In this document: positions 1-64,000 of the stretch, piece after piece | Position numbering within the stretch: the first letter of the stretch is position 1 | Layout of the letters: each line of letters opens with the position of its first letter | NCBI GenBank assembly: GCA_964644965.1 | Contig: CAZXYN010000001.1 | Coordinates: 139,012-203,011, forward strand | Direction of reading: 5' to 3' | DNA from: an uncultured Candidatus Saccharibacteria bacterium | GTDB lineage: Bacteria; Patescibacteriota; Saccharimonadia; Saccharimonadales; JACDBH01 | DNA length: 64,000 nucleotides | Notes under the pieces: model-generated | What the model saw: only the letters and a program-made list of their open reading frames with translations | Databases searched by the model: none | What the model was told of the DNA's origin: nothing | Program-made: the position numbers and the translations under genes

Positions 1-2
1 GT

Positions 3-476
3 GAAGTTCGCGGTGGTGGTAAGAAGCCATGGAAACAAAAGGGCACTGGTCGTGCTCGATTCGGTAGCTCACGTGTGCCTATCTGGCGCGGTGGTGGTAT
101 CACCTTTGGTCCTACTGGCGACGAAAACTACAGCCACAAGCTACCTACAGCTACTAAGCGCACAGCTATTCGCCAGGCGTTGACCGTCAAAGCTGCGCAG
201 ATCAGCGTTGTCGAAGCCTTTGAAATCAAGTCAGGCAAGACTGCAGACGCCGTCAAACTTCTAAACAAGCTGGGCGCAACTCGCAAGATTGTTGTAGTAG
301 TAGAAGAAAAAACTAGTGAAATCGTACGAGCAACTCAGAACATCCAGGATCTAAAGATTGTCCAGGCTCGTTACCTAAATGTATTTGACATCCTAAATGC
401 TGACACCATTATTATGACCAGCAAATCAGTCGAAATCGTTCAAGAATGGCTAGGCGCCAAGAAGGAGAGCAAATAA
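3..476 (+). CDS. rplD: 50S ribosomal protein L4 (5' partial)
   Basis: Frame from nt 3 reads [37 protein letters not shown], the L4 core; the N-terminus lies outside the window. Confidence 0.9.
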
Positions 477-847
477 TGAAAGATGTAATGCTCATCCCTC
501 GCGTTAGCGAAAAGGCTTATGCTGTAAGCCAAGCCCCAGGCGTAAAGACCTACGTGTTTGTAGTACCACTAGACGCCAACAAGCACACAGTTGCTCGTGC
601 CGTTACTGCTCAGTACGACGTAACTGTCATTGATGTACGCACCATTGTCCAAAAGGGCAAGACAAAGCAATCATACCGTAAGGGTGGTCGCCCACTAACT
701 GGTCATCGTTCAGATATTAAGAAAGCCTACGTAACTCTAAAAGATGGTGATTCATTGCCACTGTTTGAGGACATCGCTGCCGAGGAAGCCAAAGCCGCCA
801 AAGCAGAGGAAAAAGCCGCTAAGAAGGCCAAGAAGGAGAGCAAATAA
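476..847 (+). CDS. rplW: 50S ribosomal protein L23
   Basis: [15 protein letters not shown]...; ATG overlaps the rplD stop (TAATG); KA-rich C-terminal tail. Confidence 0.9.
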   Translation: MKDVMLIPRVSEKAYAVSQAPGVKTYVFVVPLDANKHTVARAVTAQYDVTVIDVRTIVQKGKTKQSYRKGGRPLTGHRSDIKKAYVTLKDGDSLPLFEDIAAEEAKAAKAEEKAAKKAKKESK

Positions 848-1701
848 TGGCAATCAAAGCTTATAAGCCAACAACTCCTGGCCGACGTGGCATGACAAGC
901 CAGGACTTCGAAAGTATTACTACTAAGAAGCCGCTGAAGTCACTAACTGTCATGCGCAAGCAGAATTCAGGTCGCAATAACCAGGGTCGAATCACTACCC
1001 GTCACAAGGGTGGTGGTGCTAAGCGGTTCATCCGTATCGTTAACTTCAACCTTGCCCCAGGCACAGAAGCAGTTATTGAACACATCGAATATGATCCAGG
1101 TCGTAGCGCCCGTATCGCCCGTATCAAAGACCAGAAAGAAACTTACCACTACATTATTGCTGGACAGGATTTCAAGCTTGGTCAGATTATTCGTAGCGGC
1201 GAAGACGCACCTGTAGAATCAGGCAACCGTTTGCCTCTTGCGAACATACCCTTGGGTAGCACAATCTATGCAATCGAGCTACAGCCAGGACGCGGCGCAC
1301 AAGTTGTCCGCTCTGCCGGTAACTCAGCTCAGTTGATGGCAAAAGAAGGCGAATACGCTCAGGTCAAACTACCTAGTGGTGAGATTCGCAGAATTCTAGT
1401 TACCTGTATGGCAACACTTGGTGTTGTTGGTAACGCACAGCATCAGAACATCAAACTTGGTAAAGCTGGTCGTTCACGCCACAAGGGTATTCGCCCATCT
1501 GTCCGTGGTGTTGTAATGAACGCAGCTGATCACCCACACGGTGGTGGTGACGGTGGTCGTCACGGTATCGGTGGCGGTAAGAACCACGGTGCTGCTCCAC
1601 GCACACCATGGGGTGTTAAGACACTTGGTTACAAGACTCGTCGTCGCAAGTCGACTAGTAAATATATTGTTAAGAGCCGTCATCAGGCGAAGAGGAAATA
1701 A
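847..1701 (+). CDS. rplB: 50S ribosomal protein L2
   Basis: [15 protein letters not shown]... and the GGGDGGRHG / HPHGGG L2 signature. Confidence 0.95.
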
Positions 1702-1703
1702 TC

Positions 1704-1976
1704 ATGAGTAGATCACTAAAGAAAGGTCCATTCATTGATCCAAAGCTCGCTAAAAAGGTAGCGGCTCTTGGAAATGATGACCGTACAATTATCAAAACAT
1801 GGGCACGCAGCTCTACGATTTCTCCAGAATTCGTAGGTCGCACAATAGCTGTGCACAACGGCCGAGTGCATGTTCCTGTATTTGTTACCGAAAACATGGT
1901 TGGACACAAGTTAGGTGAGTTCTCACCGACTCGCAAGTTCCGCTCTCATGGCGGTAAGTTAGCGAAGGGGAAATAG
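1704..1976 (+). CDS. rpsS: 30S ribosomal protein S19
   Basis: [15 protein letters not shown]...[10 protein letters not shown]; typical S19. Confidence 0.95.
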
Positions 1977-2082
1977 AAATGCAAACATTTCAAGCACAAA
2001 GTTCAAAGTTCAAAGTTCAAAGTGGGGCTACCTTAGTCCTTAGTCCTTCGTCCTTAGAACTTAACTACGAAGGAGTTGCATA

Positions 2083-2475
2083 ATGCCAGTTCAAGCAATC
2101 GCTAAGTCAGTTCGTATCAGTCCTCGCAAGGTCAGCGTTGTTGCTAGCCTAGTCCGTGGTCGAACTGTTTCTGACGCTCTAACCATCCTGGCACACACGC
2201 CTCGTCGCGCGGCAACACCCGTAGCTAAGACTATCAAGAGTGCCCAGGCTAACGCTGATCATAACCACGGCTACAAGCCAGACACGCTTCGCATTGTCGA
2301 AATCAGCGTCACACCAGGCATCCGTTACAAGCGTTTCCGCCCGGTCTCACGTGGTATGGCACACCCATACCAGAAGCGAACAAGTCACATCCGAGTTGTA
2401 GTAGAGGGCGACAAGCGCCCAGAGAAAAAGGCCTCTACAGCCAAGGTGACTAGCGCCAAGAAAGAGGAGAAATAA
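2083..2475 (+). CDS. rplV: 50S ribosomal protein L22
   Basis: MPVQAIAKSVRISPRKV...; L22 fold sequence with a K-rich tail. Confidence 0.9.
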   Translation: MPVQAIAKSVRISPRKVSVVASLVRGRTVSDALTILAHTPRRAATPVAKTIKSAQANADHNHGYKPDTLRIVEISVTPGIRYKRFRPVSRGMAHPYQKRTSHIRVVVEGDKRPEKKASTAKVTSAKKEEK

Positions 2476-2476
2476 T

Positions 2477-3106
2477 ATGGGACAAAAAGTAAACCCAATC
2501 AGCATGCGCCTGCAGGTCAACAAGGACTGGCGTAGCAAGTGGTTCGCAACCAAGAAAGATTACGCGACTTACTTGACCCAAGATTTGACTGTCCGTCGAA
2601 TGATTGCTGACAAGCTTGGTTCTCGTGCTGCAATCAACAAAGTCGATATCGAACGCTCACCAAACCTAGTAACGGTTACTGTTGTGACTGCCAAGGCCGG
2701 TGTGGTTATTGGCCGTGGTGGTTCTGGTGCTCAGGAGCTAAAGTCTGCAATTGAGAAGATTTACAAAGTACCAGTACGCGTAAATATTGAAGAAATCAAA
2801 AAGGCAGAGCTGTATGCAAAACTAGTTGCAGAGAACATTGCTCATCAGATTGAACGACGTATTAACTTCCGACGCGCAATGAAATCATCAGCTGGCGCAA
2901 CTATGCGTGCTGGCGCCAAGGGTATTCGTATCGAAATTGCTGGTCGTCTTAACGGTGCAGAAATGTCACGACGCGAAAAATCAGTAGAAGGTTCAGTGCC
3001 GCTACACACAATCCGTGCAGATATTGATTACGCACACGCAAAGGCTCACACCGCAACAGGTATCATTGGTATCAAGGTGTGGATCTACAAGGGAGAGGCT
3101 AACTAA
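2477..3106 (+). CDS. rpsC: 30S ribosomal protein S3
   Basis: [24 protein letters not shown]; KH domain. Confidence 0.95.
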
Positions 3107-3107
3107 C

Positions 3108-3521
3108 ATGTTGATGCCGAACCGAACTAAGTACCGCAAGGTACGAAAGGGTAAGATCCGTGGTGTTGCAACTCGCGGCAACCAGATCGCCTTCGGTACA
3201 TACGCTCTACAGTCACTAGGTAATGAGCGTGTTACCAGCCGTCAAATCGAAGCTGCACGTCAGGCAATGACCCGTTATATCAAGCGTGGTGGTCAGATTT
3301 GGATCCGTATCTTCCCACACACTCCTGTGACCAAGAAACCACAGGACGTAAAGATGGGTAGCGGTAAAGGAAACCCAGAATACTTTGCAGCCAAGGTACA
3401 CATTGGGACAATTATGTTTGAGATGGAAGGCGTCAGTGAAGAAGTAGCTCGTGAGGCAATGCGCCTTGCAGCTCACAAGCTTCCAGTAAAGACAAAATTC
3501 CTGGTCAAGGAGGTCAAATAA
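3108..3521 (+). CDS. rplP: 50S ribosomal protein L16
   Basis: [19 protein letters not shown]...; ATG 1 nt after the rpsC stop. Confidence 0.9.
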
Positions 3522-3522
3522 T

Positions 3523-3723
3523 ATGAAAATTACTGAAATTCGTAAACAATCTACAGCTGAACTGACAACTGCAGCCAACAACCTCCGTGAAGAGATGGTT
3601 GAGCTAAAGCGTCATTTGCGCATGGGAGAAGTACAAAACGTACGTGTCCTGCGTGAAAAGCGTAAGGATCTCGCTCGTATTTTGACCGTACTGAGCGAAC
3701 AACTTACAAAGGAGAACATTTAA
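3523..3723 (+). CDS. rpmC: 50S ribosomal protein L29
   Basis: MKITEIRKQSTAELTTAANNLREEMVELKRHLR. Confidence 0.85.
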   Translation: MKITEIRKQSTAELTTAANNLREEMVELKRHLRMGEVQNVRVLREKRKDLARILTVLSEQLTKENI

Positions 3724-4086
3724 ATGGCACGTACACTGACTGGCGTTGTGACCAGCGACAAGGCAGACAAAACGATTGTCATCTCTGTTCACACACGCAA
3801 AACACATCCTATATATAAGAAGCAATACTCTGTGACTTCTAAGTTCATCGCGCACGACGAGAAGAACGAAGCCAAGCAAGGTGACAAAGTTGTTATCGTC
3901 GAAACACGACCAATTAGCCGCCGCAAGCGCTTCACCCTACAAGAAATTATAGAAACTGCTCGTATCAAGCACAATGAAGCTGATAGCTCAGAGCTGATAG
4001 CTCAGAACAAAAAGGCCGGCAGGCCTGCAGCGGCTAAGGACTCTAAGCTAATAGCTGAGGACTCGTCTCCGAAGGAGGCCAAGTAA
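3724..4086 (+). CDS. rpsQ: 30S ribosomal protein S17 with a C-terminal extension
   Basis: [22 protein letters not shown]...; ~35 aa C-terminal tail with an internal [16 protein letters not shown] repeat. Confidence 0.9.
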
Positions 4087-4454
4087 TGATACAACAAGAA
4101 ACACGCCTCCACGTTGCTGACAACAGTGGCGCAAAGGAAATCCTTTGTATTCGCGTGCTTGGTGGTACTCGCCGTCGTTATGCTCACGTTGGTGACATTA
4201 TTGTCGCTACTGTTAAGCAGGCTAACCCAGGTGGTGGCGTCAAGAAGAAGACCGTCGTTCGAGCAGTTGTTGTTCGTACCAAGAACGCAATTCGCCGTGC
4301 CGATGGTTCGACAATTCGTTTTGACGACAACGCAGCTGTGATCATTGGTGACGACAAGAACCCTAAAGGTACTCGTATCTTTGGTCCTGTTCCACGCGAA
4401 CTTCGTGATCAAGGTTACGCCAAAATCATCAGCCTTGCGCCGGAGGTACTATAA
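4086..4454 (+). CDS. rplN: 50S ribosomal protein L14
   Basis: [27 protein letters not shown]. Confidence 0.95.
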
Positions 4455-4786
4455 TGAGTAAAACTATCTATAAGATTAAGCTTAAGAAGGGTGACACTGT
4501 TATTGTCCGCACTGGCAAATACAAGGGCCAGACTGGCACAGTCACAGCTACTCACCCTACCAACAACACGGTTACTGTCGAAGGAATCAACATTGTTAAG
4601 AAGCATGTTAAGCCAAATCGTCAGCACCCACAGGGTGACATTGTTGAGATTACTAAGCCAATTGATGTTAGTAAAGTGGCGATTGTCGAGCCAACTAGCA
4701 AAAAGCCAAGTAAGATTGGTTTCAAAGTTGATGCCAAGGGTGCAAAAACCCGCATGTACAAGCGTACCGGCAAGGAGATAAAGTAA
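4454..4786 (+). CDS. rplX: 50S ribosomal protein L24
   Basis: KKGDTVIVRTGKYKGQTG; KOW motif. Confidence 0.9.
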   Translation: MSKTIYKIKLKKGDTVIVRTGKYKGQTGTVTATHPTNNTVTVEGINIVKKHVKPNRQHPQGDIVEITKPIDVSKVAIVEPTSKKPSKIGFKVDAKGAKTRMYKRTGKEIK

Positions 4787-4901
4787 TGAGTTTTTCTAAT
4801 GTATGCGAAAAGAGCAGCCAGAGCACGCAGATTCATTCTGCTGCCCTGCGCGATGAGAAAAACTGCAAGTTTGTCTCATACAATGATAAGGAGATTAAGT
4901 A

Positions 4902-5501
4902 ATGGCTACCGAAACTAAAGCAAAAACTGCTAAGACTAAGGCTGTTGCTTACACTCCGCGTCTTAAGCAGCTTTACCGCGACACCTACACTAAGGAGCTC
5001 ATGAAAGAACTCGAACTAAAGAACATTAATGATGTTCCTAAGATCGAGAAAATTACGCTCAACGTTGGGCTTGGCCGTGCCAAGGATGACAAAAAGCTTC
5101 TAGAAGTAGCAAGCAATACTCTCAAGAAGATTACTGGACAACAACCCGTAGAAACAGTCGCTAAGCTTTCTATCGCTAGTTTCAAACTACGTGAGGGCAA
5201 CAAAATTGGTCTCAAGGTTACTCTACGTGGCGACAAAATGTACGAATTTCTAGATCGTTTTGTAAACATCGTACTACCACGACTTCGTGACTTCCACGGT
5301 GTCAAAAACACCGCTTTTGATCGCCAAGGAAACTACTCAATCGGACTTACCGAACAGTCAGTTTTCCCAGAACTTTCATTTGAAGAAACAACTACCGCAC
5401 ACGGTTTACAAGCCGTTATCTCAATTAAAGCCAAGGAACCAGCACATGCTCGTGCATTGCTTGTAAAATTTGGTATGCCTTTCGAAAAGGAGAAGAAATA
5501 A
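4902..5501 (+). CDS. rplE: 50S ribosomal protein L5
   Basis: [38 protein letters not shown]. Confidence 0.9.
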
Positions 5502-5502
5502 T

Positions 5503-5772
5503 ATGGCTAGAAAAGCAAGCGTCAACCGCGATCTAAAGCGTCAGAAAATGCACGCAAAGTACGCTGCCAAGCGCGCTGAGCTAAAAGAGCTTGGCGATTA
5601 CGAGGGACTTGCAAAGCTTCCTCGCAACAGTAGCCCAACTCGTCTTAAGAATCGTTGCAGCGAAACTGGTCGGCCACGCGCTTACATGCGTCAGTTTGGT
5701 CTGAGTCGTATTTCATTCCGAGAACATGCAACCAAGGGCGAAATCCCTGGTGTAACGAAAGCGAGCTGGTAA
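5503..5772 (+). CDS. rpsN: 30S ribosomal protein S14 (long form, 89 aa)
   Basis: [20 protein letters not shown]...[18 protein letters not shown]; no zinc-ribbon CxxC. Confidence 0.9.
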
Positions 5773-5777
5773 ACACC

Positions 5778-6182
5778 ATGAGTAGAACATCTACCGATCC
5801 AATTGCAGACATGCTTACCCGAATCAGGAACGCCATTGCCGTTCACAAGACAGAGGTAACAATGCCGCATTCAAATATCAAAGAAGAAGTCGCTAAGATT
5901 CTTCGTGATAGCAGCTTTGTACAAAGCGTCAGCGTCGAAGGTGACAAGCCAGGTTTCAAACAACTTCATGTTGTACTGAACGGTGAAGGCACTAACTCAC
6001 GTATCACTGAGATTGCTCGTCTGAGCACTCCAGGTCGTCGTATGTACTCAACTGCTGCAGAAATCCCAACCGTCAAGCGCGGTCGTGGTATCGTCGTAAT
6101 TTCAACCTCCAAAGGTATCATGACTGGCGATCAAGCCAAGTCCAAGTCTTTGGGCGGCGAATTAATTTGTAAAGTTTACTAA
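5778..6182 (+). CDS. rpsH: 30S ribosomal protein S8
   Basis: Starts MSRTSTDPIADMLTRIRNA at the ATG 5778; the track ORF from 5655 overlaps rpsN in another frame. Confidence 0.9.
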   Translation: MSRTSTDPIADMLTRIRNAIAVHKTEVTMPHSNIKEEVAKILRDSSFVQSVSVEGDKPGFKQLHVVLNGEGTNSRITEIARLSTPGRRMYSTAAEIPTVKRGRGIVVISTSKGIMTGDQAKSKSLGGELICKVY

Positions 6183-6197
6183 TAAGGAATACATAAC

Positions 6198-6737
6198 ATG
6201 AGTCGTATAGGAAAACTGCCCATAGCAATCCCATCCGGTGTGACAATCACTGTCGACCCTGAGCGTATTACCGTAGTTGGTCCTAAGGGTACCCTTAGCC
6301 AAGCACAGCTCGAAGGAGTTACGGTGAATATTAACGACGGCGAGCTGACAGTCACGCGTATTAATGATGAGCCAAAGAATCGTGCCAAGCACGGTTTGAT
6401 GCGCACACTTATCAACAACATGGTTGTCGGTGTATCAACTGGCTTCAGCAAACAACTCGAAGTCAACGGTGTTGGTTACCGCGTCGCTCTAGCTGGCAAC
6501 GGTCTAAAACTAAACCTAGGTTATTCACACGATGTTAACTTTGCGCTGCCTAAAGGCATCACCGCAACAGTCGAGCAGAATGTAATCACTGTACAAGGCA
6601 TCGACAAGCAGATGGTGGGACAAGTCGCTGCTGATATTCGTAAGCTCCGCAAGCCTGAACCTTACAAGGGTAAAGGTATCAAGTACGTAGGTGAAAGAAT
6701 CCTACGCAAGAGCGGTAAGTCAGGGAAAGAGAAATAA
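6198..6737 (+). CDS. rplF: 50S ribosomal protein L6
   Basis: MSRIGKLPIAIPSGVTITVD. Confidence 0.95.
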   Translation: MSRIGKLPIAIPSGVTITVDPERITVVGPKGTLSQAQLEGVTVNINDGELTVTRINDEPKNRAKHGLMRTLINNMVVGVSTGFSKQLEVNGVGYRVALAGNGLKLNLGYSHDVNFALPKGITATVEQNVITVQGIDKQMVGQVAADIRKLRKPEPYKGKGIKYVGERILRKSGKSGKEK

Positions 6738-6739
6738 TC

Positions 6740-7096
6740 ATGAATAGACTTAAGAAAAAACTACACAACCTCCAGCTGCGCAAAAACCGTGTCCGCTCTA
6801 CTGTTAGCGGCACAACTGAGCGCCCTCGACTCTCTGCTCGAATCAGCAACTTGCATGTTAGTGCTCAGATTATTGATGATTCAACCCACAAGACAATAGC
6901 TTCAGTCACCACTGTTGGTCAAAAGAATTTGACTGGCACAATGACCGATAAGGCTACTTGGGTTGGTACTGAGATTGCCAAAAAGGCAAAGACTAAGAAA
7001 GTTAAAACAATTGTATTTGATCGTGGTGGCCGTAAATATCATGGTCGCGTTAAGGCACTAGCAGACGCTGCTCGTGCAGGAGGACTGGAGTTCTAA
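6740..7096 (+). CDS. rplR: 50S ribosomal protein L18
   Basis: C-terminal FDRGGRKYHGRVKALADAARAGGLEF. Confidence 0.9.
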   Translation: MNRLKKKLHNLQLRKNRVRSTVSGTTERPRLSARISNLHVSAQIIDDSTHKTIASVTTVGQKNLTGTMTDKATWVGTEIAKKAKTKKVKTIVFDRGGRKYHGRVKALADAARAGGLEF

Positions 7097-7097
7097 T

Positions 7098-7670
7098 ATG
7101 GCAGAAGCACAAACCCGTACTGGTCAATCAGGTCGTCCACAGCGAGGACGTCGCCCCGAACAGTCACCAGAAGAAAAGCAATTCGATGAACGCGTTATCA
7201 ACATCAACCGTGTTGCTCGTGTCGTAAAAGGTGGTCGACGCTTTAGATTCCAGGCACTTGTTGTCGTAGGTGATCGCAAGAATCGTGTTGGCGTAGGTGT
7301 TAGCAAGGGTGCAGATGTTACCGCGGCTGTCACCAAAGCAACCGATATCGCTAAGAAAAACATGATCAAGGTAGAGCTTTACAAGGGCACACTACCTCAT
7401 GAATCAGAAGCCAAAGTTGGTGGTGCGCAGATTCTTATTAAGCCAGCAAGTGCTGGTACTGGTCTTATTGCTGGTGGCGTTGTTCGAACCGTTCTAGAGG
7501 TCGCTGGTGTACACAACGTACTCAGCAAATCACTTGGTTCAAGTAACAAAATCAACACTGCTTACGCAACCATTAAGGCGTTAGAAGAATTAACTCCAAA
7601 GTCTCGTTGGGTCACTACCAAGACTACAGAAGCCAAGAAACCAAAGGCCGAGAAAAAGGAGGCTAAGTAA
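7098..7670 (+). CDS. rpsE: 30S ribosomal protein S5
   Basis: INRVARVVKGGRRFRFQALVVVGD; start MAEAQTRT at 7098. Confidence 0.9.
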   Translation: MAEAQTRTGQSGRPQRGRRPEQSPEEKQFDERVININRVARVVKGGRRFRFQALVVVGDRKNRVGVGVSKGADVTAAVTKATDIAKKNMIKVELYKGTLPHESEAKVGGAQILIKPASAGTGLIAGGVVRTVLEVAGVHNVLSKSLGSSNKINTAYATIKALEELTPKSRWVTTKTTEAKKPKAEKKEAK

Positions 7671-8140
7671 TGAAAGTTCACGAACTCAAGGCCAACACTC
7701 AAAAAAAAGCTAACCGCGTAGGTCGCGGTATCGCAGCTGGCCAGGGTAAGACCGCTGGACGCGGTACCAAGGGCCAGGGCTCGCGCGCTGGTAAGGGGCG
7801 TCGTCCTGGTTTTGAAGGCGGCCAGAACCCACTAATGCAACGTTTACCAAAACTTCGCGGTTTCCGCAGTTTCAAGACTGCTGCCGAGAATGTTTACACT
7901 GGCAAACTAGCCGAGGTTAAGGGTACCGTCGACAACTTCAGTATCTACGAAGCTGGACTTGTTTCAAGCCCATATGTCCGCGTAAAGCTAGTTGTACGTG
8001 GTGAAGAAATCACCAAGAAACAGACTGTCAAGTTGCAGGCTGCAAGTGCATCAGCAATCGCACAGATCCAGAAGGCTGGTGGTAGTTTCGAAGCTGTACC
8101 TCAGGTAAAGCGTGAATCTAGCAAGCCTAAAAAAGACTAA
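7670..8140 (+). CDS. rplO: 50S ribosomal protein L15
   Basis: MKVHELKANTQKKANRVGRGIAAGQGKTAGRGTKGQ; follows rpsE directly, with no rpmD between them. Confidence 0.9.
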   Translation: MKVHELKANTQKKANRVGRGIAAGQGKTAGRGTKGQGSRAGKGRRPGFEGGQNPLMQRLPKLRGFRSFKTAAENVYTGKLAEVKGTVDNFSIYEAGLVSSPYVRVKLVVRGEEITKKQTVKLQAASASAIAQIQKAGGSFEAVPQVKRESSKPKKD

Positions 8141-8225
8141 GTAATTAGTTTTACAACAAAGATTTTTAGACATTTGGGTAGCGATAAGCTTAAATAAATA
8201 CTGAGATTGTGAGGGTTACTAATAC

Positions 8226-9785
8226 ATGAACTGGAAAATCATTGGCTCGTCCTTAAAAAACGCAGATATGCGTAATCGTATTCTTGCCGTACTTGGCATG
8301 CTACTTGTCTTCCGCATCATGGCTCACATTCCGATTCCTCTGAGCGACCCACAGACCCTCAAAGACGTATTAGAAAACGCCTTTAATGCCTCCCAATCAT
8401 CTCAGCTCGTTAGTTTTATTAATGTGCTATCTGGTGGTGCGCTGGCAAACTTCTCAATCATGCTGGTTGGTATGGGACCATACATTAACGCCAGTATCAT
8501 TATGCAGCTACTGACTCGAGCAATTCCAAAGCTCGAAGCTCTCAACAAAGAAGGCGAATACGGTCGCAAGAAGATAAACCAGTACACCCGCATGCTGACA
8601 TTGCCACTGGCAATCATTCAGTCTGTCGGTATGATCTTCCTCGTCAAGCAAGTTGCTAGTAGCTTCTCTGGTCTTGGTGATATTACCGCCGGGGCAACTA
8701 TCATGCAGTGGGTACTAATGGTAACATCGCTGACCACAGGTGCCATGATTCTGATGTGGCTTGGTGAGCTTATCACCGAAAAGGGCGTCGGAAACGGTAT
8801 CAGCCTGATTATTACCATCGGTATTGTTAGTAGTTTACCATCAACTATTGCTGATATTTTCCGAGCTGTCTACGACCCAGAAAGCCCATGGCGTGTACTG
8901 GGTATAGATATGCCATTTAACCAGACTGCGTTTTATTACGCACTTGGAATTGGATCGATAGTACTGATAACGACTTGGCTGGTGGTGAAAATCAATGAAG
9001 CCCAACGGCAAGTTGTAATTAATTACGCCAAACGTGTCCAAGGTAGCCGTGCATACGGCGGCGTCACAACTATATTGCCGATCAAACTTATTACCGCTGG
9101 TGTGATCCCAATTATCTTCGCTGTGGCGTTCCTGAGTATTCCTAGCTACGCCGGACAAGTTATGTCGGCATCTGACAGTATTCGTCTGCAAGAATGGGGA
9201 GCACAGCTAACCGCTTGGTTCCAAAACCCTAGCGCTCAGACGTTTGCAGTTGGTGGCTGGCAGCCATTCATCTACCCGGCCGTTTACTTCATACTGATCG
9301 TGATGTTTACTTATTTCTACACTGGCATTACGTTCAATAGTAAAGAAATCGCCGAGAACCTACAGAAACAAGGTGGTTTCATTACTGGGGTGCGCGCTGG
9401 TAAGCAAACAGAGATTTACCTCAGCAAGATTGTAAGTAGACTGACGCTATTTGGCTCAATCGCTCTAGGGTTACTTGCATTGACCCCTATCGCTGGACAG
9501 GTGTTCCTACGTACCGATATCGCAATTGGCGGTACCAGTGTACTCATCCTGGTGTCAGTTGCGCTTGAGACGCTACGTGCGGTCGAATCTAGGGCTCTAA
9601 TGGTCACATACGACCAATACAGCGATCCGAGCTTCTTTGGCGGTGATGAGGCCGGAGATGACCCTAAATCCAAGAAAAACTTACGCTCTCGTTTGCGACT
9701 AAAAAGGCCAAACCGCTCAACAGGGAAGCAAAAGTCCGAAAACACTTTACAAACCGTTGTAGGTTCTGCTATAATTAGTAACTGA
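8226..9785 (+). CDS. secY: Preprotein translocase SecY with a ~70 aa C-terminal extension
   Basis: 10-TM SecY sequence (LGMGPYINASIIMQLL...); charged, low-complexity C-terminal tail. Confidence 0.9.
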   Translation: MNWKIIGSSLKNADMRNRILAVLGMLLVFRIMAHIPIPLSDPQTLKDVLENAFNASQSSQLVSFINVLSGGALANFSIMLVGMGPYINASIIMQLLTRAIPKLEALNKEGEYGRKKINQYTRMLTLPLAIIQSVGMIFLVKQVASSFSGLGDITAGATIMQWVLMVTSLTTGAMILMWLGELITEKGVGNGISLIITIGIVSSLPSTIADIFRAVYDPESPWRVLGIDMPFNQTAFYYALGIGSIVLITTWLVVKINEAQRQVVINYAKRVQGSRAYGGVTTILPIKLITAGVIPIIFAVAFLSIPSYAGQVMSASDSIRLQEWGAQLTAWFQNPSAQTFAVGGWQPFIYPAVYFILIVMFTYFYTGITFNSKEIAENLQKQGGFITGVRAGKQTEIYLSKIVSRLTLFGSIALGLLALTPIAGQVFLRTDIAIGGTSVLILVSVALETLRAVESRALMVTYDQYSDPSFFGGDEAGDDPKSKKNLRSRLRLKRPNRSTGKQKSENTLQTVVGSAIISN

Positions 9786-9788
9786 TTT

Positions 9789-10010
9789 ATGGTCAAGAGC
9801 AAGGAAGTCATCGAGCTATCTGGGACGATCGTCGAAACATTGCCCGGAACACAGTTCCGAGTCGAACTTGAGAACGGCCATCAAATTATTGCCCACGTGG
9901 CCGGTAAGATGCGAAAGCACTTTATCAGAATCGTGCCTGGGGACAGCGTTACAGTAGAATTAACGCCTTACGACCTTACTAAAGGCCGTATAACCTACCG
10001 TAAATCGTAG
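9789..10010 (+). CDS. infA: Translation initiation factor IF-1
   Basis: [43 protein letters not shown]; S1-like fold. Confidence 0.9.
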
Positions 10011-10269
10011 ACCTCGTACTTTGCACATTTCTTGCAGAAACCTGCGTCGAATTCAGAAGTAGTACTAAAATACAACTTACCGAATTGTGCTCGACTTCTG
10101 CTTCGAACTGAACAAAGTACGCGGCCTACGACCGCCAAAGAAGCGGGCCTTTACAAGATAATATATAGAATACTTTTATCAGTAGAAGATATGTTTTCTT
10201 GCGAAGCGTTCCGCTCCTTTAATTCAATATTAAGCAGTGAGTCAATCTCATGAAAGGAGACTGATCCGC

Positions 10270-10386
10270 ATGAAAGTGCGTGCAAGTGTAAAAAAGATTA
10301 GCCCCGACGACAAGATTGTTCGTCGTAAGGGTCGTCTTTATGTTATTAACAAACTTAAGCCAAAGCATAAGCAAAGGCAGGGGTAA
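10270..10386 (+). CDS. rpmJ: 50S ribosomal protein L36 (38 aa, missing from the ORF track)
   Basis: Hand translation [38 protein letters not shown]; RBS GGAGACTGATCCGC upstream. Confidence 0.8.
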
Positions 10387-10468
10387 TGATGCTTCGTTTT
10401 ACTCAGCATCAGCTATTAGCCAATAGCTATGAGCTAGTAGCTGCAAGCGACCACAGGGAGATTGCATA

Positions 10469-10855
10469 ATGGCTAGAATCGCAGGGATAACAATCCCATC
10501 CGAAAAGCAGATTGGCATCGCACTTACCTATGTCTATGGTATTGGGCCAAAGTTTTCGTCAGATATTCTGGCAAAAGCCAAGGTAGATGCAACTGTTCGT
10601 GTTAAGAACCTCACTGATGATGAGCTAACACGAATCAGTGACGTTGTTTCAGCCGACTACATCGTAGAAGGCGAATTGCAGCGTGTTGTAACCGCAAACA
10701 TCAAGCGACTAAAAGACGTAAAGGCTTATCGTGGTCTGCGCCACAATGCAAACCTGCCTTCACGAGGACAACGCACGCGTACCAACGCTCGCACCCGTCG
10801 CGGCAAAAAAGTAACTGTCGGTGGTACGGCTAAGAAAGTAGCGTCTAAGACCTAA
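10469..10855 (+). CDS. rpsM: 30S ribosomal protein S13
   Basis: MARIAGITIPSEKQIGIALTYVYGIG. Confidence 0.95.
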   Translation: MARIAGITIPSEKQIGIALTYVYGIGPKFSSDILAKAKVDATVRVKNLTDDELTRISDVVSADYIVEGELQRVVTANIKRLKDVKAYRGLRHNANLPSRGQRTRTNARTRRGKKVTVGGTAKKVASKT

Positions 10856-19930: not shown

Positions 19931-20980
19931 ATGCATATGAGTAAAGAGGTGATTCTAACTGGTATTCGCGCCAATAACGATTTGACGCTGGGCAACTATT
20001 TTGGTGCGATTTTGCCAATAATTGATATGGCGCGTACCCAGGCTGACAAATATCAAATCAACCTGTTTGTGCCAGACCTGCATAGTTTCACAACCCCGAC
20101 TGATCTGAGCACCCTAAACCCTGCCATCTGGCATAACCTACGTGTATTTGCAGCCGCAGGACTGCCGCTAGATAAGCCAGACATTCACATCTACCGCCAG
20201 AGCTATATACCAGCTCATAGCGAGCTGACCTGGATTCTGGATTGCTTTACCGGCTTTGGTGAAATGGGCCGCATGACACAGTTCAAGGATAAGTCTGCAA
20301 AACTTAGCGACGACCGTATTAGTATGGGACTATTCAATTACCCAGTGCTAATGGCGGCTGATATTTTGCTCTACGGCGCCACCTACGTGCCAGTAGGCGA
20401 TGACCAAAGTCAACACCTAGAATTTACCCGTGATATCGCTATCAGAATGAACGCACTCGCTAGTAAATACGACCACGAAAGTTTGTTCGTGGTGCCTAAG
20501 GACGTAAAGTCTCAGCACCAGTTCTTTGGCAAGGATCAGGGTCTACGCATCAAAGATTTGCAAGATCCAACCAAAAAGATGAGCAAATCTGACGATAGCG
20601 GCAAAGGCGTAATATTCCTTGGCGATAGTCCTGAGGAAGCTGCGAAAAAGATCATGTCTGCGGCTACTGACTCAGTAGGCTCAATCCATTTTGATTGGGA
20701 TAAACAACCTGGTATTAGCAACTTGCTACAAATCCTTGCCTTACTCACCCAATCGTCTCAGGAAGACATTAATAAAGCCTGGGAAGGTCAATCTAGCTAT
20801 GGCGAGCTTAAGAACGCTGTTGCCGAAGCCGTCAAATCATTCCTAACTCAGTTGCAGGAAAAACTACAGTATGTAGACGACGCAGCTATCAACGACAAAC
20901 TAACCAGCTCAGAAATCGCCATGGGAACCGTTGCCAATCAAACCCTGTACAAAGTACAGCAGGTAGTTGGCCTACGCTAG
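19931..20980 (+). CDS. trpS: Tryptophanyl-tRNA synthetase
   Basis: Class I aaRS: TGIRANNDLTLGNYFGAI (HIGH region) and KMSKSDDS; length 349 aa. Confidence 0.9.
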   Translation: MHMSKEVILTGIRANNDLTLGNYFGAILPIIDMARTQADKYQINLFVPDLHSFTTPTDLSTLNPAIWHNLRVFAAAGLPLDKPDIHIYRQSYIPAHSELTWILDCFTGFGEMGRMTQFKDKSAKLSDDRISMGLFNYPVLMAADILLYGATYVPVGDDQSQHLEFTRDIAIRMNALASKYDHESLFVVPKDVKSQHQFFGKDQGLRIKDLQDPTKKMSKSDDSGKGVIFLGDSPEEAAKKIMSAATDSVGSIHFDWDKQPGISNLLQILALLTQSSQEDINKAWEGQSSYGELKNAVAEAVKSFLTQLQEKLQYVDDAAINDKLTSSEIAMGTVANQTLYKVQQVVGLR

Positions 20981-20984
20981 AACT

Positions 20985-21842
20985 ATGTTCACGATTCACA
21001 TCAAAGACGATTTCGTAGGCAAGCGCACCGACAAGCTGATGGCCGAACAGTTGCCACAGTTTCCGCGCGCTGCATTAGCTAAGTTATTCGACATGGAGCT
21101 AGTTTGGCTCAACGGAGAAGCAACAAAACCCGGCTACAAACTACGCAGTGGCGACAAATTGTCTGTAGACTTATCACCACTGGACGTCAAAATTGCCGAT
21201 ATTGAGCTACCTATTATTTTTGAGGATGAGAACGTGCTGGTGGTAGACAAACCTGCCGGTGTAATCAGCCACGCTCGCGGGCGATACTTTGACGAACCGT
21301 CAGTGGCATCATTCGTTAGGCAAAAAACAGGGCAGAAGGGTGAACGTAGCGGTATTGTTCACAGACTCGACAGAGCCACTAGTGGTGTTATGATTTGCGC
21401 CAAAAATCAAGAGACATTAAGTTTCTTACAAAAACAGTTCTCGCTTCGTAAGGTGAAGAAAACCTACATCGCCGTAGTAGAAGGCAGTATGCCCACCGAA
21501 GACGGGCTTATAGACATGCCTATCGGTAGAAATCTAAAAGTGCCAGCTACTTTTATGGTTACAGACACCGGTAAGTCAGCCCAAACTCGCTACAAAACAT
21601 TAGAAAAAACCGGTAAATACAGCCTACTAGAACTCAGCCCAGAAACTGGTCGGACTCACCAACTGCGCGTACACCTAAGAGAATTGAAACATCCGATAAT
21701 TGGCGATGCTCTCTATAGCGGCATAGAAGCCGAGCGCATGCTGCTGCACGCTGCCAGCCTAGAAATTACTCTACCAGGCGGTGAACGGAAAGTGTTTACA
21801 GCTGGCTTGCCAGAAATATTTCAGCAAACAGTTTCATCATGA
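20985..21842 (+). CDS. RluA/RluD-family pseudouridine synthase with an N-terminal S4 domain
   Basis: Catalytic HRLDRATSGVMICAKN; start at M 20985 after the trpS stop (alternative start 20967). Confidence 0.85.
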   Translation: MFTIHIKDDFVGKRTDKLMAEQLPQFPRAALAKLFDMELVWLNGEATKPGYKLRSGDKLSVDLSPLDVKIADIELPIIFEDENVLVVDKPAGVISHARGRYFDEPSVASFVRQKTGQKGERSGIVHRLDRATSGVMICAKNQETLSFLQKQFSLRKVKKTYIAVVEGSMPTEDGLIDMPIGRNLKVPATFMVTDTGKSAQTRYKTLEKTGKYSLLELSPETGRTHQLRVHLRELKHPIIGDALYSGIEAERMLLHAASLEITLPGGERKVFTAGLPEIFQQTVSS

Positions 21843-22705
21843 AAAACATACTCCTGCACCAAAAAACCAGAGCAACTATTGATAGGGTCGTAGAGCGCAC
21901 TCCCCATGCTTTGTTGCTATGTGGCAAGCCAGGTAGCGGCAAGACATATCTGGCAGAACAACTGGCTGCCACAATTCTAGAAATTGAGCCCGACAAGCTG
22001 TCATCATACCCTTATGTACAAATAATTGACCCTGATGAGCTAACTATTACTATCGAAAATATTCGCTCCCTCCAGCAATTCCTAAAACTACGCGTACCAG
22101 AAAAGAATAAGCGATCGGTCAATAGAATCATTATTATAGTTGGTGCCGACCGCATGCGCACCGAAGCCCAAAACGCACTACTAAAAACTGTAGAGGAGCC
22201 GCCAGCTGGCACTGTATTAATCTTGACTTCGGATCATCCAGAGAAATTACTCGACACCATACAATCCAGGGTTCAGGCTGTTCAAGTGCTACCAGTCGGC
22301 TCAGAGGAAGCCAAGAACTATTTCAACAGTGCCAATGACTCTGAGTTCGCTAGGTCTTATGCACTGTCGCAAGGCCAAGCAGGACTACTGTTTGCACTGC
22401 TTGAGACCAAAGAACACGCCATGCTTGCGGATGTAGACCAAGCTAAGAGATTGCTCGCTAGTACAATTGCCGAACGGCTAGTACAAGTGAACGATCTTGC
22501 CAAAGACAAGCAGGCGGTAGCCAGGTTACTTGACGCATTGCTTCGGATTTCGCATGCAGGATTATTCTCAGCCAGCAGTAAACAGTCTGGGACTTCGGTA
22601 GAGCAGTGGCACAAGAAACAAATACAGATACTTGAGGCAATCGAACTACTGCAAAAAAACGCCAACATAAAGCTTATACTTGATAACTTGTTTTTAAACA
22701 TTTAA
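21839..22705 (+). CDS. holB: DNA polymerase III delta-prime subunit
   Basis: AAA+ P-loop LLCGKPGSGKTY; 288 aa; ATGA overlap with the upstream gene. Confidence 0.75.
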   Translation: MKNILLHQKTRATIDRVVERTPHALLLCGKPGSGKTYLAEQLAATILEIEPDKLSSYPYVQIIDPDELTITIENIRSLQQFLKLRVPEKNKRSVNRIIIIVGADRMRTEAQNALLKTVEEPPAGTVLILTSDHPEKLLDTIQSRVQAVQVLPVGSEEAKNYFNSANDSEFARSYALSQGQAGLLFALLETKEHAMLADVDQAKRLLASTIAERLVQVNDLAKDKQAVARLLDALLRISHAGLFSASSKQSGTSVEQWHKKQIQILEAIELLQKNANIKLILDNLFLNI

Positions 22706-22725
22706 TGCTATAATCTTTACTATCT

Positions 22726-23379
22726 ATGTTGTCTTTAGTTTTGGTGCTCGCATTTGGCATACTTGCGTATCGTAGTACGAATATTCGAGATACCGAATTA
22801 TCTGAAGCCGCCCAGCGTATCAGTGATCGTATGAGCAAGCTCTGGGATATTGCCCAGACAGGCATGCGTGAAAACCGCTTCTTAAGAGCCGAAAAGGCAC
22901 TTTTAACAATTCTAAAGCTCGATCAGAAAAACGCTGCTGCTTATAACCGGCTTGGCATCCTCTACGCCAAGCAAAAGGAATACAAAGACGCGATTGATTG
23001 TTTTGAGATTGCAAGTTCTATAGACCCAAGTGCTTCATCACTGCATAACCTAGGGCTAATTTATTACGAGACAGAAAACTACGAGAAGGCTGGCATGGCC
23101 TTCGAACAAGCCCTTCGTTTAGAAGATGACCTAGCTGCACGTCACATAGCCTATGCCAAGGTTCAAGAGAAGCTAGGCAACGAGAAGATGATGATGGCCG
23201 AATTAGAGAAGGCAAGCAACCTAGAACCTAACCCGGAGACATTCACTCTACTCATTCGCGCCTACGAATCACGCGGCATGCACGAAGAAGCCGACTTGCT
23301 CAAGACAAAACTTAATAAACTTATCATGCCTGCAGGCAAACCACGTAGAGTTTTACGCCCCCGCAAGGTTGTGATATAG
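22726..23379 (+). CDS. TPR-repeat protein with an N-terminal membrane anchor
   Basis: TM helix followed by TPR-like repeats (AAAYNRLGILYAKQKEYKDAIDCFE...). Confidence 0.6.
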   Translation: MLSLVLVLAFGILAYRSTNIRDTELSEAAQRISDRMSKLWDIAQTGMRENRFLRAEKALLTILKLDQKNAAAYNRLGILYAKQKEYKDAIDCFEIASSIDPSASSLHNLGLIYYETENYEKAGMAFEQALRLEDDLAARHIAYAKVQEKLGNEKMMMAELEKASNLEPNPETFTLLIRAYESRGMHEEADLLKTKLNKLIMPAGKPRRVLRPRKVVI

Positions 23380-23494
23380 AACAGCTTGGTCTGCGCCTAT
23401 TATTACGGGGCTGATAGTTGTTATTTAACCTGTTATTTGCTAAAATACCTCGGTATTTGTTCGAGCTCCTTCAAAATTTAGTATAATAAGATTA

Positions 23495-23908
23495 ATGAAA
23501 ACATGTCTACAATGTGATCAAAGTCTTACGCGAAAATCTAGTAAGTATTGTTCGAATCAATGTCAACTTGACTATCAATACCTCAGGTACATTGAATCAT
23601 GGAAGCTTGGTGAGGCTAATGGTGCTAGAGGAATCAATGTGAAAGGTATTTCTAGGCATATAATAAGATATTTGACCGAGAAAAACGGTAACGCCTGTAG
23701 CATATGTTCGTGGAGCATGTTAAATCAAAAAACAAATAAAGTCCCATTAGAGATCGACCACATAGATGGTGACTCTGACAATAATTCGGAATCCAATCTT
23801 CGACTTGTGTGTCCTAACTGCCACGCTTTGACACCAAGCTACAGAAACCTGAATAGAGGCAAGGGTAGGGACTGGAGAAGGTTAAAATATTTAAAGACAA
23901 CACAATAG
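23495..23908 (+). CDS. HNH endonuclease
   Basis: EIDHIDGDSDNNSESNLRLVCPNCH HNH motif plus N-terminal CxxC...CxxC zinc knuckles. Confidence 0.8.
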   Translation: MKTCLQCDQSLTRKSSKYCSNQCQLDYQYLRYIESWKLGEANGARGINVKGISRHIIRYLTEKNGNACSICSWSMLNQKTNKVPLEIDHIDGDSDNNSESNLRLVCPNCHALTPSYRNLNRGKGRDWRRLKYLKTTQ

Positions 23909-23910
23909 TT

Positions 23911-23987
23911 GCCGACTTAGCTCAGTTGGTTAGAGCGTCAGTTTTGTAAACTGAATGTCCGGGGTTCGAATCCCCGAGTCGGCTCCA
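23911..23987 (+). tRNA. tRNA-Thr (anticodon TGT), CCA encoded
   Basis: Cloverleaf by hand: acceptor GCCGACT/AGTCGGC, anticodon loop TTTGTAA, T-loop TTCGAAT. Confidence 0.85.
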
Positions 23988-23988
23988 T

Positions 23989-24074
23989 GCAGGGTTAGTG
24001 AAGCGGTCAAACACGTCAGACTGTAAATCTGATGGCTTATGCCTTCGTAGGTTCGAATCCTACACCCTGCACCA
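23989..24074 (+). tRNA. tRNA-Tyr (anticodon GTA) with a long variable arm, CCA encoded
   Basis: Acceptor GCAGGGT/ACCCTGC, anticodon loop CTGTAAA, long variable arm, T-loop TTCGAAT. Confidence 0.85.
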
Positions 24075-24082
24075 AAGTAAGA

Positions 24083-24107
24083 GCCCGTCATTTATGGCGG
24101 GTTTTTG
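24083..24107 (+). terminator. Rho-independent terminator after the tRNA pair
   Basis: GCCCGTCATTTATGGCGGGTTTTT. Confidence 0.6.
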
Positions 24108-24224
24108 CTTTGGTGATGATTTTAGGGGATTCGAACCGATAGGCGAGGGTGTCCAGTGGACACCTGAGTTTTCCTTGCTTGGCCGCCTTGCGCGCTGCTT
24201 GCAGCTTGCGCAGGCGCAGAATAA

Positions 24225-24248
24225 CTCGAATCCTACACCCTGCACCAA
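24225..24248 (+). repeat. 24-bp direct repeat of the tRNA-Tyr 3' end (att-like scar)
   Basis: TCGAATCCTACACCCTGCACCAAA at 24051-24074 and again at 24225-24248. Confidence 0.7.
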
Positions 24249-24316
24249 ATATATAGATTCACCAAAAAGGTGAGTTATTTTATTTAAACTTAGGATTTTA
24301 CTGTATTATTAGTCCA

Positions 24317-25774
24317 ATGAGTTTTACTTGGTTTGACTTTGCTGTTGCTGCATTTCTTCTAGAGTGGCTTATTAAGATCGGGCTTATTTTCTATATACCT
24401 CGCAACCGCAAACCAAGCTCGGCGATTGCTTGGCTACTAGTGTTATTCCTGTTGCCATGGCTTGGGATCATTCTGTTCATACTAATCGGAAACCCAAAAC
24501 TTTCTAAACGCCGTCGCCGTATGCAAGTCGAAATAGACAAGCTCATTGATACCGCGGTCGCAAATAGTGATCAAAGAAAACATTTATTCACTCCAAGACA
24601 GCTAGAACGATACGAACCAGTTGCAGAGCTTAGTGAAGCACTGGGCAAACTGCCAGTTCGCGCCGGAAATTCAGTAAAGATTTTGCCAGAGTATGATGAA
24701 GCAATTGCAGATATCGTGAAAGAAATAAAACAGGCCAAGGAGTTCGTGCACTTAGAATATTTTATTCTGGCACTCGATGAAACAACCCAACCGCTATTTG
24801 ATGCGATGGAAGATGCTGTGAAGCGTGGTGTAAAGGTACGCTTCTTGATTGATGGCATGGGCTATCGGCGCTATCCACGGCGCAAGGAAATGAAGCGGTT
24901 GCTTACATCAATCGGCGTTGAGTGGCATTTCATGCTGCCGATAAGATTCAAGCCAAGTCTTTATAACCGACCCGATCTGCGTAATCACCGCAAGATTGTA
25001 GTTATTGATGACAAACTTGGTTATGTTGGTTCGCAGAACTTAATTGATCGTACCTACCACCGCAGGGACGATATTTATTATGACGAACTGGTCGCAAAAA
25101 TCAGTGGGCCTATTGTTCGAGATTGTAATGTCATTTTTGCGAGCGACTGGTATGCAGAGTCAGGCGAGAAACTAACTAAACTAACCAACCCTAAACATCG
25201 ACCACTCCCTAAAGAAACTGGTAAAGTACATGCTCAGATGTTGCCGAGTGGTCCTTCGTACGAGCTTCAAAATAATGCCGCTGTTTTTACCTTCTTACTG
25301 AATGCTGCCCGAAAGCGAATTTTTATAACCAACCCTTACTTTATTCCTAGCGAAGGCATGCTCGAAGCAATTATCGCAGCCGCAAAGCGTGGACTAGACG
25401 TAACTATGATTAATTCTGAAGCCATGGACCAACTAATGGTCGGACACGCTCAACGTTCATACTACTCTCAGTTAATTGAAGCTGGTGTGAAGCTGTATCT
25501 GTATAAGGCACCTGTGCTACTCCACTCAAAGCACATCACAATTGATGATGATTTCGCTGTAATAGGTTCAAGTAACCTCGATATTCGTTCATTTGAGCTA
25601 GACTTAGAAAGTACGCTTATAGCCTATGATGAATCGGTGGTTAAAGATCTAAGAAAAGTCCAAGCTCGTGATCTTGAACGGAGTACAAAAGTAGATCTGA
25701 ATACCTGGGAGCAGAGAAGCAACACCAAGAAGCTGCTCGAAAGTATTGCAAGACTGACTGCTGCCTTGCAATAA
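24317..25774 (+). CDS. cls: Cardiolipin synthase (two PLD/HKD domains)
   Basis: Two N-terminal TM helices; HKD motifs HRKIVVIDDKLGYVGSQNL and HSKHITIDDDFAVIGSSNL. Confidence 0.9.
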   Translation: MSFTWFDFAVAAFLLEWLIKIGLIFYIPRNRKPSSAIAWLLVLFLLPWLGIILFILIGNPKLSKRRRRMQVEIDKLIDTAVANSDQRKHLFTPRQLERYEPVAELSEALGKLPVRAGNSVKILPEYDEAIADIVKEIKQAKEFVHLEYFILALDETTQPLFDAMEDAVKRGVKVRFLIDGMGYRRYPRRKEMKRLLTSIGVEWHFMLPIRFKPSLYNRPDLRNHRKIVVIDDKLGYVGSQNLIDRTYHRRDDIYYDELVAKISGPIVRDCNVIFASDWYAESGEKLTKLTNPKHRPLPKETGKVHAQMLPSGPSYELQNNAAVFTFLLNAARKRIFITNPYFIPSEGMLEAIIAAAKRGLDVTMINSEAMDQLMVGHAQRSYYSQLIEAGVKLYLYKAPVLLHSKHITIDDDFAVIGSSNLDIRSFELDLESTLIAYDESVVKDLRKVQARDLERSTKVDLNTWEQRSNTKKLLESIARLTAALQ

Positions 25775-25821
25775 CTTAAATGAGGTTAAATTAAAACTAA
25801 AAGTTTGTTACAATAAGCGTA

Positions 25822-26172
25822 ATGAGAGATTTGGGAGAGTGCCCTAGATGGCCACGCGAGTGGTATGACGTTTATTGTGAGACGTCTTTGTCAAATGACA
25901 AACTCGCACACTTTGTAGTTGCTGCTGGCGTCGGCAGTGACCCTTCAGTAGAACTCAAACAATACATCACAAGCCCTGCTGTCCGGGTACAAGCAAACGC
26001 AGAAAATTCTACTGAGCAAAAGACAATCGGCGATATGCTTGGTGTGCTTGATCTTTGTAACGTAACCATGGTGAGATTAACTCATAGCGAAGTCCAACAT
26101 CTAGAGCGAATTGGTAAAAATGAAACTTTCTTTAGGCAGTATGCTGACTTAGAGCCTATTGTAGACTCGTAA
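25822..26172 (+). CDS. Hypothetical protein
   Basis: 116 aa ORF, unknown function. Confidence 0.4.
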   Translation: MRDLGECPRWPREWYDVYCETSLSNDKLAHFVVAAGVGSDPSVELKQYITSPAVRVQANAENSTEQKTIGDMLGVLDLCNVTMVRLTHSEVQHLERIGKNETFFRQYADLEPIVDS

Positions 26173-26218
26173 AACAACTGTTTGTTTGATACAATGCCCC
26201 AGTCAAAAGAGGCCTCGT

Positions 26219-26409
26219 GCCGCGATAGCTCAGTGGTAGAGCACCCCGCACCTTATTGAAGTATATTCTTATTGCCGAAGTAGCTCAGTGGTAGAGCATC
26301 GCCATGGTAAGGCGGGGGTCACGGGTTCAATCCCCGTCTTCGGCTCCAATTATTATCATTCTGTAAGGTGCGGGGGAAGGGGTCCTGGGTTCAAATCCCA
26401 GTCGTGGCT
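26219..26409 (+). tRNA. Split or interrupted tRNA-like gene whose 5' and 3' halves flank an embedded tRNA-Thr
   Basis: 5' half GCCGCGA-TAGCTCAGTGGTAGAGC-A-CCCCG... and 3' half ...CGGGG-GAAGGGGTC-CTGGG-TTCAAAT-CCCAG-TCGTGGC-T. The acceptor halves are complementary (GCCGCGA/TCGTGGC) and the T-stems pair. An 11-bp perfect helix CCCCGCACCTT/AAGGTGCGGGG brackets the inserted ~115 nt. Confidence 0.45.
26274..26348 (+). tRNA. tRNA-Thr (anticodon GGT), CCA encoded, nested inside the interrupted tRNA-like gene
   Basis: GCCGAAG-TA-GCTC-AGTGGTA-GAGC-A-TCGCC-ATGGTAA-GGCGG-GGGTC-ACGGG-TTCAATC-CCCGT-CTTCGGC-T-CCA. Confidence 0.85.
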
Positions 26410-26422
26410 TTAGTTTAAAACG

Positions 26423-26447
26423 TAGCGCCAAAAAAGGCGTTTTTTTA
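26423..26447 (+). terminator. Rho-independent terminator after the tRNA locus
   Basis: AGCGCCAAAAAAGGCGTTTTTTTATT. Confidence 0.7.
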
Positions 26448-26483
26448 TTGCTCTTTTCACTGCTACAGCGTAAGATTACAGTA

Positions 26484-26945
26484 ATGAGTCCTCGTGCGGA
26501 GAAACTATATTGTGGAGCGTTCGCTGCAGCTGTTGCTATTGGCGCGCTTGCTGCTAATGAAGTCGTCACAGACCGCCTTGAGGCTGATAACAAACTCCTA
26601 ACTCAAGAAATCAATGATTGCCAAACAATGCCGACTGCAAGCTGCACGGGCGAACTGGGTATTGTCTTGGATCCTACACCCAGAGATTTAGTATTCGAAT
26701 CAGGTACTGTATCGATCAAACCAGAGTATGTATCCGCCCAAATCAACGAAAAGTTACCAAAGCCAATCGACGAATCAGAAAGACGTTCGACTACCGGAAT
26801 AAGCGCATTTTTGTTAGCTGGAGCTGTGTCTTATGGCGCACTCAAACTAAGAGAACCTGTGCGGCAATTTCGGCAAGCTGTTAAGGCGTACAAAGCTAGA
26901 GAATCTCAAGAAAACAATAGCCCGGTTCTGACCCGGGACGCTTGA
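26484..26945 (+). CDS. Hypothetical membrane-anchored protein
   Basis: Start at MSPRAEKLY with an N-terminal TM helix AFAAAVAIGALAA; the track ORF extends upstream to 26448. Confidence 0.4.
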   Translation: MSPRAEKLYCGAFAAAVAIGALAANEVVTDRLEADNKLLTQEINDCQTMPTASCTGELGIVLDPTPRDLVFESGTVSIKPEYVSAQINEKLPKPIDESERRSTTGISAFLLAGAVSYGALKLREPVRQFRQAVKAYKARESQENNSPVLTRDA

Positions 26946-26995
26946 CATAATAGGGGTCATACCGTATACTGACTCGGAAAGAAGGTTATATTTTT

Positions 26996-27199
26996 ATGGC
27001 AAAAAAAGGTGACAAGCGAAAAATCGTCGGCTTAGTATCAGAGCTAAGTGGTCATCGCACGTACTACACCACCAAGAATACTATGAACACCCCTGAGAAA
27101 CTTCGCCTGAAGAAGTATGACCCAGTTGCTCGTCAGCACGCTTGGTACGAAGAAACCAAGAAGAACCTTGGACGTAATACCGTTAATCCGAAGAAATAG
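26996..27199 (+). CDS. rpmG: 50S ribosomal protein L33
   Basis: 67 aa; [23 protein letters not shown] matches L33. Confidence 0.8.
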
Positions 27200-27204
27200 T
27201 TCTT

Positions 27205-27287
27205 AGACTTCAGATCTTAGTTCTTAGATAATCCGCCGTAGGCGGATTTGTCTTTTCTAAGATCTAAGAACTGCCGTCTAAGATCTT
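27205..27287. terminator. Bidirectional terminator / long imperfect inverted repeat between convergent genes
   Basis: AATCCGCCGTAGGCGGATTT core hairpin flanked by inverted AGATCTTAG/CTAAGATCT repeats. Confidence 0.5.
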
Positions 27288-29222
27288 TTACAGATTCGCT
27301 AGATCTAAGGCTGTATTTATATACTCAGCGTGACTCCAAACCAGCGGTGATACGCTTACCTGAGCAGAGGTCTCTGGTTCTACCTGTTCGCTCATGATGC
27401 CGCTCTCTAGAGTCTTTTGACTAGCCCAGTCCATAATGCCATGAGCCTTGGCATCATCTCCTTTGTCGTGATAATACTGAGCTAGCCAGAATGAACAAAT
27501 AAACCAAGGATTGCCGGTAAAGTCATCTCGTTTGCGCATATACCAGTCATTCTCGTAGCGTGGCGAGCCGCCAGACGGCGATTTATCGAGCAATAGCTGC
27601 TCTATCTGCGTGACGGTTGCGTCGACGTTCGCGGCTGCTGTTTTGGGTCCAAACATCATCATGCCGTAGAAGCTTGACAGATCGAGTGTATCGTCGTTCT
27701 GAAGCGAACCATCTTGCTGCAGCAAGAAGCCTTTGCGATAAGCCTGACGTTCTTCACTAAATAGCGGACTGATAGCATCACCAATACGCTTCGCGGCAGC
27801 TCGCCAGTAGACCGCGTCCTCTGGATAACCAAAATCTTCTGCAAACTGACCAGCAACTTGTAAGGCCGCAAGAGTTGTAGCAACAGTGTAGGAACTAGTT
27901 AGGAACTTTTCCTCCCACAAATCATAGCTAGCATGCGGTAGATTGGTAGCTTCGTCTATAAAATTGGCCATAAACTGGCCAGCTGGCTTAATAAATGTGC
28001 CGTAAAGCGAATCGACAAAGTCTTTGTCATCAGTTGCTTTGAGGTATTCACCGAGCATTATAACCACAATAGCGGTTTCGTCTTCTTGTATGGCAAGCTC
28101 ATGGCGATTGTCTTTGTGCACTAGTGGGTGCCAAGTACTACCGATAGCTCTATCTGGTTGATACTTGTGCATTAGATAGCCATCCTCGTGGATGATATCG
28201 CGGCAGAATTCAAAGAAATTTCGAGCTTCTTCGCGAAAGCCAAGTCGTATTAGCGGCCAGACAGCATAGGCGCCGTCTCTAGGCCAGCAATAACAATAGT
28301 AATCTCTTCCGTAATTGAAAATACTGGAGTCACCAGAGGCTAGAATACTGCCACGACGATCGGTGTGAGCTTTGACAACAAGTAGGGATTTTTTGGTCAG
28401 CAGCCGGTAACGGTCTTCTATCTGGCGGAGTTTTGACTCAGCTGGCGACATCCATTCATGCCACCAGCGACGAGTATCACGCAATCGAGTGACTAGACCG
28501 GTCTTCCTAAGCTCTTCATGAGTTGCCTCAGCATCTAGCTGTGAGTTTGCGGCTACAATCCAGTAATCAATTACCTTGGCTTGGGCTGAGCCGAGCTCCA
28601 TAGTTAGGCGTATCGTCGAATCGACGCCACCATGCTCCACAGCGTTTCCGGATAGTTCACCGTCTTCTGCATCACGAAAGGTGCCGTCTTTGCCTTCGAT
28701 ACCGTAATTTCCGACTGCATATTGATCAAACGAGTTACCGTCGCTAGTTTCAGCATAGACAAGCAAACTACAACGACCCTTGTAGTCAAGAATATAGTTT
28801 CCTTCTGGATCATACAGGGCAGTGTCAGCTCGTCCTTGATTAGAAATTTCAAACACTTGGTGCATAAATACTCGAACTTCACGGGCGTGTTCGGCTCTGT
28901 TAATCACCTTAATCCGGCGACAAAAGGCATTTACGAATGGATCGACAAAATCCTGAAACTGTAACTCTACGCCAAGTTCTTTGTGCTTCATTGTAATGCT
29001 GCTTATAAGCGCTGAGTCTTCGAAATCAACACTCATTTTCCATGTTTCGTCATTCACCCATGAAAATTGATTATCAACCCAGACACCAATTTTGTGTCGC
29101 TCACTACGAGTAGTAGTCAGGTTATTTAGACCAACGTATGGGTAATAAAAATCATGAACCAGGCCGTGTTTATTGAGACCCACAAATAATTGCCCATTAC
29201 TTAGCACGACTGGACGACCCAA
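27288..29222 (-). CDS. Glycoside hydrolase family 15 (glucoamylase/glucodextranase-like)
   Basis: 644 aa; (alpha/alpha)6 catalytic-domain signatures CWPRDGAY and SYDLWEE (general-acid region). Confidence 0.65.
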   Translation of the reverse strand: MGRPVVLSNGQLFVGLNKHGLVHDFYYPYVGLNNLTTTRSERHKIGVWVDNQFSWVNDETWKMSVDFEDSALISSITMKHKELGVELQFQDFVDPFVNAFCRRIKVINRAEHAREVRVFMHQVFEISNQGRADTALYDPEGNYILDYKGRCSLLVYAETSDGNSFDQYAVGNYGIEGKDGTFRDAEDGELSGNAVEHGGVDSTIRLTMELGSAQAKVIDYWIVAANSQLDAEATHEELRKTGLVTRLRDTRRWWHEWMSPAESKLRQIEDRYRLLTKKSLLVVKAHTDRRGSILASGDSSIFNYGRDYYCYCWPRDGAYAVWPLIRLGFREEARNFFEFCRDIIHEDGYLMHKYQPDRAIGSTWHPLVHKDNRHELAIQEDETAIVVIMLGEYLKATDDKDFVDSLYGTFIKPAGQFMANFIDEATNLPHASYDLWEEKFLTSSYTVATTLAALQVAGQFAEDFGYPEDAVYWRAAAKRIGDAISPLFSEERQAYRKGFLLQQDGSLQNDDTLDLSSFYGMMMFGPKTAAANVDATVTQIEQLLLDKSPSGGSPRYENDWYMRKRDDFTGNPWFICSFWLAQYYHDKGDDAKAHGIMDWASQKTLESGIMSEQVEPETSAQVSVSPLVWSHAEYINTALDLANL

Positions 29223-29225
29223 AGC

Positions 29226-30437
29226 TTAAACCTCTAGACCCTTCTGTAGCAAACGATGCCGAACATCGTGCCAGGCATTCATGAAATTGATAAACGCTTC
29301 GTATGGCGACTCATACGGGCTGAAATAGGCATGAACATCACCATCACTAAACCATTTGGTGCACATGTAGTAGAAGTGATCAGAGGTTGTTAGCTTGCGC
29401 CAATCGGCAATCAAATTATCATCACCGCTATCAAGCACCTTAGCTTCTAGACTATACAGCGCCTCTGCTGCCTGGTGTTGCATGTTGTTACCAAGCCAGG
29501 CCGTCAGGTCACGCTCGTTGTCAGCCCAGGTTACCGTCTGCGGCATATCAACTTGATCGACCGGCTCAAATGTATCAGCTGCTTCACTAACTGTCATGAA
29601 GCTGTGATCATGTTGTTTGAGCCATTCGTCAGGCAAGTGTCGCAAGAATTCAAAAATTCCGGTGTCTTCCCATTGGTGCTCGCCAAAAGTCTCGTAGTCC
29701 ATAAATAGGTTAAAGTTAGTTGCATCACCAGTCTCTGACAACCAATGGGCAAAAGTGCTGGCAGTAAGTGGCGTATCGCTACGAGCCGTTTCACTAAACC
29801 TAAAGGCAATGTCATCACTCAGACGATAGTTCTTTAGCAGCAGCTTGATGTTGTCGGTATAAGTCGGTCGATATAGATAATTTGGCGAACGCCAGCCAAG
29901 AACTGGATCCCAACCTTCGGCCAGGATTGCCTTATAGCCAGCCTTGTCGGCCCAATAGGCCAGGTCGTTGTTGTAGGCAAGCTCGGTATTACGAAATACG
30001 CTTGGTGTTTGACCAAACACTTGTTCTATTTTTTGACGGTGCATATCGACTTGGTGCTCAAACTCGCTGCGTGAATAGAAAAATGCCAGACTATGATGAT
30101 ATGTTTCTGCAACTATTTCTACTCGACCAGTGTTTGTGAGTGCTTTGAAGCTTTCGAGCACATCTGGTGCCCATTTTTCGAACTGCTCGATAACCGTACC
30201 AGTGATAGACAGGCTTAGTTTAAATTCTGGATGTTTTTCTAGCAGTTCGAGCAAGATTTTGTTGGTTGGCAGGTATGATTTGTCGGCAACTTTTCTAATG
30301 ACTCGTTCGTTTGATTCGCGCTCATCATAGCCGGCATCAAAATAATCACTTTTGTTAGCTACGTCGAACACTGTATAATGACGTACCCGATAAGGCTGGT
30401 GAACGTGCAGATAAAGTACGATAGCCTTCTTGCTCAT
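29226..30437 (-). CDS. Glycoside hydrolase family 57 (alpha-glucan-active)
   Basis: N-terminal LHVHQPYR signature of GH57; 403 aa. Confidence 0.6.
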   Translation of the reverse strand: MSKKAIVLYLHVHQPYRVRHYTVFDVANKSDYFDAGYDERESNERVIRKVADKSYLPTNKILLELLEKHPEFKLSLSITGTVIEQFEKWAPDVLESFKALTNTGRVEIVAETYHHSLAFFYSRSEFEHQVDMHRQKIEQVFGQTPSVFRNTELAYNNDLAYWADKAGYKAILAEGWDPVLGWRSPNYLYRPTYTDNIKLLLKNYRLSDDIAFRFSETARSDTPLTASTFAHWLSETGDATNFNLFMDYETFGEHQWEDTGIFEFLRHLPDEWLKQHDHSFMTVSEAADTFEPVDQVDMPQTVTWADNERDLTAWLGNNMQHQAAEALYSLEAKVLDSGDDNLIADWRKLTTSDHFYYMCTKWFSDGDVHAYFSPYESPYEAFINFMNAWHDVRHRLLQKGLEV

Positions 30438-31654
30438 ACTGCCGCCTCTGCCAAACTATGGTGTTCATACCATGTCATTAGTCTATCGGCCGCTGGATGC
30501 CAGGAAAGTTCATTGTACTCTTGCAGGGCGTTTGCGTGAAGCTCATCTCGCAAGCCATCGTTCTGGACAACAGCAACGATTTGGTTGGCCATTTCGTTGA
30601 TATCCCAGAAATCAACCTTGAGACAATTATGGAACATCTCAACCACACCCGACTGCTTTGATACAAGTGATGGCGTGCCGTAACCAGCTGCCTCTAGTGG
30701 TGTCAGCCCAAATGGTTCAGAGACCGAAGGCATCACAAACAAATCACCAATGGCAAAGCTATCACGCCAATTCTTGCCACGTTGGAAGCCAGTAAACATA
30801 ACATTTTGACTAATTCCAAGCTCTGCCGCAAGCTCGATAAGCTCGTGGTATTGCTCGCCAGAACCAACGATCAAAAACAATGTCTTTGGCTCACGGTCAA
30901 TCACCGCCTTGGCGGCCTGTAACAGATTAGGCAAGCCTTTTTGGATGGTAAGTCGGCCAATATTTACGACTACACGGTAACCCTGATTCCTCATACTCTG
31001 CAGATAGCTATGAACATTGGCGTCATCCAGAGACTCCACCATGTCCAAATCAAGACTATTGTGGACTACATCAATTTTGTCCCTAGGAATTCCATATTCA
31101 CGTACAATAGCTTCGCGGGTAAAATCGCTAACTGCAATGACCCTGTCAGCCATCATGAAACTCATACTTTCTATCTCTCGAACTAGCGGATTTCCACCGC
31201 CAGGCTGACCAGAACGATCTGATTCTATAGAGTGAACATGCAAAATTAATGGTTTTCCAGACATTTGGCGCGCCCGAAGTCCTGCACGAAAGGTAAGCCA
31301 ATCATGGGCATGAATCACGTCAAAGTCTACATATGTCGTTAACTGACCGACTGATTTTTCGTAGGCTGATTGCTGGTCATAGATATTAATCCATTCTTCG
31401 CTACCATCTTCGTAGATATACTTGTGACTATCATAGGCAATACCACTTTTTTGGACAGCCTGTACGCCCCGTGGATGGGCAGCATGAATATTCATGAAAT
31501 CAATATCGTGATCAGCCGTATACGGCAGTACGAACTCGATACCAACACCTTTTTTTGAGAGAGCTTTACAGAGCTGATAACAGGCCACACCTAAGCCACC
31601 ACTGTTGTGAGGTGGGAGCTCCCACCCAAGCATCAATACCTTCATCGCCCTCAA
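30434..31654 (-). CDS. Retaining glycosyltransferase (glycogen-synthase-like GT4/GT5)
   Basis: MKVLMLGWELPPHNSGGLGVACYQL N-terminal KxGGL-like motif; C-terminal GT-B EX7E region; ATGA overlap with the GH57 gene. Confidence 0.55.
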   Translation of the reverse strand: MRAMKVLMLGWELPPHNSGGLGVACYQLCKALSKKGVGIEFVLPYTADHDIDFMNIHAAHPRGVQAVQKSGIAYDSHKYIYEDGSEEWINIYDQQSAYEKSVGQLTTYVDFDVIHAHDWLTFRAGLRARQMSGKPLILHVHSIESDRSGQPGGGNPLVREIESMSFMMADRVIAVSDFTREAIVREYGIPRDKIDVVHNSLDLDMVESLDDANVHSYLQSMRNQGYRVVVNIGRLTIQKGLPNLLQAAKAVIDREPKTLFLIVGSGEQYHELIELAAELGISQNVMFTGFQRGKNWRDSFAIGDLFVMPSVSEPFGLTPLEAAGYGTPSLVSKQSGVVEMFHNCLKVDFWDINEMANQIVAVVQNDGLRDELHANALQEYNELSWHPAADRLMTWYEHHSLAEAAV

Positions 31655-31759
31655 TGTTAATCTTAAGATTTATTTACTTACTATTATAGCGAGCGTAAGC
31701 GTAATGACAAGCAATTTGTACCTCGGATATGCACATTTGCCACCTCTGATGAATATGGT

Positions 31760-33262
31760 CTACAAATCTTTTACCGATCCAAAGGCTACTCTATCAAGGA
31801 TTTCGCCGCTCATATCCATCATCGAAGCAGGGGTGACGACGAATTCTCCATAGCGATTGTTAACAGCATCAACAGCGTCGCTGATACGCCTCTCGGCCCC
31901 AAAAGTGCGTAAGTTTTCTGTAGGCTCAGTATTTGTTTCAAAAAAGTTAAGCTGTTCGGGGCGAGCTGGTTGCAAATCATAAACAGTGATACTCATACCT
32001 CTAACTTTGGCTATAATCTCAGCCTTCTCTAGCAGTACCATTGCCGCCTTATAAATACTCTCCGTCGAATACAAGCGATAGCCAACCTTCTGACCCTGAT
32101 GCCAGGCGCGCTGACTGGCTAGATTTTCGCCACCAATAAAGCCATTATCTTTCATTGGTATTTCTTGATAGTTTAGAAAGCTCAAGTACAAATGTATGCC
32201 GCCGGCCGTTAATTCGCCGCGCCGCACGCGCCGGCCAACTTTTTCGCACAGTTTCATCAGTAGCCGTGCAAGCTCATGTTTGTCATCTGTTTTACTGGGC
32301 AGGGCATACTGATGACCAATAGTGCGCTGTTTTGACTGATAATCATCTATTTCGTAACCCCGAAGGCGCAAATACCAGTAGTAGCCACCGATACTCTGGA
32401 AGACGACTTTTTCGAGCACGCGGCGCTCTGCTTGCAAAAAATCAAGTGGCGTCATGATGCCATACATCTGAAGACGACGCTTAAAACGGACATTGATGCC
32501 AGGCAAATCCATAAGATCCATACCCCCGCACACCCCGCACCGCCCAGATAAGTTTTTGGCAAAGCCAAAACCCTTGCTGGGCTCTTGGCTATTTTTGGCT
32601 TGTCCGCTCCGGTCCGCAGTCGCTGTATCTGTATACACCTCCTTTGCGGTTCTCGCTGACGCACCAAAACTAGCACAAGTGCTAGGTGTGCGGCACGCAT
32701 AGTACGCTTCTAAGTTAGTGTGATTTATTAGCGTCATGCCGTCTGGTTTATCGAATCCAGCGGCATATTTTGCCAGAAAGCGATTCGGGCCAATGCCGAT
32801 ATTAACCGTCACCGCCTCGCCGAGTCGTTCGGCTACTTTTTGCTTGATTTCCAACCCGATTTCGGTCATCGAAGCACCAGAACGTAAGATGGGTGAACCG
32901 GCAAGATTTAGTACAAACTCGTCGATGCTTTTGGGCGATACGTCACTGGTGTACTCCAACATCAACTCTTTGAACCTGCGATGCGCCTCACGGTATTTGG
33001 CCGGATCCGGGGTCATGATAACAATGCCTGGGCATAGACGACGAGCTTCGGCCACGTTGACACCAAGCTTCACGCCCATCCGCTTTGCGTCATAACTAGC
33101 CGCCAGCACGAAACCGTGAGGCGTATCATAAGCCGCAACGCCCACCGGTCGGTTGCGAAGCAATCTGTTGGCCTGTTGTTCGATGATCGAGAAGCATGAG
33201 TTCAAATCAATATGCATGATCCGCGCCGACGCCTTATTGAGAGGCAGCTCGACCGAACTCAT
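31760..33262 (-). CDS. Y-family DNA polymerase (UmuC/UvrX-like) carrying a ~65 aa in-frame insertion
   Basis: MHIDLNSCFSIIEQQANRLL...VGVAAYDTPHGFVLAASYDAKRMGVKLG palm; HhH region LPGINVRFKRRLQMYGI; 500 aa versus ~400 typical. Confidence 0.8.
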   Translation of the reverse strand: MSSVELPLNKASARIMHIDLNSCFSIIEQQANRLLRNRPVGVAAYDTPHGFVLAASYDAKRMGVKLGVNVAEARRLCPGIVIMTPDPAKYREAHRRFKELMLEYTSDVSPKSIDEFVLNLAGSPILRSGASMTEIGLEIKQKVAERLGEAVTVNIGIGPNRFLAKYAAGFDKPDGMTLINHTNLEAYYACRTPSTCASFGASARTAKEVYTDTATADRSGQAKNSQEPSKGFGFAKNLSGRCGVCGGMDLMDLPGINVRFKRRLQMYGIMTPLDFLQAERRVLEKVVFQSIGGYYWYLRLRGYEIDDYQSKQRTIGHQYALPSKTDDKHELARLLMKLCEKVGRRVRRGELTAGGIHLYLSFLNYQEIPMKDNGFIGGENLASQRAWHQGQKVGYRLYSTESIYKAAMVLLEKAEIIAKVRGMSITVYDLQPARPEQLNFFETNTEPTENLRTFGAERRISDAVDAVNNRYGEFVVTPASMMDMSGEILDRVAFGSVKDL

Positions 33263-33432
33263 AGCGGCCTGAGGGTAGACCGGGCTCGAGAAACAACTTC
33301 ATTCAACCTCAACATGGGACTTGATTGCCTAGATTGCTCCTGTGACAGCCGCTGAGCAGCCAACTCCAGGCGCATTGATTCCAATATTTTTCTAACCTCT
33401 TCTCTTTGGTGTCGTTTCTTTCGGTTTTTCAT
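33259..33432 (-). CDS. Small basic protein (57 aa) translationally coupled to the polymerase gene
   Basis: Hand translation MKNRKKRHQREEVRKILESMRLELAAQRLSQEQSRQSSPMLRLNEVVSRARSTLRPL*; its TGA overlaps the polymerase ATG (ATGA). Confidence 0.35.
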   Translation of the reverse strand: MKNRKKRHQREEVRKILESMRLELAAQRLSQEQSRQSSPMLRLNEVVSRARSTLRPL

Positions 33433-33515
33433 ATTGTTCCTTTCCTTTTAGATAATTTGCTTATCTCTATGGGGTCTTACTAGATTTAACGTACTGAAGT
33501 GATTTTTGTTACAGA

Positions 33516-33848
33516 TTACCGGGCACGATGACCATAGGTTACTGCTGCATCGTGAGCCGACATGTATTCCTCCAAAACCCAATTGAATGTGTCTGTATTG
33601 AACGCCAGCTTAAAGTACGCACCACCGTCCTTATCAGCAATCGAAAAATGATGAATTTGGTATTTTCCATCCCAAGTTTTGTGCCAGAAATCTATTTTGC
33701 CTAAGTAATAGTCCTGGTTGTTCCAGGTCAGCATGTAGGGCTGATGTGAGCGGGTACGGGCGTTGTAATACCACACCACACTGACGGGTTCGTTGAGTGA
33801 CTCACGCATGGTAACCTCCGTGGCAATTTGTCGTTTTCCATTTATCAT
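33516..33848 (-). CDS. Small protein, paralog A (possible YolD-like accessory factor)
   Basis: 110 aa; shares P..LTWN..DY.LG...FW......G....HH with paralog B. Confidence 0.5.
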   Translation of the reverse strand: MINGKRQIATEVTMRESLNEPVSVVWYYNARTRSHQPYMLTWNNQDYYLGKIDFWHKTWDGKYQIHHFSIADKDGGAYFKLAFNTDTFNWVLEEYMSAHDAAVTYGHRAR

Positions 33849-33944
33849 TTGCGCAATTGTTTTCCAATTGCCATTGGCTATTTCTGGTAAATCGGCTAAT
33901 GGTAATTATTTCGTAAAATGAAAACTGGTAATTTGGTAAACGCT

Positions 33945-34286
33945 TCATACAGTTACTCCCACAAATGTTTGCATGGAGTTTGTTTGGTCGGTTGCAAAGG
34001 TAGCTTTTTCGAGCTGCCAGGTTAGATTCTCTGTCTCCAGGGACAATTCAAAGGTATAGTCGCCGCTTTCGTCACCGACACGGTAGTGATGCACCAGGAC
34101 ATCGCCACGATGTTCGGCATACCAGAATTGCACGCCGCCGAGTGTGTAATCTTCATCGTTCCAAGTCAGGCGGACTGGGCGAGCATATTGATCACGACCG
34201 TTAAAACTAAATAATACATCGACTGTTTTTTTATCGTTTTTGTTTAGGGCAGAAGAGAGGCTATTACGCATATCACAATACTCCAC
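33945..34286 (-). CDS. Small protein, paralog B (tandem duplicate of 33516-33848)
   Basis: 113 aa; RPVRLTWNDEDYTLGGVQFWYAEHRGDVLVHHY aligns with YMLTWNNQDYYLGKIDFWHKTWDGKYQIHHF of paralog A. Confidence 0.5.
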   Translation of the reverse strand: MEYCDMRNSLSSALNKNDKKTVDVLFSFNGRDQYARPVRLTWNDEDYTLGGVQFWYAEHRGDVLVHHYRVGDESGDYTFELSLETENLTWQLEKATFATDQTNSMQTFVGVTV

Positions 34287-34378
34287 TTAGTAATTTATAA
34301 GAGGTAGTAGCTTAACGAACACGCTACTAGACGTATGTATTGTGGTAGGCATTCGCTAGACAGCGAACGGCTACATTT

Positions 34379-35164
34379 ATGCGTAAAGCCCGAGCGGAGG
34401 AATTTCGAGGTCAATCAAAAAGCCCACACGTGACTAAGCATAAGTATACACCCGCCGCAGCAAGTCTCGTCAAGCATGTTTTTGCGGTACAATACAATCA
34501 GATGAAACTGAGGCTAGCGAGCAAAAAACAGGAACTGGGCGATGTGTGGTCTTTCTTTTTCGACCCAGAGCAACCCGTGACATGGCAAGCAGGGCAATCG
34601 ATTCGAATAGAACTCCCTCGCAAGACCTGGGGTATCAGCGAACGGCGATTTACCATTGCCTCAGCCCCTTGTGAAAAACATATTCAGATCACCACCAAAT
34701 TAAGTAGTAGCGAGTTCAAGCAAACCCTGGCCAAGCTTAAGCCCAACTCTATAATTGAAGGTCATAACATAGAAGGCGATTTTATCTGGGACAAGTCACG
34801 GCGTCCTAAGCTGTTCCTAGCAGGCGGTGTTGGTATTACACCGCTGCGGGCACTGCTCGCGCAGGCCATCCACGACAAAATTCCACTTAATATCACTCTG
34901 CTCTATAGCACTAAAGATAGCCCGCCTTTATTCAATCAGGAGTTGGAAATGTGGGCCAAGAAACACCGGGGTTTCCATTTGTACATAACCGACAAACGCA
35001 TCGCTATCGACCCGGGGTCAACATTGGTGCCCCTGTGGAAAGACAGTGTTATCTATATAGCGGGACCAGAGAAGATGGTACGACAATTATCGGATGAGCT
35101 TATCAGGGGTGGGCTATCAAAATCACAGCTCAAAACCGATGAATTCACTGGCAATGTTTTATAG
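34379..35164 (+). CDS. Ferredoxin-reductase-type FAD/NAD(P)-binding oxidoreductase
   Basis: RRFTIASAP (RxYS FAD motif) and LFLAGGVGITPL (NAD-binding GGxGxxP); the true start may be M at 34501. Confidence 0.5.
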   Translation: MRKARAEEFRGQSKSPHVTKHKYTPAAASLVKHVFAVQYNQMKLRLASKKQELGDVWSFFFDPEQPVTWQAGQSIRIELPRKTWGISERRFTIASAPCEKHIQITTKLSSSEFKQTLAKLKPNSIIEGHNIEGDFIWDKSRRPKLFLAGGVGITPLRALLAQAIHDKIPLNITLLYSTKDSPPLFNQELEMWAKKHRGFHLYITDKRIAIDPGSTLVPLWKDSVIYIAGPEKMVRQLSDELIRGGLSKSQLKTDEFTGNVL

Positions 35165-35264
35165 CTAAAACCTTAAGTAGTTATAAATTTTACATCATAC
35201 CAGTTTTGCCAGAATTAACAGGTTATTTCGTACTGACTTACTAGGAAATGCTTTTGCTTATGTG

Positions 35265-35292
35265 TTGACATATATTTCCAAACAAGTAATAT
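35265..35292 (+). promoter_or_regulatory. Sigma70-like promoter: TTGACA, 16 nt spacer, TAATAT
   Basis: TTGACATATATTTCCAAACAAGTAATAT. Confidence 0.5.
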
Positions 35293-35298
35293 GGAGTC

Positions 35299-35581
35299 TT
35301 GCGTCTTTCGTCCAAAGTGAGGTGGAGAAGTCGTAAGAACTTAATAATGTATCTTTCGCTGGAGTTCGAAATCAATAAATTCCGTGGCAGCGAATGATCT
35401 TATGTGACAAAGCGTACCTAATAGGTACACTGCGAAACAGAAGATTATCTCGATGACCGGTATTTTTGATTGCAGAGCCAGGGAACAGATTAAGTTATAA
35501 GTTCAATATTACTCATGCAAATATCACAAGTATAAGTAACTAATTTTCGCCTGCTTTACGTGAGGCAGGCGGTGCTTTTTG
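35299..35581 (+). ncRNA. Candidate ~280-nt structured leader or riboswitch ending in an intrinsic terminator, upstream of the LysM-Rpf gene
   Basis: No ORF of 60 aa or more on the + strand between the promoter and the terminator CGCCTGCTTTACGTGAGGCAGGCGGTGCTTTTT (35548-35581); several internal hairpins (TCGCTG..CAGCGA, GTACCTAATAGGTAC). Confidence 0.35.
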
Positions 35582-35643
35582 TGTGCCAAAAACAGAGGTA
35601 CATAAGGTACGTATTGCGATGAGACATAGGGAGTATAACTACA

Positions 35644-36384
35644 ATGAAAAAATCAGCTTTTATAGCCGGCCTTTTGGTGTCCGCGTTTATCGTGACACTA
35701 GCAGCACAAAGCAGTGTGCTAGCTATGGAGCTTACAAAGAGCTTCAGCTTGGGTGATATTTCTGTCACCAGTGAATATAAAGAGAACCAGCCAGAAGAAG
35801 TAGAAGAGGGTGAAGTCCTGGCAGCCGCAACAGAAGTAGCTTCAGAATCTGAGTCAGAAACAGCTGACGAGCCGGAACAAGTGGTCGTAACGGTCGCGAG
35901 TGGCGATTCTTTGAGCAAAATTGCTACGACGCACAATACGACATACAAGCGACTGTTTGACGCCAACCCGTCTATTGTTGATCCGAATGTCATCAACCCT
36001 GGTGATCAGATCCGTATACCAGCAGAGAACGAAGAACTAGCCAGCCGGGAACTACCCGTCTCTAAGCCCGCAGCTAAAAAACCGGCTGCCGAAGCTCCAA
36101 CCAGTCCAAAACCGGCAGTAGCGGCCGCTCGGATCGCAAATGACGGCTCTGTCTGGTCGCAACTGGCAATGTGCGAATCAGGTGGACGACCAAATGTGGT
36201 GTCGGCTAATGGCAAATACCACGGCCTTTACCAGTTCCTACCTAGCACTTGGCGTGCTGTTGGTGGTAGCGGATTACCATCCCAAGCCTCAGCCGAAGAA
36301 CAGACTATGCGCGCCCAGATGCTGCAAGCCCGTAGTGGCTGGGGTCAATGGCCAGCCTGTGCCCGCAAAATCGGCGTGCTTTAG
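35644..36384 (+). CDS. Secreted LysM-domain / Rpf-like (resuscitation-promoting-factor) transglycosylase
   Basis: Signal peptide; LysM SGDSLSKIATTHNTTYKRLFDANP...GDQIRIP; Rpf domain WSQLAMCESGGRPNVVSANGKYHGLYQFLPSTWRAVGG. Confidence 0.8.
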   Translation: MKKSAFIAGLLVSAFIVTLAAQSSVLAMELTKSFSLGDISVTSEYKENQPEEVEEGEVLAAATEVASESESETADEPEQVVVTVASGDSLSKIATTHNTTYKRLFDANPSIVDPNVINPGDQIRIPAENEELASRELPVSKPAAKKPAAEAPTSPKPAVAAARIANDGSVWSQLAMCESGGRPNVVSANGKYHGLYQFLPSTWRAVGGSGLPSQASAEEQTMRAQMLQARSGWGQWPACARKIGVL

Positions 36385-36399
36385 ACAAGCACTGATGAA

Positions 36400-36445
36400 A
36401 ATCCCAGAAACCCCTGGCTAACAGGGGTTTCTGTTTTTTGTAAGT
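36400..36445 (+). terminator. Rho-independent terminator
   Basis: CAGAAACCCCTGGCTAACAGGGGTTTCTGTTTTTTG. Confidence 0.75.
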
Positions 36446-36464
36446 ACATAGTAAGATAAGAACA

Positions 36465-36767
36465 ATGAACTTAGGCAGCAAAGCTTACTACTATCTTGCA
36501 AGTGTGACAGTATTTTTAATTGGTGGCGGCACGGTGTTCTATCATTACGTAGAAGACTTGTCATGGGTGGACGCATATTATTTCTGCATGATTACGCTCA
36601 CCACTGTAGGCTATGGTGATATAGCACCAAAAACTAATGCCGGAAAAATATTTACTACCTTTTACCTGATATTCGGCATAGGTATCATTACGACCTTCAT
36701 AACAACCATTGCAAAAAGACGTGGCAAAAAAATGGCCGAACGCCACCAGCGACGACAGCCAAAGTAG
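36465..36767 (+). CDS. Minimal two-TM potassium channel (KcsA/Kcv-like pore)
   Basis: 100 aa with selectivity filter TLTTVGYGDIAP between two TM helices. Confidence 0.75.
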   Translation: MNLGSKAYYYLASVTVFLIGGGTVFYHYVEDLSWVDAYYFCMITLTTVGYGDIAPKTNAGKIFTTFYLIFGIGIITTFITTIAKRRGKKMAERHQRRQPK

Positions 36768-36897
36768 TTATTTTTGGCCGAACCAATAAAAAAGACCAGG
36801 ACAAACCTGATCGTTTCTATTTGGCAGGCCATGTAGTAGACCTTCGAGCTGTTTATTTCATTCACAAGAGTGAATGTCTCGAAGGCTCACTACATGG

Positions 36898-36971
36898 CAG
36901 GGGTGGCGAGACTCGAACTCACGACACCTGGTTTTGGAGACCAGTGCTCTAGCCAACTGAGCTACACCCCT
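36898..36971 (-). tRNA. tRNA-Trp (anticodon CCA), CCA encoded
   Basis: Minus strand AGGGGTG-TA-GCTC-AGTTGGCTA-GAGC-A-CTGGT-CTCCAAA-ACCAG-GTGTC-GTGAG-TTCGAGT-CTCGC-CACCCCT-G-CCA; compound hairpin 36830-36895 downstream. Confidence 0.85.
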
Positions 36972-37208
36972 TCGTCGTCGTAATGTGATGCTGCGGTTTC
37001 TGTAGTGCTGGCAAAACAAGTTTGTCCACCACTATTAGAAACCTCAGCAAGCTTACTCCTCTCAAAATCCCAAACAGTCGCCTAGGCGACTTGGTTTGGT
37101 ATTTTGGGTAAGACATTCAAAATACAGGCATAATCATACCTTATATCTGTTAGTTTGTCATCTGATGTTCGCGGATTTTATATTTCGCCACATCTGTTAT
37201 AGAATGTC

Positions 37209-37892
37209 ATGTATATGACAGGTAAAACTTCTGGTCGGATTGAGCCAACTCAACCAATTCTGATACTTCTGTACGGCTTCCCCGGTGCAGGCAAGACTTA
37301 TTTTTCTCGTCAATTTTGTGATGCTGTCCACGCTGCTCATCTAGAGCAGGACAGAATTAGGTTCGAATTATTTCAGCAACCCCGGTACTCAAAACAAGAA
37401 AACGCTGCCTTGAACCGCATCCTAGAATACATGGCCAACGAGTTCCTCACCGCTGGCATCAGCGTAGTTATAGACATGAACGCTATGCGCGTATCTCAAC
37501 GCAAATCTTTGCGCGAAATGGCTCGTCAACACAAAGCCGCAACATTGGTCGTCTGGTTCCAGGTAGATGCCGACACGGCTTTCTTACGCAACGAAAAGCG
37601 CGACCGCCGCAAGATTGACGATAGGTTTTCGGTCGGCTACAACGTCGAGGCGTTTAAACAGATGGCTTCATATATGCAGCACCCGGAACCTACCGAAGAT
37701 TTTGTGGTCGTCAGCGGCAAGCACAGCTTTGCAGGACAACTCAGCTCAGTCGTCAAGAAAATGGCCGACATGAACACTATCAAGGCTTCTGTAGCCGCTC
37801 ACAAGATGATTCGCCCCGAACTCGTCAACCTAGTTCCAGCACCTATGCCAAAAGACCAATCGTCCGGCAGAAGAAACATTGTTCTTAGGTAA
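37209..37892 (+). CDS. P-loop kinase (AAA_33 / zeta-toxin-like nucleotide kinase fold)
   Basis: Walker A LLYGFPGAGKTYFSRQF; a TATAGAAT -10 abuts the ATG, so the mRNA is probably leaderless. Confidence 0.55.
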   Translation: MYMTGKTSGRIEPTQPILILLYGFPGAGKTYFSRQFCDAVHAAHLEQDRIRFELFQQPRYSKQENAALNRILEYMANEFLTAGISVVIDMNAMRVSQRKSLREMARQHKAATLVVWFQVDADTAFLRNEKRDRRKIDDRFSVGYNVEAFKQMASYMQHPEPTEDFVVVSGKHSFAGQLSSVVKKMADMNTIKASVAAHKMIRPELVNLVPAPMPKDQSSGRRNIVLR

Positions 37893-37894
37893 AT

Positions 37895-38605
37895 ATGGCC
37901 TCAAAAAAGCAGCTCAGCGTACCCGGCATCGGAGAGGTGACATTCACCAAACGAAAGGGTAATACTAACATACGCCTCAGTTACGCCCGCGACGGCTCAA
38001 TCAGAGTCAGCTTGCCGTATTTTGTGCCTTATGAGGCTGGCGTAGCTTTTGTCAAAAGTAAATCAGCTTGGCTAGAAAAGCACCGCCCAGAAACCAGACC
38101 AGTACTAAAAGAAGGCCAGCGCATTGGCAAAGCCCATCGGCTACATTTTTCGATAAGCACTTCAGCTGCCAGACCAAGCACAAGAGTAAAAGACGGCCGC
38201 GTGACTGTCACTATGCCAGTCTTAACTAATGAAGAGCACGAAGCCAACCAGCAGGCCGCTGAGCGTGGTGCTCATAAAGCACTCAAACAAGAGGCTGATC
38301 AGCTACTGCCACAGCGCGTCAGTCAGCTAGCAGCCAAAAACGGATTTAATTACAGTTCTCTGACAAGCAAGAGGTTGTCATCTAGGTGGGGAAGCTGCAA
38401 CCAACAGCGCAACATTATTCTGAATATCTACCTGATGCAGTTGCCGTGGGAACTAATTGACTACGTCATCATACACGAGCTAGTTCATACCGAATACCTC
38501 AATCATTCGGCAGATTTTTGGCGCAGGTTTGAACAAGTCATGCCCGATGCCAAAACTCGCCGCAAACAGCTCAAAAGCCACCAAACTCATATCATCATCG
38601 CCTAA
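37895..38605 (+). CDS. YgjP/DUF45-family (M48-like) metal-dependent hydrolase
   Basis: RWGSCNQQRNIILNIYLMQLPWELIDYVIIHELVHTEYLNHSADFW; HExxH-type motif. Confidence 0.65.
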   Translation: MASKKQLSVPGIGEVTFTKRKGNTNIRLSYARDGSIRVSLPYFVPYEAGVAFVKSKSAWLEKHRPETRPVLKEGQRIGKAHRLHFSISTSAARPSTRVKDGRVTVTMPVLTNEEHEANQQAAERGAHKALKQEADQLLPQRVSQLAAKNGFNYSSLTSKRLSSRWGSCNQQRNIILNIYLMQLPWELIDYVIIHELVHTEYLNHSADFWRRFEQVMPDAKTRRKQLKSHQTHIIIA

Positions 38606-38652
38606 AATCAGTCCAATCTAAGTTGCCGATTACAGGTTAAAACAGGTATAAT

Positions 38653-39813
38653 ATGCTTATGGATACCCAAGGTGCACCGGCACCTGAACAAACTCAAGCC
38701 GATATCAATCTAGAGCATGCGCAGCTCAGCGCGCTTATCAACAGCATGGCCGACGGCGTCATCGCGACAGATGCTCAAGGCAAAATCACCATGTACAATG
38801 GCGCGGCCTTGAACGTACTGGACAAAAATACCAGGCTGGAGGGAACCTACATCGGTAACTGCCTGAGCTTGGTAGATAACAGCAAACAGCCAATTGACGC
38901 CACCCGACTGATCGTCAACACCAAGACCCAGACAATTTCCCGCGATTATCAGCTACGTTACGACGACGAAAGCCTAATCAATATTTATCTCAGTGTCGCA
39001 CCAGTGAAACCAAGCTACGGTAGCGGCGGCCAGAATGGTTTTGTTGTCCTAATCCGCGATATTACCCACGAAAAATCACTAGAAGACGAACGCAACGAAT
39101 TCATCAGCGTTGTTAGCCACGAGCTGCGCACCCCAGTGACTATTGCCGAGGGCAACTTATCAAACGCAATTATCACCATAGAGAACCAAGGCGACATCCG
39201 CGCCGTCGACAATGCTGTCCATCAGGCTCACGACCAAGTGCTATTCCTGAGCAGCCTTATCAACGACCTATCTACGCTGTCCCGCGCCGAAAACGGCACC
39301 GTCCAAAACCTCAACTACGTATCAATCAACGTCAACCAACTACTGCATACTCTGTCACAAAATTATGTTCCTGATGTAGAGAAAAAGAACCTCACCATGA
39401 ATACAGAGATTGACCCGCATTTAGAGCTCCTACACAACAGCTCGCTGTACGTCCGCGAAATCTTGCAAAACTTCATTACAAATGCCATCAAGTACACCGA
39501 TCATGGCACCATCACGGTAGGCGCCAAGCAAATCGAGGGCGGCGTGGAGTTTACTGTCAGCGATACCGGTATCGGAATTAGCGAAGGCGACCAAGAAAAA
39601 GTCTTTGGCAAATTCTTCCGCAGCGAAGATTATCGCACGCGCAAAAGCTCTGGTACCGGGCTCGGTTTATACGTTACTCAGAAGCTAGCACATCTGATTG
39701 GTGCCAAAATCAGCCTAGAAAGTAAGTTAGGAAAAGGCTCGACATTTACGATTTTTATACCTGACATGGCCACCGTAGCCAAAGCTAATCAGACCACACC
39801 TTCGAGCAGCTAA
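38653..39813 (+). CDS. Cytoplasmic PAS-domain sensor histidine kinase (orphan)
   Basis: PAS (LINSMADGVIATDAQGKITMYN), H-box FISVVSHELRTPVT, G2 box GTGLGLYV; no response regulator nearby. Confidence 0.8.
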   Translation: MLMDTQGAPAPEQTQADINLEHAQLSALINSMADGVIATDAQGKITMYNGAALNVLDKNTRLEGTYIGNCLSLVDNSKQPIDATRLIVNTKTQTISRDYQLRYDDESLINIYLSVAPVKPSYGSGGQNGFVVLIRDITHEKSLEDERNEFISVVSHELRTPVTIAEGNLSNAIITIENQGDIRAVDNAVHQAHDQVLFLSSLINDLSTLSRAENGTVQNLNYVSINVNQLLHTLSQNYVPDVEKKNLTMNTEIDPHLELLHNSSLYVREILQNFITNAIKYTDHGTITVGAKQIEGGVEFTVSDTGIGISEGDQEKVFGKFFRSEDYRTRKSSGTGLGLYVTQKLAHLIGAKISLESKLGKGSTFTIFIPDMATVAKANQTTPSSS

Positions 39814-41315
39814 ATCTTTGGTAATCGTTTGTAATGATGCATAACAGGAATGCAAATATTGCGGTCTTTCCAGGATACTTCCGAAAATTCATAGCGGATC
39901 ATCGATAATTTTGTGACGGTCATCTCTAGTAGTACAGCCACAGGGAACAGTGCCAGTGATAGACTAGTTTGCTTGACACCCCAGGCAGTCATAATTTGGC
40001 GATGAATATGCAGCAGCACAATCGTTACTATGCCAGCCAGTAGCCAGAGTAGCCCAAGGTTCACAAAGAACCCAAGTAAAAACAGCCCGATTGGCAAGAC
40101 AAATAGCCATAGTTCTGCAAACAATACCAGCAGTACATTCTCCGGACGCTTGCGCAGGCGAGGGTAGCGAGTACGCAGTGCTGTCTGCCATTGATCTGGC
40201 AACTGTTTAGCGGTAGACACGTCAAGTTTGCCGCTAGAACGCATGAAGCTATACTCATCGTTCCTAGCCAGCTCGCGGGCAAAATAAGCTTCTGGAATCA
40301 CGCTACCCTTAACAGCTTTCATCTCGCCGCGACCAAAGAACGCCTGACGACTTATAATCCAGACCGTAGATAACACCGGCGGACGGTTAAATAAGCGGCG
40401 CGGCAAAGCCAGTTCCCACCAGTAGCGCATCGGCTGCAACAGATTGGCGTGTTCCTTTATCTGTAGACCTTTGGGCAGTAGTGAAATCATCTGCTTCTGA
40501 CGACCCAGCATACTGCCCACCAGCGTTCGTACGGCGTTTCTACCAACACGCACGTCTACACCGCAAAACAACAATATTTCGCCACTAGCAGCCTCTGCGA
40601 GCGCCTGATAGGCCTGGTTCTTAGCCAACCAATCCTTCTGCGGTGGTTCACCAGCCAGGAACCTCACGCCATCATGAGCAAAGCCTTTTATAATCTCTGA
40701 TGTTTTGTCCTGCGAGCAGTCATCCAGCACCAGAATTTCGAGCTTTGGATAGTCGGACTTTAGCAGCGATTCAAGACAAGACGACAAATCGGCCGTCTCG
40801 TTGCGAGCTGGTATACAGATACTTACAGATGGTAGCTCACTATCTGTAAGATGGGTATCGCTGGAGTTAAATTGAGTTTTCTTTAGCGTTCGCTGGGTCG
40901 AAATCAGCAGCACAACACTTGCCACAAAAGACACCGCCAGAAACCCATACAGCAGCGGAAGTATCTGAATATCCTGCCAGACTATCAATCGCCACCACCC
41001 AAAGCTCACCAGCTGCAATCCAAGCAGCCACAAACTTGTCCGACGGCTGGCGTAGAAAAGCCGCGGTTCTTTCATCCTACCTTCGGTAACCCGAATCGCA
41101 TTCATTATACGAAAGACCGCAACTACCAATATCAGCACTGTTGCCAACCGCAAATCCAGAGCCAGCAGTACCGTCACCGAAAAAGCCGTGAAGGGAATCA
41201 TAGCCACATAGCAAATCCGTCGCAGCAATTTGCCTCTGTTAATCAGCCCAAATAATTCCAACGTCACACCAATCAGACCAGTCACTAATACTAATTGGTA
41301 AGGCACGTCTAACAT
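39810..41315 (-). CDS. Integral-membrane family-2 glycosyltransferase
   Basis: GT2 core VSICIPARNE...LEILVLDDCSQDKT (DxD) flanked by multi-TM N- and C-terminal regions. Confidence 0.7.
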   Translation of the reverse strand: MLDVPYQLVLVTGLIGVTLELFGLINRGKLLRRICYVAMIPFTAFSVTVLLALDLRLATVLILVVAVFRIMNAIRVTEGRMKEPRLFYASRRTSLWLLGLQLVSFGWWRLIVWQDIQILPLLYGFLAVSFVASVVLLISTQRTLKKTQFNSSDTHLTDSELPSVSICIPARNETADLSSCLESLLKSDYPKLEILVLDDCSQDKTSEIIKGFAHDGVRFLAGEPPQKDWLAKNQAYQALAEAASGEILLFCGVDVRVGRNAVRTLVGSMLGRQKQMISLLPKGLQIKEHANLLQPMRYWWELALPRRLFNRPPVLSTVWIISRQAFFGRGEMKAVKGSVIPEAYFARELARNDEYSFMRSSGKLDVSTAKQLPDQWQTALRTRYPRLRKRPENVLLVLFAELWLFVLPIGLFLLGFFVNLGLLWLLAGIVTIVLLHIHRQIMTAWGVKQTSLSLALFPVAVLLEMTVTKLSMIRYEFSEVSWKDRNICIPVMHHYKRLPKI

Positions 41316-41459
41316 GATTCCAAGTATACCATTAGCATTTTCAGGCGGACACAGGCGATAAATAATGCTTATTGACCGTAGTAGACTTTTGAGCAGCCTA
41401 CCTCTTGCGGAGGTAGACTTAGTCCGCCTACGGCGAGATCTCGAAAGCTCACTATAGAG

Positions 41460-41488
41460 TTGACTTTACTTGACAAGTGTGATATAAT
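41460..41488 (+). promoter_or_regulatory. Consensus sigma70 promoter for secE-nusG
   Basis: TTGACT, 17 nt spacer, TATAAT. Confidence 0.55.
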
Positions 41489-41617
41489 GAGTATATATAG
41501 GGTAATATATGTTCTACCGAAGACAATATGATTGACTTTCTCTGGAAAACTAAGTATATTGACACCTAGCAGCTTACTCTCGTAGTAAGTTCTTTTTAAT
41601 TTATAGAGGTATTTACG

Positions 41618-42091
41618 GTGGCAGAAGCAAAACAGTCAAAGAAATCAGTCAAATCGGCAGATTCAGCTAAGTCAGCAACTCGCAAACCACGAGTCAGAAA
41701 GACTGAGACTGTTCGCGAGCGCAATCAGAAGGCTATGGCCAAAGTAGAAGCCAAGGCCACCAAGAAGCAAGCAGATGGCCGTATCAAGCGCACACTCAAA
41801 CGAGTTGGCGCTGCTATCTACCGACCACTCAAGAAACCGCTGCATTTCCTAAGCTGGCCGTTCCGGACTCGCCCAGTGCGGGCTATTGGCCGAGTGCTTG
41901 GTAGAATTTTCTGGCCTAAATATTTCCGTGAATCCTACCGAGAGATCAAGCTTGTAACTTGGCCATCACGTAGCGCTACCTGGAAACTTACTTTTGCAGT
42001 GCTGTTGTTTGCGGTAGTTTTTGGTCTAGCCGCAGCCGGTACTGACTTTGTCTTAGATAAAATAATTAGAAGGATTGTGTTCAGAGCATGA
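41618..42091 (+). CDS. secE: Preprotein translocase SecE with a long basic N-terminal extension (GTG start)
   Basis: C-terminal SecE core EIKLVTWPSRSATWKLTFAVLLFAVVFGL; ~95 aa K/A-rich N-terminus. Confidence 0.75.
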   Translation: MAEAKQSKKSVKSADSAKSATRKPRVRKTETVRERNQKAMAKVEAKATKKQADGRIKRTLKRVGAAIYRPLKKPLHFLSWPFRTRPVRAIGRVLGRIFWPKYFRESYREIKLVTWPSRSATWKLTFAVLLFAVVFGLAAAGTDFVLDKIIRRIVFRA

Positions 42092-42223
42092 GTCCTGTAG
42101 TGAGCCTCCGAGTCGCTCCTAGCGATACCAGAGGTAAACAGATAGGCGCAACGAAACAATTATAAGGATGCCAATAATGACAAGTACAAATTTGAACAAA
42201 TTTACTCGGAGGTCTACTACGGG

Positions 42224-42766
42224 ATGAGCAAACGATACGATACAACAAAACAGTGGTATGCCATTCATACCTATTCTGGTTACGAAGAGAAGGTAGCCGA
42301 ATCTATTCGCCAACGCGCCGATTCTTTGGATATGAAGGACAAAATCTATCAGGTACTTGTCCCTAAAGAAAAGATGATCGAAATCAAGAACGGCAAGCGC
42401 AAGGTTGTCGAAAAGCGGATTTTCCAGGGCTACGTACTGGTGCAAATGAAACTCACCGAAGACGCCTGGTACATCGTCCGTAACACACCAAGTGTTACCG
42501 GATTTGTTGGTACCGGTACAGACCCAACTCCTGTATCAAACGACGAAATCGAAAAAATCATGAAGCGCATGGGCCGCGACGAGCCAAAGCACAAGATGGA
42601 TTACAATGTTGGCGATGTTGTCAGTATTACCGATGGTCCGTTCAAAGGCTTCGATGGCGCCATCAATGAACTCGACGAACAAAAGGGCAAACTCAAGGTA
42701 CTGGTCAACATGTTTGGCCGCGAAACACCTGTCGAGCTGGACAGCCTCCAAGTTAAAAAGGTTTAG
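42224..42766 (+). CDS. nusG: Transcription termination/antitermination factor NusG
   Basis: NGN domain WYAIHTYSGYEEKV and KOW GDVVSITDGPFKGFDGAI. Confidence 0.9.
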   Translation: MSKRYDTTKQWYAIHTYSGYEEKVAESIRQRADSLDMKDKIYQVLVPKEKMIEIKNGKRKVVEKRIFQGYVLVQMKLTEDAWYIVRNTPSVTGFVGTGTDPTPVSNDEIEKIMKRMGRDEPKHKMDYNVGDVVSITDGPFKGFDGAINELDEQKGKLKVLVNMFGRETPVELDSLQVKKV

Positions 42767-42768
42767 AT

Positions 42769-43281
42769 ATGCCACGAGTTACTTATCCGGGTGGTGTGCA
42801 TCACCTGTCTGGTGAGTTTACTCTTGGCCAGGCGAAAAATATCATCAGCGCACTACCTGATGTTGCGGATGTTTTACCCGATTACGACGATATTTCTGGC
42901 AACCGCGGCTATATTGTGTGGAAACACAACGAAGACGAGAATATACCAACCTTTGCACACCGGGCACTCGCGCTTGTACAATCTACCACTGTCAAAAGAG
43001 AATCCCTAAGATCCATCCAGCTAAACCACCAAGGTCGTAGCGGATCACAAGAAGCACATACTGACTATCCATTCACAAGCAGCATGACTATGCACCTATC
43101 GCCAGAGGGCGGACTTATATATCAGACCCCCAATGATGATGAAGCTATTATTAGAACAAACATCGGTGATGTCGTAATACTCGAGCGAGCAAACGAAACA
43201 CTCCATAGAGGCATCAACCTGTCTGATATCGGCAGAGTAACGTTGTCTTTCTTTTTTAACGGCAAGGCGTTTTCTCTATGA
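42769..43281 (+). CDS. Hypothetical protein, possibly 2OG-Fe(II)-oxygenase/cupin-like
   Basis: H-T-D ... ~50 aa ... H (HTDYP...LHRG) arranged like the HxD...H facial triad, with GG.L..Q / GDVVILE strands; weak. Confidence 0.3.
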   Translation: MPRVTYPGGVHHLSGEFTLGQAKNIISALPDVADVLPDYDDISGNRGYIVWKHNEDENIPTFAHRALALVQSTTVKRESLRSIQLNHQGRSGSQEAHTDYPFTSSMTMHLSPEGGLIYQTPNDDEAIIRTNIGDVVILERANETLHRGINLSDIGRVTLSFFFNGKAFSL

Positions 43282-43592
43282 ACGAACAAGCCCCACAACC
43301 AGAAGAGTCACTTGTAGAAAGACTAGCCCGCTTAGAGCAAGACATGACGGCAAACGCTAGCGAGCTCTATATGCTTTATGAGAATGTGCTTGATCTTATT
43401 TCTATGCAAAGCGAAGGCGAGCAAGACAGGCAGCACTTGATCAGACTGGCAGATTCATACGTAGAGTTTGCGTACAAAAGACGCATAGCCTCTATGTACT
43501 TGGACCCCGATGACGATCGCTACTATCACAACCAAAGGGAATCTCTGCAAAAGAGAATTGAAGGTCTAGACCTAGAATATTTCGAACTCTAG
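43278..43592 (+). CDS. Hypothetical acidic protein coupled (ATGA) to the upstream gene
   Basis: 104 aa, predicted coiled-coil-like; no motif I recognise. Confidence 0.4.
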   Translation: MNEQAPQPEESLVERLARLEQDMTANASELYMLYENVLDLISMQSEGEQDRQHLIRLADSYVEFAYKRRIASMYLDPDDDRYYHNQRESLQKRIEGLDLEYFEL

Positions 43593-43883
43593 ACAACAGG
43601 AGCAAGGGAAAAGAGCAGCTGGAGCGTCAGGCTACGCCTGTGCCCCGCGCGATGAACGGGGTCCCCGCAAAGCCTGCTTTGTGGGGTAAAGATAAACCGT
43701 AGGTTTGTCTCATGTCTGGACAACAGGGGTAATTTGTAGTACACTAGTTCAGTTACGCACTTCGGCGGCCGTGAGGGCCGCATATTTGATAAGAATACTT
43801 GATATCTGAGGTAAATGCTTCAAAACCTCTCAAATATTAGCTATCAAATATCAGATATTTAATTTACGAAGGAAATTTATTCT

Positions 43884-44318
43884 ATGGCAGAAGCAAAGAA
43901 AATCAAAGCAAATCTGAAGATGAAGATAAAAGGCGGCCAAGCAAGCGCAGCGCCTCCTGTTGGTAGCACCCTCGGTCAGTACGGTGTAAACATGATGGAC
44001 TTTATCGGTCCGTTCAACGACGCCACTAAGGACAAGATGGGTCAGGATCTGACTGTCCACATCACGATTTACGACGACCGCACTATGAGCTGGAGAAGTG
44101 TTGGTACACCAACTGACGACCTTATTCGAAAAGCCCTGGGCATCCAAAAAGGTTCTGGTGTTCCAAACAAGGAAAAAATCGCCAAAAAGCTTAACCAAGC
44201 TCAGCTAACCGAAATCGCCCAGACCAAGATGGAAGATATGAATGCTGACAATATTGAATCGGTCAAAAAAATGGTAGCTGGTACTGCCCGCAGCATGGGT
44301 GTAGAAGTCGAAGGCTAA
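43884..44318 (+). CDS. rplK: 50S ribosomal protein L11
   Basis: KMKIKGGQASAAPPVGSTLGQYGVNMMDF. Confidence 0.95.
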   Translation: MAEAKKIKANLKMKIKGGQASAAPPVGSTLGQYGVNMMDFIGPFNDATKDKMGQDLTVHITIYDDRTMSWRSVGTPTDDLIRKALGIQKGSGVPNKEKIAKKLNQAQLTEIAQTKMEDMNADNIESVKKMVAGTARSMGVEVEG

Positions 44319-44330
44319 ATCCTAAAGGCA

Positions 44331-44510
44331 ATGAACAAAAATTCTGAACAAGCTCAGGCATCTACAACTATCGACCTTGAGCAGGAAATTGTTGAACAAG
44401 TATCTGACTTGGGTAGATTTGCGCTAGGCACATTCACTGAAAATGCCCAGCCAGAAACTCCCAATATTGTGAAAATTCGCATTCCATTCCAGCTACCATG
44501 GAATAGATAA
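44331..44510 (+). CDS. Small ORF (59 aa) between rplK and rplA
   Basis: Hand translation MNKNSEQAQASTTIDLEQEIVEQVSDLGRFALGTFTENAQPETPNIVKIRIPFQLPWNR*; below the track cutoff; weak SD. Confidence 0.25.
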   Translation: MNKNSEQAQASTTIDLEQEIVEQVSDLGRFALGTFTENAQPETPNIVKIRIPFQLPWNR

Positions 44511-44526
44511 CTAGTTTGCCTATACC

Positions 44527-44578
44527 AAAAAACCTCCGTATAGTTACCCGTCAAAGGTTAACAGCGGAGGTTTTTTAT
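44527..44578. terminator. Terminator hairpin within the rplK-rplA spacer
   Basis: AAAAAACCTCCG...CGGAGGTTTTTT. Confidence 0.55.
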
Positions 44579-44753
44579 GGGCGAACACGACAAAGAAGCA
44601 GTAAGTATGCGTGATAATTCGGGTCTAATGCCAGACTACGACACTGTGGTAGGTGAAATCTGGAAACACCAAGCTGCTGGTGACAAAATGGCTGCCCAGG
44701 CTGTCATGGATCTTACCGGTATCAATATAGAGTTTGAGGGTGATGGACGCTAG
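44577..44753 (+). CDS. Small ORF (58 aa) between rplK and rplA
   Basis: MGEHDKEAVSMRDNSGLMPDYDTVVGEIWKHQAAGDKMAAQAVMDLTGINIEFEGDGR*; GGAGG SD 7 nt upstream. Confidence 0.35.
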   Translation: MGEHDKEAVSMRDNSGLMPDYDTVVGEIWKHQAAGDKMAAQAVMDLTGINIEFEGDGR

Positions 44754-44849
44754 TATTTATCTCTGTTATCTGCTATAATTAGGTTATCAAATTAATTTGT
44801 GGGAGGCCGCTTAGTCAAGCGTCCATTTGCACCACGGAAGGATCATATT

Positions 44850-45863
44850 ATGGCTAAGAAAGCCGACCTACTCGAGCAAGCCAAAGGCTTAGGACTCGAA
44901 GTCACAGACAAAAATACGATTGCTGAAATCGAAGCAGCAATCAAAGCTGCAGATTCTGCAACCGAAGCACCTGAGGTAGTCAAAATAAGCGAAGCGCAAT
45001 CCAGCACTTCCGGCAAAGCCGATAGTGCTGTGACCGCCAAAGCCGGTAAGCGCAGCGCTAAGGCCATCAAAGAAGCCGAGGAGCTTCAGGCAAAAGAAGA
45101 ACGCAAAGCCTCAAAAGCTGAGACAGAAGCCAGCGAAGTCAAAAAGCCAGTCAAACCACCAACTCGTTCACGCTTAGAACGCGCTGGCAAGAAGCTCCGC
45201 AAAGCCTCTGAACTTGTCGAAAACGATAAACAGTACGCTATCAAGGAAGCTCTAGAACTAGCTACCAAGACAAGCACAACCAAGTTTGATGCAACTGTCG
45301 AGCTGCACATCAATCTAAACGTCGACCCTCGTCAGGCAGACCAGAACATACGTGATAATGTTGTCCTACCAAGTGGTACGGGTAAAACAGTCCGGGTTGC
45401 GGCACTAGTAGAAGCTGACGATGAAGCAGCCGCCAAAAAGGCTGGGGCTGACATCGCCGGGCACGAAGATCTGCTAAAGGCAATCGAGAAGGGCGTGATT
45501 GATTTTGACATCCTAATCTCAACTCCAACTCTGATGGCAAAACTTGGCAAGTATGCTCGCACACTCGGTCCAAAAGGTCTGATGCCAAATCCAAAGAGCG
45601 GTACGGTTACGACTGATGTTCCTAAGGCGATCCAACAAGCCAAGGCTGGTCGGGTAGAGTACCGGGTTGATTCAACCGGAATTGTTCACTTAGGCATCGG
45701 TAAGGTTAGCTTTGGCGCTGACAAACTGATGGTTAACACCCAAGCAATTTTTGATTCTATCAAGGCTAACAAACCAAACAGCATCAAGGGCAACTACGTA
45801 AAGGCAATCACTGTTAGTAGCACAATGGGTCCTGGTATCAAGGTTCTGACTACAGAACTCTAA
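44850..45863 (+). CDS. rplA: 50S ribosomal protein L1 with a ~105 aa N-terminal extension (HeH/Rho_N-like motif plus KAE-rich linker)
   Basis: L1 core from KKLRKASELVENDKQYAIKEALELA...NLNVDPRQADQNIRDNVVLPSGTGK; start at ATG 44850 (SD GGAAGGA), not the track 44799 start; N-terminal ADLLEQAKGLGLEVTDKNTIAEIEAAI. Confidence 0.85.
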   Translation: MAKKADLLEQAKGLGLEVTDKNTIAEIEAAIKAADSATEAPEVVKISEAQSSTSGKADSAVTAKAGKRSAKAIKEAEELQAKEERKASKAETEASEVKKPVKPPTRSRLERAGKKLRKASELVENDKQYAIKEALELATKTSTTKFDATVELHINLNVDPRQADQNIRDNVVLPSGTGKTVRVAALVEADDEAAAKKAGADIAGHEDLLKAIEKGVIDFDILISTPTLMAKLGKYARTLGPKGLMPNPKSGTVTTDVPKAIQQAKAGRVEYRVDSTGIVHLGIGKVSFGADKLMVNTQAIFDSIKANKPNSIKGNYVKAITVSSTMGPGIKVLTTEL

Positions 45864-45885
45864 ACAAAAGCGGCAGCTACATTCA

Positions 45886-45925
45886 AAAAAGAATTACGTA
45901 ATTAATTACGTAATTCTTTTTTTGT
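45886..45925. terminator. Perfect 15+15 palindrome terminator after rplA
   Basis: AAGAATTACGTAATTAATTACGTAATTCTTTTTTT. Confidence 0.65.
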
Positions 45926-45990
45926 TGGTGCTTGTTCGCAAATTCACGCGCCATGTGCGTGAAAACTACAACATGTTTATGCTTGTGGCG

Positions 45991-46944
45991 CTACTCTATG
46001 CACATTGGTGTAAGGTTGAGGTATGCGACTGCTTCTGCTTGCTCTTGAGTCAGCAAGTCACAGTCAAAAATATATCCATTATCAACCTCTACGTCAGTCA
46101 CTTTGACCCAATCTCCTTCGTCAGACTCCTTAGTTAAGAATGCATAGATAGAATTGTCGGACACATCTTTTGCACTCAGAAAGGCGTACGACTGATTGTT
46201 GCTGTTCGTATAGAAGCTTACGTCTACATCTTTATCTGCTTTGCTTGATGAAGAAGACTCATATGCGCCTAGTACATTACTTAATTGTATCTTGAAGCGG
46301 TCTATCTTCGCACTTTCAATGCAGTTAACCCTTGCATAATTAGGGTTTGCATAGGTCCTGCAGCTGACACCAGCCCCTGTTAACACTGCTGACTTATCTG
46401 GTGTAGATGTTCCGGATGTCCTAACTTCCCCAGTCAACCCATGGGCCATGATACTACTGTTTATTTGGTCAATTATGTCCATACCCACTTGGCTATAGTT
46501 TAGATAGACGTCTGAGTAAATATCTAAAGTTAAATCTTCCTCTTCATAGTGATAGCTATCTACATAACTGTCGATGGAAGGTTCTGTATGATTTGGGTTA
46601 TAAGCTAATAGATCGGACCTTATTTCATCTAATATTTGTGATGCTGATTTTTGTTCTAAATCAGACTGTATCGCCGTGTCATCTGTTTTAGAATTATTGG
46701 TTAGCTCCTGATTATCCTCTTTGTTGAAAACTAGAAGATAGGAAGCAACCCCAATAGAAAGCAATAATATGATTGCAGCAACTATAAATGGTAGTTTTTT
46801 AGATTTTTTTGGCTGCTCTGGAAGTGGGGCTGGCGCTGTCGGCTGCTGAAGAGTTGATCCGCCTGCAGCTACAGGACTGTCTTCTGGTTGAATCGCTTGA
46901 CCTGGCTGCAGCGGTTGATTTGTGTTGTCTTGATTATTATCCAT
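45991..46944 (-). CDS. Membrane-anchored extracellular protein with a Pro/Gln-rich N-terminus
   Basis: 317 aa; single TM helix LPFIVAAIILLLSIGVASYLLV; no known domain. Confidence 0.5.
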   Translation of the reverse strand: MDNNQDNTNQPLQPGQAIQPEDSPVAAGGSTLQQPTAPAPLPEQPKKSKKLPFIVAAIILLLSIGVASYLLVFNKEDNQELTNNSKTDDTAIQSDLEQKSASQILDEIRSDLLAYNPNHTEPSIDSYVDSYHYEEEDLTLDIYSDVYLNYSQVGMDIIDQINSSIMAHGLTGEVRTSGTSTPDKSAVLTGAGVSCRTYANPNYARVNCIESAKIDRFKIQLSNVLGAYESSSSSKADKDVDVSFYTNSNNQSYAFLSAKDVSDNSIYAFLTKESDEGDWVKVTDVEVDNGYIFDCDLLTQEQAEAVAYLNLTPMCIE

Positions 46945-47155
46945 TGTTGATGCCTATTTAAATAATTATCCTAAGTCTAGCATAAGAGTTATGGGCACGT
47001 AAGCTTCATACGTTTACAGCATTTATAGTGTCAAATGTCGCCTATTCATAAGAACATGCTTATGTTTATAAAAACCACAACACAAAAATGCTTGTGGTGC
47101 TAGTCTATGGTCTGTAAACTTACTCTCAGTACTACTTTGGAGGGAGACAACAGCT

Positions 47156-47869
47156 TTGGGCGTTTTCAGCAATATTCAAATCCGGCAGGCCATAAAGGAC
47201 GATCACATCGTATGCGTGCCGTTCAACGAAAAACACGTCAGTCAGGCTAGCCTGGATGTAACGCTTGGCTACCACTACTACCGTGTGGAACGGGCAAATG
47301 AACGCAATATTTATAATCCATTCGACCGCGAGGATGTAGAGCGGTATTTTGATGGACCATACAAGGCCATGCCGCACAAGGCTTGGTGCGATCTAAATGG
47401 TGTTAAGACGCAGAAAAACATTCCAGATGATCATCCGGTGATTGCAATCAAGCCTGGCGAGCGCATCCTGGCCCACACTCATGAATTCTTTGGTATCAAA
47501 CCACCAGGCGCCTGCGAAGTAAAAAGCCGCTCTAGCTGGGGGCGTAACGGCGTGGCTGTGTGTTTTGACGCTGGCTGGATTGACCCAGGCTATGTAAACC
47601 GTCTAACTCTAGAAATCTTTAACCTCAATCAGCGCGAAACAATCTTGCTACCTGTCGGTGAGCGTATTGCTCAGATTGTTTTTCACCACACCGGCGAAGT
47701 AGATGGCAACTATGGTCAAGGTAGAGACAAAGGTTTTAGTGGCAAATACCAGACTGGTACCGACTTCAAATCAATCATAACAACTTGGGATCCAGCTCAA
47801 ATGCTACCAAAGGCCTGGAAAGACAAGCGCGAAATGCCTATCAAACTCGAAGGTGTAAGTTATGAATAG
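47156..47869 (+). CDS. dcd: dCTP deaminase / dUTPase-superfamily protein with a C-terminal extension
   Basis: IVCVPFNEKHVSQASLDVTLG and VCFDAGWIDPGYVNRLTLEIFN match the Dcd family. Confidence 0.7.
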   Translation: MGVFSNIQIRQAIKDDHIVCVPFNEKHVSQASLDVTLGYHYYRVERANERNIYNPFDREDVERYFDGPYKAMPHKAWCDLNGVKTQKNIPDDHPVIAIKPGERILAHTHEFFGIKPPGACEVKSRSSWGRNGVAVCFDAGWIDPGYVNRLTLEIFNLNQRETILLPVGERIAQIVFHHTGEVDGNYGQGRDKGFSGKYQTGTDFKSIITTWDPAQMLPKAWKDKREMPIKLEGVSYE

Positions 47870-47985
47870 ACCACTCACCCAAAGTACTCGGATGGGCGCT
47901 TTACAGGTAGGCTGCGCCCAGCCTGTGGCGCTTGCTTACCCATCAGAGAACTTAGGGTTCATTCTTGGTAGGGATGGAGTGATTT

Positions 47986-50298
47986 ATGAGTAGAGGGCGC
48001 TACATTGTCATAGAAGGACCAGAAGGTGTTGGCAAGACCACTCAGATTGAGACACTAGCAAATCGTTTGCTTGAGGCTGGCTACCCAGTGCGAGTTTTTC
48101 GTGAGCCAGATAGCCAAACAGACCTAACGGCTAGAACAATTAGGCAGATGACTCAAGACCCAAACTACCCAATGAATACTCGTACTGAAGTGCTACTTTA
48201 TAACGCTGCTCGCAGCCAATCCCTAGAGGTAATCCGTAAAGCCCGCGACCAAGGTGTCATCTGCTTGTGCGATAGAAACTACCTTACAACACTAGCAATT
48301 CAATACTATGGCCGCGGTGATGTGCCGGATTATGAGACTATCACTAGCATTATCGATTTTGCAGTCGCCGACATGCAACCAGACATGACCATTGTGCTCG
48401 ACGCACCAGTGCAGACACTGCGCCAGCGAGCTCATGATAGAGGGGCAGGCGAGAGATTTGACAATCTTGACGAAGCCTTTCTTGAACGAGTACGAGCTGG
48501 CTACCTTTGGGAAGCAAAGCAGCGTAACTTACCTGTGGTATTTGCCAGCAATTCACAGGAGCAAGTTGCCGAGGACATTTGGAAAACTATTCATGGAAAA
48601 ATGTCTGTGCAAGTTGCAGAGAACACAGCTCCACCAGTTAGCTTGGCTGCACCAGCTACATCAATAAAAGAAGTGATAGACAAGAAAAAAGAGACCATTC
48701 ACGAGCCTCAAGACATTGAATATGTTAAGAAAAATGACAATGGCAATTATGAAATCACCCCTGATGGCAAAGCTTTCTTGGGCGACGCAGTCACGAATAC
48801 TGACGGCGATGTTTATGGATTCACCGACAAACTTAGCACTACAACCATAGCTGCAGCCATGGCACGTCTCAGTCGGCGCGGTGACGATATGCGTATCACT
48901 ATACTCGATGAGTTTGCTGGCGCTATGGGTAAGGACGAGAAGCTCTTGCATCGAGTTATCACGGCTTATGGCGACGATTCTGTCCAACAACTGGTTGGCC
49001 AGCATTTGGTTGTTGAGAACGCCAGTAATTTGCTAACTAAGAAGCTCGAATGGGGCAGGCTAGCCAGCTACCTAGAACAATCAACTCGCTATATTTACTT
49101 CGATCAAAAGGACGACCAGGGTCGCTACCGTTACTTTGTGCCAAAGGATCTGCCAAAAGCAGTCAAGGCCAGATACATCAGTGCCATGGACGATATCTTT
49201 GATAATTATTCGGACATGGTGCGCAATATTACAGATTATGTTCGGGCTAACAGCAAGGTTCCAAAGGCCGAGCGAGACGCAGCCTTCAACGGTGCTACTC
49301 GCGCTCAAGCCTGCGATGCAATACGTCCGGTACTACCTGTGGCAACCAAATCAACTGTCGGTATTTATGCATCAGGTCAGGCGCTAGAGAGCCTAATTAT
49401 GCACCTGATGAGTGATGAGCTCCCAGAAGCCAAGACAACTGGTGAGGCCATGCTGCGGGAAGCTCGCAAGACTATTCCGACCTTCCTAGAACGAGCTGAT
49501 AAGCCAGATCGTGGTGGAGCCGCTATCGCTTACAGAGCTCAGACTTACAAATCCATGAAAGAACTGGCCGAAAAGCAAGTCCCGGGCACGCTGGGCAATC
49601 TAGACGATGATGTGCAGCTGGTGGACTACTGGCCCCGCAACGAGCTCGATTTGCTTCCGCACATGCTCTACGAACATTCAGCGCTAAGTCTGAAGGATTT
49701 ACAAAAAGAAGTTGCCGGCTGGTCATATGATCAGAAAACTGAGGCATTCATAACCTACATGGGCGAACGGCTCAATCGCCGCCACCGCCCAGGCCGCGCA
49801 TTAGAAATAGCTCACTATAGCTGGGATCTCATCTGTGATTATGGTATTTTTCGTGATTTGCAGCGCCATCGTATGGTCGACAGCCTAGAGTGGCAGCCAC
49901 TGACACCGCGCTACGGATTTGATATACCAGAACTCGTCGAAAAGGCCGGTTTGAGCGAACAGTTTGAAGCTTGTTTTGATAAAAGTGCCGAACTATACAG
50001 TTACTTGCAGTCTAAAGGCTTTGCGCTCGAAGCCCAGTATGCGACCCTGTTAGGCCACCGAATGCGCTGGAAGATTACTTACAACGCCCGCGAGGCCTTC
50101 CACCTGCACGAACTCCGTACCAGCCCACAAGGCCACCCGGGCTATCGAAAACTTGTCAAAGAAATGCACGACAAGTTAACAGAAGTTCATCCACTACTTG
50201 GGCAGGCAATGAAGTTTGTTAATAAAGGCGAAGACGAAGAGCTAACCCGTCTAGCCGCCGAGCGCTACACCCAATTCAAGCTAAACAACCTATCTTAG
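47986..50298 (+). CDS. tmk: Fusion protein: thymidylate kinase (N-terminal ~205 aa) plus tandem flavin-dependent thymidylate synthase ThyX-like domains
   Basis: Tmk P-loop IVIEGPEGVGKTTQ and CDRNYLTTLAIQ. C-terminal ThyX signature LQRHRMVDSLEWQPLTPRY and HLHELRTSPQGHPGYRKL. An upstream degenerate copy carries WGRLASYLEQSTRY in place of RHR...S..RY. Confidence 0.7.
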   Translation: MSRGRYIVIEGPEGVGKTTQIETLANRLLEAGYPVRVFREPDSQTDLTARTIRQMTQDPNYPMNTRTEVLLYNAARSQSLEVIRKARDQGVICLCDRNYLTTLAIQYYGRGDVPDYETITSIIDFAVADMQPDMTIVLDAPVQTLRQRAHDRGAGERFDNLDEAFLERVRAGYLWEAKQRNLPVVFASNSQEQVAEDIWKTIHGKMSVQVAENTAPPVSLAAPATSIKEVIDKKKETIHEPQDIEYVKKNDNGNYEITPDGKAFLGDAVTNTDGDVYGFTDKLSTTTIAAAMARLSRRGDDMRITILDEFAGAMGKDEKLLHRVITAYGDDSVQQLVGQHLVVENASNLLTKKLEWGRLASYLEQSTRYIYFDQKDDQGRYRYFVPKDLPKAVKARYISAMDDIFDNYSDMVRNITDYVRANSKVPKAERDAAFNGATRAQACDAIRPVLPVATKSTVGIYASGQALESLIMHLMSDELPEAKTTGEAMLREARKTIPTFLERADKPDRGGAAIAYRAQTYKSMKELAEKQVPGTLGNLDDDVQLVDYWPRNELDLLPHMLYEHSALSLKDLQKEVAGWSYDQKTEAFITYMGERLNRRHRPGRALEIAHYSWDLICDYGIFRDLQRHRMVDSLEWQPLTPRYGFDIPELVEKAGLSEQFEACFDKSAELYSYLQSKGFALEAQYATLLGHRMRWKITYNAREAFHLHELRTSPQGHPGYRKLVKEMHDKLTEVHPLLGQAMKFVNKGEDEELTRLAAERYTQFKLNNLS

Positions 50299-50465
50299 CT
50301 AGATGTATTGTTAGGTCAGGACTGTCAATAATAAGCGATGCGTAGCAGCTGCTACTCAGAGTGAATTATTGGCAGTTATGGACAACAAGACGCTGGCTAA
50401 GACAGTTATTTTAGTTTGAATTTGGGTGTACCAACCCAAAGTTCAAGCTAGAACAGCTCAAATAA

Positions 50466-50648
50466 CTAGTCTTCGTAAATACCCCAGTCTGGACCTATGC
50501 TTAGTAGTGCCGCACCGAGGGTTAGACCCTCTCCTCTTAGCCTCATAAGTTCTGCTCGCTCCGAGTCGAATTCTTGTTGAGGGGTACGACCATCATGTAC
50601 GAGCCTTGGCTCGCCGTCTATTTCTGGTTCTCTTTCAGTTATTGACAT
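50466..50648 (-). CDS. Small hypothetical protein (60 aa)
   Basis: Good SD (AGGAGATATATAAAATG on the minus strand); acidic. Confidence 0.35.
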   Translation of the reverse strand: MSITEREPEIDGEPRLVHDGRTPQQEFDSERAELMRLRGEGLTLGAALLSIGPDWGIYED

Positions 50649-50944
50649 TTTATATATCTCCTAATTTATTCTTGTGATGAAGTGACAACTGGAGGTGAAA
50701 GGCTTGGGGAGGAGCGAAAGGCTCATTATTGACTCCCCAGCCACAGTGGTAGGCTTTGTTATTTTCCGGGCAGAATGGCGCAACCCATTTGTGAGCGCGT
50801 ACTTAACAAAGTAGTTAGACAGGATGGGCAACGGGCCGCAATCCTTGCGAGGAAGAAAGGAGATTTCCTCTATCTAGCTCGCTACGTGAACGAGGCTGCC
50901 ATATAAGGCGCCACGCGTAGCCCTACCACAACCTCGAAGGAACT

Positions 50945-51144
50945 TCAGCTCGAATCGGCCAGCGTGTTAGCACGCGCTTCAGTCTCATGCCGATCAATGA
51001 CATCGAGGAGGCTCTGTACCTCTGGTTCTCCGAGCATATCTCTATTCGAGAGCACATACTTTCGTGCACTATCGTACATGCCATACTCAATGCGTGACGA
51101 TAGTTCGTCATCAAAGTGCCTATACCTCTCATCCTGACGGCTCA
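50945..51144 (-). CDS. Small hypothetical protein (~66 aa from MSRQDERY)
   Basis: GGAGG SD upstream of the internal ATG; the track ORF extends to 51181. Confidence 0.3.
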
Positions 51145-51476
51145 TAGTATCCTCCAGTTGTCCAAATTGTGTGTTCCGCAATTTACGGAACAGGTACTAT
51201 CCCCCACGGGGACGGTAGGAAGCGGTGCTTCCATGGCTATCGTCAAATCATTGATGACAATCATGGACTCGCCGATAAAAAAACCGGATCCCTTTGGTTG
51301 GAATCCGGTGTTTGTTTTCGAGCTTTTTGGCGCGTACTAGATTCCAACCATTATTTCGCCACAATAAACGCATAACCGAGCTTGTGGCTTGGCATACACT
51401 TGGCGAGAATGGTTTGGATCATTTGTATCACGAGTATTGAATGTACGCCTGTCTAAATTGGTTGTCAAGTAATTGG

Positions 51477-51505
51477 TTGACTTTTGTACGTTTTACCCCT
51501 ATAAT
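51477..51505 (+). promoter_or_regulatory. Consensus sigma70 promoter for rplJL
   Basis: TTGACT, 17 nt spacer, TATAAT. Confidence 0.55.
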
Positions 51506-51748
51506 AATCAGTGATTACCAAAGACAGTAGCTGTCAGTAAAATGACTTAATTTGCTACCGAGGCGATTTAGTAGATAGTAGCTAGTAGCTAGTATTTAGT
51601 AAACTCCTGTAAATGTCCCTGGTTAGTCCTGGGACTTTTTTAGTTCTAGTAATCAGCAGAATCTTTCGGTCGATAAGATTATGCAACTGTAAACCATAAC
51701 TTCGTACTTAGTACTCCATACTTTGTACCTTACTCCAAAGGAGTATCA
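51506..51748 (+). promoter_or_regulatory. rplJ (L10) leader with an attenuator-like hairpin
   Basis: ~240-nt untranslated leader; GTCCCTGGTTAGTCCTGGGACTTTTTT hairpin at 51615-51641; TAGTAGCTAG direct repeats. Confidence 0.45.
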
Positions 51749-52270
51749 ATGGCTTTAACAAAAGACAAGAAACACGAAGTTGTCGCCCAGGTAAGCGAAC
51801 TACTAGCTTCATCGAAGCTAACCGTGGTCGCCGAGTACAAGGGCACAACCGTAAAAGCAATCCAGACTCTGCGCCGTGAAGCAAAGGGAAATGGCACCAA
51901 AGTAAGCGTTATCAAGAACCGCCTGGTTATCAAGGCGCTTGAAAGTAGCGACACTTTCAAAGACATCGAAACAGGTGTTTTTACCGGTCAGCTCCTATAT
52001 GCATTCAACAGCGAAGACGAGGTTGCTCCTGCACAAGTACTAGATACTTTTGCTAAGAGCAATCCTAATCTTCAGTTTGTTGGTGCAATCACCGCTGACG
52101 GACAGTTTATGAGCGCAGACGACGTTAAATCGCTTGCAGGCCTACCAAGCAAGAATGAGCTTATCGCTCAGGTTATTGCAACTCTGCAGTCACCGGTTAA
52201 CGATGTCATGAGTGGCCTATCAGGCAACTTGCACGCTCTACTGGACGGTATTGAGGCGAAAGCAGCCTAA
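51749..52270 (+). CDS. rplJ: 50S ribosomal protein L10
   Basis: MALTKDKKHEVVAQVSELLASSKLTVVAEYKGTTV. Confidence 0.9.
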   Translation: MALTKDKKHEVVAQVSELLASSKLTVVAEYKGTTVKAIQTLRREAKGNGTKVSVIKNRLVIKALESSDTFKDIETGVFTGQLLYAFNSEDEVAPAQVLDTFAKSNPNLQFVGAITADGQFMSADDVKSLAGLPSKNELIAQVIATLQSPVNDVMSGLSGNLHALLDGIEAKAA

Positions 52271-52402
52271 GCTGCAAATTTAACAATTTACCGGTTATCA
52301 TTTACTAATTATTTGCCATTTGACCATTAACCAGAGGTCCTCTGACAAATAAAAACTGGTAAATGTGCAAATGATAAATAATATCTCAAGGAGATTAATC
52401 AA

Positions 52403-52789
52403 ATGGCGAAAGATCTAAAGAAACTCGCAGAAGAACTTACAAGCCTAACTGTGCTTGAAGTAAACGAACTAAAGAACGTCCTTAAGGACGAATACGGCAT
52501 TGAGCCAGCTGCTGCAGCTGCAGTTGTTGCTGGTCCTGCTGCTGGCGGTGACGCTGGTGCACAAGCGGACGAAGGCAAAGCTGAATACGATGTTGTCCTT
52601 AAGGACGCAGGCGCTCAGAAGGTTGCTGTTATCAAGGCTGTCAAAGACATCACTGGTCTTGGCCTAGGCGAAGCAAAAGCTATCGTAGACGGCGCTCCAA
52701 AGACCGTTGTCGAGAAGGCTCCAAAAGAAGAAGCAGAAGCTCACAAGAAGACTCTTGAAGAAGCTGGCGCTACTGTCGAACTATCATAA
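52403..52789 (+). CDS. rplL: 50S ribosomal protein L7/L12
   Basis: Ala-rich hinge plus C-terminal domain [28 protein letters not shown]... Confidence 0.95.
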
Positions 52790-52972
52790 GGAAACCTATC
52801 TCGGTTTCCTTATCGCGCGGTGTCCAAGCAAAGCTTGAACTCCGGCTGTTCATCAGTGAGTAAGGAAAAAGGACCACGAATTTACTTCGTGGTCCTTTGT
52901 TAATACAAAGCTTTAGCTGGAAGAATTATTCGTACAGTGATGAAACACGGTGTTAGTTTGACTAGCACCGTG
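52789..52972 (+). terminator. Cluster of three intrinsic terminator hairpins after rplL
   Basis: AGGAAACCTATCTCGGTTTCCT; AGGACCACGAATTTACTTCGTGGTCCTTTGTT; AACACGGTG...CACCGTGTTTTTATTTT. Confidence 0.6.
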
Positions 52973-53030
52973 TTTTTATTTTGCTTACGCCTTTTCAGGA
53001 CCCACTATGTCTGTATAATCAGTAGTCAGT

Positions 53031-53591
53031 ATGGATTACAATCAGTTCACCCAGCCAGAGCAATCAACACCAGCTAGTGCTCCTGTTCCTGACGTAGCGC
53101 CACAACCTCCATTAGAGCAAAAGCCCAAAAAGAATAGACTTTTATTTGTAGTACTAGCTGTGGTAACTTTGGCCGGCTTGAGCGCTGGAGCATATTATTT
53201 GTACGACTCTAGACAGAGCAACCAGTCAGACGATTTGGTCATTCCGGCAGAGACAGTCATCAGTACAGAAACAGATACCAGCGTGTACGAAGCTCGTGTC
53301 TCTAGGCTTGTTACTGCTAGCGAAGGATACGCAGCAGCCAACAATGGCACTTTGCCAACTGTCAACGACATAGACACTGCCTTTGTCGTCAAATACCTAA
53401 ACAACGATTTTACCGACCCAAACACTGGACTAGCCTTCGTTATAACCGAGAACAACCCAGCTCCTGGAGAAATCCAATACGTCACTAGCGCAACATGTAA
53501 CGAAGACGGGGCAATTACAGAAGGCTCTTCGAGTCAGTTTGTCGTAAGGGCGCTTGTTACTGATGGCACAATCTACTGCACAGGCAACTAG
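53031..53591 (+). CDS. Membrane-anchored secreted protein with a Pro-rich N-terminus
   Basis: TM LLFVVLAVVTLAGLSAGAYYL; same architecture as the 45991-46944 product. Confidence 0.45.
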   Translation: MDYNQFTQPEQSTPASAPVPDVAPQPPLEQKPKKNRLLFVVLAVVTLAGLSAGAYYLYDSRQSNQSDDLVIPAETVISTETDTSVYEARVSRLVTASEGYAAANNGTLPTVNDIDTAFVVKYLNNDFTDPNTGLAFVITENNPAPGEIQYVTSATCNEDGAITEGSSSQFVVRALVTDGTIYCTGN

Positions 53592-53716
53592 TTTTTGTAA
53601 TAAAAGTTATCCACAGCACATGCTGCTTATCTTTGACTTGACAGATTCACTATGGTACGGTTAGGCGTAAGTGTACCTGATGGAAAATAAATTGCGAGAA
53701 AGAAAAAGTACAAAAG

Positions 53717-54223
53717 ATGGCGGAGTTACCAGAAAAACAAGTAAAAAGATTAAAATCTCTAATCCAAGAGGCTGAAACTAATTTGGCTGCTGCCAAGGAG
53801 TTGCTCATCAGCCTGGTTGGTGATGACAGCGTCGCTACTACCCCTAGCACGGATGAACAAGTTGGCAAAATTATCGAAGGTGTATTTGATGGCCAAAATA
53901 TGGTTGGCAGCGATGCCAAAACATACCCGGTTCCAGCTAACTACGCCAGCAAATCAAAGCTCGTCCAGGGTGACATTCTTAAGCTTACAATCGCTGACGA
54001 CGGCGCATTTCTCTATAAGCAAATCGGCCCAATCCCACGCAAACAAGTTGTTGGCACGCTTACCCAAAAAGACGGCCATTACACTGTAAACTTCGACGGC
54101 AAAGACTACCGCGTACTACTAGCTAGCGTAACTTATTTCAAGGCAAAACAAGGCGACCAAGTCAGCATCAACATCCCAGAAGATGGCAATGCCGAATGGG
54201 CAGCACTCGAAGCAGCTCTCTAA
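53717..54223 (+). CDS. Hypothetical protein
   Basis: 168 aa ORF, no recognisable motif. Confidence 0.45.
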   Translation: MAELPEKQVKRLKSLIQEAETNLAAAKELLISLVGDDSVATTPSTDEQVGKIIEGVFDGQNMVGSDAKTYPVPANYASKSKLVQGDILKLTIADDGAFLYKQIGPIPRKQVVGTLTQKDGHYTVNFDGKDYRVLLASVTYFKAKQGDQVSINIPEDGNAEWAALEAAL

Positions 54224-54264
54224 GCTCTCATGGTTATATCTGATAATCACTGTATTATCTGTTC

Positions 54265-54855
54265 ATGAATCAAAAATTTGTTGAGACCTCTCAGGCAATC
54301 GCAGAGGCAACTCATGATATTGCCACACCATCTAATGGGTTGAGCTTGGCCGGCTTTGGGTTTGTTATGCATGGAGCAAGTAGACTAAATACATGGAGTG
54401 GTCTGATAGAAACTGGCGCAGGTTTTGTTGCAGATATATATGATGGTAAGCTTGCTAGAGCTACCGGAACAAACAGTGACCTAGGTGAGAAAGTTGACGC
54501 TAGCTTAGACAAGATCAAAACCGGTTACTTTGCTACGAGACTACTCGTGGAGAACAAGGCACCACGTCACTTAATTTATAGCATCATTGGGCAGAATGTT
54601 ATCAATGCAGGTATTACACTTTATGATCAAAAAAAGAATCCTATTCAGAATGTGCATCCAATAAAAGCTGGAAAATACGGCATGTTCGCCCAAAACGCCG
54701 GACTTGGCTTGCATGCAGTAGGTTCTAAACTAGCAGAAACTCATCCAAAGTATGGCCGTGCTACCAAAATACTAGGCACCACAGTCGCTTATTCGGGTGT
54801 AACTCTAAGTCTACTTGCATCCAAAGAATATGCTCGGCAGGCACATCTAATCTAA
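54265..54855 (+). CDS. CDP-alcohol phosphatidyltransferase-family protein
   Basis: DIYDGKLARATGTNSDLGEKVDASLDKI matches D-G-x2-A-R-x8-G-x3-D-x3-D. Confidence 0.6.
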   Translation: MNQKFVETSQAIAEATHDIATPSNGLSLAGFGFVMHGASRLNTWSGLIETGAGFVADIYDGKLARATGTNSDLGEKVDASLDKIKTGYFATRLLVENKAPRHLIYSIIGQNVINAGITLYDQKKNPIQNVHPIKAGKYGMFAQNAGLGLHAVGSKLAETHPKYGRATKILGTTVAYSGVTLSLLASKEYARQAHLI

Positions 54856-54991
54856 AAACTCGCTATCTATGAACAGCTTATCCCCGTGTTATCAACAACA
54901 GGGGTGGTAGTGGATTGCTACAACGCGTATACTATAAAGACAAAGGGAGTAAGGGTAGGCGATCGGTTTTTCTGACGCCCTAAATTCGCAG

Positions 54992-56461
54992 ATGAGCAAA
55001 GCACTATATAGAAAATATCGATCTAAAAACTTGGCCGAAATTGAGGGTCAGTCACATATTACCCAGACGCTTGATAACGCCATAAAACAAGGCAAAATTA
55101 GTCACGCCTATTTATTCACCGGTCCACGTGGTGTTGGCAAAACGTCAATTGCTCGCATCTTGGCTCATGAAGTCAATGGTCTAGATTATTCAGATGAATC
55201 CATACATCTAGATATCATCGAGATTGACGCCGCATCAAACCGAAGAATTGATGAGATTCGAGACTTGCGCGACAAGGTGCATATCGCTCCTACTAGTGCA
55301 AAGTATAAAGTCTACATTATTGATGAAGTTCACATGCTCACCCGTGAAGCCTTTAACGCACTACTTAAGACTCTGGAGGAACCACCAGCTCACGTTATAT
55401 TCATATTAGCGACTACCGAGCTTCATAAACTACCAGAGACTATCATTAGTAGAACACAGCGTTTTACATTCAAGCCTATTGAAAATGATGTTGCGGTCCA
55501 GCACCTAGCCAAAATCGCTAAGGCTGAGGATATAAAAATTGATAAAGAAGCCCTACAGCTGCTTGCCGAGCACGGCAAGGGAAGTTTTCGCGATAGCATC
55601 AGTCTGCTTGATCAGATTGGACACAGTGACAGTCAAATCACGGCCGATGATGTTCGCCTAATTATTGGTCTAGCATCCCAGGAGCATGTACAACGGACTC
55701 TGGACGCTGTTTTCCAGGGCACAACCAAGGACTTAGTAGACGCTATAAATTCATTCATAGCAGCGGGTGTAAGCGCTGCTCAGGCTGCCAAACAGCTCAG
55801 TAGTTTACTACGAGAACAAATTATAAATGATAACGTTAACGAAACATCGCTAGCATTACTTGGTGACCTATTGGCAGTATCACAGAGTAGCGAACCAACT
55901 ACAGCGCTTGAAATCGCCTTATTCAAGGCTCATATCGTGGCACAGCCAGAGTCTAAAACCACTCCAAAGCCAAAACTAGTCACGAAATCACCCCAGAAAA
56001 CCACGAAGCCAGCCGTAGAAGAACCTGCGGAAATAGAGATAGAAGTACCAGTCCAAGAACAACCAGAACCAGTAGCTCCAGAACAGGCTCCAGTAGTAAC
56101 AGGTGAAAGTGCTGAATGGTGGGGAGATGTGCTCAATCAAATTAAAGCCGTCAATAATACTCTGTACGGAATTCTTCGTATGGCCGAGCCTAAGGTAAAC
56201 GGCGACACACTACACTTAAGCTTTGGGTTTGGTTTTCACAAAAAGAAGGTGGCTGACTCAGACACCCAAGCAAAGATTCACGAAGCAATCAAAAAAGTTA
56301 CCGGTAGCTCATACCAGATAAAAGCTATACACGACAAAAATATCACCCAACAACCAGCCGCAAAAACCAAGAAGCCAGAGCCAGTTATAGAAGAAGCGGT
56401 AAATGAAGAATTAGAATCAATTACAAACGTATTCGGTGGAGGAGAGGTGCTAGAATCATGA
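54992..56461 (+). CDS. dnaX: DNA polymerase III gamma/tau subunit
   Basis: HAYLFTGPRGVGKTSIARILA; AAA+ with sensor motifs; 489 aa. Confidence 0.9.
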   Translation: MSKALYRKYRSKNLAEIEGQSHITQTLDNAIKQGKISHAYLFTGPRGVGKTSIARILAHEVNGLDYSDESIHLDIIEIDAASNRRIDEIRDLRDKVHIAPTSAKYKVYIIDEVHMLTREAFNALLKTLEEPPAHVIFILATTELHKLPETIISRTQRFTFKPIENDVAVQHLAKIAKAEDIKIDKEALQLLAEHGKGSFRDSISLLDQIGHSDSQITADDVRLIIGLASQEHVQRTLDAVFQGTTKDLVDAINSFIAAGVSAAQAAKQLSSLLREQIINDNVNETSLALLGDLLAVSQSSEPTTALEIALFKAHIVAQPESKTTPKPKLVTKSPQKTTKPAVEEPAEIEIEVPVQEQPEPVAPEQAPVVTGESAEWWGDVLNQIKAVNNTLYGILRMAEPKVNGDTLHLSFGFGFHKKKVADSDTQAKIHEAIKKVTGSSYQIKAIHDKNITQQPAAKTKKPEPVIEEAVNEELESITNVFGGGEVLES

Positions 56462-56564
56462 ATGCCGTTACCCCGCAAGCAAACTTCTTAAGTTTTGCTA
56501 CTAAACCACCGATAAGTATTTCCACGAATAGACAAAACGCGATAGCTAGACGGAGCGTAACGGT

Positions 56565-64000: not shown

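What the first reader, a model, noticed from the sequence alone, without database searches (positions are those of the whole stretch)
26219..26409. A complete tRNA-Thr(GGT) nested inside a second, split tRNA-like gene
Positions 26219-26243 form a canonical acceptor plus D-arm, and 26380-26409 form a variable loop, T-arm and acceptor 3' strand. The two ends pair as one acceptor stem (GCCGCGA/TCGTGGC). Relative to the embedded tRNA-Thr, the acceptor positions 5-7/66-68 and the T-stem carry compensatory changes, which implies the two halves co-evolve as one functional molecule. An 11-bp perfect helix (CCCCGCACCTT/AAGGTGCGGGG) brackets the ~115 nt between them, and that stretch holds a full CCA-bearing tRNA-Thr(GGT). 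I could not derive a clean mature anticodon loop for the outer gene by hand. Candidate explanations are a tRNA with a very large non-canonical intron that itself encodes a tRNA, a split tRNA, or a recent insertion into a Thr paralog.
Basis: partly seen in the sequence, partly recalled or inferred. Interest (0 to 1): 0.8.

Follow-up and report, generated by a model that had tools for sequence, protein, structure and literature searches.

The report
Nested "Russian-doll" tRNA-Thr gene
The chromosome's own tRNA-Thr(GGU) gene in this Saccharibacteria (CPR) genome has been split in its anticodon arm by a 132-bp insert with inverted-repeat ends that carries a second, complete tRNA-Thr(GGU) gene, and the same nested layout, sometimes several layers deep, recurs in many uncultivated bacteria without, as far as I could find, having been described.

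Summary
Positions 26219-26243 and 26376-26409 are the two halves of a tRNA body. They enclose a 12-bp perfect helix (26244-26255 / 26364-26375) and a complete, CCA-ending tRNA-Thr(GGT) (26274-26348).

The outer halves are the resident gene. A sister species (L149) has an intact tRNA-Thr(GGT) with the identical acceptor stem, and L004 has a plain one directly upstream of rpmG.

The outer gene cannot decode. Its 5' anticodon-stem strand, its loop and its CCA are gone, and no pair of cut sites restores a canonical loop. It is therefore not a working intron or split tRNA. The best reading is a disrupted resident gene whose job is done by the nested copy.

The surprise lies at the level of the class. 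At least 25 of them hold complete nests of the same design:
- the inner and outer genes serve the same amino acid;
- the insert has inverted-repeat arms;
- nine nests are cleanly "restorable" and seventeen are not.

Some loci are nested several layers deep. In some, the outer gene of one locus matches the inner gene of another. Some outer shells are broken or lost.

No ribozyme, no bulge-helix-bulge (BHB) motif and no linked enzyme gene was found. I found no description in the literature I could search. How the nests arise and spread is unresolved.

The parts
26187..26195 (+). Promoter-like extended -10 box (TGATACAAT), upstream of the whole nest
   Evidence: Read by eye. It resembles TTTGATATAAT upstream of the plain tRNA-Thr(GGT) of L004. 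The consensus scan called no full sigma-70 site, so this part is inferred.
26219..26243 (+). Outer tRNA-Thr 5' half: acceptor 5' strand, D-arm and position 26
   Evidence: 24/25 identical to the intact tRNA-Thr(GGT) of L149. Direct repeat D1 with the inner gene, 88%.
26244..26255 (+). 5' arm of the insert (CCCCGCACCTTA); it sits where the anticodon stem should be
   Evidence: It pairs perfectly with 26364-26375. The core CCCGCAC also occurs in the arms of L124 (Val) and L130 (Lys) and of L147 (Val).
26256..26273 (+). Leader of the inner gene (TTGAAGTATATTCTTATT)
   Evidence: It aligns with promoter-proximal sequence of the plain genes in L149 and L004. It is partly complementary to the trailer (I1).
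26274..26348 (+). Inner, complete tRNA-Thr(GGT) with encoded CCA; the presumed working gene
   Evidence: ARAGORN. Rfam RF00005, 67.7 bits against a gathering score of 29.
26349..26363 (+). Trailer of the inner gene (ATTATTATCATTCTG)
   Evidence: By eye it resembles the 3' flank of the plain gene in L004, CCAATAACACTTGTAA.
26364..26375 (+). 3' arm of the insert (TAAGGTGCGGGG)
26375..26384 (+). GGAAGGGGTC: remnant of the outer anticodon-stem 3' strand plus the variable loop
   Evidence: Identical 10-mer at positions 39-48 of the intact tRNA-Thr(GGT) of L004. It is unpaired in the predicted fold.
26385..26409 (+). Outer T-arm, acceptor 3' strand and discriminator U; followed by TTA instead of CCA
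   Evidence: The stretch from the variable loop to the discriminator is 26/30 identical to L149. CCA is encoded in L149 and L004.
26424..26447 (+). Intrinsic terminator that closes the transcription unit
   Evidence: stem 26424-26441 followed by a run of T.

Best explanation
The locus is the resident tRNA-Thr(GGU) gene of a Saccharibacteria chromosome. Bases 28-38 of that gene (most of the 5' strand of the anticodon stem plus the whole anticodon loop) have been replaced by a 132-bp insert, 26244-26375. The insert has inverted-repeat ends and carries a second, complete tRNA-Thr(GGU) gene together with short flanks that resemble the native flanks of such genes.

Steps that are inferred, not shown:
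- One promoter upstream of the outer 5' half and one terminator after the outer 3' half give a single transcript of about 220 nt.
- That transcript folds as a cloverleaf inside a cloverleaf.
- RNase P and 3' trimming release the inner tRNA, which is the cell's working tRNA-Thr(GGU).
- The outer halves and the arms are left over. As a tRNA they are dead: no anticodon loop and no CCA.
- The strong 12-13-bp helix probably keeps the inner tRNA folding apart from the near-identical outer halves.

The locus belongs to a recurrent class of nested tRNA genes that serve the same amino acid, seen in CPR bacteria and in other contigs of undetermined origin. In this class a new copy is placed inside the current gene, sometimes repeatedly, and the outer shells then decay. 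How the insert is made and spreads is not settled.
For: The outer gene is the resident gene:
- Its acceptor stem is identical to that of the intact gene of sister species L149. The halves are 24/25 and 26/30 identical to L149, against 22/25 and 20/30 to the inner gene.
- GGAAGGGGTC and the TTCAAAT loop are shared with L004. There the plain gene lies directly upstream of rpmG and behind a similar -10 box.
- Relatives at 84-85% cardiolipin-synthase identity have no nest.

The outer gene is dead as a tRNA:
- No restorable loop exists.
- Grafting the L004 anticodon arm makes ARAGORN call tRNA-Thr(GGT). Precise removal of the insert gives no call.
- CCA is replaced by TTA, while all four other tRNA genes in the window encode CCA.

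The inner gene is sound: 67.7 bits.

One transcription unit: terminator and the nested fold, z = -4.66.

The class:
- 26 distinct complete nests, 17 of them not restorable.
- Shells are dispensable. L123 against its orthologue L099 has the outer T-arm broken by about 58 nt of insertions. Loci with a 5' shell only include L143, L088 and L062.
- Serial replacement. The L078 outer gene resembles the L074 inner gene, and the L115 outer gene resembles the L093 inner gene. L137 has at least four shells, and the outer ones are more decayed.
Against: - There are no RNA data, so processing and the fate of the outer halves are inferred.
- Many outer shells in the class keep perfect stems and canonical T-loops. 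Five (L074, L078, L085, L091, L112) even carry CCA where the inner gene does not. That is not what long-dead pseudogenes look like.
- Nine nests can be restored exactly.
- The hairpin in the Met-family inserts shows paired changes between L093 and L082/L115. RNA-level selection, or even splicing, in some families is therefore not excluded.
- In L112 the inner gene, not the outer one, looks more like the plain gene of relatives. The direction "foreign inside native" is therefore not universal.
- Only 64 kb of this genome is visible, so another tRNA-Thr(GGU) gene elsewhere cannot be excluded.
Confidence: 0.65

Rival explanations
1. It is a working intron. The outer gene is a real tRNA whose very large intervening sequence, which also yields the inner tRNA, is cut out and the exons are ligated by protein enzymes (for example an endonuclease plus RtcB) or by self-splicing.
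For: - Nine nests of the class restore a perfect 7-nt loop with the same anticodon as the inner gene when the insert is removed: L108 and L136 at 35/36; L060 and L122 at 37/38; L082 and L115 (both Met); L061 and L141. L093, also Met, restores by eye but failed the automatic test.
- Group I introns at 35/36 and 36/37 are known in Patescibacteria tRNAs, including tRNA-Thr(GGU) (PMC13011429).
- The insert is closed by a helix, as introns often are.
Against: - In the window no cut sites give U33, a purine at 37 and a Thr anticodon. This holds with either GGAAG or CGGGG taken as the 3' stem strand.
- The outer gene lacks CCA.
- No group I hit even at E<=10, and none in 20 nested loci.
- The insert is 132 nt, against 184-894 nt for known bacterial tRNA group I introns (PMC13011429).
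- The helix starts flush at both junctions with no 3-nt bulges, so there is no bulge-helix-bulge motif.
- 17 of 26 nests are not restorable, and shells are broken or lost in relatives.
Confidence: 0.05
2. The outer halves and the helix are kept for a function other than decoding. They could be a tRNA-shaped scaffold that guides RNase P and 3' processing or stabilises the precursor. Alternatively, once the inner tRNA is released, they could form a two-piece tRNA-like RNA with a role of its own.
For: - The nested cloverleaf is the predicted minimum-energy fold.
- In L091, L112 and L130 the helix replaces the anticodon stem symmetrically on both strands, so the tRNA-like geometry is kept. In the window the replacement is not symmetric: only C27 remains on the 5' side, while GGAAG is retained on the 3' side.
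- The outer stems pair well in most nests, and several outer genes keep CCA.
- Arm pairing is kept through paired changes, for example GTTAGA/TCTAAC against GTTGCAA/TTGCAAC in L137.
Against: - Outer shells are truncated or interrupted in orthologues without loss of the inner gene.
- Arm complementarity would also arise if each new event created or imported fresh arms.
- Sister species work with a plain gene.
- No RNA evidence exists.
Confidence: 0.15
3. It is a one-off accident: a decayed tandem duplicate, or an assembly chimera of two strain alleles.
For: - The two genes share a 26-nt and a 21-nt direct repeat.
- Two Logan contigs end inside the region, at window positions 26276 and 26404.
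Against: - The order is 5' half, whole gene, 3' half. That is nested, not tandem.
- 12-bp perfect arms are not produced by duplicate decay.
- The sequence is identical in three Logan assemblies, one of which spans the whole nest.
- At least 25 other contigs from other metagenome records show the same design.
Confidence: 0.03

Closest known systems
Group I introns in the anticodon loop of Patescibacteria tRNA genes, including divergent ones in tRNA-Thr(GGU) at 36/37 (Nakagawa et al. 2026, PMC13011429; Williams 2020, bioRxiv 10.1101/2020.01.27.920355)
   Same: Same phylum and the same gene family. The interruption lies in the anticodon region, and some nests of the class sit at 35/36 or 37/38. 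Such genes escape standard tRNA finders.
   Different: There is no ribozyme core. The insert is 132 nt and is mostly a complete tRNA gene. In the cleanly restorable nests L108 and L136, the 5' exon ends in G or A rather than the usual U. In the window the exons cannot be rejoined into a tRNA.
Archaeal bulge-helix-bulge introns, split and permuted tRNA genes, and the archaeal tRNA-Trp intron that holds a C/D box small RNA (the last is from my own knowledge; reviews PMC4090602 and PMC4390854 appeared in the search lists but were not read)
   Same: The tRNA gene is interrupted by a helix-closed segment, and another functional RNA can sit inside it.
   Different: This is a bacterium. The helix is continuous, without the two 3-nt bulges. 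The halves lie in the normal order on one transcript. The loop is lost. The cargo is a tRNA of the same isoacceptor.
tRNA gene fragments left by integrative elements that target tRNA genes and bring a replacement for the displaced part (van der Gulik et al. 2022, bioRxiv 10.1101/2022.07.05.498093)
   Same: This is the closest in logic. Inserted DNA disrupts a tRNA gene but supplies a working substitute, and remnants pile up after repeated events.
   Different: Those elements are 9-120 kb, encode an integrase, and leave one complete copy and one partial copy as direct repeats at their two ends. Here the insert is about 130 bp with no gene other than the tRNA. Both a 5' and a 3' remnant flank it, and its ends are inverted repeats.
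Template-switch duplications at quasi-palindromes (general mutational mechanism; my own knowledge)
   Same: In L141 and L061 the inner copy carries the same 3' flank as the outer gene. The 5' arm is close to the reverse complement of that flank. The junctions share 4 nt, TATA or GATA.
   Different: It does not explain foreign inner genes such as the window's. It also does not explain arm termini shared across isotypes, or shell-specific arms in L137.

Membership tests
Group I intron in a bacterial tRNA gene | Catalytic core detectable by a covariance model (Rfam RF00028 or similar) | tested here: not met
   (E<=10 over 25900-26700): no group I hit; none in 20 nested loci.
Group I intron in a bacterial tRNA gene | Removal restores a canonical 7-nt anticodon loop, usually with U at -1 and G as the last intron base | tested here: not met
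   no restorable loop in the window.
Group I intron in a bacterial tRNA gene | Length of about 184 nt or more (PMC13011429) | tested here: not met
   The insert is 132 nt, and 75 of these are the inner tRNA gene with its CCA.
Bulge-helix-bulge intron or split tRNA (archaeal type) | Two 3-nt bulges separated by a 4-bp helix at the splice sites | tested here: not met
   a continuous 12-13-bp helix that starts right after position 26, with no bulges.
Bulge-helix-bulge intron or split tRNA (archaeal type) | A splicing endonuclease (EndA) and an RNA ligase encoded in the genome | not tested
   Only 64 kb of the genome is available, and it was not scanned for these genes.
tRNA fragment left by an integrative element (attL/attR) | A kb-sized element with an integrase, flanked by a direct repeat of part of the tRNA gene | tested here: not met
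   The insert is 132 bp and holds no ORF. The remnants are one 5' half and one 3' half. The only neighbouring novelty is an orphan 165-aa ORF.
Miniature inverted-repeat transposable element | Terminal inverted repeats | tested here: met
   12-bp perfect arms, and 22 nt at 82%.
Miniature inverted-repeat transposable element | Target-site duplication and several copies per genome | tested here: not met
   No duplication at the window's junctions. The arm sequence occurs only at this locus in the 64 kb. The rest of the genome was not seen.
Circularly permuted tRNA gene | The 3' half is encoded upstream of the 5' half | tested here: not met
   The order is 5' half, inner gene, 3' half.
Functional tRNA-Thr (applied to the outer gene) | Anticodon stem-loop with U33 and a GGU/UGU/CGU anticodon; 3' CCA, either encoded or added | tested here: not met
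   TTA stands in place of the CCA that every other tRNA gene seen in the window encodes.
Functional tRNA-Thr (applied to the inner gene) | Full cloverleaf, G1-C72, C2-G71, GGU anticodon, CCA | tested here: met

The most novel reading that the evidence does not exclude
The nests are the footprint of a so far undescribed, self-propagating tRNA cassette in CPR and perhaps other bacteria. The cassette is a complete tRNA gene bounded by short inverted-repeat arms, often with CCCG...CGGG termini. It is born by nested duplication in the anticodon loop. It then spreads into the anticodon arm of the same-isoacceptor gene of other lineages, either by recombination through the conserved D- and T-arm sequences or with a trans-acting nuclease. 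Each time it replaces the working gene, so concentric dead shells are left behind. A bolder variant is that, in the cleanly restorable families, both tRNAs are made from one transcript by a protein-based bacterial tRNA splicing pathway.
Probability: 0.35. Interest if true: 0.9.

Novelty: categorically new. Interest (0 to 1): 0.8.

Why it matters
tRNA genes are among the most conserved and best-annotated genes, and the bacterial interruptions described in the papers I read are self-splicing introns and large integrated elements.

A recurrent layout in which a tRNA gene sits inside the anticodon arm of another tRNA gene for the same amino acid, up to four or more layers deep, points to an unknown route of tRNA gene turnover or mobility in the reduced genomes of CPR bacteria.

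Practical consequences:
- Standard finders report only the inner gene, so the outer halves are missed.
- Inner and outer genes may have different histories, which matters for tRNA-based phylogeny.

It also gives a concrete system in which to ask whether bacteria have protein-based tRNA splicing. The cleanly restorable nests are ready-made test substrates.

Tried and rejected
- **ARAGORN with intron options** on 26100-26500 finds only the inner gene.
- **Deletion scans over all cut-site pairs**. ARAGORN of 1645 constructs, with more than 25 different "anticodons", many of them at abnormal lengths. This shows only that the outer body is tRNA-like. The example Thr(GGT) construct (d_26241_26359) cuts inside the D stem; other Thr(GGT) constructs seen use GGT from the 3' arm and give a loop without U33. 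All were rejected.
- **Rfam** at a permissive threshold on the locus, and at gathering threshold on 20 nested loci, gives no ribozyme and nothing else relevant. The weak tmRNA_permuted (E=7.5) and mascRNA (E=0.25) hits were dismissed as chance.
- **Viral contigs**: 0 hits for the double D-arm pattern.
- **Downstream 165-aa ORF as a synteny anchor**: it is an orphan that matches only itself.
- **Search for a linked enzyme**: clustering of all ORFs within 5 kb of 31 nests found only housekeeping neighbours that I identified by eye from the sequences (FtsH-like, pseudouridine-synthase-like, one Xer-type recombinase shared by two related contigs). There was no recurrent nuclease or transposase.
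- **Integron attC**: the Val-family arms contain GTTAGAC/GTCTAAC, which resemble attC core sites, but their order and polarity are the reverse of attC. Rejected.
- **Bulge-helix-bulge pairing in the Val family**: the best I could draw has a 3-bp helix with 2-nt and 5-nt bulges, and would give an Ile-like loop with G37. Rejected.
- **Arms derived from a T-arm**: the similarity is weak. Not pursued.
- **Literature**: five searches found nothing on nested tRNA genes.

Full report
**What is there.**

- 26219-26243 is a textbook acceptor 5' strand, D-arm and position 26.
- 26244-26255 (CCCCGCACCTTA) pairs perfectly with 26364-26375 (TAAGGTGCGGGG).
- 26274-26348 is a complete tRNA-Thr(GGT) with encoded CCA (ARAGORN; Rfam tRNA 67.7 bits).
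- 26376-26409 is GAAGGGGTC, then a canonical T-arm, then an acceptor 3' strand that pairs 7/7 with 26219-26225, then a discriminator U.
- The arm complementarity extends to 22 nt at 82%.
- A terminator follows at 26424-26447.
- An extended -10-like TGATACAAT lies at 26187-26195. I read this by eye; the consensus scan did not call it.
- The 192-nt RNA is predicted to fold as a cloverleaf within a cloverleaf (-80.4 kcal/mol, z = -4.66).
- The identical sequence is present in three Logan assemblies, and one of them spans the nest. It is not an assembly chimera.

**Whose gene is the outer one?** The window comes from a Saccharibacteria (TM7, CPR) chromosome: the relatives of its cardiolipin synthase are Saccharibacteria MAGs. 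Two sister species, at 84-85% identity for that protein, carry a plain tRNA-Thr(GGT).

- In L149 the intact gene has the same acceptor stem as the window's outer halves, GCCGCGA/TCGTGGC, including the G4.U69 wobble. The two halves are 24/25 and 26/30 identical to the outer gene.
- In L004 the plain gene sits behind a similar -10 box and directly upstream of rpmG. It carries the same GGAAGGGGTC (positions 39-48) and the same TTCAAAT loop as the window's outer 3' part.
- The inner gene is more distant from the outer one: 22/25 and 20/30.

So the outer halves are the resident orthologue. Relative to an L004-like ancestor, positions 28-38 have been replaced by a 132-bp insert.

By eye, the leader and trailer of the inner gene resemble promoter-proximal and 3'-flanking sequence of the plain genes. 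If so, the insert is a chunk of a homologous tRNA-Thr locus capped by new 9-nt inverted ends, CCCCGCACC and GGTGCGGGG.

**Can the outer gene work as a tRNA?** No.

- With GGAAG as the 3' stem strand there is no partner strand.
- With CGGGG as the 3' stem strand, every possible 7-nt loop has A rather than U at position 33, and the variable region would be 9 nt.
- Grafting the L004 anticodon arm between the halves makes ARAGORN call tRNA-Thr(GGT). Precise removal of the insert gives nothing.
- The outer gene has TTA where L149, L004 and all four other tRNA genes of the window have CCA.
- ARAGORN's intron mode does not call the outer gene.
- No group I core is detectable.
- The helix has no bulges.

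The intron and split-tRNA readings therefore fail for this locus.

**The locus is not alone.** I scanned metagenome contigs for two copies of this D-arm only 22-52 nt apart. That spacing is too short for tandem genes. The same scan of viral contigs gave none.

Part of the hits are unrelated tandem arrays of a 5' tRNA fragment. At least 25 further distinct loci have exactly the window's design: outer 5' half, arm, complete tRNA, arm, outer 3' half. Their features are as follows.

1. Where the outer gene keeps part of its loop, the remaining bases fit the inner anticodon or at least the same amino acid. The families seen are Val, Thr, Met/Ile-CAU, Ile and Lys.
2. The flanks of the inner gene are inverted repeats. 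The 5' arm is C-rich and the 3' arm G-rich, often with CCCG...CGGG termini. The core CCCGCAC/GTGCGGG of the window recurs in Val nests (L124, L147) and a Lys nest (L130).
3. Nine nests can be restored exactly to a 7-nt loop with the inner gene's anticodon (insert at 35/36 or 37/38, or with a 4-nt junction repeat). Seventeen cannot. In five of those (the window, L091, L112, L130, L099) the helix simply replaces the anticodon arm.
4. All the inner genes that were scanned score 65-78 bits. No ribozyme family is found, and L112 carries a bacterial RNase P RNA.
5. L112 is a Parcubacteria-type CPR bacterium: the best named hits to its LepA are Nealsonbacteria, Wildermuthbacteria and Patescibacteria. 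The class therefore spans at least two CPR lineages. I did not determine the origin of the other contigs.

**Evidence on function and history from the class.**

Shells are dispensable.
- L099 and L123 are orthologous, with flanks that are highly similar throughout the alignment, and they share the same insert. In L123 the outer T-arm is broken by about 58 nt of insertions.
- L143, L088, L062 and L075 keep only a 5' shell.

Replacement is serial.
- L137 has at least four concentric shells. One is an insertion in the D-loop with arms CCCTCCCACC/GGTGGGAGGG, and the outer shells are the more decayed ones.
- L029, L041 and L053 also show extra shells.
- The outer gene of L078 is nearly the inner gene of L074, and the outer gene of L115 is nearly the inner gene of L093.

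There are signs of spread. L029 and L078 share the insert and the outer anticodon stem, but their outer acceptor and T arms differ. That is the pattern expected if the block moved by recombination within the conserved D-arm and T-arm.

There are signs of birth in place.
- In L061, L110, L117 and L141 the inner and outer genes are identical.
- In L061, L141 and L117 the sequence after the inner gene equals the sequence after the outer gene: 16 nt to the contig end in L061, 42 nt in L141, about 49 nt in L117.
- In L141 the 5' arm is close to the reverse complement of that flank, and the junction shares TATA. This fits template switching at a quasi-palindrome.

No nuclease, transposase or integrase recurs near the nests.

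Some observations argue against a pure "junk" reading.
- Many outer shells have perfect stems and canonical T-loops.
- Five carry CCA where the inner gene does not.
- The insert hairpin of the Met family shows paired changes between contigs.
- In L112 the inner gene, not the outer one, resembles the plain gene of relatives.

**Best explanation and rivals.**

For the window I put about 0.65 on this reading: a resident tRNA-Thr(GGU) gene split by an armed insert; the nested copy is the working gene, expressed from the resident promoter and terminator and released by RNase P and 3' trimming; the outer halves are a relic; the helix insulates the folding of the inner tRNA. Expression and processing are inferred.

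| Rival reading | Confidence |
|---|---|
| Non-decoding scaffold, or a two-piece tRNA-like RNA | 0.15 |
| Working intron | 0.05 |
| Accident or assembly artefact | 0.03 |

**Comparison with what is known.**

The nearest in place are the group I introns of Patescibacteria tRNAs, including tRNA-Thr(GGU) at 36/37 (PMC13011429; bioRxiv 10.1101/2020.01.27.920355). Core, length and exon restoration were all tested here and not met.

The nearest in logic are integrative elements that disrupt a tRNA gene and supply a substitute (bioRxiv 10.1101/2022.07.05.498093). Size, integrase and direct-repeat remnants were not met.

Archaeal bulge-helix-bulge, split and permuted genes fail on motif and gene order.

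Five full-text searches found no report of tRNA genes nested in tRNA genes. The library is open-access only, so this is absence of evidence, not proof.

**Verdict.** The single locus is a disrupted gene with a nested replacement. The class it belongs to is recurrent, structured and apparently undescribed, and its mechanism is open. That is why I score interest at 0.8.

Noticed in passing
L030-L032, L034, L036, L037, L040, L125-L140 and others (Ga0224501_*, Ga0224511_* contigs): Long tandem arrays, with dozens of copies, of a 26-, 34- or 60-nt unit made of a tRNA acceptor 5' strand plus D-arm (GGGATAGCTCAGTGGTAGAGCATTAT...). Some of them (for example L031, L036, L037) end in a tRNA-like 3' part. 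They are a different phenomenon from the nests, and their organism is unknown.
   Followed up: no
L137, minus strand, about 100-600: At least four concentric tRNA-Val shells around one intact tRNA-Val(CAC). The outermost break lies in the D-loop (…ACTCAG|CTTACCCTCCCACC … GGTGGGAGGG|TGAAGCAGAGC). L041 shows a similar D-loop break, CTCAG|CCTGCCCGCCC.
   Followed up: partly
L117, L123, L109 and L144 (outer T-loops): The outer Thr shells of this family carry a hairpin-rich insertion of 30-60 nt inside the T-loop (GGTTC[…GCGCATCCGCCTCTGGCGGAA]ACTCCCAC). L109 and L144 have an "empty nest": a full tRNA fused to a D-arm, then the hairpin TCCCGAT-GAA-ATCGGGG, then a 3' half.
   Followed up: partly
window 23495-23908 (+): A free-standing HNH endonuclease ORF of 137 aa (Pfam HNH 24.4 bits; HNH_3 just below its cut-off) ends 3 nt before the tRNA-Thr(TGT) and tRNA-Tyr pair at 23911-24074. 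L150 has no HNH gene between its TPR and cardiolipin synthase genes, although the gene order there is inverted. Whether it has anything to do with breaks in tRNA genes is unknown.
   Followed up: no
window 26448-26945 (+): A 165-aa ORF lies between the nest and rpmG. It has no homologue other than itself among 5.8 billion proteins and no Pfam hit. In L004, rpmG follows the tRNA directly. This looks like a second lineage-specific insertion at the same spot.
   Followed up: partly
window 26200-26211 and 26451-26462: A 12-nt inverted repeat, 92% complementary (CAGTCAAAAGAG / CTCTTTTCACTG), brackets the whole nest including its terminator. By my estimate it may be chance (about 0.1 expected).
   Followed up: no
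window 23911-24074: tRNA-Thr(TGT) and tRNA-Tyr(GTA) are separated by a single base, and both encode CCA. All four standard tRNA genes in the window encode CCA.
   Followed up: no
L002 and L003 (Logan contigs), ending at window positions 26404 and 26276: Two of the three Logan contigs that carry this sequence end inside the nest: one at the start of the inner gene, the other at the end of the outer gene. This could reflect strain variation or graph branching at the repeated tRNA segments.
   Followed up: no
L112 (reverse-complement coordinates 8090-9701) compared with L153 and L155: Relatives have tRNA-Gly(CCC) directly followed by a plain tRNA-Thr(CGT). In L112 the Thr nest lies 1.4 kb beyond the Gly gene, and the inner gene looks more like the relatives' plain gene than the outer one does. 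The outer gene alone carries CCA.
   Followed up: partly

Follow-up and report, generated by a model that had tools for sequence, protein, structure and literature searches.

The minus strand of the 64-kb stretch of DNA analysed here (the window) carries four genes in the order paralog B, paralog A, a 57-aa micro-ORF and a Y-family polymerase. These genes are best explained, with a probability of roughly 0.7 for the explanation as a whole, as a self-sufficient operon for translesion synthesis in a bacterium of the Saccharibacteria (CPR); the two paralogs probably belong to the standalone ImuB-C domain (Pfam DUF6504, PF20114), within which they form a divergent clade specific to Saccharibacteria. 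ImuB-C is the C-terminus of ImuB and occurs in other phyla also as a separate protein beside Y-family polymerases and DnaE2; it is the least understood module of the bacterial mutasome, its fold being unsolved and its role debated between the binding of DnaE2 and ImuA and the sensing of damage. The operon is a variation on this known theme of ImuB-C and Y-family polymerase, and what is new is the duplication of the paralogs, the presence of a micro-protein and an undescribed leader RNA.

Gene layout, polymerase and micro-protein

The order proposed in the initial annotation, with paralogs B and A followed by an ATGA-coupled micro-ORF and a UmuC-like polymerase, holds for all four ORFs. The genes that it assigned to the paralogs also stand, but the GTG at 34286 that it took as the start of paralog B does not: this codon opens the ORF at 33945..34286 and sits within the ribosome-binding site AAGTGGAG. 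The true start is the ATG at 34271, giving a minus-strand gene (33945..34271) for a protein of 108 aa that begins MRNSL and is identical to the database protein P0057. Paralog A (33516..33809, minus strand) encodes 97 aa, begins MRESL and is identical to P0001; its full ORF (33516..33848) is longer than the gene, which begins at an ATG at 33809 preceded by GGAGG. The micro-ORF (33259..33432, minus strand) encodes a basic, helical micro-protein of 57 aa and is coupled in this genome to the polymerase gene (31760..33262, minus strand, 500 aa) by an ATGA overlap between its stop codon and the polymerase ATG at 33262.

Searches of Pfam match the polymerase to PF00817 at 5.8e-30 and to PF11799 at 1.1e-11, and the Pol IV models of NCBIfam also match it, below their cut-offs. 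In 23 orthologues the motifs HIDLNSCF and SIDEF are kept unchanged, and in alignment they fall on D6 and on D101/E102 of UmuC; the polymerase is predicted to be an active Y-family enzyme with its catalytic residues intact. Between the palm and thumb domains lies a lineage-specific, low-complexity insertion of ~58 aa (residues 189-246; 32525..32698, minus strand), and tblastn alignments to most orthologues stop at residue 188 and restart at residue 247. The orthologues are 431-463 aa long, with the exception of one of 520 aa (L015).

Timinskas and Venclovas reportedly recognised a class of multisubunit-type Y-family polymerases by its RecA-NT motif, and the C-terminus of the window polymerase appears by alignment to have the layout of such multisubunit enzymes. 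First comes a beta-clamp-binding-type motif, QLNFF (residues 437-441; 31940..31954, minus strand), which aligns with QLNLF of UmuC and QLSLF of UvrX and is kept as EQL[SN][LF][FL] across the orthologues. It is followed by a RecA-NT-like motif, ERRISDAVDAVNNRYGEFVVTPA (residues 457-479; 31826..31894, minus strand), which aligns with segments of UmuC and UvrX. The RecA-NT motif itself is defined elsewhere (PMC6511836); Pfam DUF4113 does not match the C-terminus of the window polymerase, so that the RecA-NT-like assignment is one by alignment, and both this motif and the clamp motif are conserved in the 23 orthologues. The protein ends in a tail, SMMDMxGEILDRxAFGxVRDL (residues 480-500; 31763..31825, minus strand), that is near-invariant in the same 23 orthologues and, by analogy with the tails of UmuC and YqjW (PMC6511836), is a candidate docking site for small subunits.

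The micro-ORF has 18 orthologues of 53-63 aa with 40-66% identity in the protein alignment A8 and 43-67% by tblastn, which share the N-terminal consensus MKNRKKRxQREEVRKILxAMRLELAAQRL with M1, Q9, R10, E12, V13, R14, L17 and E23 invariant. Orthologues in this number with a common consensus argue against a chance ORF, and the micro-ORF is, as judged from this conservation, a real gene. Its product has no family in Pfam, PHROGs or the PDB, and an AlphaFold model built from the single sequence predicts helices at residues 2-34 and 39-54.

Relation of the paralogs to ImuB-C

Over 95 aligned residues paralogs A and B are 34% identical (E=5e-20), and both carry the pattern P..LTWN..DY.LG...FW......G....HH that had been picked out beforehand, which together place their paralogy far beyond chance. 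Paralog A has 56 homologues; paralog B has 99, every one at least 57% identical and Saccharibacteria-like, and its family keeps a hydrophobic C-terminal tail, [FL]VG[AV]xx. Across the paralog family alignment P24, W29, L36, H53, F66, L68 and W77 are invariant. Loci with a single such gene hold the A type as their sole copy; paralog A is the ancestral type and paralog B a derived duplicate that arose within Saccharibacteria.

No significant family was returned for paralog A, paralog B or the micro-protein by Pfam, NCBIfam or PHROGs, and direct Pfam searches with the two paralogs gave no DUF6504 match at E<=1. The assignment to ImuB-C instead follows a transitive chain of profile homology, from the window clade to a family of 82-89-aa proteins, from these to DUF6504 and from DUF6504 to ImuB's C-terminal domain. 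For the first link, a profile of both paralog families (A1) matched 434 cluster representatives at E<=1e-3 among 1.84 billion proteins, mostly 82-89 aa long and with E from 1e-17 to 1e-7. A local A1 HMM, which scores 148.8 bits on paralog B, matched the wider-family members at three loci (L041, L043 and L044) at 5e-13 to 6e-16. For the second, 44 of 125 wider-family members matched PF20114 DUF6504 at E<=1, the best at 8.8e-7, and one protein, P0266, was both matched by the A1 profile at 1.8e-8 and aligned with positions 18-100 of the DUF6504 profile at 23.8 bits. For the third, four canonical ImuB proteins encoded in imuA-imuB-dnaE2 operons were compared, and the C-termini of three of them matched DUF6504 at 30.7, 28.6 and 24.1 bits (cut-off 24.2).

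Comparison by hhalign with the C-termini of four proteobacterial ImuB proteins, whose alignment is shallow (Neff 1.9), gave E=0.0018 with a probability of 15% over 51 columns in the expected register for the wider-family profile (A2), and E=0.026 with a probability of 2% for A1. Given these low probabilities, the link of the paralogs to ImuB itself is a transitive one. The local wide-family HMM did not match the proteobacterial canonical ImuB C-termini, and a protein search with a broad alignment returned little besides the Saccharibacteria clade, and none of its matches was a fused ImuB. A tblastn search of a plasmid collection with a typical 86-aa family member gave no match, and the standalone ImuB-C Deide_1p01890 of Deinococcus deserti was not found in the 125-312 kb region of plasmid 1. 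Hypothetical genes beside actinobacterial DnaE2-like genes (L037 and L038) are not DUF6504.

Gene neighbourhoods and predicted structure agree with this assignment. The wider family is found as an 89-aa gene with SRAP and PolY, as an 82-aa gene with LexA and as an 88-aa gene with PolY, in keeping with the neighbourhoods published for ImuB-C (PMC3765255, PMC6511836). An AlphaFold2 model of paralog A (pLDDT 86.3, pTM 0.75) is all-beta with six strands, at residues 3-16, 21-29, 32-47, 50-59, 64-71 and 76-84. Foldseek returned nothing in the PDB at E<=0.001 for this model, its top-ranked matches having a TM-score of at most 0.3 and a large rmsd, and profile searches against PDB sequences gave chance matches only. 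A predicted six-stranded, all-beta structure with no relative in the PDB is consistent with the description of ImuB-C as a novel beta-barrel (PMC12926913), and the paralogs share with that domain a length of ~80-100 aa, a near all-beta composition, a conserved C-terminal tryptophan and the absence of related structures among those solved.

The initial annotation had joined the paralogs and the polymerase in a mutagenesis cassette, and this part of its proposal is borne out by synteny: in 26 of 26 loci, 19 with paralog B and seven without, the polymerase lies on the same strand downstream of the paralogs while the flanking genes differ. Overlap of stop and start codons before the polymerase is frequent among these loci, and the micro-ORF is present at 18 of the 19 loci with paralog B and at none of the seven loci without it. 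It is almost certain, from the conserved gene order, that the small proteins are accessories in a translesion cassette centred on a Y-family polymerase.

Synteny also bears on a different role for the ImuB-C-like proteins. Aravind and colleagues are said to have been the first to propose lesion recognition and repair recruitment for ImuB-C, and it may be that the paralogs are damage-sensing or DNA-binding factors that recruit repair enzymes, their link with the operon reflecting co-regulation and not a complex. Members of the wider family that have no polymerase beside them, such as the 82-aa gene at locus L043, whose neighbours are LexA and an unrelated protein of 394 aa, speak for such a role, as does the occurrence of ImuB-C beside Ku/ligase, SplB and SRAP (PMC3765255). 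However, this is distinctly unlikely for two reasons: first, within the clade the polymerase is adjacent in all 26 loci, often with the stop/start overlap. Second, AlphaFold models put ImuB-C in contact with other proteins, at its interfaces with DnaE2 and ImuA (PMC12926913).

The region upstream of the operon

Ahead of paralog B the minus strand carries a putative promoter (34443..34473), consisting of TTGACG (34473-34468), a 19-nt spacer and TATACT (34448-34443), and both hexamers are conserved in an upstream alignment of related loci. A generic sigma-70 scan missed this element because its spacer of 19 nt exceeds the 16-18 nt scanned. An SOS/LexA-type box had been suggested for the upstream region, and none was found: LexA-box consensuses of the Cheo box, E. 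coli, alpha and actinobacterial types are absent from 34260-34540. What lies there instead is a conserved, covarying and structured 5' leader RNA of ~165 nt (34272..34436, minus strand).

The leader contains two hairpins that covary in RNAalifold, P2 (34374-34345) and P3 (34329-34305), the latter with the conserved loop GUGUUCGUUAA, and two long-range helices, all on the minus strand. One of these helices pairs 34344-34338 with 34280-34274, in the spacer between the Shine-Dalgarno (SD) sequence and the AUG, and covaries sequence by sequence; the other pairs 34386-34378 with 34272-34264, at the AUG and codons 2-3. Apart from the covarying P2 and P3, RNAalifold finds an anti-SD pairing, and the anti-SD CCUCC (34400-34396) could alternatively pair with GUGGG at the 5' end of the leader, enclosing a variable hairpin. 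A covariance model of the leader matches each locus exactly once, and the match lies in every case immediately upstream of the first ImuB-C-like gene. In the alignment, counted in part on sequences fitted to the model, 93.8% of cells are paired and compensatory changes occur in 14 of 21 pairs; covariation, likewise scored in part on the model-fitted alignment, reaches 0.36, compared with 0.17 after shuffling (0 of 500 shuffles). The leader of the window folds at -58.1 kcal/mol (z=-4.5). An Rfam cmscan of both strands of 34150-34750 at E<=10 gave three sub-threshold chance matches of 14-17.5 bits against gathering cut-offs of 45-50, there is no second copy of the leader in the window, and a pattern scan of metagenomes for the leader core returned 80 loci, all of them chance and none matched by the covariance model.

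Given that two perfect inverted repeats, one with arms of 7 bp and one with arms of 6 bp, are located between the promoter-like element and the gene, and that the loop sequence of P3 is highly conserved, the element might act at the level of DNA, with the P2 and P3 repeats as operators for a dimeric SOS-like repressor. This is improbable, slightly more so than a damage-sensing role for the paralogs, as it is the stems that covary and the loops that are constant, the reverse of the pattern expected of a sequence-specific operator, and G-U pairs occur in the sense orientation only. Furthermore, the covarying long-range pairings take in the SD, the spacer and the AUG, no second copy of the repeats exists in the 64 kb, and boxes of known LexA consensus are absent. 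The conserved element is better read as a leader RNA.

A possible complex and its known counterparts

Given the gene content of the operon, we infer that the two paralogs, which may form a heterodimer together with the micro-protein, would act as non-catalytic subunits and would dock on the C-terminal tail of the polymerase, on RecA or on both. The outcome would be a complex of the PolY-RecA-[ImuB-C] type, a functional analogue of UmuD'2C that may control or target lesion bypass. Expression of the operon is seemingly not gated by a LexA box; instead, the start region of paralog B, from the Shine-Dalgarno sequence and the spacer through the AUG to the first codons, would be base-paired by the leader RNA. 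With the SD and AUG so occupied, the operon should by default remain untranslated until some trigger frees them. This raises the possibility of an undescribed form of translesion control, in which two diverged ImuB-C barrels and a coiled-coil micro-protein act on an active Y-family polymerase, and a structured leader RNA of a new class, responding either like a riboswitch or to a protein, senses a damage-related signal and switches the operon on post-transcriptionally in place of LexA-type control. In this full form the proposal is speculative, and rather unlikely to hold in all its parts.

The closest counterparts of the operon are the standalone ImuB-C/PolY operons, in which a small, all-beta gene of ImuB-C type lies directly upstream of a catalytically intact Y-family polymerase with clamp and RecA-NT-like motifs, and which, like the operon described here, contain no imuA or dnaE2. 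Unlike those operons, that of the window has the ImuB-C gene duplicated into two paralogs, now diverged to 34% identity, together with a gene for a conserved helical micro-protein, and it is preceded by a structured 5' leader RNA, with neither a lexA gene nor a LexA box present; moreover, the clade is restricted to Saccharibacteria and too divergent for DUF6504 to be detected directly in Pfam. The ImuA-ImuB-DnaE2 mutasome likewise combines the ImuB-C superfamily with a Y-family scaffold that has clamp and RecA-NT motifs, but its Y-family protein is catalytically dead and synthesis falls to DnaE2, whereas in the window the active site is intact, ImuB-C is encoded separately, and imuA and dnaE2 are absent from the operon and from the immediately flanking genes, which encode unrelated enzymes.

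In E. coli Pol V (UmuD'2C) and in the YqjX/YolD-YqjW/UvrX systems of Bacillus, too, one or more small accessory genes precede the polymerase, often with translational coupling, and the polymerase C-terminus has the same layout of clamp motif, RecA-NT-like motif and conserved tail. The paralogs had been taken as YolD-like counterparts of UmuD on these grounds, that is, as divergent proteins with an SH3-like core that bind the polymerase as in those systems. Their size and their position upstream of a Y-family polymerase fit this idea, as does the alignment of the polymerase C-terminus with that of SPbeta UvrX, the partner of YolD. The solved structures of YolD and UmuD' have an SH3-like beta core, and UmuD is recognised by its Ser-Lys dyad in an S24 domain and by a cleavage site of Ala-Gly or Cys-Gly type. 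In contrast, the accessory proteins of the window are of another fold and family, showing no S24 peptidase, SH3-like core or cleavage site. YolD (PF08863) and Peptidase_S24 (PF00717) are absent from Pfam searches of the paralogs and from the top families of the 125 relatives at E<=1; hhalign of A1 with SPbeta YolD gave E=0.55 with a single aligned column, and that of the family profile with E. coli UmuD gave E=0.57. No UmuD' structure is among the 50 listed Foldseek PDB matches of the paralog A model, for which nothing reached E<=0.001, and the positive evidence favours DUF6504/ImuB-C. With neither sequence nor fold in its support, membership of the paralogs in the YolD/UmuD family is largely refuted and must be considered very unlikely, while the cassette in which that family had been invoked stands.

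It is less probable still, to the point of being negligible, that the small genes are passengers such as a toxin-antitoxin pair or a phage remnant which came to lie beside the polymerase by chance: the paralogs and the micro-ORF are indeed small and carry no direct annotation, but gene order is kept over 26 loci with different flanks, the three small proteins belong to no significant Pfam, NCBIfam or PHROGs family and the paralogs have homologues in a family with recurrent ties to SOS genes.

The leader resembles SD-sequestering leaders such as riboswitches, RNA thermometers and ribosomal-protein leaders in its long, conserved 5' UTR, in helices that occlude the SD and the start codon and in the possible alternative pairing of its 5' GUGGG against the anti-SD CCUCC, and differs from them in being a candidate with no match in Rfam. 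We know of no SD-sequestering leader for any translesion polymerase operon; the leader is a candidate new RNA family and, if functional, would illustrate how a mutagenic polymerase can be controlled by RNA. The assignment of the paralogs to ImuB-C would extend this module to the ultra-small genomes of the CPR, where the retention of four genes for mutagenesis suggests selection on the cassette. As the barrel is duplicated and diverged, lies at these loci always beside an active polymerase and never beside DnaE2, and has a tiny helical partner, the operon would lend itself, as a small system provided by nature, to the study of how ImuB-C serves a Y-family polymerase. The genes that flank the operon are unrelated to it, with an oxidoreductase upstream and GH15, GH57 and GT4 downstream, and the gene downstream of the operon has a strong promoter-like site of its own.

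A four-gene unit on the minus strand

Four consecutive genes occupy 31760-34286 of the minus strand: paralog B, paralog A, a 57-aa micro-ORF (33259..33432) and a 500-aa Y-family polymerase (31760..33262; PF00817, 5.8e-30; PF11799, 1.1e-11), with the terminal ATGA of the micro-ORF overlapping the polymerase start. The initial annotation had described this gene order, the coupling of the micro-ORF to the polymerase and a motif common to both paralogs, and all three are confirmed, A and B aligning with 34% identity over 95 residues (E=5e-20). The GTG at 34286 it gave as the start of paralog B (ORF 33945..34286) falls within the ribosome-binding site AAGTGGAG and, given that homologues of paralog B begin MRNSL, the real start is ATG 34271, giving a 108-aa protein (database protein P0057). 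Paralog A (ORF 33516..33848) starts at ATG 33809, preceded by GGAGG, and is a 97-aa protein beginning MRESL (P0001). In A1, the alignment of both families, the B type is set apart from the A type by a conserved hydrophobic tail at the C-terminus, [FL]VG[AV]xx-COOH; in the window it reads FVGVTV (33945-33980), and it may serve as a short motif for docking or degradation.

The genes downstream encode GH15, GH57 and GT4 enzymes and those upstream an NAD-binding oxidoreductase and a LysM transglycosylase; given also the strong promoter-like site after the polymerase stop, the cassette is an independent four-gene unit. The cluster directly downstream (27288-31654, minus; GT4/starch-synthase-like, GH57, GH15) looks like glycogen or starch metabolism and seems to be served by a promoter-like site of its own at 31710-31683. 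The mechanically called plus-strand ORF 34379..35164 runs across the cassette's leader and promoter at 34379-34501. Met 34502 (MKLRLASKK...) is the probable start of the oxidoreductase, which has an NAD_binding_1 domain, and the real intergenic region is then about 230 nt, not 92 nt.

Probable relationship of the paralogs to the ImuB C-terminal domain

The paralogs had been put forward as counterparts of YolD or UmuD, and this membership fails on every testable feature (families, profile comparison and fold). Pfam, NCBIfam and PHROGs gave no match for A, B or the micro-ORF and, with the pairs YolD-UvrX of SPbeta and UmuD-UmuC of E. coli as references, the A1 profile of both paralog families (29 sequences) reached only E=0.55 against YolD, aligned over 1 column, and E=0.57 against UmuD. 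The AlphaFold2 model of paralog A is a confident six-strand all-beta fold (pLDDT 86.3, pTM 0.75), for which Foldseek returned 0 solved structures at E<=1e-3, with TM-scores <=0.3 for the top-ranked matches, and BFVD no meaningful match.

We place A and B, at a probability of about 80% and from sequence comparison, in the superfamily of ImuB's C-terminal domain (ImuB-C), the link to ImuB itself being transitive. An exhaustive HMMER search of 1.84 billion representatives with A1 gave 434 proteins at E<=1e-3; the matches outside the Saccharibacteria clade are mostly 82-89 aa, and this wider family has the common pattern M.E.INE.VSV..F....P....W.g..Y.i..vg.HH....G....H.FSV....F.L.lnT..L.W.LEE. PF20114 (DUF6504) was matched by 44 of 125 individually scanned members at E<=1, with 8.8e-7 the best; the 125 had no second recurrent family, and database protein P0266 matched its profile positions 18-100 with 23.8 bits. 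In canonical imuA-imuB-dnaE2 operons, found on plasmids with E. coli DnaE as query, DUF6504 lies at the extreme C-terminus of the ImuB proteins (30.7, 28.6 and 24.1 bits; cut-off 24.2), which identifies DUF6504 with the domain that Aravind and colleagues called ImuB-C (PMC3765255). Comparison of the wide family with four ImuB C-termini by hhalign gave the expected register at E=0.0018, with a low probability and a shallow ImuB alignment. The gene contexts of the wider family reproduce those published for ImuB-C: SRAP followed by an 89-aa gene that overlaps a Y-family polymerase gene, LexA followed by an 82-aa gene, and an 88-aa gene that also overlaps a Y-family polymerase gene. The lack of PDB relatives agrees with ImuB-C being a novel beta-barrel, as a 2026 survey has it (PMC12926913). 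A and B would, in all likelihood, form a divergent clade beyond the direct reach of the Pfam model. In one distant relative (L043, 4352-6601), lexA directly precedes the ImuB-C-like gene, which is followed by the gene of a 394-aa protein that is not a polymerase; this protein carries MJ0043_C in the precomputed Pfam annotation and had no match in our own Pfam scan.

Polymerase, micro-protein and distribution of the cassette

Across 23 polymerase orthologues, HIDLNSCF and SIDEF do not vary; they align with D6 and D101/E102 of UmuC, and given these catalytic residues the polymerase should be active. Its BLASTP alignment with SPbeta UvrX extends through the C-terminus, where multiple alignment pairs EQL[SN][LF][FL] with the clamp motifs QLNLF (UmuC) and QLSLF (UvrX), and ERRISDAxDxINNRYGEFVVTPA with their RecA-NT-like motifs; next comes a conserved tail, MMDMxGEILDRxAFGxVRDL. 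This layout is that tied to multisubunit Y-family polymerases by Timinskas and Venclovas, who also describe PolY-[ImuB-C]-RecA variants (PMC6511836). Between palm and thumb, the window polymerase has an extra low-complexity insert of ~58 aa (residues 189-246; 32525-32698, minus), with an abundance of Ala, Ser, Thr and Gly and with CGVCGG at its end; it is missing from most orthologues (431-463 aa).

Looking up gene contexts and scanning species-representative genomes added 25 distinct loci, every one from Saccharibacteria or from unclassified 'bacterium' MAGs. By tblastn with the four window proteins, the architecture is B-A-micro-pol in 18 of the 26 loci, the window included, B-A-pol in 1 and A-pol in 7. 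The flanking genes vary by locus and the polymerase lies downstream on the same strand in 26/26, which bears out the proposal of a mutagenesis cassette of accessory proteins and polymerase, the mechanism of which we infer. A is ancestral and B a clade-specific duplicate, since single-copy loci hold the A type and this type is nearer than B to the wider 86-aa family. We class the cassette as a form, particular to Saccharibacteria, of the known PolY-[standalone ImuB-C] module, from which it differs in that ImuB-C is doubled into two diverged paralogs.

The micro-protein is confined to loci with paralog B (18/19 such loci) and has no family match. Its N-terminal consensus, MKNRKKRxQREEVRKILxAMRLELAAQRL, includes eight strictly invariant residues, a second short segment is also conserved, and single-sequence structure prediction gives helices at 2-34 and 39-54 (pLDDT 84). 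In the literature searched, there is no earlier description of ImuB-C being duplicated as a diverged pair of paralogs, of a micro-protein nearly exclusive to loci with paralog B, or of a predicted leader RNA that stands in for a LexA box and sequesters the Shine-Dalgarno (SD) and AUG. Several related genomes have a micro-ORF to polymerase gap of 340-830 nt with an antisense ORF of 98-230 aa and no Pfam family (L001 5522-5975; L007 5767-6103; L011 3361-4191; L013 4173-4620; L014 5591-6244; L027 5584-6034); the insert ORFs of L001 and L027 are mutually homologous (45%, tblastx), and the window has no such insert.

Promoter-like element and predicted leader RNA

An upstream SOS/LexA box, as had been suggested, was not found: no known LexA consensus type occurs within 34260-34540, and the most conserved upstream 17-mer has no second copy within the window. 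Conserved across loci with differing upstream neighbours are the ~200 nt before the first small gene, with a promoter-like TTGACG-N19-TATACT (34473-34443, minus) and a covarying leader of ~165 nt (34436-34272, minus). In the RNAalifold prediction, hairpins P2 and P3 show compensatory changes, and the GGAG of the ribosome-binding site pairs with a conserved CCUCC. Each locus has a single match to the covariance model, in every case before the first small gene (161 bits in the window; 21-37 bits in A-only loci). In the model-fitted alignment, 93.8% of cells pair, 14/21 pairs show double changes and the covariation score is 0.36, a figure tilted towards the structure by the fitting, against 0.17 for shuffles (0/500) and 0.04-0.10 with the partners slid. 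Folding of the window leader gives -58.1 kcal/mol (z=-4.5), and Rfam 15 gave no match for it. Sequence-by-sequence duplex analysis gave 7-11 contiguous pairs between the segment after P2 and the SD-AUG spacer in 12/12 B-type leaders, in four covarying versions, and a UUACGCA in the leader is complementary to the AUG and codons 2-3. Given the sense-orientation G-U pairs and the stem covariation, we favour an element acting as RNA over a DNA operator, a leader that would keep translation off. In L001, L007, L021 and L022, a subgroup with B proteins beginning MWEK..., the upstream region is clearly different and reaches no more than about 16-17 bits against the leader model; this subgroup may have a second leader variant or different control.

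Follow-up and report, generated by a model that had tools for sequence, protein, structure and literature searches.

The question raised by this locus is why the start codon of a gene for a secreted LysM-Rpf protein is separated from its nearest upstream promoter by a long segment devoid of an evident gene (35265-35643 of the 64-kb stretch of DNA analyzed here, hereafter the window). Hardly any work has, to our knowledge, addressed regulatory RNAs in Patescibacteria/CPR bacteria. Saccharibacteria and other Patescibacteria live attached to host bacteria, often Actinobacteria, and the control of a secreted muralytic enzyme therefore likely bears on the remodeling of their own wall or that of the host. 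A compact leader with testable helices would offer an entry point to the signal that controls the enzyme. The genetic tools now under development for these bacteria could, in addition, adopt such a leader as a native regulatory part.

Here, we compared the segment with its counterparts upstream of orthologous genes. The analysis suggests that 35265-35643 probably forms a 5′ leader that regulates the muralytic LysM-Rpf gene in cis. This reading is based on an invariant 5′-terminal hairpin, a pseudoknot involving the loop of a terminator-like hairpin, a helix that reaches the edge of the Shine-Dalgarno sequence (SD), and, in two lineages, a different platform directed at the SD.

Genomic context and promoter

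The LysM-Rpf gene (35644..36384, + strand, from the ORF list) encodes a protein of 246 amino acids, in which a domain search recognized a LysM domain (PF01476, 3.5e-12) and a Transglycosylas/Rpf-like domain (PF06737, 1.5e-21). Its N-terminus is a hydrophobic, signal-like segment, and the protein is read as a secreted lytic transglycosylase with LysM and Rpf-like parts; a preliminary description of this DNA had already named a secreted LysM-Rpf gene here. The protein has 953 homologues at E <= 1e-10, and its close orthologs occur in metagenome assemblies only. When one genome per species was scanned, matches of the Rpf domain alone fell in Actinobacteria, at up to 81% identity, and in a small number of Staphylococcaceae, and the N-terminal/LysM part matched mostly MAGs of Saccharibacteria/Saccharimonadales (L052-L055), with the exception of a full-length match at 34% in Nosocomiicoccus (L036). 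The leader described below was found in none of the four Saccharibacteria loci (L052-L055) retrieved by the protein scan of the genome collection. The actinobacterial framing of the preliminary description was misplaced: the genome looks like that of a member of Saccharibacteria, where a motif termed lysM-TM7 has already been published.

The leader lies in an intergenic region of 480 nt, downstream of a gene for an NAD-binding oxidoreductase (34379-35164), in a window whose G+C content is 46%. It opens with a sigma-70-type promoter (35265..35292, + strand), made of a -35 box TTGACA (35265-35270), a 16-nt spacer and a -10 box TAATAT (35287-35292). A promoter scan of 34900-36700 scored it at 10/12 consensus matches, and found 3 promoter-like sites in these 1.8 kb against 2.6 expected, so that the window promoter taken alone is not significant. 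The -35/-10 pair is nonetheless found at the same position in all orthologous leaders, and the near-consensus promoter reported earlier is thus retained. Judging from its position, transcription would start at about 35298-35300, some 6-8 nt past the -10 box. The only other promoter-like site on the + strand of the leader is weak (9/12) and falls within the lineage-specific insert described below. Between the terminator-like hairpin H2 (see below) and the start codon, the same scan showed no promoter-like site, and the LysM-Rpf gene must therefore be expressed via read-through of H2.

At the other end of the leader, the SD GGGAG (35629-35633) is followed by an A/U-rich spacer and by the ATG start codon at 35644-35646 (35629..35646 as a whole, + strand). 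The stretch AAGGGAGUA in this SD/start region is nearly invariant among orthologs. Past the gene lies a canonical intrinsic terminator (36405..36433, + strand), with a 12-pair stem and a directly adjacent TTTTTT, which shows that textbook terminators are in use in this genome.

Conservation of the leader among orthologs

The comparison covered 14 distinct leaders, namely those of 12 ortholog loci (47-70% protein identity), of one locus found by a DNA-pattern scan, and of the window itself. Synteny is kept at the ortholog loci, with a DinB-like polymerase, two small proteins, the oxidoreductase and the LysM-Rpf gene, and conservation of the leader reaches LysM-Rpf orthologs of about 50% protein identity. 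Two CMs (R1 and R2) each matched every locus exactly once, and likewise the 64-kb window, and found zero copies in four other Saccharibacteria LysM loci. A metagenome scan with the pattern of the 5′-terminal hairpin yielded two real loci and two chance matches inside a coding gene; scans of viral sequences gave no match. The preliminary description had made its reading depend on conservation in related genomes, and this conservation is found, together with covariation, across the 14 distinct loci.

The orthologous leaders share the promoter, the 5′-terminal hairpin H1, the hairpin H2 with its pseudoknot, the hairpin H3, and a long-range (LR) helix just 5′ of the SD. Covariation was observed for H1, H2, the pseudoknot and the LR helix, and the conserved nucleotides that stay unpaired are the G-GAGG of the invariant H1 loop and the AUGC/AAAU segments. 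The leader hence displays what is generically expected of a riboswitch, i.e. a conserved multi-helix fold, covariation and invariant unpaired nucleotides. Two divergent orthologs (L068 and L078) keep H1 and have no recognizable pseudoknot/H2/LR part. When RNAalifold was applied to a MAFFT alignment of whole leaders, only H1 and H2 were recovered, because the spacing varies among leaders.

Segment 35295-35590 folds at -91 kcal/mol, compared with -68.3 +/- 5.3 kcal/mol for dinucleotide shuffles (z = -4.28; none of 200 shuffles was as good). It holds only two ORFs, a TTG-initiated one of 32 amino acids (35299-35397, + strand) and one of 44 amino acids on the - strand, and neither can be conserved because most orthologs do not have that DNA. 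These results agree with the earlier account of an ORF-less structured region. The same account spoke of a single RNA of about 280 nt with multiple stable hairpins: the segment does fold better than its shuffles, but about 168 nt of it, where these hairpins were seen, are one long hairpin restricted to certain lineages, and what was taken as one unit is a core of about 115 nt carrying an optional domain. The conserved core (H1, linker/loop pseudoknot, H2, H3 and the long-range helix to the SD) had escaped the preliminary description.

The 5′-terminal hairpin H1

H1 (35297..35338, + strand; MFE -14.5 kcal/mol, also supported by covariation and by CM) is a bulged hairpin with an outer stem UCUUGCG/CGUAAGA, a second stem CUUU/GAAG, a CG bulge, an apical stem UCCA/UGGA and the loop AAGUGAGG. 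It is the most conserved element of the leader, and its loop, with the consensus (A)AA(U)G(U/C)GAGG, is nearly invariant. In all leaders, H1 starts about 6-8 nt past the -10 box.

In a MAFFT alignment of 12 sequences (A5), 87% of the cells of H1 pairs are paired, versus 41-65% when the partners are slid. Double changes affect five pairs, for example from C-G to U-A at the fourth outer pair, or from C-G to G-C in L080. The covariation score was reached by 0 of 500 shuffles, with the reservation, here and below, that shuffle tests on only 12-14 phylogenetically related sequences overstate significance. The H1 CM R2 scored 57.9 bits in the window, where nothing else in 64 kb exceeded 11.6 bits with filters off, and it detected one significant copy (30-63 bits) in each of 13 ortholog leaders, L068 and L078 included. 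H1 is thus specific to the LysM-Rpf gene.

Two possible partners of the H1 loop were considered and discarded. Pairing of its GNGAGG with the linker that precedes H2 is weaker than the pairing of this linker with the H2 loop and shows no covariation, and L063 has GCGAGG together with UCAC. The complementarity of AAAG/AAAUGC in the H1 loop to the start of the H2 loop is limited to the window and L063, and is hence not conserved.

A terminator-like hairpin engaged in a pseudoknot

H2 (35547..35572, + strand) is a GC-rich stem, CGCCUGC/GCAGGCG, extendable to 10-11 pairs (-16.9 kcal/mol), with its loop at 35555-35564. A GC-rich hairpin followed by a U-run, as expected of an intrinsic terminator, is indeed present, with 11 pairs, 6 of them GC, and then TGCTTTTTGT. 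The U-tract TTTTT (35576..35580, + strand) begins 3 nt past H2 and doubles as the 5′ strand of H3; since the T-run is set apart from the stem by these 3 nt, the terminator is somewhat sub-optimal and not of the textbook kind. Of the classic terminator located 60 nt before the SD in the preliminary description, the hairpin and the T-run are there, with the sub-optimal gap and a distance of about 48 nt from the end of the U-tract to the SD. Read by eye, the sequences of 10 of 12 orthologs have a U-rich tract after H2, and those of L066 and L069 have CUCC(C)U instead. In an alignment of the H2/pseudoknot region that was hand-fitted and N-padded to the proposed structure, and is therefore biased towards the proposed fold, 94% of the H2 cells are paired, with double changes in 4 of 8 pairs.

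The loop of H2 takes part in a pseudoknot, in which the linker strand UCAC (35524..35527, + strand), about 20-25 nt upstream of its partner, pairs with GUGA (35560-35563) in the loop. Its 4-bp core is paired in 11/11 aligned leaders, as UCAC:GUGA in four (window, L059, L060 and L063) and as UCUC:GAGA in seven; in the twelfth leader, L066, the pairing is UCUC:GAGG and includes one U-G wobble. Eight of 12 leaders have a longer helix of 5-8 bp, and that of the window is limited to 4 bp. Each linker pairs better with its own H2 loop than with those of other leaders (permutation p = 0.009), and 0 of 2000 shuffled loops did as well. We consider the support for the pseudoknot as moderate, given that its covariation amounts to a single event that separates a UCAC clade from a UCUC clade.

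Neither inspection nor the MFEs revealed an antiterminator that would exclude H2, whose only conserved partner is the linker that pairs with its loop. Because no competing antiterminator structure was found, regulated termination at H2 is something that we infer, and we give it slightly less than an even chance. H2 might instead be mainly architectural, with a U-run that stands 3 nt off the stem and also serves as a strand of H3.

H3 and a long-range helix to the SD

H3 (35572..35610, + strand, from the MFE), between H2 and the 3′ strand of the LR helix, combines GUGCU/GGUAC with UUGUGUGCC/GGUACAUAA; its U-run can alternatively pair with an A-run at 35588-35592. Helices of unrelated sequence occur at the same position in the MFEs of other leaders. 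The 5′ strand of H3 is the U-run after H2 in 10 leaders. In L066 and L069, it is CUCC(C)U, paired to GGGGG, and this CUCC(C)U...GGGGG element is complementary to the SD and could capture it. By analogy with known leaders, these two sequences would represent a different expression platform mounted on the same sensor, a pattern typical of regulatory leaders.

The LR helix, identified by MFE and covariation, joins a 5′ strand CUCAU + GCAA (35512..35520, + strand), within the (Y-rich)AUGCAAA segment, to a 3′ strand UUGC-G-AUGAG (35614..35623, + strand) that forms a purine box before the SD. This partner (GCAU/UUUGCA plus a GGGAG-like part) lies just upstream of the SD in the leaders, and the pairing encloses H2 and H3. 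The helix appears in the independent MFEs of 10/12 orthologous leaders and in the full-length MFE of the window. Its strands vary by lineage, as CUACUCU/GGGGUAG, UUACUCU/GGAGUAA, UUCAUGC/GCAUGAA, UAUUCAU/GUGAAUA or ACCCC/GGGGU. In alignment A10, which was likewise hand-fitted to the proposed fold with the same bias, the four junction-side pairs (LRa) are 98% paired (47/48 cells), each with 3 pair types; the covariation score was reached by 0 of 500 shuffles, and comparison of own with cross duplexes gave p = 0.007.

The LR helix weighs on two other explanations of the locus. In the first, the AUG embedded in its 5′ strand would initiate a leader peptide (AUG CAA AUA UCA CAA GUA UAA, 35515-35535, MQISQV*), and the position of the ribosome would control the pseudoknot and H2. 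An AUG-initiated ORF of 5-7 codons, beginning M-(Q/R/C)-I-S, is indeed visible by eye in 10/12 leaders, and the leaders that have no AUG (L066 and L069) are those that have no U-tract. However, nothing resembling an SD precedes the AUG at 35515 at a distance that would work, and the position of the stop codon drifts while the distance from the AUG to H2 holds at about 32-35 nt. Moreover, conservation of AUGC is explained by LR pairing with GCAU, and that of the UCA/CUC codons by the pseudoknot, which makes attenuation by a leader peptide highly improbable.

The second explanation is an independent trans-acting sRNA of about 282 nt that merely happens to lie upstream of the LysM-Rpf gene, an alternative already raised in the preliminary description. 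Such an RNA would account for a promoter of its own and a terminator-like 3′ end, and other bacteria offer examples of riboswitch leaders that, once terminated, act in trans. Against this, no promoter-like site separates the terminator from the gene, and the element does not behave as an independent unit, being always directly upstream of the same gene and co-oriented with it at 14 loci. The LR helix, furthermore, pairs the leader with an SD-adjacent segment beyond the terminator, an arrangement that is sensible only in a read-through mRNA. We therefore regard an independent sRNA as very unlikely, and favor a leader that acts in cis.

A lineage-specific accessory hairpin

Between H1 and the rest of the leader, the window carries a hairpin of 168 nt (35337..35504, + strand), delineated by nhmmer and folding. 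It is built on a basal helix GAACUU(A)/(U)AAGUUC, with conserved internal loops and a GUACC...GGUAC tip, and folds at -54.2 kcal/mol on the + strand (z = -5.33) and at -47.6 kcal/mol on the - strand. According to nhmmer, the insert is present in the window and in a single other lineage (L060/61/62/72), and is absent from L059, L063, L066, L067, L069, L071, L074, L075, L079 and L080. Between the window and L060, the insert is 71% identical and the core about 80%, and 6 of 41 consensus pairs of the insert are changed on both sides. Strictly conserved segments are AUCUUUCGCUGGAGUUCGAAAU, the tip region GCGUACC..GGUAC..CUGCGAA, and AUUGCAGAGCCAGGGAA. A K-turn or a T-box Stem-I could not be established in the insert by eye. 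At the site of the insert, the divergent ortholog L068 has about 150 nt of unrelated inserted sequence.

The lower part of the insert repeats the design of H1 (UCUUUCG, a 4-bp stem CUGG...CCAG, and G-GAA), which suggests, by sequence likeness, that it arose by duplication and expansion of H1. In the full-length MFE of the window, the insert does not close on its own 5′ base: its 3′ base (35493-35504) is paired with the SD region (35631-35640). Predicted from this one sequence, the pairing is a possible lineage-specific switch that masks the SD.

Could the insert instead be selfish or neutral DNA, for instance a MITE-like palindrome or a runaway duplication of H1, with no regulatory role? Its spread is patchy, as the L060 lineage (63% protein identity) has it and the closer L074 (65%) and L059 (70%, the closest relative) do not; leaders either have it or lack it cleanly, exactly at the H1/linker junction; and the site has accepted a different insert in L068. 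A mobile element would be expected in multiple dispersed copies, however, and the insert is single in the 64 kb of the window genome by exact and 3-mismatch searches and by nhmmer; in about 540 kb of retrieved loci, nhmmer likewise found no copy beyond the orthologous ones. A scan of viral contigs gave no copy either. No target-site duplication was seen by eye. As the insert occupies the same site in both lineages, with 71% identity, 6 compensatory pairs and strictly conserved internal loops, it is under structural constraint and not recent. A selfish or neutral origin without regulatory role is thus distinctly unlikely.

Proposed mechanism

The comparison shows the conservation of the leader, its helices with their covariation, and a link to the LysM-Rpf gene and to no other; in the following scheme, we infer the start site, the actual termination, the switching and the effector. 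Transcription would start about 6-8 nt after TAATAT, so that H1 would form at the very 5′ end of the RNA. In the window, H1 would be followed by the 168-nt accessory hairpin, the pyrimidine-rich/AUGCAAA segment, the UCAC linker, an A-rich spacer and H2, whose loop GUGA would pair back to the linker to form the pseudoknot. A fraction of the transcripts would end at the U-run after H2, giving RNAs of about 282 nt in the window and about 115 nt in relatives with the short form. Upon read-through, the U-run would become a strand of H3 and the AUGCAAA segment would pair with the purine box upstream of the SD; the LR helix would then close a three-way junction (LR/H2/H3), with the SD exposed at its 3′ edge. 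The effector, either a small molecule or an RNA-binding protein (the compact and conserved H1 suits either), would be recognized by the invariant loop and bulge of H1, by the pseudoknotted junction, or by both. Such recognition would change how many transcripts terminate at H2 and how many read through, and might also tip the SD between exposure and capture by the pyrimidine-rich segment.

A more specific version is that the core, i.e. H1 plus the pseudoknotted LR/H2/H3 junction, is the aptamer of a previously undescribed riboswitch class that tunes the Rpf-like enzyme to a small-molecule signal, and that some lineages added a second, H1-like sensor arm in the form of the 168-nt insert. Examples of such a signal are a peptidoglycan fragment, a nucleotide messenger or a host-derived metabolite. 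We put this forward as a tentative and rather doubtful proposal; if true, episymbiotic Saccharibacteria would tune a secreted cell-wall-cutting enzyme to a small-molecule signal.

The opposite possibility is a constitutive 5′ UTR with a structural role and no sensing, in which H1 stabilizes the transcript against 5′-end-dependent decay, the LR/H2/H3 junction presents the SD, and H2 acts as a fixed, leaky dampener. The location of H1 at the extreme 5′ end, an SD that is free in most full-length MFEs, and the failure to find an antiterminator all fit such a UTR. A pure stabilizer, by contrast, needs neither a nearly invariant loop of 8-9 nt nor a conserved CG bulge nor a pseudoknot, and the anti-SD hairpin that replaces the U-tract in L066 and L069 suggests selection on a regulated step. 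We hence consider a purely structural UTR unlikely, and retain the cis-regulatory leader as the probable reading.

Comparison with known RNA families

At the gathering score, a search with Rfam 15 detected four tRNAs, an L10 leader and nothing else in the 64-kb window, and only tRNAs at 16 related loci. Relaxing the threshold to E <= 10 on 35100-35720 and on ortholog leaders added nothing but noise (an L20-leader terminator look-alike, a scaRNA, a miRNA and a thermometer). Among the papers checked from a literature search on Saccharibacteria and riboswitches, none described a native regulatory RNA.

The preliminary description pointed to cyclic-di-AMP riboswitches of the ydaO class (RF00379) as a precedent while seeing no ydaO consensus by eye, and the Rfam search, with RF00379 and other families, confirms this with no relevant match. 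As in the window, ydaO riboswitches are leader RNAs placed before muralytic genes of the Rpf/LysM type and often end in an intrinsic terminator. The case for a divergent c-di-AMP riboswitch, as found upstream of actinobacterial rpf genes, lies in this gene context, LysM and cell-wall hydrolase genes being common targets of c-di-AMP riboswitches (PMC5737381). However, RF00379 has no match in the window and three ortholog leaders, either at the gathering score or at E <= 10, and the architectures differ: ydaO is a large aptamer of pseudo-two-fold symmetry, and the window leader is a 5′ bulged hairpin followed by a pseudoknotted three-way junction. In addition, the lysM motifs tested by Weinberg et al. 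showed no c-di-AMP binding (PMC5737381). A ydaO-class identity is therefore extremely improbable.

The H1 loop region, UCCAGAGCGAGG in L075 and L080 or UCCAAAGUGAGG in the window, resembles the PyrR binding loop (RF00515), whose consensus is ARUCCAGAGAGGYU. A PyrR site was rejected, given that RF00515 has no match at E <= 10, that the loop is two nucleotides longer, that no overlapping antiterminator exists and that the gene is unrelated to pyrimidine metabolism; we treat the likeness as a chance resemblance.

The closest published parallel is the lysM-TM7 motif, a candidate cis-regulatory structured RNA that TM7/Saccharibacteria carry in the putative 5′ UTR of genes with a lysM domain (Weinberg 2017, NAR 45:10811, PMC5737381). 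A link to c-di-AMP-type regulation of cell-wall genes was suspected there, and no c-di-AMP binding was observed. lysM-TM7 and the window leader share the gene context, i.e. the 5′ UTR of a lysM-domain gene, and probably the phylum. They differ in that Rfam 15 gives no match at E <= 10 on the window leader and three ortholog leaders. A full-text literature search found no paper naming lysM-TM7 beyond that of Weinberg in 2017. Rfam 15 should presumably include the lysM-TM7 family, and a remote relative could score below about 12 bits and so go unnoticed in this null result. Compared by description only, the leader may be lysM-TM7 in a diverged clade, a distant relative of it, or an independent solution.

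At a more general level, the leader shares with terminator-type attenuators and riboswitch platforms the common layout of a promoter, a structured sensor, a GC hairpin with a U-run, and an SD. In both, the platform varies by lineage, here between a U-tract and an anti-SD hairpin. Unlike attenuators in general, the leader has no identified mutually exclusive antiterminator, a conserved pseudoknot engages the loop of its terminator, and its U-run is used a second time, in the downstream helix. We conclude that this conserved, structured leader RNA belongs to a known general kind and, with lysM-TM7 compared by description only, is probably a new family. Should it prove to be lysM-TM7 or a relative, the pseudoknot, the LR helix to the SD, the alternative platforms and the optional domain would still be new as far as we have checked.

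Sequence elements of the leader and its flanks

Upstream of the promoter, an inverted repeat (ATTTCGTA...TAGGAAAT, followed by GCTTTTGC; window 35225-35257) adjoins the -35 box and is kept in orthologous loci with compensatory change, reading ATTTTGTA...TACAAAAT in the related locus L066 and ATTTCGT...ACGAAAT in L059. Its role may be that of an operator or of an UP-like element, or it may act as a weak, A/U-rich terminator for the oxidoreductase gene upstream.

At the other end of the leader, the T-run 3' of the terminator-like hairpin H2 is followed by 5-7 nt (GUGUGCC-like) and then by an A-run of comparable length (UUUUUG-UGUGC-CAAAAA, window 35576-35592), with equivalents in L059, L063, L071 and L075. 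In read-through transcripts the terminator U-tract would thus be open to sequestration.

The leader also contains a mini-ORF (AUG CAA AUA UCA CAA GUA UAA, encoding MQISQV*; window 35515-35535), which is found in the form M-(Q/R/C)-I-S-... in 10 of 12 leaders and is not preceded by an SD. Pairing in the LR helix (35512-35520 with 35614-35623) and in the pseudoknot (35524-35527 with 35560-35563) accounts for its conservation better than translation would.

The insert site after hairpin H1

In the divergent ortholog locus L068 (positions 2787-2980), H1 is retained (35 bits), but the pseudoknot/H2 part gives way, at the site occupied by the insert in the window, to a structured stretch of about 190 nt that is unrelated to it and richer in GC. 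The junction following H1 looks like a preferred site of domain gain. In another related locus, L062, the public record carries a 114-aa gene call on the - strand (66-410) that runs across H1 and the insert. The call, which covers the RNA element, is probably spurious, since no counterpart was found in the window, where there is only a 44-aa ORF, or in the short-form loci, whose leaders have no insert.

Neighbouring genes and RNAs

Two paralogous small proteins of 110 and 113 aa, neither with a Pfam match, are encoded on the - strand (window 33516-33848 and 33945-34286). They are flanked by the oxidoreductase gene on one side and a DinB/IMS-type polymerase gene (31760-33262) on the other, an order kept in nearly all related loci. 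The LysM-Rpf gene is followed by a small K+ channel gene, just downstream of which lies a tRNA gene (36898-36971, - strand). Across the window, Rfam yielded an L10 leader (64.8 bits) and four tRNA genes, at 51500-51650, 23911-24071, 26274-26345 and 36898-36971. One relative, L063, carries a reverse-transcriptase (RVT_1) gene (5550-6485) 1.8 kb downstream of its LysM-Rpf ortholog; as L063 has no insert, this gene is without evident link to the latter.

The Rpf-like domain

The Rpf-like domain of the LysM-Rpf protein spans about residues 165-246 (window 36130-36381) and occurs in two versions among the orthologs, GGRPNVVSANGKYHGLYQF (window, P0004 and P0010) versus GGNWQINTGNGYYGGLQF (P0006). 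These two versions, together with the mixed resemblances of the protein, suggest an exchange of the Rpf-like domain, possibly with actinobacterial hosts as partners: the remainder of the protein finds its matches in Saccharibacteria, and the domain itself shares up to 81% identity with actinobacterial Rpf domains, e.g. those of Aeromicrobium and Cellulomonas.

Follow-up and report, generated by a model that had tools for sequence, protein, structure and literature searches.

A Dcd and Tmk–ThyX–ThyX module between rplKA and rplJL of Saccharibacteria, with a predicted split ThyX active site

The classical thymidylate synthases of the ThyX (FDTS) type, such as T. maritima TM0449, M. tuberculosis Rv2754c, H. 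pylori ThyX and PBCV-1 A674R, are homotetramers of identical subunits with an active site built by three of them. In the M. tuberculosis enzyme, subunit A contributes Arg95 and Arg199, and subunit C contributes Ser105, Arg107 and Tyr108 (review PMC6514825); in PBCV-1 ThyX, the Ser88 loop is provided by monomer B and Arg182 by monomer A (PMC3498832). Catalytic roles have been described for R174, S88, R90 and Y91 (PMC8316439). Proteins with two ThyX repeats also exist: unfused tandem ThyX of ~520-560 aa, annotated as "FAD-dependent thymidylate synthase", occurs in Acidimicrobiia/Actinomycetota, Methylomirabilota, Binatia, Woesebacteria and one DPANN archaeon, and tandem-length ThyX is found in phages (e.g. 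491 aa in Microcystis phage LMM01). We located no paper on a Tmk-ThyX fusion or characterising unfused tandem ThyX, and no PDB entry for a tandem ThyX, fused or not, was among the structure-database matches. A bifunctional thymidylate-cycle fusion is represented by the DHFR-TS of protozoa and plants, where dihydrofolate is channelled electrostatically.

The protein described here is encoded in a 64-kb stretch of Saccharibacteria DNA (the window) and is a variant of known enzymes. Like DHFR-TS, it joins consecutive enzymes of thymidylate metabolism in one chain, but the enzymes are others (neither ThyA nor DHFR), its linker is predicted to be disordered and no interface between its parts is predicted. 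It shares the two-repeat architecture and the complementary residue pattern of the unfused tandem proteins, which are 38-55% identical to its ThyX region and have no Tmk domain. Unlike classical ThyX, it carries two fused, diverged repeats, is fused to Tmk and has the RHRx7SxRY motif split, with RHR and the R174-type Arg in repeat 2 and the S-x-R-Y loop in repeat 1, so that two active sites per four domains are predicted instead of four. The locus is probably a lineage-fixed thymidylate module of Saccharibacteria, placed between rplKA and the L10 leader with rplJL, in which Tmk is joined by a linker to a ThyX pseudo-heterodimer with a split site.

Layout of the locus

The region between rplK and rplL contains the following features (nucleotide positions in the window, strand, description):

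43884..44318, plus, rplK (ribosomal protein L11; PF03946, PF00298)
44799..45863, plus, rplA (L1; PF00687, E 5e-60, aa 156-345)
45885..45922, no strand, perfect palindrome of 19+19 nt (inverted repeat I2, 100% complementary)
45991..46944, minus, 317-aa ORF of the variable flank, one hydrophobic segment
47156..47869, plus, dcd (Dcd-family dCTP deaminase, 237 aa; PF22769, TIGR02274)
47986..50298, plus, tmk-thyX-thyX fusion gene, 770 aa (PF02223 and two PF02511 stretches)
47986..48600, plus, Tmk domain, aa 1-205 (PF02223, E 5e-31, aa 9-198)
48601..48720, plus, low-complexity linker, aa 206-245, variable
48721..49578, plus, ThyX repeat 1, aa 246-531 (PF02511, E 8e-17, aa ~286-499)
49606..50295, plus, ThyX repeat 2, aa 541-770 (PF02511, E 8e-18, aa 545-736)
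50466..50648, minus, 60-aa ORF of the variable flank, no family match
50945..51181, minus, 78-aa ORF of the variable flank, no significant family match
51477..51505, plus, promoter-like site TTGACT-17-TATAAT, 11/12 consensus matches
51500..51650, plus, L10 leader RF00557, autoregulatory RNA of rplJL (64.8 bits, gathering score 44)
51749..52270, plus, rplJ (L10; PF00466, E 1e-20)
52403..52789, plus, rplL (L7/L12; an ORF, with PF16320 and PF00542 matched on the identical gene in the same-strain contig L001)

The ORFs and domain matches bear out the separation of rplKA from rplJL and the arrangement of elements reported in the initial annotation. Its assignments of Dcd, Tmk and two ThyX domains agree with the PF22769, PF02223 and two PF02511 matches, and the domain E-values for rplA, Dcd, Tmk and the ThyX halves are well past chance level. 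The predicted rplA product has 354 aa, within the 303-366 aa of the L1 gene calls in relatives; its L1 domain starts only at aa 156, after an N-terminus rich in K, A and E. The palindrome downstream of rplA is preceded by an A-run and followed by a T-run and lies between the convergent rplA and minus-strand 317-aa ORF; judging from these features, it is possibly a bidirectional terminator.

The non-coding stretch upstream of rplJ had been described as structured; this holds, and it is an ordinary L10 leader, with a covariance-model score above the gathering score. The leader lies ~100 nt upstream of rplJ and was also found 5' of rplJ in 7/8 relatives. The promoter-like site at its 5' edge is a consensus match only, and such sites are no more numerous in the region than expected from shuffled sequence. 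Compared with the usual rplKA-rplJL cluster with its L10 leader, the leader and rplJL are intact here, the leader being directly 5' of rplJ, and the thymidylate module stands between rplKA and rplJL, a separation kept across the lineage.

The placement of the module had been called an insertion. Synteny spoke against this: a relative is encoded in 531 species genomes, and in 80/80 related loci (80 species-level genomes) dcd immediately precedes the fusion gene, the two ORFs overlapping in 59/80. The order rplA-dcd-tmk/thyX-rplJ is colinear in 69/69 related Saccharibacteria loci with enough flanking sequence. Thus, dcd and tmk-thyX-thyX between rplA and rplJ are an ancestral arrangement, fixed across Saccharibacteria; the core could have been gained long ago, at the root of the lineage. 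Variation among the related loci is limited to the flanking ORFs, and both flanks of the core are hot spots for variable genes. The 317-aa ORF has no family match in Pfam or PHROG and is strain-specific, being missing from the loci that extend upstream of dcd (L003, L004-L083), and it is flanked by a 48-nt direct repeat (45953-46000 and 47062-47109, 75% identical). The 60-aa and 78-aa ORFs were each seen solely in the same-strain contigs L001 and L002. The look of recent acquisition is limited to this membrane ORF and the two small ORFs.

The Tmk domain and the split ThyX active site

The N-terminal domain scored 116.4 bits with TIGR00041 (equivalog cutoff 83.25), matched PDB Tmk chains down to E 1e-28 and gave a Foldseek TM-score of ~0.8, normalised to the Tmk chains. 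The P-loop GPEGVGKT (nt 48016-48039), the DR motif (nt 48271-48276; D96-R97) and the lid arginines R148, R152 and R157 are conserved among homologues. By its sequence, the N-terminus of the 770-aa protein is a conventional dTMP kinase, presumably active as such. The linker that follows differs in length and sequence across 28 homologues and is predicted to be disordered (pLDDT <50 at aa 205-225). Structure prediction of the tandem ThyX region gave an AF2 model with a pLDDT of 89.6 and a pTM of 0.87, compared with a pTM of 0.65 for the full-length protein, for which no interface was predicted. Substrate channelling, proposed in the initial annotation, finds no support, because the linker is predicted to be disordered as well as being variable; the benefit of the fusion more likely lies in co-expression, fixed stoichiometry and proximity than in channelling of the tunnel type.

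In the C-terminal ~500 aa, ThyX was recovered by profile search, with the two PF02511 E-values obtained by scanning the halves separately. The ThyX region as such passes the Pfam gathering score (121.6 vs 24.8) and is under the TIGR02170 equivalog cutoff (50.5 bits vs 87.9). The register was set by profile alignments to ThyX of M. tuberculosis (repeat 1) and of T. maritima, H. pylori and PBCV-1 (repeat 2), and repeat-vs-repeat hhalign and profile alignments agree on it. The two motifs pointed out earlier, WGRLASYLEQSTRY in the first ThyX domain (nt 49051-49092) and RHR in the second (nt 49864-49872), are both present. Repeat 1 reads WGR-LASYLEQ-S-T-RY: it retains the equivalents of T. maritima R80, E86, S88, R90, Y91 and R147 (R358, E364, S366, R368, Y369 and R447), and the Arg-His of RHR is gone, with W356/G357 for R78/H79 and D331 for H53. 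L474 stands at the R174 position of repeat 1, where the register may be off by one: in the HMMER alignment, M. tuberculosis R199 falls opposite position 473 (H), the equivalent of which is R or K in 66 of the 93 unfused tandem ThyX. Repeat 2 reads RHR-MVDSLEW-Q-P-L: it keeps RHR (R627-H628-R629), N700/R702 (T. maritima N163/R165) and R711 (T. maritima R174, nt 50116-50118), and the Ser and Arg of the loop are gone, with Q637/L639 for S88/R90 and Q684 for R147. N700, R702 and R711 are found in repeat 2 only, at the canonical 9-residue spacing. The FAD-binding "subunit B" residues are also divided, S332 being in repeat 1 and R702 in repeat 2. Neither repeat alone has a complete RHRx7S(x)RY motif, which is complete only when both are combined, and all dUMP and FAD contact residues named in reviews exist somewhere in the 770-aa chain. 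In the 28 Saccharibacteria homologues (identity given as 69-85% or as 69-100%), 25/25 inspected positions and 9/9 core residues are invariant. The complementary pattern extends to the 93 unfused tandem ThyX cluster representatives, in which the retained residues are kept in 88-92/93.

Since the two sets of retained residues belong to different subunits of one site in the solved ThyX structures, we infer that the ThyX part is a single-chain pseudo-heterodimer with half the usual number of sites; this composite site was deduced from the sequence register together with the published subunit attributions. Repeat 2 would take the "subunit A" role, with RHR (contacting the FAD phosphates, the isoalloxazine and dUMP) and the dUMP-activating Arg174-type arginine, and repeat 1 the "subunit C" role, with the Ser88/Arg90/Tyr91 loop above dUMP. 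The reciprocal combination of repeats would have none of these residues. Pairing of two chains would thus reconstitute the tetramer core of ThyX with two functional sites and two vestigial ones, and the flexible linker would tie the dTMP kinase to it. Inter-subunit complementation in ThyX has reportedly been shown with mixed mutant tetramers, and a duplication would fix such complementation in one chain. As a putative natural pseudo-heterodimer in which the "subunit A" and "subunit C" roles are genetically separated, the protein may help to dissect the three-subunit active site and may also bear on ThyX-directed inhibitors.

A possible dCTP-to-dTDP route

Dcd matched PF22769 (E 8e-35) and passed the TIGR02274 equivalog cutoff (97.5 bits vs 92.8). 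Among solved structures it is closest to 4xjc, to 2qxx/4a6a/2qlp from M. tuberculosis and to the M. jannaschii enzyme 1ogh, deposited as "dCTP deaminase, dUMP-forming"; no structure of an E. coli-type Dcd was among its 14 matches at E <= 1e-3. Compared with the dUMP-forming dCTP deaminase:dUTPases (1ogh, 2qxx), the 237-aa Dcd of the window has a C-terminal extension of ~40-50 aa. These relationships suggest that Dcd is possibly of the dUMP-forming type, and we know of no reliably checkable sequence determinant that separates dUMP- from dUTP-forming Dcd. The compact dCTP-to-dTDP route suggested earlier stands as an idea, although that proposal had left out the step from dUTP to dUMP; since the nearest solved relatives of Dcd include dUMP-forming enzymes, this gap would close if the same held for Dcd. 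The route would then run dCTP → dUMP → dTMP → dTDP, a possible two-gene pathway in bacteria with reduced genomes and host dependence, hard-wired in a ribosomal-protein cluster.

Alternative readings and decay of the ThyX module

The initial annotation had taken repeat 1 as a dead pseudo-domain and repeat 2 as a complete, self-sufficient ThyX that forms all sites. The missing Arg-His of repeat 1 (W356, G357), and the RHR of repeat 2 with an "RY" downstream, would fit this. However, repeat 2 has Gln and Leu at Ser88 and Arg90 and Gln at Arg147, and its "PRY" does not fit the motif register, coming 12 residues past RHR instead of 9 and pairing with GRYRY of repeat 1; this RY is also poorly kept in the unfused relatives (R in 25/93, Y in 9/93). 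Moreover, the E-x-S-x-R-Y loop and R447 of repeat 1 are kept in 88-92/93, which is unexpected for a dead domain. With the Ser/Arg/Tyr loop in one repeat and RHR and R711 in the other, a division into one dead and one live repeat is very unlikely. That this strain recently received the module by horizontal transfer, as a phage- or island-derived cassette for nucleotide metabolism that entered its rplKAJL operon, is almost certainly wrong. PHROG matches point to phage homologues of Dcd, Tmk and ThyX, tandem-length ThyX occurs in phages such as LMM01, and the flanking ORFs are strain-specific, one of them bracketed by the direct repeat, but 80 species-level genomes have the core at this position, which refutes such an origin for the core. 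Also, the GC content of the module (0.45-0.52) is similar to that of its flanks, and neither a mobility function among the family-search matches for the region nor a tRNA inside or beside it was found.

Two further readings concern the function of the ThyX part. It could be catalytically inactive and serve as a scaffold or regulator for Tmk, with thymidylate supplied by salvage or another enzyme. This would agree with the TIGR02170 score under the cutoff, with the host dependence of Saccharibacteria and with the state of related proteins, as most of the ThyX core residues are gone in ~27/37 cluster representatives with a Tmk fusion, which nonetheless stay fused. For the window protein it is unlikely, given that all inspected and core positions are invariant here and in the 28 homologues, that in 80/80 loci the fusion gene is preceded by and coupled to dcd, a supplier of dUMP, and that the 64-kb window and 81 independent loci of the intact type showed neither ThyA nor dCMP deaminase (dcd 81/81, ThyA 0/81). 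A different substrate for the tandem ThyX, as for a PolB-like UMP/dUMP methylase or another pyrimidine-modifying enzyme, would be compatible with the fact that we found no characterised member of the tandem family; it is highly improbable, however, as the fused dTMP kinase uses the ThyX product, the fusion is coupled to dcd, the dUMP-contacting residues are kept, and in related fusions ThyA, DHFR and dCMP deaminase stand in at the same locus.

The split-site pseudo-heterodimer, which we prefer for the window protein, is also favoured by a comparison of these intact-type loci with decayed relatives. The decayed Tmk fusions hold 0-5 of the 9 core ThyX residues at the same locus, and in dcd's place dCMP deaminase was found in 6/7, ThyA in 5/7 and DHFR in 4/7 of the loci, counts that are not independent events if the degenerate loci are one clade. 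In one degenerate-ThyX locus (L089), dcd is still present and no ThyA was visible in 9.8 kb. The retention of the fusion despite the loss of the core implies that the ThyX module has a second, non-catalytic role in these relatives, for example in Tmk dimerisation, regulation by dUMP or FAD, or replisome association. As a tentative history, tandem ThyX proteins, the window protein among them, may have become obligate split-site enzymes with half the sites when, following a duplication, their two repeats shed complementary parts of the site. Some Saccharibacteria fusions may then have decayed to a Tmk-fused pseudoenzyme, in most cases with ThyA, DHFR and dCMP deaminase in the position of dcd. 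A decayed ThyX still fused to Tmk beside these enzymes would cleanly illustrate how one pathway replaces another at a single locus and how a pseudoenzyme originates. Naming by Pfam alone would label the degenerate, PF02511-matching fusions ThyX too. Current annotations call the fusion proteins no more than "dTMP kinase" or "putative thymidylate synthase".

The dcd and tmk-thyX genes between rplA and rplJ

The initial annotation described a membrane protein gene, a dCTP deaminase gene, a thymidylate kinase gene fused to two thyX-like domains, two small ORFs and a structured non-coding stretch between rplA and rplJL. ORF calls and family searches found this gene content as described, and the structured stretch was identified as the ribosomal protein L10 leader.

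Table. Features of the locus (window coordinates)
43884-44318: rplK (L11), L11 Pfam match
44799-45863: rplA (L1), L1 Pfam match
45991-46944, minus strand: 317-aa membrane ORF (ORF call)
47156-47869: dcd, 237-aa Dcd-family ORF, PF22769 (E 8e-35), TIGR02274 (97.5 bits, cutoff 92.8)
47986-50298: tmk-thyX-thyX, 770-aa ORF, PF02223, TIGR00041 and two PF02511 stretches
50466-50648, minus strand: small ORF
50945-51181, minus strand: small ORF
51500-51650: L10 leader RF00557 (64.8 bits, gathering score 44)
5' edge of the L10 leader: promoter-like TTGACT-17-TATAAT, consensus-like site
51749-52270: rplJ (L10), L10 Pfam match
52403-52789: rplL, ORF 3' of rplJ

The membrane ORF and the two small ORFs matched no Pfam or PHROG family, and their NCBIfam matches were marginal, far under cutoff. 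The public protein collection contained the exact 770-aa protein and >120 full-length homologues (68-100% identity, about 770-790 aa), each combining Tmk with Thy1; those that carry a name are labelled 'dTMP kinase' or 'putative thymidylate synthase' and are assigned to Candidatus Saccharibacteria or Saccharimonadales. A relative of the fusion protein was encoded by 531 genomes when one genome per species was scanned, and the window proteins were compared by tblastn with the best 80 loci, nearly all labelled Saccharibacteria. The dcd gene lay immediately upstream of tmk/thyX in 80/80 loci, and the order rplA-dcd-tmk/thyX-rplJ, on the same strand, was found in all 69 loci extending far enough. 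In 59 of the 80 loci the reading frame of dcd overlaps that of tmk-thyX; in the window, 116 nt separate the two. The spacers on the two sides ranged from 124 to 3523 nt (rplA to dcd) and from 250 to 6634 nt (thyX to rplJ); in the tightest loci the latter held little besides the L10 leader, which was found in seven of eight relatives tested. In the tblastn comparison the membrane ORF was absent from every locus reaching upstream of dcd, and the two small ORFs were confined to contigs from the same strain. Therefore, dcd and tmk-thyX form an ancestral and fixed two-gene core, and the flanks are variable hot spots. A recent insertion between rplA and rplJL is contradicted by the presence of the core at the same place throughout these relatives. 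A recent mobile or phage origin of the core, for which repeats and PHROGs were checked, was likewise rejected on synteny. The GC content of the region is no different from that of its surroundings.

Several smaller features were noted in the cluster. A 48-nt direct repeat (75% identical, 45953-46000 and 47062-47109) brackets the strain-specific minus-strand 317-aa ORF, and may represent the rplA-dcd intergenic region, duplicated when this ORF was acquired. A perfect 19+19-nt palindrome, AAAAAAGAATTACGTAATT/AATTACGTAATTCTTTTTT (45885-45922), located 22 nt past the stop codon of rplA, where two genes converge, resembles a bidirectional terminator, and an imperfect 30-nt palindrome (77% complementary, 50321-50376), starting 23 nt past the tmk-thyX stop codon, may be a terminator for the thymidylate module. 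The rplA ORF encodes 354 aa, with the L1 domain beginning at aa 156 behind a K-, A- and E-rich extension; since L1 genes in relatives are also called at 303-366 aa, the extension appears typical of the lineage and not due to a wrong start. Family-less ORFs occupy the nusG-rplK (170 and 104 aa, 42769-43592) and rplK-rplA (59 and 58 aa, 44331-44753) junctions, where relatives carry different small ORFs, and the intergenic junctions across the secE-nusG-rplKAJL cluster seem permissive to insertions. In some relatives a DNMK-family gene (deoxynucleotide monophosphate kinase, PF21448) follows rplA (L003, 4732-5487; L087, 2770-3531), adding a further nucleotide kinase at the same locus.

Domains of the fusion protein and a proposed split ThyX active site

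Profile searches recovered the expected Tmk and both ThyX domains. The Tmk domain (aa 9-198) matched PF02223 (E 5e-31) and TIGR00041 (116.4 bits vs a cutoff of 83.25), and the two ThyX repeats, with the halves scanned separately, each matched PF02511 (Thy1/ThyX; E 8e-17 and 8e-18). Solved thymidylate kinases match the Tmk part, in which the P-loop, DR motif and lid arginines are all retained. A sequence search of the PDB with the whole protein returned Tmk only, and ThyX was reached via profile searches; neither search found a tandem ThyX architecture among solved structures. The AlphaFold2 model of the full-length protein, from a 76-sequence alignment, had a pLDDT of 82.6 and a pTM of 0.65. 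Since a Foldseek search of this model against the PDB was dominated by Tmk matches, the tandem region was modelled alone, giving a pLDDT of 89.6 and a pTM of 0.87. Disorder in the full-length model is confined to aa 205-225, in the Tmk-ThyX linker, whose length and sequence differ from homologue to homologue. Because the linker is predicted to be disordered, the suggested substrate channelling is unsupported, and co-expression and fixed stoichiometry are the more likely benefits of the fusion.

To place the catalytic residues, the repeat profiles were aligned to ThyX of M. tuberculosis, T. maritima, H. pylori and PBCV-1, and repeat 1 (aa 246-531) was compared with repeat 2 (aa 541-770) by hhalign; the registers from the two approaches agree.

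Table. Equivalents of T. maritima ThyX residues in the two repeats
H53: repeat 1, D331 (lost); repeat 2, not aligned cleanly
R78: repeat 1, W356 (lost); repeat 2, R627
H79: repeat 1, G357 (lost); repeat 2, H628
R80: repeat 1, R358; repeat 2, R629
E86: repeat 1, E364; repeat 2, E635 (poorly conserved in unfused proteins)
S88: repeat 1, S366; repeat 2, Q637 (lost)
R90: repeat 1, R368; repeat 2, L639 (lost)
Y91: repeat 1, Y369; repeat 2, lost
R147: repeat 1, R447; repeat 2, Q684 (lost)
N163/R165: repeat 1, S463/Q465 (lost); repeat 2, N700/R702
R174: repeat 1, L474 (lost); repeat 2, R711

In M. tuberculosis ThyX, one active site is built from the RHR motif and Arg199 of subunit A, Ser71 and Arg190 of subunit B, and Arg87, Ser105, Arg107 and Tyr108 of subunit C (PMC6514825). 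The site of the PBCV-1 enzyme is divided likewise: Arg182 comes from monomer A and the Ser88 loop from monomer B (PMC3498832). R174 activates dUMP, and S88, R90 and Y91 assist methylene transfer (PMC8316439). Given this published assignment, the alignment indicates that what repeat 2 retains is precisely the A-role set, and what repeat 1 retains is precisely the C-role set. The initial annotation had regarded one repeat as dead and the other as live; instead, each keeps complementary residues (S366, R368 and Y369 in repeat 1; RHR and R711 in repeat 2). The PRY of repeat 2, previously taken as the motif end, lies 12 residues past RHR, not 9, and aligns with GRYRY of repeat 1. As a caveat on the register at the R174 position, HMMER sets repeat 1 position 473 opposite M. 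tuberculosis R199 via a one-residue gap; this position is H here and R or K in 66/93 unfused relatives. Under 222 tetramer symmetry, dimerization of the fusion protein would yield two complete and two vestigial sites, whichever repeat gives the B role.

All 25 inspected positions were invariant in 28 Saccharibacteria homologues (69-85% identity). The tandem region, used as query in an exhaustive search, matched 3453 cluster representatives at E <= 1e-3, of which 724 reached E <= 1e-30; among the best 150 of the 3453, 38 carried Tmk and about 90 were unfused tandem ThyX proteins of 500-600 aa. The complementary pattern recurred in 93 unfused representatives: in repeat 1 the equivalents of R80, E86, S88, R90 and R147 were kept in 90-92/93 and Y91 in 88/93, and repeat 2 retained RHR and an equivalent of R174 in 90-92/93, with Q in place of S88 in 82/93. 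The unfused proteins, annotated as 'FAD-dependent thymidylate synthase', come from Acidimicrobiia/Actinomycetota, Methylomirabilota, Binatia, Woesebacteria and one DPANN archaeon, and Microcystis phage LMM01 has a homologue of tandem length. Thus, the split site is old and widespread, and the Tmk fusion is an addition seen in Saccharibacteria. Chlamydia also has a long ThyX, a possible member of the tandem family.

Each component enzyme and the L10 leader are already known, as is the principle of fusing thymidylate-pathway enzymes, and the proteins are in databases under partial names. A literature search found no paper on ThyX in Saccharibacteria, on a thyX-tmk fusion or on a two-domain (tandem) ThyX. 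Solved structures likewise include no tandem ThyX. What the locus adds to these known parts is a split-site tandem ThyX that is fused to Tmk and embedded, as a lineage-wide feature, inside the rplKAJL cluster.

Dcd and probable pathway replacement in degenerate fusions

Among the 14 solved structures that Dcd matched at E <= 1e-3, none was an E. coli-type Dcd; the best were 4xjc, the M. tuberculosis enzymes and 1ogh of M. jannaschii, which was deposited under the name 'dCTP deaminase, dUMP-forming'. We take 4xjc and the M. tuberculosis enzyme to be bifunctional as well. Judged from these relatives, there is roughly an even chance that Dcd is dUMP-forming, which would complete a dCTP -> dUMP -> dTMP -> dTDP route without a separate dUTPase. 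Dcd extends about 40-50 aa past the Pfam and NCBIfam Dcd models (aa ~190-237), and nearly all 80 relatives match it over the full 237-aa length.

The core ThyX residues were complete (9/9) in Tmk-fused representatives with an identity of at least 53% to the window protein, whereas about 27 more divergent Tmk-fused clusters kept 0-5/9, with the Tmk motifs mostly kept. Seven loci with such degenerate fusions were sampled, and their gene content was checked by tblastn.

Table. Degenerate fusions (Tmk plus decayed tandem ThyX; locus coordinates)
L084: 8001-10241
L086: 10001-12409
L087: 10001-12298
L088: 10001-12214
L089: 6402-8609
L090: 1916-4300
L091: 9271-11439

The tandem ThyX-like module of these related Saccharibacteria fusions has lost 4 to 9 of the 9 core catalytic residues, and the gene still lies between rplA and rplJ wherever the contig reaches that far. 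The dcd gene was lost in 6/7 loci and a dCMP deaminase, often HIT-domain fused, stood in its place in 6/7; ThyA was found in 5/7 (split across two frames in one) and DHFR in 4/7, although these counts are not independent, since the loci possibly descend from few events. In contrast, the 81 independent intact-type loci had dcd in 81/81 and neither ThyA (0/81) nor dCMP deaminase (0/81). This pattern argues for the intact ThyX of the window being the working thymidylate synthase, and for the ThyX module being able to persist as a pseudo-domain after a ThyA takeover. In the related fusions, the pathway would have been replaced at the same locus and the pseudoenzyme retained. A perfect ThyA/dcd anticorrelation, seen in 4/4 loci, was broken by L089, one of three further loci, which has a degenerate ThyX, keeps dcd and has no ThyA within its 9.8 kb.

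DHFR is not required by ThyX. Three intact-ThyX loci (L050, 715-1080; L055, 6607-6972; L082, 6497-6880) have, just upstream of dcd, a gene resembling DHFR, with about 30-35% identity to the one in ThyA-type loci.
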